A stretch of DNA of 24,000 nucleotides from Nanobdellota archaeon. GTDB taxonomy: Archaea; Nanobdellota; Nanobdellia; Woesearchaeales; UBA9642. Location: positions 67,494 through 91,493 of the forward strand of contig JAKAKR010000013.1 of the NCBI GenBank assembly GCA_021813435.1. Reading direction: 5' to 3'. Of the stretch, positions 1 through 24,000 are shown one piece after another (position 1 is the stretch's first letter; every line of letters begins with the position of its first letter). The notes beneath the pieces are model-generated. The model had not been told where the DNA came from. It ran no database searches and saw only the letters and a list, made by a program, of their open reading frames with translations. A program made the translations under genes and the position numbers.

Positions 1-1377
1 CTCGCGTACTTTCTTGATCATAACTGTTGTTGCAACGAAGCGCAAGACTCCTGAAGTCAAAAAGAGGAATGGGATTGTTGAAATAATCCAGATAGGGTAC
101 ACTTTGATGAGTTCCCCACCCAGGAGCGCACCGAGAAATACTGCGATTCCCACAAGAAAATTATAGTATGCGATGTGTTTGACCCGTTCCTCTTTGGAGG
201 TCGCATCGAAGAGAAAACTAGAGGTTGAAAGGTTGAATCCTGCCCATATGACTCCGGAGAATGCTTCTTCAATGAATAAGTAGAGAAATATCATGAATGG
301 GGTCTTGATATAAATGGCAAGTATCATGAGTAACGGCGGAAGTGGTACGAGAAAGCCGGAGATGGTGAGTACACGCTTGCTGCCATGCTTATCAATCATC
401 CGCCCCCAAAACCCCATGGTAAGAAAACTTGCCGCGATGCTGATGCCCATGATGGCCGTGAAATAGCGATAACCCATATTCATATCCTTAAGAAGATAGA
501 GCGCAAAGAATGGCGCAGAGATGGATACCGCAAATTGGAGGAGGAATACATAGATTACAAATATCCCATAATTGTCATGCGTCATATTTTTCATGAACGC
601 GACAAATGAGGTATCATGCGCAGGCGGCGTATAGGGCGGGTCATAGATTTTCGATTTATAATACGCGGCAATGGTGCGGGTGATGAATGCAATAACAAAG
701 AGGATTGCAAACCCGAAAAAGATATAATAATGTTTTCCTACTGTGTCAAGATGGGTAAAAAAACTCAGGATGAATCCCGCGATGAGTGTTGCAATAAAGT
801 TTATGAGATTGACGACGCGGTTGCGCTTCCCGAAGAATTCTCCGCGCTTGTCCTCATCGATGATATCGCCGAGGATGCTATTATAGATCGGTCCCTGGAA
901 TGTTCCAAAAGTTGATTCGAGCGTTACAAGGATGAGGATGAGCCAGATCCAGGTCGGCGCGACAAAAGGGATTATAAGGAGCGGGAGCCAGATGAGCGAT
1001 TGCAGAATAGCTGTAATCACAATCAGCCTGCTGCGGGTCTTGAAAAATTTCAACGATTCCTGCGCAAACAGTTGGAAGAATGATGCGACAAGTTGCGGGA
1101 CTGATGCAAGAGCTGCAAGCATTCCGGTCGAAGCATTCAGTGCTATGGCAAAGGGCATGATGAAGCTTGTTGTCATGCCGTTCTTTATTGCAGTAAAGAA
1201 CCCGTCCTTGACGCAATAATGTACACTGCGCTCTTTTTTCTTGTAGAGCGGCTCAGTCTCTTCTGCTGAGGGAGTGTTCTTTTTTGCCAGCCGCTCTTTC
1301 TTGCGCGCTTCAAGTAGTTCAGAGAGTGTTTGCGGCTTTTGCACAGGATCAGGGGATGGCTGTTTTTTCGGATTCAT
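1..1377 (-). CDS. MFS-family transporter; the C-terminal end runs off the left window edge
   Basis: Absent from the supplied ORF track because there is no stop codon inside the window. Read by hand on the reverse strand from the ATG (complement of cat at 1375-1377), all 459 codons down to position 1 are open. The translation is MNPKKQPSPD...VKDGFFTAIKNGMTTSFIMPFAIAL...ILGDIIDEDKRGEFFGKRN...GFWGRMIDKHGSKRVL...FLVGIAVFLGALLGG. It shows many hydrophobic TM segments and the MFS loop motif G-x3-D-(K/R)-x-G-(S/R)-(K/R). The + strand ORFs at 385-1219 are its antisense shadows. Confidence 0.8.
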   Translation of the reverse strand, partial: MNPKKQPSPDPVQKPQTLSELLEARKKERLAKKNTPSAEETEPLYKKKERSVHYCVKDGFFTAIKNGMTTSFIMPFAIALNASTGMLAALASVPQLVASFFQLFAQESLKFFKTRSRLIVITAILQSLIWLPLLIIPFVAPTWIWLILILVTLESTFGTFQGPIYNSILGDIIDEDKRGEFFGKRNRVVNLINFIATLIAGFILSFFTHLDTVGKHYYIFFGFAILFVIAFITRTIAAYYKSKIYDPPYTPPAHDTSFVAFMKNMTHDNYGIFVIYVFLLQFAVSISAPFFALYLLKDMNMGYRYFTAIMGISIAASFLTMGFWGRMIDKHGSKRVLTISGFLVPLPPLLMILAIYIKTPFMIFLYLFIEEAFSGVIWAGFNLSTSSFLFDATSKEERVKHIAYYNFLVGIAVFLGALLGGELIKVYPIWIISTIPFLFLTSGVLRFVATTVMIKKVRE

Positions 1378-1428
1378 TGTTTTTTTGGATTAATCATAGT
1401 TTACAATACCTTCACGAGCTCCATCTGC

Positions 1429-1476
1429 GTCTATTGCTATCGGCATCTATTGCTATCGGCGTCTATTTTGCGCTAC
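1429..1476. repeat. 16-bp tandem direct repeat, two near-identical copies plus one degenerate copy
   Basis: gtctattgctatcggc (1429-1444), atctattgctatcggc (1445-1460), gtctattttgcgctac (1461-1476). It lies in the divergent intergenic region between the MFS start (1377, -) and uS7 (1594, +). Confidence 0.8.
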
Positions 1477-1593
1477 CTTCTCTTCCATAAACGACGATTT
1501 ATAAATTTTGTTCCGTATAGCGCAACCATAACTTTTATAAATACTTCCCATTTCCTCATACGATTATACAGCATATTTCGAGGTACACTAAAA

Positions 1594-2193
1594 ATGACCC
1601 AGATTTTGGCATTTGGAAAATGGGATTGCTCCCAAATCAAGGTAGATGACCCGGGAGTTGCACCCTACATCATCACTACACCCATGATTGTAAACAAGAC
1701 CGGTGCACGCTATGCAGGCAATAAGTTCTACAAATCCAAGATATTCATTGTTGAGCGGCTCATGAACAAGCTCATGATTCCCGGCCATCGCGCAAAAAAG
1801 CACAAGATTACCAGCAGGCAATGCACAGGCAAGGGACAGACGACCTACAAACTTGTTGAGGACGCATTCAAGATCATCGAGGAAAAATTGAAGAAGAATC
1901 CTGTTGAAGTGTTCGTGAAGGCGCTGGAGAATGCCTGCCCCCGTGAAGAAGTCATTGCGATCGAATACGGCGGAGCGCGTTATCCCAAAGCATTGGAATG
2001 CGCGCCGCAGCGTCGAGTTGATCTTGCACTCCGGCAGATGACCCAGGGCGCATACCAGAAGACATTCAACGCAAAGCGCAATGCATCAGAATCACTTGCG
2101 GCAGAGATCATCAATGCATTCCAATTATCAGGTCAGTCTTCAGCAATCTCCAAGAAATTGGAGCTTGAGCGTCAGGCAGATGCTGCACGCTAA
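1594..2193 (+). CDS. rps7: 30S ribosomal protein uS7 (archaeal S7 / eukaryotic S5 type)
   Basis: MTQILAFGKWDCSQIKVDDPGVAPYI...IVERLMNKLM...NPVEVFVKALENACPREEVIAIEYGGARYPKALECAPQRRVDLALRQMTQGA... is typical archaeal S7 from end to end. The ATG at 1594 is preceded by the SD-like GAGGT (1580-1584). TATA-like ttttataaat lies at 1533-1542 and tttataaa at 1498-1505. The upstream 88 codons of the track ORF (1330-1593) are a non-coding extension. Confidence 0.95.
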   Translation: MTQILAFGKWDCSQIKVDDPGVAPYIITTPMIVNKTGARYAGNKFYKSKIFIVERLMNKLMIPGHRAKKHKITSRQCTGKGQTTYKLVEDAFKIIEEKLKKNPVEVFVKALENACPREEVIAIEYGGARYPKALECAPQRRVDLALRQMTQGAYQKTFNAKRNASESLAAEIINAFQLSGQSSAISKKLELERQADAAR

Positions 2194-2200
2194 GAGTAAT

Positions 2201-2217
2201 TCTTTTCTTATTTTTTT
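2201..2217 (+). terminator. Oligo-T tract after uS7 (archaeal-type terminator)
   Basis: tcttttcttattttttt follows directly after the uS7 stop codon. Confidence 0.45.
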
Positions 2218-2261
2218 ATTGACAGTTCTTCTTTGTATTTTTGTAGTTTCTTGCATAAACT

Positions 2262-2269
2262 ATTTATAA
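2262..2269 (+). promoter_or_regulatory. TATA box of the MGMT-DUF5680-DJ-1 operon
   Basis: atttataa lies 21-28 nt upstream of the ATG at 2290, which implies a leaderless or near-leaderless first gene. Confidence 0.6.
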
Positions 2270-2289
2270 CAGCACGCATTCTCGGATGC

Positions 2290-2595
2290 ATGCGCGCGCC
2301 AACACCATTTGAACAGCGGGTCTATGACACAATTAGTAAGATTCCGAAAGGGGAAGTTGTGACATATGGGCAGCTTGCAAAGAAATTAAAGAGTTCACCG
2401 CGCGCCGTAGGCCAGGCGCTCAGACGAAATCCTTACGCGCCCCAGGTGCCCTGTCACCGCGTGATCAAAAGCGACGGCACACTCGGCGGGTATAACGGAA
2501 AGATGCATTCCAAAAAAAAGATTGCACTCCTCAAAAAAGAGGGTGTGCGTTTTGTTGCAGGAAAAGTGTACTGCAAAAAACAGGTGCACTGGTGA
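2290..2595 (+). CDS. MGMT-family protein (methylated-DNA-protein-cysteine methyltransferase catalytic/DNA-binding domain only)
   Basis: The sequence VVTYGQLAKKL...PRAVGQALRRNPYAPQVPCHRVIKSDGTLGGY carries the PCHRV active-site motif and the HTH region of Ogt/Ada C-terminal domains. At about 100 aa it is the stand-alone short form. The start was chosen at the ATG at 2290 (MRAPTPFEQ), downstream of the TATA box. Confidence 0.85.
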   Translation: MRAPTPFEQRVYDTISKIPKGEVVTYGQLAKKLKSSPRAVGQALRRNPYAPQVPCHRVIKSDGTLGGYNGKMHSKKKIALLKKEGVRFVAGKVYCKKQVHW

Positions 2596-3059
2596 TGATC
2601 ATGACGCCGCTTGATGATTTTCTTGTGATCGCAAAAAAGAATACGTACGCAAACCCGGACATCACACCTATTCTCCTTTCCAACGGGAAAAAAAGATATA
2701 CTTTCAGCGATGGAGCGTTCAGCTATACGGATACGTACCATGTTAATAATAACTCATTCCGGGGTATTGAAACAGTCACCGAAAACAGTATCATACGCTG
2801 GAAAATGGAATACACCGGAGGGGTTGTATGCGAGGTCATTCCCCAAGAGCAAATTTACGCATTCCTCAAGGAAGTACTACAAAAGGTCACCCCAGACATG
2901 CCGTTTCGCGGTCCAGAGCGGGTGAAGAAAGGATTGCTTAGATATCATAATATCGTGACGCATCGTGATGCGCATACGTTTCGGGGCGAGGAAACCATCA
3001 GCACCGGAAACATACTGATCTATGCACTCGCGTATTATGGTGAATTGTTGGAGGGATAA
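2595..3059 (+). CDS. DUF5680-like protein
   Basis: FLVIAKKNTYANP...YTDTYHVNNNSFRGIETV...WKMEYTGGV...FLKEVLQKV...PFRGPE...FRGEETI...YALAYYGELL follows the DUF5680 pattern as I recall it (AKK.TYA ... Y.DTY.G...F.G.E ... W.MNY.G ... P.RGP ... F.G.E.I ... YHGG). Its start overlaps the upstream stop (gGTGATGa). GGTG at 2583-2586 could serve as an SD. The start could instead be GTG 2592 or ATG 2601. Confidence 0.7.
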   Translation: MIMTPLDDFLVIAKKNTYANPDITPILLSNGKKRYTFSDGAFSYTDTYHVNNNSFRGIETVTENSIIRWKMEYTGGVVCEVIPQEQIYAFLKEVLQKVTPDMPFRGPERVKKGLLRYHNIVTHRDAHTFRGEETISTGNILIYALAYYGELLEG

Positions 3060-3060
3060 G

Positions 3061-3591
3061 ATGAAAAAAATCGCCATGATCATATCGCCTGAAGGATTCC
3101 AGGACACTGAACTCTCTGTTCCGAAACAGTATTTTGAATCGCAAGGATTTACAGTCGAGATATATAGTACGCAGACCGGATACGCGCATGGATCCCTTGG
3201 CATGCGATTCAAGGTCGTGCATACCGTACAATCCATTGATGTCGAATCGTATGATGCAATCGTCTATATCGGCGGTCCCGGAACCCCGCTCGTGCGCAAG
3301 AACGAGTATGCAGTCTATCTTGCAAAGAATGCAGCAGAAAAAGGAAGGATTGTCGCTGCTATCTGCTGGAGTCCGACGATTCTTGCAAAAGCAGGGATAC
3401 TGAATGGAAAAAAAGCGACAGTATGGAATGGCGATGACCCGGAATTCAAGATGACAACACCGCAATACCTCGAGCATCACGGCGCAACGTACACCGGAGA
3501 ATTAGTCACGATTGACGGAAACATAATCACTGCTAATGGTCCTGCTGCCGCAAAACAATATGCAGAAGCGATTGTACATGCGTTGCAGTGA
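3061..3591 (+). CDS. DJ-1/PfpI family protein
   Basis: MKKIAMIISPEGFQDTEL...YDAIVYIGGPG...GRIVAAICWSPTILAKAGIL...ITANGPAAA shows the nucleophile-elbow Cys (AICWSP, compare AICHGP). The ATG lies 1 nt after the upstream stop, and GGAGGG (3049-3054) acts as the SD. Confidence 0.9.
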   Translation: MKKIAMIISPEGFQDTELSVPKQYFESQGFTVEIYSTQTGYAHGSLGMRFKVVHTVQSIDVESYDAIVYIGGPGTPLVRKNEYAVYLAKNAAEKGRIVAAICWSPTILAKAGILNGKKATVWNGDDPEFKMTTPQYLEHHGATYTGELVTIDGNIITANGPAAAKQYAEAIVHALQ

Positions 3592-3625
3592 GAAATCGGC
3601 ATTCAGCACCGATACTATCTGAGGT

Positions 3626-5443
3626 TCACTGCCGGATCTCGACTGCATGATTCTCCTGGAGTGCATGCAGGATTGTTTTTCCAGGGCTGCTGTGCATATT
3701 GATCTTTACCACAGCTTTCTTTGAGCTCTTGACTGTCACGACAAACCCTGCATTGACATAAATATCGCTTTCCCGGTCTGCAGCAGTCTGGGGAAGGATG
3801 AAGGTGATATTTTTCTTGTCGATCTTCACATCATAAGGCACTGTTGCGGTCCGCTGGACAGTGCGCTCGCTCACTTCACGGACATCAATAGACATCTTAA
3901 GTTTTTCTTCGATACGGGTAATATGTTCCCCGTTCTTTCCGATGACGAGCGGTTTTTTTGCCGTGGGTACATAGACCACGCATTTGGAATCGCTGATCAT
4001 GTCAACGCGCACCTGATCAGTGAATTTCTCGAATTCCTTTGCAATGACCTGCGCCGCAAGTTGTCCAGCTGGACTTACGGATTCTGCACTGACCGGAACC
4101 ACGACAGTCTCCTCACCATACGTGTAGATTTCGTATTCCAGTTTTCCCGACTCGAAATCATGGACAACAACAATGGGTCGCGCCAAATCCGCTTCGAGCA
4201 TTCCATGCGGAACCTTTACTGCCATGCCAAGCGAGAATACTTTTTCGATTGCGCCGTTCTTGATAAAGACCACCGTGTCCAGCACATGGGGGATGACCCC
4301 TAACTCAATTCTGCCGATGAATCGCTGGATTGCATCAATGGGATTTGTCGCATGCACGACTCCAATCATTCCGACGCCAGAGAGTCGCAGGTCTGAGAAT
4401 AATTTGAAATCAGCAGTATTGCGGATCTCATCAAAGATAGTATAATCCGGTCGCGAGAGGAGTAGGATGTCATGGATCTCCTGATAGGTTGCATGGGTAA
4501 TTGCATATTGCGTGACCTCATCGCCGAGAACCAAGTCACGCGGCGCTTCAACAGTCTTGACAACTTTGTGTTGAGAGAGATAAAATTCTCCGAGCGCCTG
4601 CGCAAATGTGCTCTTCCCGTGTCCAGGTGATCCGGCAATAAGCACTCCTTCTGCCTGCCCTTCGAGCCGCTGCTGTAATTTATCCGAGATAGCATAATCA
4701 GTGAATGCGAGTTTCTTGACTGGCCGCACGACAGTGATCTCATAGCCGTCGGCAAGCGGCGGACGGGTGATGACAATGCGATAATTCGATAACTGGATAA
4801 TGGTCGAGTATTTTCGTTCATTCTCGACAAAACCATCTGAACGTATGCCGGTCTCTTCGACGATCTCTCGCGCAATAGCACGCATATCATCTGCAGTGAG
4901 CGGGCTTGCAGCGACATCGACAAACAGCCAGTCTCCCGGCATTCCCCGTTTTGCCTTGGGAATGCATCCCTCTTTCAGGTGGATGCTCATGGTTTTCTCG
5001 TCAAAGAATTTGTCAATGGTCAATGGCTTGGAGTGCTGCGTCACTGCAATCAACATGACAGTGACCCCTTTTGCTTCGGCAGTAAGCGCCTGGACTTTGT
5101 CCACAGTCACGAGTGTCGCATTCATGTCGAACGCGAGGTTTCTGATGAGCGCATCGATCCCGCCTTTTTTTGCAATCGCAATATCATGTGCAGAAGGACG
5201 CTCTCCTGCAAATCCGATCTTGAATCCCTTTTTCTTTGCAAGTTGGTTCAATCGTTTTATCTCATCAAGTCCGAGGTATCCGATTTCCTTGCGCGCATTT
5301 GCCTGCGCTTCAAGTTCAGAAAGTGACGCCTCATGGATCATGATATGTGCAGGAAGAATTTCGTCCTGCGCAATCTTTTGCGAGAGTATTCCTTCGATGA
5401 GAACGCTGGTATCAGGGACTATGCGTTCAAGAGCATTTGCCAT
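3626..5443 (-). CDS. PIN domain / PilT-type ATPase / KH domain protein (archaeal COG1855-type)
   Basis: N-terminal PIN-like segment MANALERIVPDTSVLIEG; Walker A GSPGHGKSTFAQAL; PilT-like core; C-terminal KH segment VIGKNGEHITRIEEKL. The start was set at the ATG at 5443, 21-32 nt downstream of a TATA box. The 44 upstream codons in the track ORF overlap the neighbouring gene. Confidence 0.85.
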   Translation of the reverse strand: MANALERIVPDTSVLIEGILSQKIAQDEILPAHIMIHEASLSELEAQANARKEIGYLGLDEIKRLNQLAKKKGFKIGFAGERPSAHDIAIAKKGGIDALIRNLAFDMNATLVTVDKVQALTAEAKGVTVMLIAVTQHSKPLTIDKFFDEKTMSIHLKEGCIPKAKRGMPGDWLFVDVAASPLTADDMRAIAREIVEETGIRSDGFVENERKYSTIIQLSNYRIVITRPPLADGYEITVVRPVKKLAFTDYAISDKLQQRLEGQAEGVLIAGSPGHGKSTFAQALGEFYLSQHKVVKTVEAPRDLVLGDEVTQYAITHATYQEIHDILLLSRPDYTIFDEIRNTADFKLFSDLRLSGVGMIGVVHATNPIDAIQRFIGRIELGVIPHVLDTVVFIKNGAIEKVFSLGMAVKVPHGMLEADLARPIVVVHDFESGKLEYEIYTYGEETVVVPVSAESVSPAGQLAAQVIAKEFEKFTDQVRVDMISDSKCVVYVPTAKKPLVIGKNGEHITRIEEKLKMSIDVREVSERTVQRTATVPYDVKIDKKNITFILPQTAADRESDIYVNAGFVVTVKSSKKAVVKINMHSSPGKTILHALQENHAVEIRQ

Positions 5444-5463
5444 GACCCGTAAAGCGCAAGACC

Positions 5464-5475
5464 ATTTAAAAATAT
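5464..5475 (-). promoter_or_regulatory. TATA box for the PIN-PilT-KH ATPase gene
   Basis: The reverse strand reads aatatttttaaat, 21-32 nt upstream of the ATG at 5443. Confidence 0.55.
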
Positions 5476-5483
5476 TGCTAATA

Positions 5484-7493
5484 TCACGATTGGAAGAGCA
5501 GGCCGGTTTTGTAGAGGAAGTAGCGCGCGTATAATACGATATCCTGGAACGCGGTGGTCTCTGGCGTGATGACAATGGTTTGCGTACTCATGGCAGTAGC
5601 GTGCTGTGCATCCTGATAGGTGACTGTAATGGTAAAATTATTTGCTCCGGGCCTGAGTACCATGCTTGAGAGGTCAATGATGAATGGTTGATCGCTTTGC
5701 AATGCCGGAAGGGTCCATTGTTTTGCAATCATGGGTCCAGTGATCGTGAGCGTGATATTTTCAGGGATTGATTCTGAATGTTTCTCGACGATGAATGACA
5801 GGTTGAACGATGTATCGTATGCGATGCGTGCAGGATAGATCGGCGAACTAAGCATGATGTTGGGGTGGTCAACAACGGCGATCGTGATATAATTTGCCTT
5901 GAAGAATTGGTCATGGGAGACTGTGAATGGCAGGGTCTTTGTTCCAGTCTCATTGAATTGTGTCGTGAATGTAAACTGCAGGGTTGTGATGCCGAATGAT
6001 TTGATTGTGCAATTATTTGCAAGACAGATTTTTACATTGGTAAAGGACCGGTCTCCTTTATTGTCAACACTGCAGGTAATGGCGACAGGCTCATTCGGGT
6101 ATATGCGCGTTTTTGCAGGAGTACAGTCCAGCGCGATGGATGCAGAATAAGGACGGGACGATTCTGCAACAGTGCTTGCAGTAATTTCGCGCGCAGTCGC
6201 ATAACTCATCTCGGCATTTCCATCACGCACAATCCATTGGCTGGCATGCGATGCATTGAGTGAATTATAGACGACTATCGGGAAGGTGTATTGATATTGC
6301 GGCGTCAGGGTATTATCAAGCTTGATGATCCAATCGACGGTCTTTTTCGCGTGCGGTTCCAGGAGTACTTCCTTGCGATGGATGCTCTTGCCCTGGACCT
6401 GTTCTGCGGAAGGGTCGAGGATGATGATATCCTGGGTGTCTGCAAGATAGAGGTCTGCAACCATATAATAATCATTGGGATTGGTGACTTCTGCAGCGAT
6501 GACATTATACGAGACAAGACCAGTGTGTGTTGCAGAAAGCGTAGTAGTAAAGGTGTATGGACTGGAAACATCGCCGCCGGTTTCGAGTACGCGCACCGTG
6601 CTTGCAAGATCCTGCGTCTGCAGTGTTGCATCCTGTCCTAAGTATTCGTAGGCAACGCTTGATATCTTTGAATTGAATGATCGCTCAAAGGTGATATGCC
6701 CGGCATCAAGGTATCCATACTCGCCATAAGTCACATCATAGGCGATCCAACCATAACCCGGAAAATATACTTCAGCCCATGCATGCGGCACCCAGTCAGT
6801 GCCGAAAATATCAAGATTCGTGTATGCGTATCCGGAGACGAATCGCGCAGGGATACCCAATGCGCGGTTGAGTGAGATAAAAAGGATTGTGATCTCATTG
6901 CATACCCCGCGCTTGTTTGCAAGTACCCACGAGGATTTCTGGTTTGCCTGATTGTTCAATGTGCTCAGGTCGTATTGTACATGCGAACGCACATATTCTG
7001 CAAGGGCATATTCGACTGCATAGAGATCAGTTTTTCCTGCAGTGATATCAGAGGCAGTATTGCGTATCTCCGGAGTGATGTCGATGGTCTCTGTCGGTTG
7101 AAGATAAGAATAGAGTGAATTATCAAGATCATGCAGGGGAAAGGGTATGGTTTCATGGATCAGATACTGATGATAGCTCGTGTCAATCTTTGAGCGTATG
7201 GATATACTGTAAGACTCTGGTGCAGGACGCGCAATATAGAGATTGACTGCGCCATTGCCGACAGTTGCCGGAGGGTCTGCCTCTGTCCAGTAGACATATT
7301 GTCGTGCATCACGGATCGGGATGTCATGGACTGTTGCATTCACATAAGAGAGACGGTATGCTGATGATTCAGGAACAATCGTGAATGTGGTCGAGGAATT
7401 GACGAGAAGTACCAGTGACTGCTTATCACTATAATCTACTGCGAGTGCAAAGGGGATAAGCAACAATAATAGTATGGCGACGAATTTTTTCAC
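5484..7493 (-). CDS. Transglutaminase-like (Cys-His-Asp) membrane-anchored surface protein with Ig-like/CARDB-like C-terminal repeats
   Basis: N-terminal signal/TM MKKFVAILLLLLIPFALA. The transglutaminase core is KRGVCNEITILFISLNRALGIPARFVSGY...WVPHAWAEVYFPGYGWIAYDVT, with C, H and D in canonical order. A long beta-rich region follows, and there is a C-terminal hydrophobic tail. GTG start at 7493, 23-29 nt from a TATA box. Confidence 0.85.
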   Translation of the reverse strand: MKKFVAILLLLLIPFALAVDYSDKQSLVLLVNSSTTFTIVPESSAYRLSYVNATVHDIPIRDARQYVYWTEADPPATVGNGAVNLYIARPAPESYSISIRSKIDTSYHQYLIHETIPFPLHDLDNSLYSYLQPTETIDITPEIRNTASDITAGKTDLYAVEYALAEYVRSHVQYDLSTLNNQANQKSSWVLANKRGVCNEITILFISLNRALGIPARFVSGYAYTNLDIFGTDWVPHAWAEVYFPGYGWIAYDVTYGEYGYLDAGHITFERSFNSKISSVAYEYLGQDATLQTQDLASTVRVLETGGDVSSPYTFTTTLSATHTGLVSYNVIAAEVTNPNDYYMVADLYLADTQDIIILDPSAEQVQGKSIHRKEVLLEPHAKKTVDWIIKLDNTLTPQYQYTFPIVVYNSLNASHASQWIVRDGNAEMSYATAREITASTVAESSRPYSASIALDCTPAKTRIYPNEPVAITCSVDNKGDRSFTNVKICLANNCTIKSFGITTLQFTFTTQFNETGTKTLPFTVSHDQFFKANYITIAVVDHPNIMLSSPIYPARIAYDTSFNLSFIVEKHSESIPENITLTITGPMIAKQWTLPALQSDQPFIIDLSSMVLRPGANNFTITVTYQDAQHATAMSTQTIVITPETTAFQDIVLYARYFLYKTGLLFQS

Positions 7494-7515
7494 CCTACCC
7501 TAAGGATTGCACGGG

Positions 7516-7522
7516 TTTATAT
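7516..7522 (-). promoter_or_regulatory. TATA box for the transglutaminase-like gene
   Basis: tttatat / atataaa lies 23-29 nt upstream of the GTG start at 7493. Confidence 0.5.
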
Positions 7523-7573
7523 GGGTTGTGGTCGCGAAGGCTCTGGAGAAAATGTGAGTCGCCTTAAAACAAA

Positions 7574-7590
7574 GGAAATCAAAGATTTCC
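7574..7590. repeat. Perfect palindrome GGAAATC-AAA-GATTTCC
   Basis: Read directly. The half-site is related to the GAAAATC palindromes at 9390-9434. Confidence 0.7.
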
Positions 7591-7827
7591 GTGTGCTCAA
7601 AAATAATGAATTATTTTTGACATGAACATCTTTAAGATGCTGGTCTAAAAATGTTCACAGAATTCCAAATGGTGAACATTTTCCTTCAATCACTCCAAAG
7701 AATGCGAATGGCGACTACGAGCAAAGCGAGAATTTCTCCAGAGCCAGTCGCAAGAAAGATTTTCTCTGCGCGCACGCCAACAATGACGCGTCAGCCCCTT
7801 CATGCAGGGTATGACGTGACAAAAAGA

Positions 7828-7836
7828 TTTATAAAA
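7828..7836 (+). promoter_or_regulatory. BRE/TATA promoter of tRNA-Ser
   Basis: The purine-rich aaaaag is followed by tttataaaa, 34-42 nt upstream of tRNA position 1 (7870). Confidence 0.55.
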
Positions 7837-7869
7837 CAGTCCTGATTCTGTAAGCATAGGTTCGTCCAT

Positions 7870-7996
7870 GCCGGGGTGGCACAACCTGGTACTGCGCCAG
7901 ATTGCTAAGCACTATGCGTGCTTTTAGATTGCTGCGCATTACACACAAAGATCTGGTGTCCGAAAGGATTTGTGGGTTCAAATCCCACCCTCGGCG
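7870..7996 (+). tRNA. tRNA-Ser (anticodon GCU) with an intron of about 43 nt at the canonical 37/38 position
   Basis: Folded by hand. Acceptor GCCGGGG/CCTCGGC (one G-U), discriminator G. Anticodon stem CCAGA/TCTGG, loop TTGCTA[intron]A with GCT at 7904-7906. Long class-II variable arm TGTCCGAAAGGATTT. T arm GTGGG-TTCAAAT-CCCAC. Confidence 0.85.
7908..7950 (+). other. tRNA-Ser intron (boundaries +/-1-2 nt)
   Basis: The insertion AGCACTATGCGTGCTTTTAGATTGCTGCGCATTACACACAAAG sits between anticodon-loop position 37 and A38. It contains the hairpin AAGCAC-TATGC-GTGCTT. Confidence 0.7.
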
Positions 7997-8023
7997 TACC
8001 TTCCTAAGGGTAGAAAGCCACTA

Positions 8024-8048
8024 CCTTTTAGGACTTCTTTCTAAAAGG
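8024..8048 (+). other. 8-bp hairpin CCTTTTAG-N9-CTAAAAGG just 3' of tRNA-Ser
   Basis: Perfect inverted repeat read directly. It overlaps the SD (AAGGTGA) of the DUF302 gene. Confidence 0.5.
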
Positions 8049-8056
8049 TGAAAAAC

Positions 8057-8449
8057 ATGAAACAAAACATATATGGATACAAAAAGGAGGTATGATTCTC
8101 TTTTTCTGAAGCAATAGACAAGACAAAAATCGAATTACAAAAAGAGGGATTTGGTGTTTTAACTGAAATTGATGTAAAAGCTACACTAAAAAAGAAGCGT
8201 GATGTTGATTATGATACTGATGTTATTCTCGGTGCATACAATCCTCCACTTGCATACCACGCATTACAGGCAGAAAAAGAAATCGGATTATTTCTACTGT
8301 GTCATATCATCATTTACGATATTAAGGGAGAAACATTTGTTTCAGCAATACTTCCAACACAAACAATGGCTGTAATCCATAATCCGGTTCTTGAATTGTT
8401 TGCTCCTGAAGTGGAGAAAAAATTAAAGCACGTCATTGATATGGTATAA
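8057..8449 (+). pseudogene. DUF302-domain protein gene interrupted by an in-frame TGA at codon 13 (8093-8095)
   Basis: Not in the ORF track. Hand translation gives MKQNIYGYKKEV*FSFSEAIDKTKIELQKEGFGVLTEIDVKATLKKKRDVDYDTDVILGAYNPPLAYHALQAEKEIGLFLLCHIIIYDIKGETFVSAILPTQTMAVIHNPVLELFAPEVEKKLKHVIDMV*. This matches the DUF302 pattern on both sides of the stop (sfeEA...L+eeGFGVLteIDvkatlkkK ... ILGAcNPplAy.AL.ae.eiGllLPCnv.vy). SD AAGGTGA lies 5-6 nt upstream of the ATG. Confidence 0.75.
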
Positions 8450-8522
8450 AAGAGTATACTCTTATTATTCATAAATTATTAAAACAACCTCAGCAGTATA
8501 AGCGATATTGAGGTGTAAATTA

Positions 8523-9032
8523 ATGGAAAACGATAACTTACGATGCGAAGCCTGTAATAGAGAGTTTACAAGTCAAGAAGCCATAGATTCTCATAATAAA
8601 TCGAAACACCATCATTCTCAAAAACAGAATCATACATTTCCTACAAAGACCGTAGCAATAGTTGTGGTGTTGATGCTTGCGATTATCGGCGTTGCTGCAT
8701 TTATCGTCGTTGGACACAAGACGGCCAATACTCCTGCTGGAAACACAATAAATCCCTCGTCCAGTGATACTGTACAGACGGCAACACTACGTGTGTCTGG
8801 ATCAAATTATATTCTCGAACCTTCAACATTTAAGAAAGATATTCCTGTAAAACTCATTGCAAATATCAACAGTATGCCGGGATGTTCTAAATCAGTAACC
8901 ATACCTGCATTTGGAATATTAAAATATGTGACTGCAAATGATAATAGTATAACATTTACACCAACCAAAACAGGAACATTCAGTATTGCTTGTTCAATGA
9001 GCATGTATACGGGAACGTTTACTGTAGAATAA
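8523..9032 (+). CDS. C2H2 zinc finger / single TM / cupredoxin-like (PF13473-type) fusion protein
   Basis: The N-terminus CEACNREFTSQEAIDSHNKSKH fits C-x2-C-x12-H-x4-H. TM segment VAIVVVLMLAIIGVAAFIVVG. The C-terminal part LRVSGSNYILEPSTFKKDIPVKLIANINSMPGCSKSVTIPAFGI...ITFTPTKTGTFSIACSMSMYTGTFTV resembles the small cupredoxin_1 domain (C...C.M.M ligand-like pattern). SD GAGGTG lies 7 nt upstream of the ATG at 8523. Confidence 0.75.
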   Translation: MENDNLRCEACNREFTSQEAIDSHNKSKHHHSQKQNHTFPTKTVAIVVVLMLAIIGVAAFIVVGHKTANTPAGNTINPSSSDTVQTATLRVSGSNYILEPSTFKKDIPVKLIANINSMPGCSKSVTIPAFGILKYVTANDNSITFTPTKTGTFSIACSMSMYTGTFTVE

Positions 9033-9079
9033 TGGTTTTCCCATATAGAAACTTTTAATCTTATTCCTTTATTCTTTTA

Positions 9080-9386
9080 TTAAATCGTATGATTGTAAAA
9101 ATCCCTCATTTGTTTATAATCTTTGAGAAATTTAACTCCTTTTTTTGTTAATGCATACGTTCTTTTTTTGATCTCTACACTGTAATAAATTGTTTTTCAT
9201 AAGTTCATTAAGATAATCTTTGAGCATGGGATGCGGTAAATTTACGGTATACATAATTTACGTAGGTTTTGCTTTTCCATCGTTATTTATAAAAATAGTG
9301 GATATAACAGCAGTATTGACAGCATAGTCAGTGCCCTTACGGCGAGCAATAGTTATAACAAAATCCGATGCAAAGGGAGATTGCAT
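9080..9386 (-). pseudogene. Decayed winged-helix regulator (COG3432-like) with an in-frame TAA and a frameshift in an A7 run
   Basis: The reverse strand reads MQSPFASDFVITIARRKGTDYAVNTAVISTIFINNDGKAKPT*IMYTVNLPHPMLKDYLNELMKNNLLQCRDQKK, then a -1 frame change in the aaaaaaa run (plus-strand T7 at 9163-9169), then RTYALTKKGVKFLKDYKQMRDFYNHTI*. The pattern ..akkT.ImY.aNL....lk.YL..L...gLl......Y.LTkKG..FL..Y is as I recall for small archaeal wHTH regulators. The N-terminal boundary is uncertain. Confidence 0.45.
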
Positions 9387-9389
9387 CGG

Positions 9390-9434
9390 GAAAATCTGTA
9401 GATTTTCTCGATGTTCTGAAAATCTTTGATTTTC
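9390..9434. promoter_or_regulatory. Two operator-like palindromes sharing the half-site GAAAATC
   Basis: GAAAATC-tgta-GATTTTC (9390-9407) and GAAAATC-ttt-GATTTTC (9418-9434). They lie between a minus-strand TATA box (9454-9460) and the putative start (9386) of the decayed wHTH gene. Confidence 0.6.
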
Positions 9435-9453
9435 ACAACAAGAGTGCATTTGC

Positions 9454-9460
9454 ATATAAA
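9454..9460 (-). promoter_or_regulatory. TATA box of the decayed wHTH gene
   Basis: The reverse strand reads aatttatatgc. The palindrome at 9418-9434 would overlap the expected transcription start. Confidence 0.45.
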
Positions 9461-9490
9461 TTACATAAACTCATTGCGAACGGACGCGAC

Positions 9491-9594
9491 TGAGCAACGC
9501 TCGCACGCGAATATAGCGTATGCTTTTGATTATTCTCCGAGTTATTTGTAATAACTGTTTTATCCTAAGATTCGCTCGGTGCGAGCGTTGCTCA
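9491..9594. repeat. Long GC-rich inverted repeat: 22-bp arms with one 3-nt bulge and a 57-nt spacer
   Basis: tgagcaacgctcgcac+gcgaat (9491-9512) pairs with attcgc+tcg+gtgcgagcgttgctca (9570-9594), giving 16 contiguous bp plus 6 bp. The spacer holds the small hairpin GTTAT-ttgta-ATAAC. It sits in a divergent intergenic region, so it is not a terminator for either neighbour. Confidence 0.75.
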
Positions 9595-9657
9595 TGATGA
9601 TATCAACACAGCGGGATATAACTATGACTCCATAAAACCAAAACGTCAAAAAGCAAC

Positions 9658-9667
9658 ATTTAAATAA
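9658..9667 (+). promoter_or_regulatory. TATA box for the methyltransferase gene
   Basis: atttaaataa lies 22-31 nt upstream of the ATG at 9689. Confidence 0.55.
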
Positions 9668-9688
9668 TATTTCCTGTTGCGCTGCGGC

Positions 9689-10330
9689 ATGGGCATGGAT
9701 GACGAATGGAAACAGGTCTATGAAGACAAGGCATTGCGCGATATCCCGGATCATGAGCGTGGTGCATGGTCCCGTGAGGGATTTGCAGAACTGCTCAAGA
9801 TAACGCAGGATCTGGTCCTGCAATTGCATGGCATCACAACCATCATTGATGTCGGCTGCGGTGTCGGCGCATACTGTAGGGCGCTCCATGACAAAGGATA
9901 TCATGTTGAGGGTGTCGATTATTCTGAGCGCATGATTGCGCGCGCAAAAGAGAGAAACCCCGGCATGACGTTCAATGTCGGCAACGGATATAACCTCGCG
10001 TATGCTGACCAGGCATTTGATCTTGCAATATCGATTGGCGCATTGCAATGCTTATATAATCATGAGCAATTTCTCCGGGAACTTGCACGAGTCGCAAGAA
10101 AGGCAATCATCATCTCAACGCATGTGAGAACACAGGAAGTGTATAATCCCAAGGCAATTCTTGCCGCAGAACTTGCAGAGGATCCCTGGCCAGTGCGCGA
10201 ATATAATGAAAGCGAAATCATCCCGATTCTTGAATCCGCAGGATTTGAAACGACCATCATCCACGAGTATGAAGGAAAGAAAATCACTGACGGATGTTTT
10301 GTCGTCGCAAAGCGGAAAGCTTTTAAATGA
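9689..10330 (+). CDS. Class I SAM-dependent methyltransferase
   Basis: Motif I is IIDVGCGVGAYCRAL, followed by GVDYSERMIARAK and FDLAISIGALQCL (Methyltransf_11/25-like). The start at ATG 9689 is supported by the TATA spacing; 9695 is an alternative. Confidence 0.85.
   Translation: MGMDDEWKQVYEDKALRDIPDHERGAWSREGFAELLKITQDLVLQLHGITTIIDVGCGVGAYCRALHDKGYHVEGVDYSERMIARAKERNPGMTFNVGNGYNLAYADQAFDLAISIGALQCLYNHEQFLRELARVARKAIIISTHVRTQEVYNPKAILAAELAEDPWPVREYNESEIIPILESAGFETTIIHEYEGKKITDGCFVVAKRKAFK
10321..10328 (+). promoter_or_regulatory. TATA box of tRNA-iMet, overlapping the methyltransferase stop codon
   Basis: ttttaaat lies 24-31 nt upstream of tRNA position 1 (10352). Confidence 0.55.
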
Positions 10331-10351
10331 CTGATTGCTCCTTACCGCCAT

Positions 10352-10447
10352 AGCGGGGTAGAGCAGTCAGGAGTGCTCGCAGGGCTCATAACCCTGAGGT
10401 CGCTAGAGGTAAGAAATTACCGGCGAATTCAAATCTAGCCCCCGCTA
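10352..10447 (+). tRNA. Initiator tRNA-Met (CAU) with a 21-nt non-canonical intron in the T arm
   Basis: Acceptor AGCGGGG/CCCCGCT with A1:U72, discriminator A. D arm GAGC-AGTCAGGAGT-GCTC. Anticodon stem CAGGG/CCCTG, with the three G:C pairs typical of initiators, and loop CTCATAA. Variable loop AGGTC. T stem GCTAG ... CTAGC with T loop TTCAAAT. A 21-nt insert separates T-stem position 53 from T54. Confidence 0.85.
10407..10427 (+). other. Non-canonical tRNA intron (about position 53/54; boundaries ambiguous by 1-2 nt)
   Basis: AGGTAAGAAATTACCGGCGAA contains the hairpin GGTAA-GAAA-TTACC. Removing it restores a 75-nt cloverleaf. Confidence 0.7.
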
Positions 10448-10462
10448 TTTTTTCTATTTTTT
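10448..10462 (+). terminator. Double oligo-T terminator after tRNA-iMet
   Basis: ttttttctatttttt follows directly after the discriminator base. Confidence 0.6.
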
Positions 10463-10493
10463 CAGTTCGTTTCATGATTTGTTTCTAGTCATT

Positions 10494-11279
10494 ATGAAAC
10501 AAATCACTCTGCTCACTGGACATTTAGGCGAAAGGCATATCTATAGATGCTGTCTTCTTAAGACAATGCAACGGGATGTATCTGAAAATGATAGAATAAG
10601 AGGTATAAAACTTCCTAAAGAAATTTCTAAAGACTTAGCATATCTCTGCGGGATATTTGCTGGAGATGGAAGCCTTGGATATCGACGAAAAAAGAATGAA
10701 TATTGCCTTAAAGTTGTGGGAAATCCTAAAGACGAGAAAGAATTTTATCATCAAGTTATTGGACCGAAATTCGAGAAAGTGTTCGGAATACTTCCGAGAA
10801 TGAAATACCATGATTCAAAAACAACTTATGGATTTAGTATCTACTCGAAATCTATATATCTATATTTAGTAAATGTTACTGGCTTGCCTTCAGGAGTCAA
10901 ATACCATTCTCTAAAAGTCCCAGATATATTTCTTGATGATAAAAAATTAACAATGGCATTTATTAGAGGAGTATTTGACACAGACGGATGTATATCTTTC
11001 AAGAAAAGGTATCGGACTGAACCCTATTATCCAACAATTAGCGTTTGTTCAAAAAGCAGAAAATTTATAGATGAAATCGCGGATATATTAAAAACTACGC
11101 AGTTAATATTCTCTGGACCATATACATATATGCAAAAAGATATGCGTATTACGCAAGGACATACTACAACGAGCCGCATCTATATTTACGGTCACAAAAA
11201 TCTTCAGATATGGATAGATACAATTGATTTTTATAGTCCTAAACATTTGGCAAAAATACAGAAATACGCAAAATTGTAA
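10494..11279 (+). CDS. Free-standing double-motif LAGLIDADG homing-endonuclease-family protein
   Basis: Two LAGLIDADG motifs: LAYLCGIFAGDGSLG and MAFIRGVFDTDGCISF. The gene is AT-rich compared with its neighbours. The start is uncertain: ATG 10494, or ATG 10566 (MQRDVSEN), which has atctatag about 20-28 nt upstream. Confidence 0.8.
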   Translation: MKQITLLTGHLGERHIYRCCLLKTMQRDVSENDRIRGIKLPKEISKDLAYLCGIFAGDGSLGYRRKKNEYCLKVVGNPKDEKEFYHQVIGPKFEKVFGILPRMKYHDSKTTYGFSIYSKSIYLYLVNVTGLPSGVKYHSLKVPDIFLDDKKLTMAFIRGVFDTDGCISFKKRYRTEPYYPTISVCSKSRKFIDEIADILKTTQLIFSGPYTYMQKDMRITQGHTTTSRIYIYGHKNLQIWIDTIDFYSPKHLAKIQKYAKL

Positions 11280-11280
11280 A

Positions 11281-11568
11281 CTATCCTTTCCCTTCTTTCA
11301 GCTGTTTGACCACTTTTTCGAATGCAGCGATCTGATTCATGGTCAATGATTTATTTTTGAGATACGCTGCCTTGATGTTTCTTAAGAACACACTCTCTTT
11401 ATAGTATTCCTCGGGGATGTCGAATAATGATTTGTACGCGGGATCAGTGATCTCTTCATTCAGCGCTCCTTTCTGGCATTCATAACAGTAGACGTATCTT
11501 TGCGATCCATACGCCATGACATAATTCTTCTTGCATCGTGCACATTTTTGCTTGAATGGGACTGCCAT
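11281..11568 (-). CDS. Small zinc-ribbon protein (CxxC...CxxC), function unknown
   Basis: MAVPFKQKCARCKKNYVMAYGSQRYVYCYECQKG is followed by a helical, charged C-terminal half. The ATG at 11568 lies 21-30 nt from a TATA box. Confidence 0.6.
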   Translation of the reverse strand: MAVPFKQKCARCKKNYVMAYGSQRYVYCYECQKGALNEEITDPAYKSLFDIPEEYYKESVFLRNIKAAYLKNKSLTMNQIAAFEKVVKQLKEGKG

Positions 11569-11588
11569 GATGATCACAACAGGCACTT

Positions 11589-11598
11589 ATTTATATAA
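11589..11598 (-). promoter_or_regulatory. TATA box for the zinc-ribbon gene
   Basis: atttatataa (near-palindromic) lies 21-30 nt upstream of the ATG at 11568. Confidence 0.55.
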
Positions 11599-11687
11599 TC
11601 TGTGAATTTGACATGCCACCCCTCATGAGCTCAATCCTTCATGATAGATTCCAGCGACAGATATGTAGTAAAAAATTGTTGAAGAAA

Positions 11688-12515
11688 TTATGCCGTAACA
11701 GGCGGAATTTTTTTGAACATAAAATAGATCCATCTATTATGCGCTATCGCAATGCGTTGATCGCGTAATTTTTCATACGCAGCGTTGAGGATTTGCTCCT
11801 GTTTTTCGCGCGGTATACCTTCAAAGAATGTAGCGGTTGCAGGAATCCTGAAAAAATGGAAAAAATCTTCTAATGACCGCGGGCCAATGTCTACGGATTC
11901 TGTCTTTATGAGCGTGAATCCTGAAAGGTTAAATAGTGTTTCGATCTGTTCTTTAGTCACGTGAGGCGTAAGTTTTCCTGTAGGTTCGAATCCTTGTGCG
12001 CGCATTTCAGAGAATAGGGTATTCATGATCAGTTTCTGGTTTGGCTCTGGACTCCCAAAATCAAAGAACTGCTGGTTGAGATTAAAGATCACTGTTCCAT
12101 CATCGCGTAGAATATGGGATATCGCAGTGATGACTTTCTCGTGATGAGGAAACTGCCAGAACGCAGAATTGCATACTACATTATCGACTTTTTCAGGGAC
12201 GACGGTATCGATATCCTGCGCGTCTGCAACAATAAAAGTGACTGCAGTTGCATTGATGATGTTTTGAGCAGTCGTTATCATGTCGCGGGAAAAGTCTATG
12301 GCATAAATTTTCTTTATTGCCGGAAAACGTTTAAGGATTTCCAGCGTGGTCAAGCCTGTCCCACATGCTAAATCTACAACAATGCTATCAGGTGTCATGT
12401 CTGCAAATGTGATCAATGCCTCATTGGTCTTCTTGTATTGCGGATATGTCAATGCATAGTCATGATATAATTTCCCGCTAATGTCCCATAGTTGTAAAAA
12501 AGGTATCACTATCAT
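11688..12515 (-). CDS. Class I SAM-dependent methyltransferase
   Basis: Motif I is VVDLACGTGLTTLEIL, followed by IYAIDFSRDMI and VDNVVCNSAFWQF. Confidence 0.85.
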   Translation of the reverse strand: MIVIPFLQLWDISGKLYHDYALTYPQYKKTNEALITFADMTPDSIVVDLACGTGLTTLEILKRFPAIKKIYAIDFSRDMITTAQNIINATAVTFIVADAQDIDTVVPEKVDNVVCNSAFWQFPHHEKVITAISHILRDDGTVIFNLNQQFFDFGSPEPNQKLIMNTLFSEMRAQGFEPTGKLTPHVTKEQIETLFNLSGFTLIKTESVDIGPRSLEDFFHFFRIPATATFFEGIPREKQEQILNAAYEKLRDQRIAIAHNRWIYFMFKKIPPVTA

Positions 12516-12530
12516 AATGCGTATGCAAAG

Positions 12531-12540
12531 TTAATAAATT
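12531..12540 (-). promoter_or_regulatory. TATA-like box for the methyltransferase at 11688-12515
   Basis: The reverse strand reads aatttattaa, 16-25 nt upstream of the ATG at 12515. Confidence 0.45.
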
Positions 12541-12604
12541 CTTCGAATTTTTTTAATTCAGGAACACATTGCTAAAGATATGTACATCAGATTAGTACAT
12601 AACC

Positions 12605-12613
12605 TTTATTAAA
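12605..12613 (+). promoter_or_regulatory. TATA-like box for Dus
   Basis: tttattaaa lies 21-29 nt upstream of the ATG at 12634. Confidence 0.5.
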
Positions 12614-12633
12614 TCGGTTTGTTTTGCGGAATC

Positions 12634-13599
12634 ATGCGTAAACTTGCAAAATTTTCATCCAAAGTATTTCTTGCGCCCATGGCAGGCATCACTGACCCTG
12701 CATTCCGATTGCTCTGCAAAGAGGAAGGTGCGGGGCTTGTTACGACTGAACTTACCAGCATCCACGCCATTGTTGCAAAGGAAAAGCAGTTATCACAGGA
12801 AAACAAGGCAATCACGCAATTTGTCGAATATTCTGAAAAGGAGCGTCCTATCGCAATCCAACTGTTTGGCAATGATATTGATCTTGCAGTCCGCGCCGCA
12901 AAGATTGTTGAACCCTATTTTGACATTATTGATTTTAATATGGGCTGTCCTGCGCCGCATATCACCCAGCAGGAAGCAGGCGCTGCACTTTTGCAGAAAC
13001 CTGTACATGTAAAAGAATTATTTGCACGGCTTGTAACATCCATCGATAAACCCGTCACCCTTAAAGTCCGTGCAGGGATAAAGAGCGATAATCCGCATCT
13101 CTACCGCGATATTGCAAAAATTGCAGAGGATTGCGGAATCGCGATGATTACACTACATGCAAGAACGCTTGAGCAGGGATATTCAGGAACTGCAGACTGG
13201 AAACTTATTGCGGATTTGAAATCCCGGGTCACTATCCCGGTTGTCGGCAATGGCGATATCAAGACTCCTGAGGATGCAAAGCGCATGATGGATGAGACAG
13301 GCTGTGATTATGTGATGATTGGACGGGCTGCGATGGGCAACCCGCAAATATTTTTGCAATGCAATGAGTACATTACCTCTGGGAGATATACGCAGATAAC
13401 AGTGCAGGATAAGGTCAAATCATTTTTGCAGTATCTTGCGTATGCAAGAGATTATGCCATAAGCCCTGCAGCAATCAAGGTGCAGGCAATGCAATTCACT
13501 AAAGGCATTCCCGGCGCGCCGGACTTGCGAAGAAAGATTAGCGCATGCAGGAGTGGAGAAGAGTTCAGAGAACTATTTACACATCATGATGATGTATAA
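12634..13599 (+). CDS. tRNA-dihydrouridine synthase (Dus family)
   Basis: LAPMAGITDPAFRLLCKEEGAGLVTTE...IAIQLFGND...IIDFNMGCPAP (catalytic Cys)...ITLHARTLEQGYSGTADW...IPVVGNGDI...VMIGRAAMGNPQIF. Confidence 0.9.
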   Translation: MRKLAKFSSKVFLAPMAGITDPAFRLLCKEEGAGLVTTELTSIHAIVAKEKQLSQENKAITQFVEYSEKERPIAIQLFGNDIDLAVRAAKIVEPYFDIIDFNMGCPAPHITQQEAGAALLQKPVHVKELFARLVTSIDKPVTLKVRAGIKSDNPHLYRDIAKIAEDCGIAMITLHARTLEQGYSGTADWKLIADLKSRVTIPVVGNGDIKTPEDAKRMMDETGCDYVMIGRAAMGNPQIFLQCNEYITSGRYTQITVQDKVKSFLQYLAYARDYAISPAAIKVQAMQFTKGIPGAPDLRRKISACRSGEEFRELFTHHDDV

Positions 13600-14282
13600 G
13601 AGTCGTTCTTATCCATAATATGCGTTGTTTGTTGAGCAATTTTTCTTCCACCAACAATCGATCCTGCGGTGAGGATAATTGTCCACAAGAATCCTGCACC
13701 CAAACACACCGGCGTTCTCAATTCCTCAGGAAAATACGCATAATTGAGTGTCTGGATAACATTCCATGCAGTAAGTGTTCCAATCAGCGCTATCTTATAA
13801 TTTGCTCCGGGGATATTGTCGATATAGCGTTCTTTAAATTTATTCGTGAACGAGCGCCATCGCTCTTTACATGTTCCAGAATAATTCTTGAATATGCCTG
13901 CATAGTTTTTGAACAGTGCGGTAATCGAATAATCAGATTTTTCACCGACAGTATTATTGACAAAGAAATAACTGTTCATAATGTTCCCGAAAAGATTCGG
14001 GCCTAATGCAGATTTCAGAAAAGGGTTTGCAGAGATATACGCGCCCACTAATTCCCCGGACTGCATGACTGCATCAATAGACGCGCCATAGAACGGCGCA
14101 AGGATTGCAGTATACCGTAATTTCTTTGGATTTATTTTTTTATCGATCATGAGTTGGGAGATCATATCACTTGCAACAAAAGTGAACTCTGCAGTGATCA
14201 TAGAACCGATATGGGGATGTGCTTTCTGAAGCTGCATATACTGATTCCAGACATCTGTCACAAGATTGCTGATATCCATCAT
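13584..14282 (-). CDS. Mpv17/PMP22-family integral membrane protein
   Basis: The N-terminus VWNQYMQLQKAHPHIGSMITAEFTFVASDMISQL resembles human MPV17 as I recall it ([35 protein letters not shown]). The C-terminal WNVIQTLNYAYFPEELRTPVCLGAGFLWTIILT matches the family signature W-x3-Q-x2-N-(F/Y)-x2-(V/F)-P-x3-R-x10-W-x3-L with exact spacing. Start at ATGATG 14282; the longer track ORF extension is non-coding. Confidence 0.7.
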   Translation of the reverse strand: MMDISNLVTDVWNQYMQLQKAHPHIGSMITAEFTFVASDMISQLMIDKKINPKKLRYTAILAPFYGASIDAVMQSGELVGAYISANPFLKSALGPNLFGNIMNSYFFVNNTVGEKSDYSITALFKNYAGIFKNYSGTCKERWRSFTNKFKERYIDNIPGANYKIALIGTLTAWNVIQTLNYAYFPEELRTPVCLGAGFLWTIILTAGSIVGGRKIAQQTTHIMDKNDSYTSS

Positions 14283-14294
14283 ATATCTCTCAAA

Positions 14295-14325
14295 GTAGTA
14301 TTTAGCCGTAGTATTTAGCCGTAGC
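14295..14325. repeat. 13-bp tandem duplication gtagtatttagcc x2 plus a partial third copy
   Basis: Copies at 14295-14307 and 14308-14320, then gtagc at 14321-14325. The repeat spans the stop codon (14315-14317) of the MraZ-like gene and the 32-nt gap before the Mpv17-like gene. Confidence 0.8.
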
Positions 14326-14722
14326 TTTTTGGTATGAAATGCGGCTTGAAATAATCCGCAGTATCCAGCATCTTTTTTTTGTGCACGAGCAGAAAATTTC
14401 CGCAACCATGAACATACGCCGGATCTTGATCTTTCATATCGACCAATACACGATTTTGCGGGTCAAGTTTCCGTCGACTATACGACGGGAAGCTCGATTG
14501 TGGCACAAGTTCTTCAAATGCACATTCAGGGATGATGACAATGCCCCCGGTAAAAACACTATCCAAACTCGCATAAAAATAATCGGACTTATTTACCCGC
14601 GAAATAATCTTGAGTAAATCAGAAGGAATGCTTATTCTACCTTTGGAATCAGTGGAGTACTCTTTGATCCCTGTTAACGGCGCCGGGAATATATTTTTTT
14701 CTGATACATAAATATACATCAT
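14315..14722 (-). CDS. MraZ-like / SpoVT-AbrB double-motif DNA-binding protein
   Basis: STDSKGRISIPSDLLKII (D-x-KGR-x-x-x-P) and a second degenerate copy RKLDPQNRVLVDM, then VHGCGNFLLVHKK. This parallels the two DxxGR half-domains of MraZ. Start at ATGATG 14722, 19-28 nt from a TATA box. The longer track ORF reaching 14908 would overlap rnhB and is rejected. Confidence 0.55.
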   Translation of the reverse strand: MMYIYVSEKNIFPAPLTGIKEYSTDSKGRISIPSDLLKIISRVNKSDYFYASLDSVFTGGIVIIPECAFEELVPQSSFPSYSRRKLDPQNRVLVDMKDQDPAYVHGCGNFLLVHKKKMLDTADYFKPHFIPKSYG

Positions 14723-14740
14723 TTTGTCACCACTCGCAGG

Positions 14741-14750
14741 TTTATAAATA
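14741..14750 (-). promoter_or_regulatory. TATA box for the MraZ-like / Mpv17-like gene pair
   Basis: tttataaata lies 19-28 nt upstream of the ATG at 14722. Confidence 0.55.
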
Positions 14751-14785
14751 TTACGCATTTTTACTGACGCAGGTTTCGTCGTAAA

Positions 14786-14795
14786 CTTTATTAAT
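14786..14795 (+). promoter_or_regulatory. TATA-like box for rnhB
   Basis: ctttattaat lies 21-30 nt upstream of the ATG at 14816. Confidence 0.5.
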
Positions 14796-14815
14796 GACCG
14801 TAATCGCCTGCATAC

Positions 14816-15493
14816 ATGGCATTCATTGCAGGAATTGATGAAGCAGGACGCGGACCACTTATCGGCCCATTGGTCATCTGTGTTGCCGCAATCAAGGAAG
14901 AATTGCATGAATCCCTGCGCGAACTCGGGGTCAAGGATTCAAAACTGCTTTCCGAAAAACAGCGCGAAGAAATCTATAAATTTCTTGAACACCAGGTTAG
15001 GTTCGAACTCCGGATTGTGCAGCCTTCTGAAATCGACGAAGCAGTGACTTCCAAGACCACAAACCTCAACTGGCTCGAGGCAGATATCGGATCTGATCTT
15101 CTCAATAAGCTTGATGTCAAATTGGATGGAGAGGTCTCCCGGGTCATTATCGACTGCCCATCCAACAATCCCAAGGCATACGAAGCGTATTTTAAGAAGC
15201 GCGTTGACAATGAAGAGATTGCATTCCAAGTCGAGCATAAGGCAGACCTGAACCATCTTATTGTCGGCGCAGCATCCATCATCGCTAAAGTGACGCGTGA
15301 AAAAGAGTTGGAAAAAATCAAGAGAAAACTGAAGATTGATTTCGGTTCAGGATACCCGGGCGATCCCAAGACCAAGGCATTTGTCCAAGAGTACCATGAC
15401 AACGCAAAATACCATCATCTCTTCCGCAAATCCTGGGCAACATATACCGCGATCAGCGAGCAGAAATTACAAAAGAGCCTTGGCGAATTCTAG
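14816..15493 (+). CDS. rnhB: Ribonuclease HII
   Basis: MAFIAGIDEAGRGPLIGPLVICV...DSKLLS...ASIIAKVTRE...GSGYPGDP are the canonical RNase HII motifs. Confidence 0.95.
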   Translation: MAFIAGIDEAGRGPLIGPLVICVAAIKEELHESLRELGVKDSKLLSEKQREEIYKFLEHQVRFELRIVQPSEIDEAVTSKTTNLNWLEADIGSDLLNKLDVKLDGEVSRVIIDCPSNNPKAYEAYFKKRVDNEEIAFQVEHKADLNHLIVGAASIIAKVTREKELEKIKRKLKIDFGSGYPGDPKTKAFVQEYHDNAKYHHLFRKSWATYTAISEQKLQKSLGEF

Positions 15494-15509
15494 GACATTT
15501 TTCGTTAAC

Positions 15510-15517
15510 TATATAAA
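15510..15517 (+). promoter_or_regulatory. TATA box for the PsiE-like gene
   Basis: tatataaa lies 22-29 nt upstream of the ATG at 15539. Confidence 0.55.
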
Positions 15518-15538
15518 GCACCATAAAAAATATGAGTT

Positions 15539-16060
15539 ATGGGTAAAAAAGAGGCGAACACTGTTTCTGAACCAGTTCCTGCACCAAATGTTCTTGACAG
15601 TAGACCTGCGTATTTCAAAGTCGAGGGTCCAAAACCGCAGATTACCCCGCTCGATAACCGGGAATCAAAATTCGTCAATACTGTCCTTCCTATCCTCAAA
15701 TCAGTCTCGAACGTCATCATTATCCTGCTCATTGTTGCGCTCGTGGTCACAATCGTCTACAAACTTTACGCCCTTTTCTTTGTGGATATGATGAGCGGCA
15801 ATTTCCAGAATGTCATCAATGATCTCCTGCTCACGATCATCCTTATCGAACTCTTCACCATCCTGTATTCATATCTCGTGAAGTATTATATCAAGGTCGA
15901 GCGTGTCATCGAGCTTGGGATCATATCCATCATCCGGGAGATGCTCTTTAAGATCCAGGAATTTGAGGCAAATAAGATCTATGCAGTCGCAGTCCTTCTG
16001 GTCTCATTCGGACTTCTCTTCTTTATTGAGAAATATTATTCCAAGTCAAGGAATGTATAG
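15539..16060 (+). CDS. PsiE-like (phosphate-starvation-inducible E family) membrane protein
   Basis: There are four hydrophobic segments. LLLTIILIELFTILYSY...IKVERVIELGIISIIREML resembles the PsiE family core (ELi..l......i....vl.v.l.AliRk.i). Confidence 0.6.
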   Translation: MGKKEANTVSEPVPAPNVLDSRPAYFKVEGPKPQITPLDNRESKFVNTVLPILKSVSNVIIILLIVALVVTIVYKLYALFFVDMMSGNFQNVINDLLLTIILIELFTILYSYLVKYYIKVERVIELGIISIIREMLFKIQEFEANKIYAVAVLLVSFGLLFFIEKYYSKSRNV

Positions 16061-16066
16061 AATAGT

Positions 16067-17122
16067 TTATTTATATAGTGCATCTATCACGTGTTTATCG
16101 CCCAAATCATAGCATATTGAACGGGTTTCCTTCCTGAAAAACCTTCCTGAATATTCTTTCAATCGTTCTTCTGATGAAATGCCAATATCTGCACATCCGT
16201 AAGTATGCATAAAATCCAGACTCGTACTTCCTGCCGTTAGAATAAATCGCTCATAATTACTATCGTTTTTATCGATACGAACGTTAATTTTTGAATTATC
16301 ATTATCTATTATGAATTTTTTCAAAGCATTTCGAATAGTATCACACTCGATAAATTGGTTATCGACATACCAATGAACATGCTCAGACGTAAGGCTCTCA
16401 GGATAATAATTTTTTTTACCATGAAATTTCCTGTCCTTAATCGTGACAAGAAATTTTGCTTTGTCAATGATGCGGTCAATATTTTTACTTGAAAGGATTA
16501 GTCCTTTTTGCGATGCCTCAAATACCTCAACATAACTTTCAGGACGTACGGACAGATTATCCATGAAATCAGGATGAGAGAATAACTTATTTACTCCTAA
16601 ATCAACATCCTGAGCAGTAAACCCTGAATAGTTCATTAAGTTGTTACGAGTTGAGTCATAGGTCGCATCATACACCATTGAAGAAATTGTTTCAAGATCA
16701 AACGATTCTCGAGGATCTTTTTTTATTGTTGATAATAATAGATACGCCGCACGCATTGTATCAATAAATGAATAGACATTATTACCAATAGCACCAATAT
16801 CAACATAACTATCACTCCATGCAAAAGGAGCAGATAACCTTTTTTGTTCATTAATGACACTTACACCAAAAGTTATAGCAGTTAAATCATCTGTTCGTGC
16901 ATCTCTGACATTAAATTTTATACCCCATTTCGGTATGCACCAGACAGTATATCCTTTTATAGTATCCAGCGAATACAGCGCATTCTGAAAACGATCGGTT
17001 TCTTCAGGCATAATTACAAAATCAGATTTGAGCTTTACTCGCTCGACTGATCCTCGTTTATTTTTTATTTCTACAGGTTTTACTTCATAAGGAACTTTTT
17101 GTAAATCACTGTTTTGTTTCAT
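16067..17122 (-). CDS. Hypothetical protein (351 aa), second gene of an AT-rich ORFan operon
   Basis: Long clean ORF with no family motif I can recognise. Its ATG at 17122 is preceded by GAGGT, which overlaps the upstream gene's TGA with a 6-nt spacer, indicating translational coupling. Confidence 0.7.
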   Translation of the reverse strand: MKQNSDLQKVPYEVKPVEIKNKRGSVERVKLKSDFVIMPEETDRFQNALYSLDTIKGYTVWCIPKWGIKFNVRDARTDDLTAITFGVSVINEQKRLSAPFAWSDSYVDIGAIGNNVYSFIDTMRAAYLLLSTIKKDPRESFDLETISSMVYDATYDSTRNNLMNYSGFTAQDVDLGVNKLFSHPDFMDNLSVRPESYVEVFEASQKGLILSSKNIDRIIDKAKFLVTIKDRKFHGKKNYYPESLTSEHVHWYVDNQFIECDTIRNALKKFIIDNDNSKINVRIDKNDSNYERFILTAGSTSLDFMHTYGCADIGISSEERLKEYSGRFFRKETRSICYDLGDKHVIDALYK

Positions 17123-17131
17123 CAGTTAACC

Positions 17132-17731
17132 TCATACTTGTTTTTCAGTAATTAATGGCATCAGATCGACTACGCTCGGATGACGCCATTCGCGATATGT
17201 TTCATAAAGCGAACGTTTTTCTGCAGGCTGCGGATTGACATCGATGTAAAATCGCATGCCTGTACTACTATTTTCTCCGTGGAGCCTAATTGTTGAGAAC
17301 AGTTGAGATAGTGCAGCATCAGTTTCTACGCGAAACTTTTTTTTATAATCCGCGAAAAGACGGGATAATGAATTCCACTGACACCCGCCAATGCCAGAAT
17401 ATATGCGTTTATCTTTCGAATCCGCATGAACAATAGTGACGGAATATTTCTTAAGGAATTTATCAGATAGTAATGTGTCAACAAGAGTAAAATCCTTGTT
17501 CAGTATTTCAAATTCAGCACAGGGCGCCTGCCCATAAGTGTTGATGTAATCTCCGAGATGAGCAACATATTGATGTGCAGAGATAAGATTGACGTTGTTC
17601 TTCGTCAAGTGACTCCCGATGTCGAGATATTCAAATAATGCGCGAGCACGTTGCCCAAATTGTTCATCTAAATGATAGTCTGACAATTCTTGCACTTGTT
17701 CCATAGTTTTTAACAGAATTGTTTTTTTCAT
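17132..17731 (-). CDS. Hypothetical protein (199 aa), first gene of an AT-rich ORFan operon
   Basis: The ATG at 17731 is preceded by the SD GGTGA at 7 nt (the track ORF begins at GTG 17740). No recognisable family. A loose PD-(D/E)xK-like pattern (FTLVD ... VTIVHADSK) is only a guess. Confidence 0.7.
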   Translation of the reverse strand: MKKTILLKTMEQVQELSDYHLDEQFGQRARALFEYLDIGSHLTKNNVNLISAHQYVAHLGDYINTYGQAPCAEFEILNKDFTLVDTLLSDKFLKKYSVTIVHADSKDKRIYSGIGGCQWNSLSRLFADYKKKFRVETDAALSQLFSTIRLHGENSSTGMRFYIDVNPQPAEKRSLYETYREWRHPSVVDLMPLITEKQV

Positions 17732-17789
17732 AATAATCACCTATTTACTCACTTAATAGTAGTACTGTAATGTTGTATTTAAATATTTG

Positions 17790-17807
17790 CAACCTTTTAT
17801 GAGGTTG
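17790..17807. promoter_or_regulatory. Palindrome CAACCT-N6-AGGTTG in the divergent ORFan-operon / TrmB intergenic region
   Basis: Perfect 6-bp arms read directly. It lies between the two divergent promoters and is a candidate TrmB operator. Confidence 0.45.
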
Positions 17808-17819
17808 TAAATAACAAAA

Positions 17820-17827
17820 TTTATATA
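17820..17827 (+). promoter_or_regulatory. TATA box for TrmB paralog 1
   Basis: tttatata lies 22-29 nt upstream of the ATG at 17849. Confidence 0.6.
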
Positions 17828-17848
17828 GAACACGATCACTCATAAAGT

Positions 17849-18583
17849 ATGGACCTGCAAGAACTCGGGCTTACAGCAAATGAATCCAAAGTGTATGAAA
17901 CACTTCTCAAATACGGCGCGCTTACCGCAGCAAATTGTGCAAAACAGTCCCAAGTGCCCTACGGCAGGATATATACCGTCCTGGATTCGCTTGAGCGCAA
18001 AGGACTCATCAAAATTCTCCCTGAACAGACTAAAAAATTTGTTCCCAGTGACCCCCAAGAACTCGACGAATTAATCACTAAGAAAAAGGATAGTCTTGAT
18101 GCGCTTAAACAAAAGATCAAAGCATACAAAACACTCTATCATGAGCGAAAACCTGAAGCAATACAGATAAGCTATGATCGGCATAACTTCCACAAACTGG
18201 TAGCTCAGATGAAAAAAGCAGAACATTACTCGTATAGCATCAAATATGCATTCGCAACAGATCCTGCATTCATGCGCGACGTTAAAGAACTCACTGCACA
18301 AAAGGTCGATTACCGCGCACTGGGGCGCATTGACAAAGAAACAGCACCCAGCGTCAAAAAATGGCACACCATAACAACCCATATCAGACATATCCCTAAC
18401 GAAGGGGTCGCAGTATCAATAATCGATGATGAAGAAATGCTCATCTCATGCATCACGACAAACACGATGATGCTTATCAAGGATAAACCGCTTATCAAAC
18501 TCATGAAAGAATTGTTCCTGCGCTATTATGAGACGCAACCAGAAATAACGCAGGACACCACTATGCACAAAAAACGACCATAA
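17849..18583 (+). CDS. TrmB-family transcriptional regulator (paralog 1)
   Basis: The N-terminal wHTH is LQELGLTANESKVYETLLKYGALTAANCAKQSQVPYGRIYTVLDSLERKGLI...PSDPQEL, followed by a coiled-coil linker and a C-terminal effector-like domain. Confidence 0.85.
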   Translation: MDLQELGLTANESKVYETLLKYGALTAANCAKQSQVPYGRIYTVLDSLERKGLIKILPEQTKKFVPSDPQELDELITKKKDSLDALKQKIKAYKTLYHERKPEAIQISYDRHNFHKLVAQMKKAEHYSYSIKYAFATDPAFMRDVKELTAQKVDYRALGRIDKETAPSVKKWHTITTHIRHIPNEGVAVSIIDDEEMLISCITTNTMMLIKDKPLIKLMKELFLRYYETQPEITQDTTMHKKRP

Positions 18584-18593
18584 AAAAACAATA

Positions 18594-18601
18594 TTTATAT
18601 A
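18594..18601 (+). promoter_or_regulatory. TATA box for smc
   Basis: tttatata lies about 40 nt upstream of the ATG at 18641. The GTG at 18611 is too close to be downstream of the transcription start. Confidence 0.55.
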
Positions 18602-18640
18602 TCAAATAGGGTGAAAACCACTGTTTTTAGGGTAGAGGAT

Positions 18641-21600
18641 ATGACTGAACGGATTACGCGAGTAACAAGATTGGAAATCAAGGGTTTCAAGTCCTTTGCA
18701 AACAAGACTGAATTATTGTTCGGGGATGGGTATAACTGTGTTCTTGGCCCGAACGGTTCTGGAAAGAGCAATGTCATGGATGCGCTCTGCTTTGTTTTAG
18801 GCAAGGGCTCAAGTAAGGAGATGCGTGCAGAAAAATCCTCGAATCTCATCTATAATGGTGGAAAGCTCAAGAATCCAGCAAAAGAGGGTGAAGTGAGCAT
18901 ATTCTTTGATAATACGCATAAAGTGTTTCCTGAGATCAAAGACGAGAGCCGGCGCAAGAAAAGTGACGAGCATAAGTATGATACAGAGATCAAGATCACG
19001 CGCCTCATCAAGGAGAACGGGCAATCAGTCTACAAGATCAATGACAAGACAAAGACGCGCCAGGAGATTTTGGACCTGCTTGCATTCGCAAAGGTCAATC
19101 CTGACGGGTATAATATTGTTCTTCAAGGCGAGATCATCAACCTGATTGAGATGTCTCCTCTTGAACGCCGGCAGATGCTTGAGCAGATTGCAGGACTCTC
19201 AGTCTATGAGGAGAAGAAAGAGAAGGCACTGCGTGAACTGCAGCGGGTTGAAGACAAGATGAATGAAGTTGAGATTATTCTTGCAGAGCGCAAGACCCAC
19301 CTCCAGGAACTCAAGCGTGACCGCGATCAGGCATTAAAATTCAAGGATCTCAATGATAAGATCAAGCGGAACAAGGCAACAATCCTTTCCCGCAAGATCG
19401 ATGTCAAAAGCAGGGAATTTGACGCACTCAAAAAAGAGATTGATGAAGGCAATGGCAAGATTGCAAAACTCAAAGAGCATATCACCAAGATCAAAGAGAC
19501 TATTGAGCAGCGCAAGCATGAGATTGACCGGATCAACAAGGAAATCGAACTTAAGGGAGAAAAGGACCAGGTCGAAATCCATAAAGAAGTTGAGCGATTG
19601 AAGATTGATCTTGCAGTCACAAGGCAGCGCATCACGAATATCGACGCAGAGCATACAAAAATTGATGAGCGTAAACAGCAATTGAACAATTCACTTGCGG
19701 ACATCACTGGTCGCATCGCAACGCTTCTTGCGCAGAAAAAAGATGCCGAAGGCGCGATGGCAACAAAGGAAAAGGAGTATGAGCAGATTGAGCAGAAGAT
19801 CAAGAAATTTCTTGAGAAGAATAATCTTGACAGTGTTGCTGCAATCGACAAGGAGATTGAACAGATTGACAAGGATGCAGAAATTATCAATGAAGAGATC
19901 CAGAAATTGCGTGAGGAGCAGCAGAATACCCTGCGTGAAAAAGACAAGCTTGAATTGCTCATCCAGAACATTGATGCAAGTATTGAGAATGTCTTAAAGC
20001 TTGAGAAGGAGAACAAGGAGCAGGTTGAATCCCTCAAGAACAAGAAGGATAATTTCAAGAAGATCACACTGGAATTGAATCAGGCGCTCTCAGAGAATTC
20101 ATCGCTTGCCGCACAGATTGAGAATGCGCGTACAAAGATCCTGAGCAGAAAAGAGGAATTGGTAAAGCTTAATGCAAAAAATTCCAGTTTGCGTGAGAGT
20201 GTTGCTGCAGGTGTTGCAGTCCAGCGCATCCTCGAACTCAGGGATAAGGGCGAGAAGAAGGGCATTTATGGATTGGTCTCAAGCTTAGGCAATGTCCCTG
20301 CAGAATATGCTCTTGCGCTCGAAGTTGCTGCAGGCGCAAAGATCCGCAGCATTGTCGTTGAGGATGATAAGGTCGCTGCAGAATGCATCAAGTATCTCAA
20401 GGATAATAAGCTTGGTGTTGCAACATTCCTTCCGCTCAATAAGATCAGGTCAGTTTCTATCAAGCCAGAACTCAAGAATCTTAAAAGCCCGGGGATTATG
20501 GGGCTTGCTATAAGCCTGGTCACGTATGATCCTCAATTCGAAAAATTATTCAGTTATGTGTTTGAGAATACTATTGTTGTTGATAGTGTTGAGACTGCGC
20601 GTAAGATCGGCATCGGCAATTATCGCATGGCAACACTCACGGGCGATCTTATGGAGACGAGCGGCGCAATGCAGGGCGGATTCCGGCAAAAGACTGCGGG
20701 CCTTGGATTCCAGGAAAAAGAGCTCAATGACACGATTGGGCGGCTCGAGCATGAAATCAGTGATGCAGACCGCGTGATTGCAAATCTTGAGCAGAAGCGC
20801 AGCGATAATGAAGAACTCATTGAGCGATTGCGTGGGCTCAAGTCAAATCTTGACGGCGAGATCATTGTGCTTGAACGCACACTCCATCTTGACTCGAATG
20901 ATCTTGATGTGAGTAAGAAGCAAAAGCTTGAACTCAAGAAGGATTTTGCGGCAATCGACAAAAGGCTTGATGCACTCATCAGCAAGACTTCTGAGAAGAA
21001 CCGCACGCTTGCACAGTTCAAGATCAAAAAGCAGCAATTGCGTGAAAAGATCAATGAGTTGCGCAATCCTGCACTCCTTGCAGAATTGAACGCGTTTGAG
21101 CAGAAGAAATCACAATTACGCGATGAGATCAATGCATTGCGCCTGGATTCCAAGAATAGCGATGGACAGATCACAACTGTCCTCAATCCGGAAAAGGACA
21201 ATATCACCAAGGTCTTAAAGCAGCAGGAAAAGGAGCGTTCTGCATTTGAGGATGAGAAGAATGCGCTCACGAAAAAGATCAAAGAGTCAGAGGCGTCATT
21301 GAAGGAGAAGGAGGCTGCAGAGGCAAAATTCTTTGCGCAATTCAAGGAATTGTTCAACAAGCGCAATAAATTATCTGAAGAAGTCACCCGTGCAGAGTCT
21401 GAAGTGTTTGCAAAAGAGGATGAATCGCGCAAGATCGAGCAGAAGGGCAATATTGTCTCGCTCCAGAGCGCAGAGATCCGCGCGCAACTTGCCGGCATGC
21501 AGGAAGAATTCAAGCAGTATGACGGAGTGGAGTTGTATACGGACAAGCCTGAATCCGACATCTTGAAAGAGATTGCACAATTCGAAAAACTCATCGGCGA

Positions 21601-22192
21601 TATCGGCGCAGTCAATATGCGCGCGCTTGAGATCTATGAAAAGATCGAGACAGAGTACAAGTCATTCATTGAAAAGAAGGAGAAGATCCTCAAGGAACGT
21701 GAGGATGTCCTGGTCATGATCAATGAGATTGATGCGAAAAAGCGCGAGTTATTCATGAAGACCTATGAGATCCTTGACCATAATTTCAAGGTCATATTCT
21801 CTGCATTATCAACCAAAGGCGAGGCATCGCTTGAGCTTGAGGACAAGAATGATCCGTTCAATGGCGGACTCCTCCTCAAGGTCCGCATCACAGGAACAAA
21901 ATTCCTCGATATCAAATCGCTCTCTGGCGGGGAGAAGACCATGGCTGCGCTCGCATTCATCTTTGCAGTCCAGGAATATGATCCTGCGCCATTCTACATC
22001 TTTGATGAGGTCGATGCAGCGCTTGACAAAAAGAATTCTGAACAGTTGTCTGCCTTGATCAGAAATTATGCAAAGAAGGCGCAATATATCATCATCAGCC
22101 ATAATGATGCAGTGATTTCAGAGGCAGATAATCTTTTTGGGGTTTCTATGAACGAGTTCGGGATTTCTAAGATCACGAGCCTGAAGATATAA
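18641..22192 (+). CDS. smc: Chromosome segregation protein SMC
   Basis: Walker A [9 protein letters not shown]; long Lys/Glu-rich coiled coils; hinge [10 protein letters not shown]...[44 protein letters not shown]; signature LSGGEKT; Walker B [12 protein letters not shown]. Start chosen at ATG 18641 ([19 protein letters not shown]). Confidence 0.95.
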   Translation: [1183 protein letters not shown]

Positions 22193-22208
22193 TCCATTAT
22201 TCCCGTTC

Positions 22209-22215
22209 TTTTTTT
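22209..22215 (+). terminator. Oligo-T tract after smc
   Basis: ttttttt begins 17 nt after the smc stop codon. Confidence 0.45.
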
Positions 22216-22238
22216 CAATATGACTTAGTCTACTGATA

Positions 22239-22577
22239 TCATATCGTTTTATCATTGGGTTCATCGAATGCTGAAAATAATTCCTTCTCATTCTTGTATT
22301 TTTCTATAGAATAATGTTTAGTTTCTAATAATTCAATAAATCTCAAATAGAAATATCTCCCATTCTCATACGGTTGTATGGGATGACGCTTTTTTAAGAT
22401 TTTTTCAAAACGTAATTTTATTGTATCTGCGTCTTCTCTTGTTAAATTCTTTGCAACAATATTTGACTCTGAATACTCATACCGGTTACATTCTGAATGG
22501 CTATAAATACATTCTTTTATGGCGTACTTGACTTTTGTATCTAGATCCTCTCTCCTTTTTGATTTAGTTGGTTTCAT
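22239..22577 (-). CDS. Hypothetical small basic protein (about 112 aa), AT-rich ORFan
   Basis: The ORF MKPTKSKRREDLDTKVKYAIKECIYSHSECNRYEY...ENGRYFYLRFIELLETKHYSIEKYK has no recognisable family. Start is ATG 22577 or GTG 22589. TATA-like tattatag lies about 22-28 nt upstream. Confidence 0.5.
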   Translation of the reverse strand: MKPTKSKRREDLDTKVKYAIKECIYSHSECNRYEYSESNIVAKNLTREDADTIKLRFEKILKKRHPIQPYENGRYFYLRFIELLETKHYSIEKYKNEKELFSAFDEPNDKTI

Positions 22578-22641
22578 GTTCTTACTCACAATTTTTCTCT
22601 ATAATACTATTAAGTCGTGGTATAAATATTTAAAATCTTGC

Positions 22642-22659
22642 TGTCGAAAACCTTCGACA
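22642..22659. promoter_or_regulatory. Palindrome TGTCGAA-N4-TTCGACA in the divergent ORFan / TrmB intergenic region
   Basis: Perfect 7-bp arms read directly. It lies between the divergent promoters and is a candidate operator. Confidence 0.5.
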
Positions 22660-22670
22660 AAATAATAACA

Positions 22671-22678
22671 TTTATATA
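22671..22678 (+). promoter_or_regulatory. TATA box for TrmB paralog 2
   Basis: tttatata lies 22-29 nt upstream of the ATG at 22700. Confidence 0.6.
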
Positions 22679-22699
22679 GTCCAAACAATAAGTTCAAGC

Positions 22700-23434
22700 A
22701 TGCAGTACGAAGAAGAACTCCGCAAGTATGGCCTCTCAGAAAAAGAGGCAAAAGTATATTTAGCACTCCTCAAAAAAGGGCCATCAACAGTGAACGAAAT
22801 TGCAGAATCAGCAGATCTTGTAAGAACCACGACATACGACATCCTCAAGATACTGCGTGAAGAAGGAATTGTGGCATCAATGACCAAAAATAATATTCGA
22901 TATTTTGAAGCATCGGATCCTGAAAAATTACTCCAGATTCTCGACGAACAAAAAAAACATGTTGAGGAGATTCTCCCAAAATTGCGACAACTCAAAAAAG
23001 AAGATTCTCCGAAATCACGCGCAGAGATATTTGAAGGAAAGCATGGAGTTAAAACAGTGTTTCAAGCATTGCTCGACAACAAGGAGCCGCTCTATGCATA
23101 TACAAACAATAAATTCATGGTTGATCTCCTTCCGAGTTATGCGCCGCGGTTTATTCAGGAACGGGTCAAACAGCGTATACCAATCAAGATTATTAGTGAA
23201 CCATCACAGACCACAACAACATTACTCAAGAATAAAGATAGTAAAGAATTTCGCGAAACAAGAACATTAAAAGAATTTAAAAAAATACCAATTAATGAGT
23301 ATATTTCAGGCGATATGGTCACTATCCTTGGATCACGCACCGACGAACCTATCGGCATCATTATCTACAATAAAGATTTTGCTGGCGAACAGCGCATCCT
23401 ATTCGAGAAACTTTGGTCTATTGCAGAGAAATAA
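22700..23434 (+). CDS. TrmB-family transcriptional regulator (paralog 2)
   Basis: LRKYGLSEKEAKVYLALLKKGPSTVNEIAESADLVRTTTYDILKILREEGIV...ASDPEKL is the TrmB wHTH, followed by a C-terminal domain. It is the same length (244 aa) as paralog 1. Confidence 0.85.
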   Translation: MQYEEELRKYGLSEKEAKVYLALLKKGPSTVNEIAESADLVRTTTYDILKILREEGIVASMTKNNIRYFEASDPEKLLQILDEQKKHVEEILPKLRQLKKEDSPKSRAEIFEGKHGVKTVFQALLDNKEPLYAYTNNKFMVDLLPSYAPRFIQERVKQRIPIKIISEPSQTTTTLLKNKDSKEFRETRTLKEFKKIPINEYISGDMVTILGSRTDEPIGIIIYNKDFAGEQRILFEKLWSIAEK

Positions 23435-23442
23435 TACTCTAT

Positions 23443-24000
23443 CTATCTCTTCCCAATGCTATTTAGTGCCTCATCTATTCCTTGCGCAGTCGTATCCCAG
23501 GAGAATTTTTCGACCACTGTCCGGCGCGCCATTTCACCAAGTTTGAAGCGCAGCGTGGGATCAGCGATCAGGCGCTCGACCTGGCGTGCAAGATGATAGG
23601 GATTCTGTTTTTCAAAGAACAACCCATTCACATTGTTGCGGATATAGTTTCTGATGAATCCCACTTCTGTCGATACTGCAGGGAGCCCGCAGGACATTGC
23701 CTCAAGCATGGAAAGGCAAGTCGTTTCTGTAAGCGAGGAGAGGCAGTAGATATCCATGATCTGCAAGTAGGGCACTGGATTGTTCTTGCTGCCGACAAGC
23801 CAGACATTGTTTCGTGATGCAAGCTGTCTTTTGATTTTTTCTACACCATCGCCGACAATCAATAGTTTTGTCTGCGGATACTTGAGTTGGACTCTGGTGA
23901 ATGCACGCAGGATAGTGATGAGATCTTTTTCATGGCTGATGCGCCCATGATAGCCGATGATGATATCTTCTGCATGAAACCCCAGCTCTTTTCTGATCTC
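23443..24000 (-). CDS. GT-B fold glycosyltransferase (GT1/GT4-like); the N-terminal end runs off the right window edge
   Basis: The track ORF starts at a TTG, but the frame stays open to position 24000. Hand translation upstream gives EIRKELGFHAEDIIIGYHGRISHEKDLITILRAFTRVQLKYPQTKLLIVGDGVEK. The E-x7-E region follows: SSLTETTCLSMLEAMSCGLPAVSTEVG. Confidence 0.85.
   Translation of the reverse strand, partial: EIRKELGFHAEDIIIGYHGRISHEKDLITILRAFTRVQLKYPQTKLLIVGDGVEKIKRQLASRNNVWLVGSKNNPVPYLQIMDIYCLSSLTETTCLSMLEAMSCGLPAVSTEVGFIRNYIRNNVNGLFFEKQNPYHLARQVERLIADPTLRFKLGEMARRTVVEKFSWDTTAQGIDEALNSIGKR

Follow-up and report, generated by a model that had tools for sequence, protein, structure and literature searches.

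Non-canonical bulge-helix-bulge (BHB) introns reportedly interrupt tRNA genes of Thermoproteales and Nanoarchaeota, in accounts said to go back to Marck & Grosjean 2003 and Sugahara 2008, and a hypothesis attributed to Randau & Soll 2008 is said to hold that disruption of a tRNA gene protects it against integrating elements. The Sugahara 2012 model for Caldiarchaeum, which is integrase-based, also ties tRNA-gene disruption to integrating elements (PMC3293823). Position 53/54 is a listed site of non-canonical introns in a review that calls their mode of spread unknown (PMC4090602). In phages, collaborative homing has been described for the free-standing endonuclease F-CphI, encoded beside the intron-containing psbA of cyanophage S-PM2, and for T4 mobE with the nrdB intron (PMC6083498, PMC2790892). 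A full-text literature search turned up no account of a link between free-standing LAGLIDADG genes and BHB introns of archaeal tRNA genes. The locus described here combines a 53/54 intron in an initiator tRNA gene with a LAGLIDADG endonuclease gene directly downstream, and comparison with related genomes suggests that the two belong together.

The window, meaning the whole 24,000-nucleotide stretch analysed, covers contig positions 67494-91493 of a 1.41-Mb, 16-contig, 96% complete assembly of a Nanobdellota archaeon (G000). The names carried by homologous proteins and contigs put this archaeon among the Woesearchaeota (DPANN). Read from the sequence, its initiator tRNA gene (tRNA-iMet) spans 96 nt on the plus strand (10352-10447). 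Exon 1 (10352-10406, Sprinzl 1-53) carries the acceptor 5' strand, D-arm, anticodon arm (CAT), variable loop AGGTC and T-stem 5' strand GCTAG. It is followed on the same strand by a 21-nt intron (10407-10427) with the hairpin GGTAA-GAAA-TTACC and by exon 2 (10428-10447, Sprinzl 54-73), which supplies the T-loop TTCAAAT, the T-stem and acceptor 3' strands and discriminator A; CCA is not encoded. Excision of exactly 21 nt yields a 75-nt tRNA that is identified as an archaeal initiator by its A1:U72 pair, the three G:C pairs G29-G31:C39-C41 and the anticodon CAT (CAU in the RNA), all present in the spliced sequence, which scored 110.8 against a profile built from 30 intron-less archaeal iMet genes. 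The intron boundaries are unique because a one-base shift breaks G53/T54. They were not taken from ARAGORN, which called a tRNA-Met at the locus and mis-modelled the insert as a long variable arm. Since the intron breaks the Rfam tRNA model, this model gave no match to the iMet gene in a scan of 10200-10600.

Neither BLAST with the exons and the spliced form nor ARAGORN revealed a second iMet gene in the assembly, and the cloverleaf forms only when the 21 nt are removed, in agreement with a sequence-only reading of this DNA that had described the gene as the cell's only initiator gene in the window and dependent on splicing. The only other credible CAT tRNA lies on contig C7; with its G1:C72 pair and its canonical intron, it is an elongator tRNA-Met. 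An ARAGORN "tRNA-Met" on contig C10 folds poorly and is not an initiator.

That the 21 nt are an insertion follows from six iMet orthologues of the same genus (G001, G003, G006, G008, G010 and G012), which match the first 50 nt at 96-98% identity and in which the T-stem joins TTCAAAT directly. The insert folds with its flanks as a 3-4-3 BHB in which C48-G49-C50-U51 pairs with GGCG (intron nt 16-19), between a 5' bulge A52-G53/A and a 3' bulge A-A/U54 (slashes marking the exon borders), with a 5-bp inner helix (GGUAA/UUACC) closed by a GAAA loop. This register places both cuts 2 nt 3' of the 4-bp helix, as the archaeal bulge-helix-bulge rule states. The minimum-free-energy fold of the pre-tRNA has the BHB in place of the T-arm (z = -2.9; local fold, z = -3.6), and the outer helix past the 3' bulge is weak or absent. 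Two 3-nt bulges, a 4-bp helix and a cloverleaf restored on removal are thus all present. Fold, boundaries and intron-less orthologues agree with the earlier proposal of a non-canonical intron between T-stem position 53 and T54; as 53/54 is among the sites listed in the review cited above, the intron in itself is of a known kind. The genome encodes one EndA splicing endonuclease (204 aa, PF02778 and PF01974), and a second EndA subunit was not found in the genome even at E = 10.

Exon mapping of ~160 loci, with a profile aligner in which long gaps carry no penalty, identified 29 distinct introns of 21-35 nt at the 53/54 site, and homologous introns occupy this site in 28 other genomes. An inner helix of 5-9 bp lies in the same register in 27 of the 29 introns, while the inner helices differ in sequence. 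All four pairs of the four-pair helix form in 21/29 and three pairs in a further six; the remaining two were mis-registered by the mapper and have no inner helix. The helix covaries (CGCU/GGCG, CGGU/GCCG, CAGU/GCUG, CAUU/GAUG, CGAU/GUCG) and the intron ends are constant, the last two bases being AA (TA in one) and the first base A in 26 of 27 correctly mapped introns. With the 3-4-3 BHB of the gene itself, the covariation across the 29 introns and the presence of EndA, the iMet intron is predicted to be spliceable. Many of the 53/54 introns are homologous, sharing an AGCAG...GGAAGG...CTGCT core with up to 92% identity between GTDB families, a similarity that could reflect old vertical inheritance; the G000 sequence departs from this common type.

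Directly after the tRNA lies the plus-strand oligo-T tract T6-CTA-T6 (10448-10463), by its sequence a likely archaeal-type terminator of the tRNA transcript, and the first ATG of the endonuclease gene (HEG) follows 46 nt after the tRNA end, so that the double oligo-T and the roughly 45-nt distance noted earlier both hold. A perfect 11-bp hairpin on the plus strand (10475-10506), the 3' arm of which starts at the G of this ATG (10494), has equivalents in G002 and G009 and, with a different sequence, in G004; from its position it is a possible translational brake on the endonuclease. A minus-strand SNORD51 match over this hairpin, the sole Rfam hit in 10200-10600, was rejected as a chance match.

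The free-standing HEG is on the plus strand and lies in an open reading frame at 10479-11279, which encodes 261 aa from the ATG at 10494 or 237 aa from the ATG at 10566, the gene caller's start (protein P0001). It matches the Pfam family LAGLIDADG_3 (PF14528, E = 7e-11) and contains two motifs, the first at 10635-10676 with catalytic D58 (10665-10667) and the second at 10953-10994 with D164 (10983-10985). A search found 204 homologues of the protein, and G57-D58-G59 and D162-T163-D164 are invariant in an alignment of 34 family members, which answers the earlier question of whether the catalytic acidic residues are intact. The AlphaFold2 model was confident (pLDDT 86.9, pTM 0.85, with pLDDT below 50 only in the first 17 residues) and predicted the alpha-beta-beta-alpha-beta-beta-alpha double-domain fold, with two LAGLIDADG helices each bearing a catalytic Asp, of single-chain enzymes of the I-DmoI type. 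The top Foldseek matches were the endonuclease domain of the TliVMA intein and I-DmoI (E ~1e-8 to 1e-7; target-normalised TM 0.68-0.73 for I-DmoI), and the best sequence matches in the PDB were the rRNA-intron enzymes I-Tsp061I (2dch) and I-DmoI. Taken together, motifs and model describe an intact, I-DmoI-like, two-domain endonuclease that looks active. As the sequence-only reading had stated, the gene is a free-standing, AT-rich, two-motif LAGLIDADG gene; its GC content is 33%, versus 43% for the window and 41.5-48.6% for neighbouring genes.

The right border of the cassette is a small minus-strand gene for a Cys-rich, zinc-ribbon-like protein (11281-11586), which is conserved beside iMet within the genus. 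Further downstream on the plus strand is the gene for the tRNA dihydrouridine synthase Dus (12619-13599), which lies directly 3' of iMet in G007, G011 and G012; by this comparison the order iMet then Dus represents the ancestral "empty" state. Gene order around iMet is only partly conserved within the genus, since G003 and G001 have a HAD-like gene 3' of iMet and G008 has a gap of ~650 nt. The exact empty site for G000 is therefore not definable, and the pair G007 and G009 was used instead. These two genomes have the same two-intron iMet gene (88% identity), which is followed in G009 by ~750 bp with a LAGLIDADG gene versus a tRNA-Dus spacer of 68 nt in G007. From such filled and empty sites, the patchy distribution of the gene and its composition, we infer that the HEG is mobile. 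Stop-interrupted LAGLIDADG copies occur in related clades and, by analogy, fit the homing-endonuclease life cycle; together with the low GC content and the patchy distribution, we counted them as hallmarks of a selfish element.

The linkage of the HEG to iMet was examined from both sides. In the HEG-first sample, GTDB species representatives were scanned and 59 loci recovered, and counts use the 42 from other species with at least 40% identity and a usable flank. The homologue abutted the 3' end of iMet in 41 of these 42, with a gap of 1-112 nt and in either orientation, mostly convergent to the tRNA and on the same strand in a minority including G000, G002 and G004. The relatives contained no member of the family at loci unlinked to a tRNA gene. 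Across the genomes compared, this adjacency is not due to chance and the HEG family is tied to one tRNA gene. That gene is almost always interrupted beside the HEG (40/41, some with up to five introns), and in 38/41 an intron lies within Sprinzl 41-54, at 53/54 or 43/44. Among the possibilities raised by the sequence-only reading, insertion of a selfish endonuclease gene targeted to a tRNA is strongly supported by this adjacency, by the two orientations, and by the AT-rich composition and patchy distribution.

The tRNA-first sample comprised all iMet genes of 41 relatives, the partial matches among the matches listed in an order-wide search of 301 genomes, and 20 full-length controls, with a HEG at the 3' flank scored using the family HMM. 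A HEG was present at 10 of 15 iMet genes with a 53/54 intron (one further 53/54 gene at a contig edge being left out), at one of 19 with other introns only, and at none of 37 without an intron; the Fisher p of ~2e-7 to 4e-7 treats related genomes as independent, which they are not, and so overstates the association. Both presence and absence of insert and HEG were thus found at orthologous loci, statistically tied across the order, and adjacency combined with co-occurrence across genomes is the pattern expected of collaborative homing. The combined state of 53/54 intron and HEG is present in eight GTDB families. Families f1 and f84 contain both this state and intron-less iMet, and f47 contains intron-less iMet and an orphan 53/54 intron. 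Such orphan introns, with no HEG, were found in five genomes (G014, G140, G269, G178 and G007). Downstream of HEG-less 53/54 genes there were no convincing HEG remnants, the weak matches being mostly the translated tRNA itself; a 27%-identity match inside a 492-aa open reading frame of G140 was not convincing either. A weak 24-bit LAGLIDADG match was seen upstream of one intron-less iMet.

LAGLIDADG genes of more distant clades likewise lie directly next to genes for tRNAs (Lys, Ile, Tyr, Leu, Trp, Ser, Val), and these neighbours are often intron-bearing. Two iMet genes with a short 4/5 intron have a weak LAGLIDADG-like open reading frame directly 5', the intron again being on the side of the endonuclease. 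A sister clade of the HEG lies 5' of intron-less tRNA-His genes, which shows that an intron is no general requirement for tRNA-linked LAGLIDADG genes.

We next consider which part of iMet the enzyme may recognise. AGGTC (44-48) is invariant in 31/31 distinct uninterrupted HEG-free iMet genes, and position 49 is G in 29/31. Three of the 41 HEG-adjacent iMet genes are exceptions to the intron pattern, L111 having no intron and G002 (locus L102) and L159 having none within 41-54. Two of the three carry a substitution in this stretch: G45A in L111, at a position invariant in 31/31 of the HEG-free genes, and G49A in G002. While these are two cases only, they are suggestive of a target in the AGGTCG core. 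In the protein tree, well-supported sister HEGs differ in the intron class of their tRNA (53/54 versus 43/44), as would be expected if either position breaks one target. The switch indicates fast intron turnover on this tree, and as the HEG tree is not sorted by intron class, we rejected the notion of one intron site for each HEG clade.

We lean towards a reading of these data as collaborative homing, in which a free-standing HEG targets iMet while the intron interrupts the target and travels with the HEG. The locus would be a selfish cassette, an I-DmoI-type LAGLIDADG HEG lodged in the 3' flank of iMet. Its enzyme would recognise ~20 bp of conserved variable-loop and T-arm DNA of the uninterrupted gene (around AGGTCG...GGTTCAAATCC) and cut there, and repair from the HEG-bearing allele would copy the HEG along with the adjoining 3' portion of iMet. 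At ~40-90 bp from the HEG, the BHB intron would split the recognition site and thereby render the carrier genome immune. For the cell the intron would be cheap, because the resident 204-aa EndA and ligase would excise it from the pre-tRNA. Intron and HEG would in this way spread and persist together, and loss of the HEG would leave the five orphan 53/54 introns behind.

Several observations count against collaborative homing. The HEG of G002 is 76% identical to that of G000, yet its iMet has no intron in 41-54, and L159 and L111 are further exceptions. The five iMet genes that keep a 53/54 intron without a HEG show that the intron persists on its own. The clade beside intron-less tRNA-His and the possible old vertical inheritance of the homologous 53/54 introns weigh in the same direction. 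The HEGs of G000, G002 and G004 form one clade within the genus, which vertical descent would fit equally well.

A rather unlikely alternative is that the 3' flank of iMet is a mere conserved landing pad or safe harbour for the HEG; the introns would then have nothing to do with it, being carried along in an intron-rich lineage, and their co-occurrence with it would be a lineage effect. The lineage is certainly intron-rich, with introns in 27/47 of the tRNAs called by ARAGORN in G000; iMet genes that lack a HEG have introns at many sites, orphan 53/54 introns exist, and HEG clades sit beside intron-less tRNA-His. A lineage effect would not account, however, for the lack of HEGs at all 37 intron-less iMet genes of the same order and even of the same families, set against 40 of 41 HEG-adjacent genes that are interrupted, nor for an enrichment beside the HEG that is specific to 41-54 rather than shared by introns generally, as the single HEG among 19 genes with other introns illustrates. 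It is also conceivable, though we give this little credence, that the HEG creates introns de novo, repeated cutting of iMet selecting insertions at the cut site that survive only as BHBs. Such repair scars would be in keeping with the switches of intron class between sister HEGs, with the three to five introns of several HEG-adjacent iMet genes, and with the G000 intron being unlike the common type, but most 53/54 introns are homologous across families, at the identities given above, which argues for inheritance or transfer and against repeated de novo origin.

Strong conservation of the family (mean column identity 52% in the alignment), its linkage to iMet across many families and the presence of bI3 among the fold matches of the model, LAGLIDADG maturases being known, might together suggest a domesticated protein that serves the host, for instance by aiding the folding or splicing of the pre-tRNA in the manner of a maturase, or by regulating the iMet locus. 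Pure LAGLIDADG maturases often lack the catalytic Asp residues. Here both are invariant, identical 53/54 introns occur without the gene in the five orphan genomes, and the orientation is variable, the gene AT-rich and its distribution patchy, so that domestication, one of the origins entertained by the sequence-only reading, appears very unlikely. That reading had also considered a remnant of a mobile intron. In this case an open reading frame once inside a BHB intron, like those of the rRNA introns encoding I-DmoI, would later have been expelled to the flank, and the closest solved relatives, I-Tsp061I and I-DmoI, are indeed encoded in rRNA introns. The proposal finds no support, because the open reading frame lies outside the tRNA in all ~50 loci, and its frequent antisense orientation relative to the tRNA is irreconcilable with an ORF that once lay in an intron; we consider such an origin extremely improbable. 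Apparent introns of 600-2400 nt in L132, L141, L066 and L067 were mapper artefacts, L132 having a normal 3' end and the others short 4/5 introns, and inspection of these loci revealed no open reading frame inside an intron.

Collaborative homing, the reading that we prefer, may be of wider relevance. It is plausible, though a little short of probable, that free-standing LAGLIDADG endonucleases targeting tRNA genes are a principal force behind non-canonical BHB tRNA introns in DPANN archaea, the iMet introns at 53/54 and 43/44 being kept because they break the site and spread by co-conversion with the HEG. The locus and its ~50 related loci offer a clonable candidate route for the rise and spread of odd archaeal tRNA introns, in a candidate system in which a single endonuclease family is paired with one target tRNA and two favoured intron positions beside the gene. 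If this holds true, archaeal protein-spliced introns gain a homing pathway without an intron-encoded ORF, which would answer how tRNA introns "transpose", and the family would be a source of new nucleases acting on a long target that is defined and universally conserved.

The locus resembles phage collaborative homing in that an ORF-less intron in a conserved gene is adjoined by a free-standing endonuclease gene, the insertion site is the presumed target, and intron-bearing alleles would be immune and intron and HEG would move together. Unlike the self-splicing group I introns of the phage systems, the intron is an archaeal, protein-spliced BHB intron; it interrupts a chromosomal tRNA gene of a cellular organism, and the putative cleaving enzyme is a LAGLIDADG protein where the phages use HNH or EndoVII-like enzymes. 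If the reading is correct, collaborative homing would reach beyond the group I introns of phages and include protein-spliced introns in cellular genomes. With I-DmoI, I-Tsp061I and I-PorI the enzyme shares an archaeal origin, an association with BHB introns, a single-chain two-domain fold (TM ~0.7) and one acidic residue per motif, at sequence identities below 25%. Those enzymes are encoded by open reading frames inside introns and target rRNA genes, whereas the gene here is free-standing, outside its 21-nt intron and tied to a tRNA.

The intron is like those of Thermoproteales and Nanoarchaeota in its listed 53/54 site, 3-4-3 motif and short length, and in that several introns often interrupt one gene; unlike the known cases, which have no associated endonuclease gene, it lies at 53/54 of the sole initiator and is tied to a HEG. 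As in the proposals of Randau & Soll and of Sugahara 2012, the intron would shield a conserved tRNA gene from attack by a mobile element, and the idea that introns protect tRNA genes would, if our reading is right, become a testable case. Their elements are viruses and plasmids of the integrase type with att sites, whereas the element here is a candidate homing endonuclease, and the intron that would protect the gene would also aid the element.

A perfect 11-bp hairpin (10475-10506) overlaps the start of the LAGLIDADG endonuclease gene that lies 3' of the initiator tRNA (tRNA-iMet), with arms at 10475-10485 and 10496-10506, the 3' arm starting with the last base of the endonuclease start codon (the G of ATG 10494). 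Counterpart hairpins are present in the related genomes G002 and G009 (12 bp), and a counterpart in a third relative, G004, has a sequence unlike that of the source genome, G000. The hairpin may act to slow translation of the endonuclease, or it may serve as a cassette element at the RNA or DNA level. When the G009 locus (L069:2634-3355) was compared with window 10448-10530, the tRNA-proximal leader, the hairpin and the first ~12 codons (MKQIT.LTGH.G) of the G009 LAGLIDADG gene matched the G000 subclade near base for base, while the protein beyond these codons shared only ~25% identity with that subclade. This pattern looks as if endonuclease bodies had been exchanged behind a conserved 5' module.

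Among the fetched loci, interruption of tRNA-iMet was not confined to a single intron. Five loci (L135, L137, L121, L133 and L130) carry a tRNA-iMet with four or five short introns, at linear positions such as 7/8, 21/22, 31/32, 39/40 and 46/47, and every one of these genes adjoins an endonuclease gene. A single-copy essential tRNA is here fragmented to an extreme. A short acceptor-stem intron at 4/5 was found in the tRNA-iMet of three other loci (L066:2495-2600, L067:2555-2653 and L141). Immediately 5' of the tRNA in L066 and L067, and on the same strand, lies a weak LAGLIDADG-like ORF (E ~1e-5 to 1e-6), which suggests a second endonuclease family working from the tRNA-iMet 5' flank. The tRNA-iMet of another relative, G140 (L041:2232-2534), has the 53/54 intron without the endonuclease gene. 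Instead, a 492-aa ORF runs convergently towards this tRNA and stops 24 nt short of it. The last ~100 residues of the ORF show weak similarity to the family's C-terminal LAGLIDADG half (27% identity, E = 0.003); this tail may be a fused LAGLIDADG remnant or a chance match.

ARAGORN called introns in 27 of the 47 tRNAs across the whole G000 genome, and the window itself holds a tRNA-Ser(GCT) (7869-7997) with a 43-nt intron. Several odd calls, including a 4-base anticodon and a 'tRNA-Stop', probably conceal non-canonical introns. Only one splicing-endonuclease gene was detected in G000, encoding a 204-aa protein with N- and C-terminal domains (contig C10:143034-143648, equivalent to L101:1174-1788). 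The alternatives are that this alpha-type enzyme has a wider range than expected and that a divergent partner went undetected.

Members of the G000 endonuclease family whose contigs carry Aenigmatarchaeota, Pacearchaeota and Iainarchaeum labels (L128, L134) are nested among Woesearchaeota sequences and have the same arrangement as the Woesearchaeota members, hinting that the family has passed between DPANN lineages, if the MAG labels are right. Further clades of this protein family adjoin tRNA genes other than tRNA-iMet. One (L150-L157) lies 25-50 nt 5' of an intronless tRNA-His(GTG); others (L026-L039) adjoin tRNA-Lys, Ile, Tyr, Leu, Trp, Ser and Val, several with introns. It looks as if each tRNA has its own endonuclease clade.

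Follow-up and report, generated by a model that had tools for sequence, protein, structure and literature searches.

A divergent archaeal member of the Mpv17/PMP22 family and its MraZ-like upstream gene in a woesearchaeal genome

One gene in the analysed window, a 24,000-nucleotide stretch of archaeal DNA, encodes a genuine, highly divergent, full-length homologue of the Mpv17/PMP22 proteins. The host is a tiny symbiotic-type archaeon (Woesearchaeota) with a 1.4-Mb genome (96.3% complete, 0.06% contamination). The joint reading proposed here, to which we assign a probability of about 0.6, is that the protein is a divergent PF04117 member, functions as a five-pass oligomeric solute channel and is encoded by the second gene of an MraZ-like cassette. 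Within this reading, homology, fold class, taxonomic range and the history of the locus are shown by the analysis, whereas membrane topology, channel activity, substrate and co-transcription are what we infer. The gene and the parts of its product are as follows.

13584-14282, minus strand: Mpv17/PMP22-like gene, encoding a helical protein of 232 aa from the ATG at 14282 or 231 aa from the ATG at 14279
14142-14261, minus strand: N-terminal amphipathic helix and first long helix, residues 8-47, with the motif [GAS]-D-x2-S-Q
13938-14024, minus strand: third long helix, residues 87-115, weakly hydrophobic, with the Asn-rich subfamily motif LGPNL-GN-x2-N-x-FF-x-NNT-x-GE
13803-13946, minus strand: K/R-rich hydrophilic segment, residues about 113-160, two short helices, predicted to be cytoplasmic
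13671-13802, minus strand: PF04117 (Mpv17_PMP22) signature region, residues 161-204, W-N-x2-Q-x2-N-Y-x2-F-P...W, with the last two long helices

Translation probably starts at the second ATG, at 14279 (231 aa; the form recorded as P0002), because M-D-[LI] opens all relatives. A longer TTG-initiated frame reaching up to 14405 was rejected, as it has no homologue support at that start. The stop codon occupies 13584-13586 on the minus strand, and the last 16 nt of the gene overlap the convergent Dus gene. In canonical Mpv17/PMP22 proteins, the N-terminus is collinear with residues 8-47. D39 and Q43 of this region are invariant among aligned relatives, and the [GAS]-D-x2-S-Q motif occurs in about 98 of 117 family members. 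The Asn-rich motif of the third helix consists of invariant alignment columns. FFxNNTxG is found in 95 of the 117, and W-N takes the place of W-P in 101 of 117 archaeal members. The segment at residues about 113-160 is roughly 30 residues longer than the matching loop of canonical members, which have 176-210 aa.

The initial annotation had recognized the family at both ends of the protein and had called for hmmscan against PF04117. A match was found to residues 161-204 (E 9.1e-6), but its 26.1 bits fall just below the gathering score of 27. The same ORF scores 27.9 bits in a six-frame search of the genome, and the profile is matched by all 27 aligned relatives (best E 3.6e-8), with scores among relatives of up to 37.8 bits. 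By these sequence scores, PF04117 membership appears marginal for the single protein and clear for its archaeal family. NCBIfam gave no match for the protein.

Profile-profile comparisons extend the resemblance over the whole protein. Aligned by hhalign to a giant-virus clade, the archaeal family gives a probability of 97.0% (E 1.2e-10, residues 7-208). Against nine canonical 176-210-aa metagenomic members the values are 97.3% and E 2.7e-11, with residues 8-203 aligned to 2-173 of 179. Both alignments run end to end (166-181 columns), and the aligned span takes in the N-terminal W/Y..Y...(H)P ... [GAS]D..SQ stretch. The reference proteins, which themselves score 61-89 bits on PF04117, are unnamed proteins obtained by scanning viral and metagenome contigs for a DNA motif. 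W173, Q177, N180, Y181 and P185 align with W, Q, N, F and P of these references, whose invariance at those positions is partly by construction because they were fetched with the DNA pattern W-P...N-F...V-P. The resemblance proposed for both ends of the protein is thus real and far above chance.

Fold-level comparison is compatible with this assignment. The AF2 model (pLDDT 91.9, pTM 0.84) contains five long helices of 25-43 residues each. Its two best Foldseek matches in BFVD, both taken as Mpv17-type, are M1I2L4, which has no name attached, and 'Putative Mpv17/PMP22 family protein [Tetraselmis virus 1]', with probabilities of 1.00 and 0.97, target-normalized TM-scores of 0.62 and 0.48 and a weak E of 0.11. 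A sequence search of the PDB with the family profile yielded noise alone (UDP-glucose dehydrogenase, E 0.58), and a fold search with the model yielded generic helical bundles alone (rhodopsins, TM 0.26-0.30); no solved structure of any Mpv17/PMP22 relative was found there by either route. Sequence and profile comparisons uphold the proposed family membership, and the fold matches are in keeping with it.

A resemblance of this kind could in principle be an artefact: the stretch at 13.5-14.8 kb might be a eukaryotic contaminant or a chimeric join, or unrelated helical proteins might look alike by chance or composition. The single-protein Pfam score lies just under the curated cut-off, and membrane-protein composition can inflate profile scores. 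However, reversed-profile controls reach only 13-14 (E 0.3-0.4), compared with 75-80 for the real profiles. The flanking genes encode Dus, an archaeal-type RNase HII, SMC, ribosomal S7 and TrmB, and GC content stays between 0.40 and 0.47 across the Dus, Mpv17-like, MraZ-like and RNase HII genes, with no composition break. Records of the identical protein exist for 5 contigs, of which the longest measures 517 kb, and an independent Woesearchaeota MAG has an orthologue at the same locus in the order Dus-Mpv17-like-RNase HII-PsiE. The subfamily comprises about 110 clusters or relatives, and every relative with a named source comes from an archaeal MAG. Composition, synteny, relatives and reversed controls refute an artefactual origin, which retains a negligible probability. 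The composition, the flanking genes and the synteny bear out the archaeal setting that the initial annotation had wanted confirmed.

Archaea have neither mitochondria nor peroxisomes, and a membrane protein in such a host would have to sit in the cell membrane. Most likely, it is a five-pass alpha-helical protein of the cytoplasmic membrane with its N-terminus outside and its C-terminus inside. Its five hydropathy peaks occupy the same relative positions as those of bona fide family members. Lysine and arginine cluster in every second loop (family means: 4.2, 6.8 and 3.3 versus 0.7, 0.0 and 0.1 in 27 sequences), a pattern that reads as a strong, conserved positive-inside signal. Older predictions gave Mpv17/PMP22 members 4 TM helices. 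AlphaFold and DeepTMHMM place five in fly and human MPV17 (PMC10558772).

Like its eukaryotic relatives, the protein probably assembles as a homo-oligomer to form a weakly selective pore for small solutes. Pxmp2 is a general diffusion pore of 1.4 nm (PMC2662417), MPV17 and Sym1 are non-selective channels of 1.6-1.8 nm (PMC6767901), and fly Mpv17 lets uridine pass (PMC10558772). In the archaeal protein, a polar path would be lined by D39, Q43, a ladder formed by N96/N100/N103/N109/N110, W173-N174, Q177 and N180. For a host with so small a genome, which is probably dependent on import, such a pore could serve the uptake or exchange of small molecules.

The channel function of the eukaryotic proteins is disputed in detail, and some family members have other roles, such as Woronin-body tethering by Neurospora WSC and mitoribosome assembly by MPV17L2. 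The archaeal protein might likewise be a true homologue that conducts no solutes and instead has a membrane-organizing, tethering or regulatory role, or forms a peripheral or soluble bundle anchored by its last helix. This is a tentative alternative, distinctly less probable than a channel. Helices 3 and 4 stand out for their polarity and high Asn content, with mean hydropathies of 0.61 and 0.55 versus 1.88 and 1.10 in the viral reference clade. A classical Kyte-Doolittle threshold for hydrophobicity is passed by the C-terminal helix alone, and the gene directly upstream encodes a DNA-binding regulator. However, the five helices match the predicted TM helices of bona fide members in position, and the positive-inside pattern of charges is conserved. 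Polar residues conserved within the helices are of the kind that a pore or a binding path requires.

The gene upstream of the Mpv17-like gene, and the sequences around it, have the following features.

14315-14722, minus strand: MraZ-like gene, 135 aa, immediate upstream neighbour in the same orientation, with two AbrB-type half-domains (DSKGRISIP, LDPQNRVLV)
14295-14324, minus strand: 13-nt tandem repeat CTACGGCTAAATA, two copies plus 4 nt, read from the sequence
14723-14815, no strand assigned: divergent intergenic region with candidate promoters in both directions, from congener alignments
14741-14748, minus strand: TATA-like TTTATAAA, 18 nt before the MraZ-like ATG
14782-14793, plus strand: AAACTTTATTAA, before the RNase HII ATG (14816)

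The MraZ-like protein scores below the cut-off on the Pfam MraZ profile (PF02381, E 0.013). Its model has a moderate pLDDT of 61.8, and its top 15 PDB fold hits in Foldseek are all MraZ (E 7.8e-6 to 2.6e-4, TM 0.5-0.6). In this model, two tandem AbrB-type half-domains form an MraZ fold. A syntenic homologue in the congener G009 is 27-28% identical and conserves both motifs. No rsmH or fts genes lie near the MraZ-like gene; next to it come the Mpv17-like gene and, beyond that, the convergent Dus gene.

In this genome the two genes probably share one promoter, so that a two-gene cassette would be read from its single promoter with the MraZ-like regulator first and the Mpv17-like gene second. The CTACGGCTAAATA repeat covers the MraZ-like stop codon and the greater part of the 32-nt spacer (14283-14314) that leads to the Mpv17-like start, and no separate conserved promoter was seen in this spacer. 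On the cassette side of the divergent region, the putative promoter TTTATAAA is common only to the three congeners that have an insert at this site. The putative promoter AAACTTTATTAA on the RNase HII side is common to most congeners aligned. A scan of the region for sigma-70 promoters and terminators was uninformative, the host being an archaeon.

The locus between Dus and RNase HII is a variable genomic spot. Two congeners (G002 and G009) each carry one of the two cassette genes at the same site, and pairing of the MraZ-like and Mpv17-like genes was detected in this genome only and not at roughly 20 other distinct loci. Neighbours at those loci include a HAD hydrolase (three loci), rubrerythrin, IMP dehydrogenase, DUF835-MarR and cytidylyltransferase. 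There is no conserved neighbourhood across these roughly 20 loci and hence no functional pointer; a conserved operon or functional neighbourhood was rejected because neighbours differ from locus to locus. The suggestion that an MraZ-like partner is co-transcribed with the membrane protein stands as to the nature of the partner and is plausible for this genome, but the pairing is not conserved.

The archaeal subfamily is rare. It was found in 10 of 401 genomes of the order and 12 of 401 in a phylum sample (about 2.5-3%), and a strict-motif search of 185,579 species genomes returned 11 loci, so that the unusual character claimed for a prokaryotic copy holds. No control genome contained an ORF above the PF04117 cut-off, although other weak PF04117-like ORFs are present in the same order. 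A single-sequence search of 1.84 billion representatives recovered the archaeal subfamily alone (35 representatives), and a profile search through 5.8 billion proteins, with E values of up to 10 admitted, likewise recovered nothing else; neither returned a eukaryote. As far as searched, the subfamily is restricted to Woesearchaeales-type DPANN archaea. The label 'Nitrosarchaeum sp.' on one relative was treated as unverified binning; the 5.5-kb contig that carries this relative has neither diagnostic genes nor diagnostic RNAs. Recognition of archaeal Mpv17/PMP22 relatives is not new, since NCBI already names relatives 'Mpv17/PMP22 family protein'. A literature search found no paper on the archaeal subfamily and nothing on the origin of the family.

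Relatives with 40-77% identity to this protein share many invariant residues, and identities inside the archaeal clade fall to about 25-35%. The clade is monophyletic, with a stem of about 4 substitutions per site, and lies outside the sampled eukaryote-type and viral groups in a tree that is unrooted, likely to suffer long-branch effects and built on a small set of unnamed references biased by the search motif. The 'eukaryote-type' label first given to the protein does not fit this picture: it belongs to a distinct, old, Woesearchaeales-restricted subfamily. Because a very long branch separates this subfamily from eukaryote-type and giant-virus members, recent inter-domain transfer is excluded.

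An older transfer has about an even chance of being correct. A Woesearchaeales ancestor may have acquired the gene once from a eukaryote or giant virus, after which it diverged fast, was frequently lost and spread laterally within these archaea. The narrow and patchy range and the handful of representatives among so many proteins fit such a history, as does the occurrence of the family in, to our knowledge, nearly all eukaryotes. Giant viruses, which also have members of it, are possible vectors, and the gene occupies a variable spot with GC3 slightly below that of its neighbours. The tree is less accommodating, since the archaeal clade is nested in none of the sampled groups and its stem is long, but its references are those few, biased sequences.

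The same absence of nesting, together with the internal age of the clade and the weak PF04117-like ORFs in its order, would suit a prokaryotic (archaeal or DPANN) root from which eukaryotic organelle channels derive. This direction of descent seems unlikely. Only about 3% of one order's genomes carry the gene, control genomes lack scores above the cut-off, and an unrooted tree prone to long-branch effects gives no direction. A broader version, in which DPANN archaea had an old superfamily of small solute channels, each paired with small DNA-binding regulators, from which the organelle channels would derive, is slightly less probable still.

Among the members of the Mpv17/PMP22 family are the main peroxisomal pore and the product of a human gene for mitochondrial-DNA-depletion disease, and the substrates of the family are unsettled. 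A compact prokaryotic branch provides an outgroup that marks truly ancient residues, namely the GD..SQ helix and W..Q..N[FY]..P. The archaeal proteins are small and intron-free with a confident model, and may ease purification for structural or bilayer work. Gene flow between DPANN archaea and eukaryotes or giant viruses could also be tested on the subfamily, which, if it forms a general solute pore, bears on the metabolite supply of reduced DPANN cells. These points are tempered by a name that is already in automated annotation, by the rarity of what is an accessory gene and by a function that is proposed by analogy.

Compared with known systems, the archaeal protein shares an end-to-end collinear architecture with human MPV17 and MPV17L/L2, mouse Pxmp2, yeast Sym1 and plant PMP22. 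On both sides of the comparison, aromatic-x3-(H)P lies in an amphipathic helix at the N-terminus and [GAS]D-x2-[SA]Q in the first helix; three more helices follow, and the alignments match the W-x3-Q-x2-N-[FY]-x2-[VF]-P...W signature in the C-terminal part. The proteins are of similar size class and have five hydrophobic segments. Unlike canonical members, the archaeal proteins have W-N, an Asn-rich third helix, a K/R-rich insert of ~30 residues and polar helices 3 and 4. Canonical members reside in mitochondrial inner or peroxisomal membranes and the archaeal protein would reside in the cell membrane, a difference of setting and not of family.

Giant-virus members (Tetraselmis virus 1; the IMG/VR clade P0134/P0135 and 37 relatives) provide the best fold matches and strong profile-profile matches. 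They, too, are a lineage outside cellular eukaryotes with an insert, but theirs lies between helices 2 and 3 and not before the signature. Unlike the archaeal clade, they keep W-P and GDxxAQ, score 61-74 bits on PF04117 and group with eukaryote-type sequences. The upstream protein resembles bacterial MraZ, the transcription factor of the dcw cluster (PDB 1N0E/1N0F, 9QLG, 9SZ7), in its length of ~135 aa and in its two AbrB-type half-domains, each with a D-x-x-x-R-type motif. In contrast to mraZ, the archaeal gene is followed by neither mraW/rsmH nor division genes, and it evolves fast, as its low identity between congeners indicates.

The features of the Mpv17-like locus that are needed below are as follows; the two genes together are referred to as the cassette.

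13584-14282, minus strand: Mpv17-like gene, translated as 232 residues
14295-14324: 13-nt tandem repeat of CTACGGCTAAATA, two copies plus 4 nt, which runs across the stop codon of the MraZ-like gene and takes up most of the spacer
14315-14722, minus strand: MraZ-like gene, 135 aa, with two AbrB-type motifs

Across 27 aligned relatives, which share 40-77% identity with the Mpv17-like protein, 21 columns are invariant and conservation reaches 90% or more in another 22. Judged by this conservation, the ORF is a gene under purifying selection and not a chance ORF. A TTG start at 14405 was discarded because every relative begins M-D-[LI]. Among 5.8 billion proteins searched, an identical 231-aa form that starts at the second ATG (14279) is recorded on five contigs, the longest of 517 kb.

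The initial annotation described a resemblance to the Mpv17/PMP22 family at both ends of this protein. The Pfam model PF04117 (Mpv17_PMP22) matches residues 161-204 with an E of 9.1e-6 and 26.1 bits, where the gathering score is 27, and the gene scores 27.9 bits in a six-frame search of the genome. All 27 aligned relatives match the model (best E 3.6e-8), and a precomputed match is present in about half of some 110 relatives. Because PF04117 spans only the C-terminal 62 positions, full-length reference proteins were needed for comparison. These were fetched from IMG/VR and metagenomes with a degenerate DNA pattern for W-P-x2-Q-x2-N-F-x2-V-P. Two giant-virus genes recovered from IMG/VR (PF04117 scores of 61 and 74 bits) were aligned with 37 relatives to give alignment A2. 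The same pattern recovered 80 metagenome loci, most with clear Mpv17-type ORFs or exons; alignment A5 comprises nine full-length metagenome ORFs of 176-210 aa, all of which match PF04117 (best E 2.4e-27).

Profile-profile comparison aligns the archaeal family with A2 over 181 columns (97.0% probability, E 1.2e-10) and with A5 over 166 columns (97.3%, E 2.7e-11). The latter alignment runs from query residue 8 to 203 and from template column 2 to 173 of 179, and so takes in the N-terminal stretch in which the resemblance had been noticed. When either profile is reversed as a control, the score falls from about 80 to 13-14, with an E of 0.3-0.4. The giant-virus Mpv17/PMP22 clade (IMG/VR loci L043:387-1175 and L045:3154-3882; proteins P0136-P0172) consists of proteins of about 245-260 aa that carry a long hydrophilic insert between helices 2 and 3, and nearly all of its members are without names in databases.

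Neither sequence nor fold searches found a PDB chain resembling the Mpv17-like protein. An AlphaFold2 model made from the family alignment is confident (pLDDT 91.9, pTM 0.84) and all-helical.

Modelled helices (AlphaFold2): residues 4-21, 23-47, 52-82, 87-115, 120-131, 138-152, 159-183 and 186-228

Within a viral structure library the model best matches M1I2L4 and then 'Putative Mpv17/PMP22 family protein [Tetraselmis virus 1]', with probabilities of 1.00 and 0.97 and target-normalised TM-scores of 0.62 and 0.48 over 180-193 columns, at an E of only 0.11. Together, the PF04117, profile-profile and fold matches support the family assignment well, and the combined evidence of sequence and structure establishes homology to Mpv17/PMP22 over the full length of the protein, with a probability of about 90%.

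Lys and Arg are concentrated in alternate segments (family means of 4.2 in residues 48-56, 6.8 in 116-158 and 3.3 in the C-terminal tail) and scarce in the others (0.7 at the N-terminus, 0.0 in 83-86 and 0.1 in 184-186). This pattern of charges fits an N-out/C-in orientation with five passes, and the protein is probably a five-pass integral membrane protein. Five TM helices are likewise assigned to fly and human MPV17 by AlphaFold and DeepTMHMM (PMC10558772).

Homology makes a pore the best guess for function: the protein would be homo-oligomeric and weakly selective for small solutes. We hold a channel function tentatively, at somewhat below even odds. Pxmp2 is a 1.4-nm general diffusion pore (PMC2662417), and MPV17 and Sym1 are 1.6-1.8-nm channels (PMC6767901). 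Uridine passes fly Mpv17 and disease mutations abolish conductance (PMC10558772); mitochondrial dNTPs are depleted when MPV17 is lost (PMC4711891). Conserved Asp, Gln and Asn residues within helices 1, 3 and 4 of the archaeal protein are candidates for a polar path.

The genome comprises 1.41 Mb in 16 contigs (96.3% complete, 0.06% contamination), and contig 9 contains the window. Genes in the window include those for ribosomal protein S7, SMC, two TrmB regulators, an archaeal-type RNase HII (TIGR00729), Dus, PsiE and a PIN/KH-domain protein whose secretion-ATPase-type match is weak. GC is continuous over the locus, and GC3 is 0.42 in both cassette genes, 0.44 in Dus and 0.52 in RNase HII. In an independent Woesearchaeota MAG, an orthologue of 67% identity is likewise flanked by Dus and RNase HII. 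The housekeeping genes around the locus, the lack of a composition break and this syntenic orthologue exclude contamination or chimeric assembly, and the archaeal context first reported stands.

A tRNA-Met gene of 98 nt, longer than a standard tRNA, may hold an intron and is followed by a LAGLIDADG-domain ORF with a GC of 0.33; the pair (10351-11279) resembles a tRNA gene with a mobile homing-endonuclease element next to it. Two minus-strand ORFs of 351 and 202 aa between PsiE and TrmB (16067-17740) have a GC of 0.34-0.39 and a GC3 of 0.25-0.35, and neither has a Pfam match. GC is also low in islands at about 8-9.5 kb and 22-23 kb.

The upstream neighbour was rightly called MraZ-like: besides its two AbrB-type motifs, the first 15 PDB fold matches of its model (moderate confidence, pLDDT 61.8) are all MraZ, with E values of 7.8e-6 to 2.6e-4. 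It differs from MraZ in that it sits outside any division cluster. The genus backbone here runs from Dus to RNase HII to PsiE, and the junction of Dus and RNase HII varies across the genus, with four occupancy states (window 13584-14815; loci L016 and L037-L041). The junction is empty, with the genes adjacent, in congeners G003, G004, G005 and G007. In the present genome (G000) it holds both cassette genes on the opposite strand, in congener G002 only the Mpv17-like gene, and in congener G009 only a MraZ-like homologue, 27-28% identical and at the same site. A promoter-like element upstream of the first cassette gene, TGTYACYACT...AGTTTATAAATATT, is common to exactly G000, G002 and G009, and the RNase HII-proximal AAACTTTATTAA is common to most aligned congeners. 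The simplest reading is that a single ancestral cassette of two genes stood behind one promoter, and that either gene was then lost.

The tandem repeat may be a scar of slippage or recombination. As only 32 nt, mostly repeat, separate the two genes, the co-transcription suggested initially is likely in the window, but the pairing is not general: G002 and G009 keep one gene each, and neither gene needs the other. At about 20 other Mpv17-like loci the neighbours are unrelated, and tblastn detected no MraZ-like homologue there, although this search could miss a protein that evolves so fast. A HAD-family hydrolase adjoins the Mpv17-like gene at three otherwise different loci (L023:3270-3986, L025:3173-3904 and L013:823-1470), and IMP dehydrogenase and cytidylyltransferase do so elsewhere. 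Such neighbours give a faint, unproven hint of nucleotide or phospho-sugar metabolism.

The archaeal gene is rare. Of 41 closely related genomes, 4 carry a relative; of 401 genomes from the order, the family profile matches 10. In a sample of 401 genomes from the phylum, PF04117 matches 12, of which 11 belong to the same order and one to the same class. No control genome among well-known bacteria or archaea exceeds the PF04117 cut-off. In 185,579 species genomes a strict peptide pattern finds 11 loci; these are in Woesearchaeota or Nanoarchaeota MAGs apart from one labelled 'Euryarchaeota archaeon SM23-78'. Filter-free phmmer against 1.84 billion representatives gives only 35 matches, and a profile search gives about 110 clusters, all of the archaeal-subfamily type (weakest 108 bits), with nothing else up to an E of 10. 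Protein P0095 is labelled 'Nitrosarchaeum sp.' by NCBI; its 5.5-kb contig (L046, JAAUVG010000049.1) is without a diagnostic marker, and the label probably reflects misbinning rather than a copy in Thaumarchaeota. Weaker, different PF04117-like ORFs, rich in Gly and Ala, occur in two other Woesearchaeales genomes (22.9 and 31 bits; L034 in G203:C114, 265 aa, and L029 in G288:C17, truncated), and tblastn detects no relation of these to the archaeal subfamily.

A maximum-likelihood tree (LG+C20+F+G4) was built from 31 archaeal, 8 giant-virus and 11 metagenomic sequences. In it the archaeal members make up a single clade (100/100 support) on a stem of about 3.65 + 0.64 substitutions per site, and this clade is nested in no sampled eukaryote-type or viral group. 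The long stem and lack of nesting rule out a recent transfer. The tree does not give the direction of transfer, since it is unrooted and probably subject to long-branch effects, and its reference sequences are few, unnamed and skewed towards the search motif. The Mpv17/PMP22 family is near-universal in eukaryotes, against which the archaeal range is narrow and patchy. An old transfer into Woesearchaeales is thus the more economical reading, which we hold at even odds; a prokaryotic root of the family is unlikely.

The Mpv17-like gene belongs to a known family, of which it is a divergent archaeal branch. Automated annotation has already given the label, 'Mpv17/PMP22 family protein' being the NCBI name of several relatives; none of the papers searched mentions both Mpv17 and DPANN. 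The signature W-N-x2-Q-x2-N-[FY] is present in 101 of 117 full-length archaeal members, whereas viral references have W-P in 36 of 36, although that motif was used to find them. The first-helix motif in the archaeal members is [GAS]D-x2-SQ, and FFxNNTxG(E) in the third helix (95 of 117 members) is specific to the subfamily. The loop that precedes the signature region exceeds its counterpart in canonical proteins by about 30 residues and holds two short helices. Averaged over each family, hydropathy has five peaks, which occupy equivalent positions in archaeal and viral proteins, but the archaeal family is much more polar in helices 3 and 4 (0.61 and 0.55, compared to 1.88 and 1.10 in the viral family).

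Follow-up and report, generated by a model that had tools for sequence, protein, structure and literature searches.

We are slightly inclined to view the genes A199 and B351, found in a Woesearchaeota MAG (a DPANN archaeon), as an accessory operon that occupies a replaceable-cargo slot, with TrmB-family control exerted through a conserved divergent promoter. At this locus a regulator and its operator, together with a promoter, leader and ribosome-binding site, are kept across related species while the genes driven by them are swapped; the control region is known from four genomes only, and three different cargos underlie the term "replaceable cargo". A199 and B351 are accessory genes, since related genomes have other genes, or none, at this junction. 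The original prediction, made for the 24,000-nucleotide stretch of DNA analyzed here (the window), had read the pair as the signature of an unannotated defence, toxin or other accessory system. Neither profiles nor gene context gave a defence signal, and the locus is not to be listed as a defence candidate: these are ordinary, if opaque, accessory genes.

Gene layout and the shared control region

A199 (17132-17731, minus strand) and B351 (16067-17122, minus strand) are listed open reading frames, the first and second genes of the operon, and encode soluble proteins of 199 aa and 351 aa (the latter with a pI of 6.3). Both had been described as clean ORFs, both were found where predicted, and they are real, intact genes without an assignable family. 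In 2000 shuffles of the region the longest ORF had a mean of 82 and a maximum of 191 codons, against the 351 codons of B351. At the junction between the genes (17123-17134, minus strand) the TGA of A199 (17134-17132) overlaps the Shine-Dalgarno (SD) sequence GAGGT (17133-17129), as had been proposed, and a 6-nt spacer leads to the ATG of B351 at 17122. The far end of the operon is equally compact: the TAG of the PsiE-like gene ends at 16060 and the hexanucleotide AATAGT separates it from the TAA of B351 (16067-16069), which agrees with the 6 nt counted earlier. Gene junctions at the equivalent slot are similarly tight in two relatives, L006 (4 nt), the closest sequenced relative of the window organism, and L008 (2 nt). 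No convincing mobile-element scars, i.e., flanking direct or inverted repeats, were found around the pair, and the only tRNA genes of the window (7870-7996 and 10351-10448) are far from it. A scan for sigma-70 promoters and intrinsic terminators returned background levels only, these models being uninformative for an archaeon.

The description of a coupled pair sharing a 117-bp control region with a divergent TrmB gene was upheld, the region spanning 17732-17848. Its SD sequence AGGTGAT (17736-17742, minus strand) matches the anti-SD in full and is located 4 nt upstream of the A199 start codon; the GGTGA reported earlier is present, at a distance of 5 nt rather than 7. Since the same geometry is seen in L006 (GGAGGTGAT followed by 4 nt), ATG 17731 is favoured over GTG 17740 as the start of A199. 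Further upstream lies a conserved leader/initiator region, TACTACTATTAAGT (17751-17764, minus strand), which is identical at 14 of 14 positions in L006 and recognisable in L008 as well, despite the differing coding sequences. The A199-B351 promoter has its TATA box, TTTAAATA (17776-17783, minus strand), 52 nt upstream of the ATG, so that a leadered mRNA is predicted; the conserved leader is estimated to lie some 25 nt downstream of this box. In the TrmB promoter the TATA box is TTTATATA (17820-17827, plus strand), 29 nt upstream of the ATG, and the predicted mRNA is leaderless; this TATA element also precedes SMC. The backbone genes had been described as mostly leaderless, which holds for PsiE, both TrmB genes of the window and two others, whose TATA boxes are all located at -29 to -31 relative to the ATG; several further genes have an SD sequence, too. 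Eighteen nucleotides of the leader (17755-17772) are also complementary to a stretch within the A199 coding sequence (17255-17272); as this complementarity is not kept in L006, we dismissed a functional role for it and consider it a chance occurrence.

The perfect palindrome CAACCT-N6-AGGTTG was found as predicted, in one copy in the window (17790-17807, no strand assigned), and represents the more general operator CAACC-N8-GGTTG, a putative TrmB binding site. It is 6 nt from the BRE/TATA of the A199-B351 promoter and 12 nt from the TATA box of TrmB itself. A site with up to two mismatches occurred in 39 of 100 shuffles, so the palindrome alone is not improbable; its significance derives from its being kept in relatives and not from rarity. 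L006 and a further relative, L009, keep both half-sites with differing spacers, and L008 has one mismatch.

The regulator gene (17849-18583, plus strand), divergent from A199-B351, encodes 244 aa, matches PF01978 (71.6 bits, the Pfam gathering threshold being 25.6; E 4.8e-20) and lies directly upstream of SMC in both the window and L006. Its orthologues are 59% (L006), 48% (L008) and 38% (L009) identical to it, and the protein gave no hit to the TrmB sugar-binding domain. Binding sites of TrmB-family regulators are palindromic (PMC4158304); a site upstream of BRE/TATA activates and one downstream of the TATA box represses (PMC4706686, PMC4158304). Operons close to the regulator gene are the usual targets of the family, and its ligands are typically sugars or other small molecules (PMC4158304).

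With the well-characterised TrmB-regulated promoters, namely the TM operon site of Pyrococcus/Thermococcus TrmB (TACT-N3-AGTA) and the TGM site of TrmBL1/Tgr (TATCAC-N5-GTGATA), the present system shares the N-terminal winged-helix domain (PF01978), a palindrome of two half-sites and a spacer beside BRE/TATA, and a regulator adjacent to its target, making autoregulation plausible. It differs from them in the short regulator lacking a detectable sugar-binding domain, in the operator, whose sequence is unrelated to the TGM and TM sites, in the location of the site between two divergent TATA boxes and in the targets, which are family-less proteins and not sugar transporters or glycolytic enzymes.

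A TrmB dimer would bind the palindrome and, given that the latter abuts the BRE/TATA of the cargo operon and lies near the TATA box of TrmB, may control both its own transcription and that of the cargo in response to some ligand. The operon mRNA would carry a leader of about 20-30 nt, A199 would be translated from its strong SD sequence and B351 by coupling to A199.

The same slot in related genomes

The window, L006 and L008 have five control-region elements in common, namely the TATA box of TrmB, the operator, the second TATA box, the 14-nt leader and the SD sequence. L009 keeps the operator and the TrmB promoter and has no divergent gene. The cargo behind the second promoter consists of A199 and B351 in the window, of an A199 homologue coupled to an unrelated 233-aa protein (N233) in L006, and of a relative of N233 (N241, 241 aa) with a 126-aa protein in L008. 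N233 and N241 are related (pairwise E 9e-5) and both carry a G-[ST]...HDIDI[IL]V motif that recalls the nucleotidyltransferases (NTases) of the Pol-beta type, a motif-only reading with no match in Pfam, NCBIfam or PDB. The slot proteins of L006 and L008 had no match in the family libraries Pfam, NCBIfam, PADLOC and PHROGs. B351 shows no similarity to N233 or N241; the idea that it is a diverged or frameshifted copy of this 233/241-aa protein was accordingly rejected, and so was a mutual relationship of A199, B351, the 233/241-aa protein and the 126-aa protein of L008.

Several expectations did not survive this comparison. A199 and B351 do not form a conserved unit, because the sole homologue of A199 is coupled to a different partner and B351 has no homologue; the finding of homologues that are not adjacent elsewhere, which the original prediction had named as counting against itself, was thus made in part. 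Nor is the regulator dedicated to the pair, as L009 retains both TrmB and the operator while lacking divergent cargo. In 21 other Woesearchaeota the RNase HII-SMC junction, 24 bp to 6.7 kb long across the phylum, holds housekeeping or miscellaneous genes and not defence genes, among them PPDK, a ZIP transporter, a PPIase and a peptidase C39.

The locus resembles other variable slots filled by lineage-specific ORFans in its low GC relative to core genes, in its narrow distribution, with B351 known from a single species and A199 from two sister lineages, and in its variable insertion point, the RNase HII-SMC junction. It is unlike the usual ORFan islands in that the upstream promoter, operator, leader and SD sequence are kept while the cargo changes.

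The two proteins and their base composition

The statement that neither protein belongs to a recognisable family was borne out, library searches with A199 and B351 being empty. A199 belongs to what is, by sequence, a family with two known members, the other being P0003 of L006, a full-length homologue at the syntenic position. A single-sequence word-indexed search of 5.8 billion protein clusters with A199 matched A199 itself only, and a two-sequence profile of the family recovered its two members alone from the same clusters. Pfam, NCBIfam, PADLOC and PHROG gave no family match for A199 (threshold E ≤ 1), the best PADLOC match, Cmr5 (E 0.042, 11.9 bits), being at noise level, and the two-sequence profile found nothing in PDB at E ≤ 10. 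Further relatives of A199 and B351 were sought in metagenome and viral contigs and by tblastn of phages and plasmids, and none were found. Profile searches of both proteins for toxin-antitoxin (TA) domains (PIN, HEPN, RelE, MNT, RHH/HTH antitoxin) were negative.

The identity of A199 to its homologue is 36%, compared with 53-83% for the flanking genes, and A199 is the older, fast-evolving component of the operon. Acidic, basic and Cys residues are kept in the two-sequence alignment, as is a glycine-rich loop, [ST]GIGGC.W; no HEPN Rx4-6H motif is conserved between the two members. The FTLVD...VHADSK string pointed out earlier is present in A199, and its arrangement (D85, 18 residues, D104-S-K106 after a predicted beta-strand) has a spacing compatible with PD-(D/E)xK nucleases. 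In the sole homologue, however, only half of the motif is kept (D85 is invariant, D104 is replaced by E and K106 by R, giving E-S-R; K108 is invariant), and no Pfam, PDB or PADLOC nuclease profile matched, leaving the nuclease reading as a weak hint. Between assemblies, four substitutions only were found over 17.9 kb, all clustered in 15 bp of A199 (17291-17305) and altering two residues; they may reflect strain polymorphism or an assembly artefact.

B351 is a species-level ORFan as far as sequence searches can tell: it retrieved only itself in the word-indexed search of 5.8 billion protein clusters and in a full phmmer search of 1.84 billion representatives, and had no match in Pfam, NCBIfam, PADLOC, PHROG, PDB, phage or plasmid collections. 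On inspection of the sequence, it lacks the Pol-beta-type NTase motif hG[GS]-x(9-13)-DhD. B351 is identical on 14 of the 14 contigs that carry it, from several samples, with zero substitutions within it in the aligned assemblies; the organism is present in, among others, samples ERZ27237541, SRR13241953 and SRR13299515. A strain comparison showed L087 to be identical to L006 and thus yielded no dN/dS for the L006 species. The AlphaFold2 single-sequence models of A199 (pLDDT 36) and B351 (pLDDT 33) are unusable, and Foldseek searches with them gave nothing below E 0.1, the models being too poor to interpret.

The hand counts of G+C reported earlier were exact (12/60 at 16261-16320 and 29/60 at 13141-13200). 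The sharp difference in composition inferred from them is real as regards low G+C and is not unique to the pair: a LAGLIDADG gene (10494-11279) and a 112-aa gene (22239-22577) also have low GC3 and are kept in the sister genome. B351 (GC 0.34; GC1/2/3 of 0.44/0.33/0.25) is among the lowest 2% of 1056-nt windows for G+C, and no other gene of the neighbourhood has so low a GC3, the values being 0.34 for A199 and 0.52-0.56 for core genes. Overall GC is 43% in the window, 37% in L006 and 30% in L008, and the codon-position profile of B351 is like that of genes of the last. B351 may have been acquired from a source of lower GC, for example a different Woesearchaeote or mobile elements of such an organism, and may have taken the slot held by N233 in L006, a direction suggested by GC3 and phylogenetic proximity alone.

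Possible functions of the operon

The two proteins, both soluble and cytoplasmic, presumably act together. Our best guess for their functional class, a tentative one, is a conflict- or addiction-type module with A199 as the conserved partner and a swappable effector, a guess that found no support in profiles, structure or island context; considered for this pair in general, a conflict-type role is possible and at best doubtful. The most explicit version, a new defence or TA-like system in which a horizontally acquired toxin/immunity or sensor/effector pair is restrained by TrmB, seems rather unlikely. The tight translational coupling, the extreme divergence of A199 relative to its neighbours, the low GC3, the substitutions with two residue changes clustered in A199 and the partner swapping involving proteins with an NTase-like motif all point towards it, and the Pol-beta nucleotidyltransferase fold is common in archaeal TA and defence modules. 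As in the type II TA and HEPN-MNT modules of archaea, two small or medium cytoplasmic genes are tightly coupled, the distribution is patchy and partners are swapped, a protein with an NTase-like motif taking the equivalent position in relatives. Yet the NTase assignment is motif-only and does not extend to B351, PADLOC had no match for B351 and none at E ≤ 10 for the proteins that fill the slot in L006 and L008, leaving A199 with its noise-level hit, and relatives in phages, plasmids or viral contigs are missing. No defence genes were found by PADLOC near the pair within the window, the window-wide matches being generic domains only (a methyltransferase assigned to mad2, SMC to LmuB/JetC, an HTH protein to CasR), and the junction elsewhere holds housekeeping-type genes. 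Moreover, known TA families are widespread whereas A199 and B351 are essentially singletons, they are larger than typical TA pairs, and regulation apparently comes from a separate TrmB gene and not from an antitoxin; nor do TA or defence profiles or the HEPN motif offer a link.

It is also possible, but unlikely, that A199 and B351 are a niche-specific pair of accessory enzymes that modify or process a small molecule, in a role like that of the NTase-like gene of the relatives, placed under a ligand-sensing TrmB and standing outside genetic conflict. The ligands typical of the family (PMC4158304), the enzyme-like look of the conserved A199 residues and [ST]GIGGC.W loop, the solubility and near-neutral pI of both proteins and an operon fixed and identical in all sampled populations are in keeping with this, against which stand the short TrmB without a sugar-binding domain match, the failure of either protein to match an enzyme family and the fact that metabolic genes are seldom so isolated in sequence space. 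B351 could be functionless, and a very unlikely alternative makes it a mere passenger: either a young gene or the recent leftover of a virus or mobile element, which happens to be transcribed from the A199 promoter, with A199 alone under selection. The want of homologues anywhere searched, the extreme GC3, the pLDDT of 33 and the invariance of B351, which offers no variation to show constraint, would fit such a passenger; an intact 351-codon ORF in 34% GC DNA would, however, be very unlikely to persist unselected given the shuffle maximum. B351 also has its own SD sequence at coupling distance, a GC1 > GC2 > GC3 order like genuine genes of low-GC relatives, neighbours within 6 nt and 9 nt and no flanking repeats, integrase or tRNA-adjacent scars.

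We return to the preferred reading of an accessory operon in a replaceable-cargo slot. A bolder extension of it, quite unlikely in our estimate, is that A199 and an exchangeable effector constitute an unrecognised conflict module specific to Woesearchaeota in a conserved TrmB-controlled "expression socket" of operator, TATA box, leader and SD sequence that accepts new cargo; A199 would then be the conserved component, and its partner would be B351 here and the protein with the NTase-like motif in the sister species. DPANN archaea have a large share of genes without known function. If A199 and B351 did form a conflict or host-interaction module, they would represent new protein families; otherwise they count as ordinary accessory ORFans. 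Through its conserved operator, the locus opens TrmB-type regulation to testing in a lineage that is uncultivated. The same layout recurs around the other TrmB paralogue of the window (22700-23434), which has a divergent low-GC 112-aa gene and its own palindrome, TGTCGAA-N4-TTCGACA.

The two genes and the search for their families

The 351-aa ORF (B351, 16067-17122) and the 199-aa ORF (A199, 17132-17731 from its ATG), which is the first gene of the operon, lie on the minus strand. Their junctions are as tight as the original prediction had them: the PsiE stop codon ends at 16060, leaving 6 nt to the B351 stop, and GAGGT stands 6 nt ahead of the B351 ATG and is overlapped by the A199 TGA. The G+C counts made by hand (12/60 and 29/60) were exact, and the spacing between GGTGA and ATG 17731, given as 7 nt, is in fact 5 nt. 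The full match to the anti-SD sequence is AGGTGAT followed by 4 nt; because of this geometry, which is identical in the closest sequenced relative (locus L006), ATG 17731 is favoured over GTG 17740 as the A199 start. In 2000 shuffles of the region the longest ORF had a mean length of 82 codons and a maximum of 191, GC1 > GC2 > GC3 holds in both A199 and B351, and a full-length homologue of A199 exists; to the extent that sequence alone can tell, both are thus real genes. Their products are soluble, without hydrophobic segments and with pI near neutral.

In agreement with the original prediction, neither protein could be assigned to a family, since Pfam, NCBIfam, PADLOC and PHROGs returned no match for either. 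B351 found only itself among 5.8 billion clusters, and again only itself when 1.84 billion representatives were scanned completely with HMMER, and it had no match in the PDB, viral contigs, phages or plasmids. The single A199 homologue, P0003 of L006 (36% identity, full length), was found by synteny-guided tblastn, and a two-sequence profile retrieved nothing further from the protein collection, JGI metagenomes, viral contigs, the PDB or 85 fetched loci. This family of two keeps a glycine-rich block, [ST]GIGGC.W.SLS.LF.DYK.K, as well as YIDVNP and several acidic and basic residues. The PD-(D/E)xK-like pattern suspected in A199 is half kept: D85 is retained in the homologue, and D104-S-K106 is replaced by E-S-R. 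Single-sequence AlphaFold2 models (pLDDT 33 and 36) were unusable, and fold searches with them gave only noise.

A control region that stays and cargo that changes

The most informative finding is a conserved "socket" of putative TrmB operator, promoter, leader and SD site, in which the cargo, i.e., the genes behind the second (A199-side) promoter, changes. The region between A199 and the divergent TrmB gene (17849-18583, plus strand) is indeed 117 bp long and carries CAACCT-N6-AGGTTG at 17790-17807. It was aligned with its counterparts in L006 and in a second relative, L008, and the sequence of a third, L009, was added. The order begins with the TrmB ATG and, 29 nt upstream, a TATA box (TTTATATA) from which a leaderless TrmB mRNA is predicted to start; a spacer of 12-14 nt is followed by CAACC-N8-GGTTG, with invariant half-sites (one mismatch in L008) and a variable spacer, by a CAAA extension and by the second TATA box (TTTAAATA, TTTATATA or ATATAAATA). 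Then come a leader with TACTACTATTAAGT, of which the window and L006 share 14/14 positions, a strong SD site and the ATG of whichever gene is first. Between the window and L006, control-region DNA matches at 69% over 186 bp, and the A coding DNA has no detectable similarity.

In L006, the A homologue comes first after the equivalent promoter and is coupled, across a 4-nt gap, to a 233-aa protein unrelated to B351, so that A199 and B351 are not the conserved pair originally envisaged. In L008, the first gene encodes a 241-aa relative of the 233-aa protein (pairwise E 9e-5), followed 2 nt later by a 126-aa ORF and then by a FecR-domain membrane protein. The 233- and 241-aa proteins have in common the motif G-[ST]...H-D-I-D-I-[IL]-V. 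It recalls Pol-beta nucleotidyltransferases and, since no profile or PDB match accompanies it, is a motif-level lead only. B351 was ruled out as a relative of these proteins by the lack of similarity in any frame, and comparison ruled out kinship among A199, B351, the 233/241-aa proteins and the 126-aa protein. L009 has TrmB and PsiE and lacks the divergent cargo, and both TrmB and PsiE are absent from two further loci (L007 and L010). The accessory nature of the gene pair is supported. Several other window genes also have no L006 counterparts; gene flux is therefore common in this genome.

Two of the relatives deserve separate mention. L009 (8901-9032) retains an undamaged operator, CAACC-N8-GGTTG, and an undamaged TATA box of TrmB; RNase HII ends only about 60 bp past the operator, PsiE follows TrmB, and an AT-rich stretch containing CTAGAACTATTAGAAT, which resembles the leader, hints that part of the divergent promoter survived the loss of the cargo. 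In L008, whose genome has 30% GC, the conserved TrmB TATA box and the TrmB start are separated by a GC-rich insert (13390-13590) some 200 bp long, with a terminal inverted repeat of ~13 bp (ACCGTCTTTAGCG / CGCTAAAGAGGT) closing it. The insert folds better than its shuffles (z -2.8) and has no Rfam or tRNA match; it could represent either a structured leader or an element resembling a MITE.

TrmB and the RNase HII-SMC junction

In both the window and L006, SMC is the next gene downstream of TrmB. Because of this position, and because TrmB and its putative operator persist without cargo in L009, TrmB is a backbone gene and not the dedicated regulator of the ORFans that had been proposed. The window has a further TrmB gene (22700-23434; 93% identical in L006), a paralogue only 27% identical to the first in the HTH region. 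It diverges from a low-GC 112-aa gene whose family was not recognised (22239-22577), and their intergenic region has an equivalent layout with its own perfect palindrome, TGTCGAA-N4-TTCGACA (~22642-22659). Since the design is repeated with a different palindrome, each palindrome is the putative operator of its own TrmB. Recognition sites of the TrmB family are palindromic and lead to activation when upstream of BRE/TATA and to repression when downstream of the TATA box (PMC4706686, PMC4158304). CAACCT-N6-AGGTTG lies upstream of both TATA boxes, only 6 nt from that of the cargo, and thus overlaps the expected BRE. It is reasonable to think that TrmB would act sterically on TFB at the cargo promoter and regulate its own gene; the sign of the regulation cannot be read from the sequence.

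The gene order is dus, a Mpv17-like gene, a 147-aa gene, RNase HII, PsiE, B351, A199, TrmB and SMC. Fourteen contigs in ENA, NCBI and Logan assemblies (e.g., GCA_027374595.1) carry B351, with constant neighbours. The adjoining RNase HII has its relatives among Woesearchaeota/Nanoarchaeota MAGs, the nearest being that of L006 (JBBAAQ010000010; 82% identity). RNase HII and SMC form a deeply conserved pair: in 38 fetched loci of these lineages (within L006-L085), SMC comes after RNase HII in the same orientation, and 24 bp to 6.7 kb separate the two. PsiE and this TrmB occupy the gap in the window's clade only (L006, L008 and L009); in other loci it holds unrelated genes, including PPDK, ZIP transporters, PPIases, C39 peptidase, NUDIX and GNAT. 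The junction is a general, recurrent point of insertion and rearrangement and not a defence island.

Composition, history and a possible conflict role

Overall GC is 43% in the window, 37% in L006 and 30% in L008, and core-gene GC3 is 0.52-0.56, 0.36-0.39 and 0.15-0.25, respectively. With GC1/2/3 of 0.44/0.33/0.25, B351 looks like a gene of a 30% GC Woesearchaeote, and A199 (GC3 0.34) looks like one of a 37% GC genome. Identity between the window and L006 is 36% for A199, 59% for TrmB, 53% for PsiE, 82% for RNase HII and 83% for SMC. In the simplest history, A would have been in the slot next to TrmB for longer, evolving fast, and B351 would be a recent acquisition from a lower-GC donor into the second position. 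Low GC alone is no proof of recency, because a LAGLIDADG-type ORF (10494-11279) and the 112-aa gene are equally AT-rich, yet 75 and 78% identical in L006; since close relatives differ strongly in GC, it may mark genes exchanged with, or lagging behind, lower-GC relatives.

The window departs from five other assemblies of the same organism by no more than four substitutions in 17.9 kb, and every one of them falls in a 15-bp stretch of A199 (17291-17305): CAA to GAC, TTC to GTC and ACA to ACG, i.e., Q to D, F to V and one synonymous change. The D variant agrees with the L006 homologue, and a search for a donor copy of the tract found none. Micro-recombination, positive selection acting locally or an error of assembly could each account for the cluster.

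The defence or toxin role first suggested for the pair was not borne out: no known family, whether of defence, toxin or metabolic proteins, could be linked to either of them, and the window lacks any bona fide defence system. That the genes nevertheless form a conflict-type module is unlikely in our estimate. This reading is drawn from architecture and not from any match; in its favour are the tight coupling seen in each of the three cargo variants, the exchange of partners, the speed at which A diverges and the striking substitution cluster in A199.

Elsewhere in the window, the LAGLIDADG-type ORF (GC3 0.26) has a 98-nt tRNA-Met called by ARAGORN (10351-10448) directly upstream, and a 127-nt Rfam tRNA match at 7870-7996, without an ARAGORN call, probably contains an intron.
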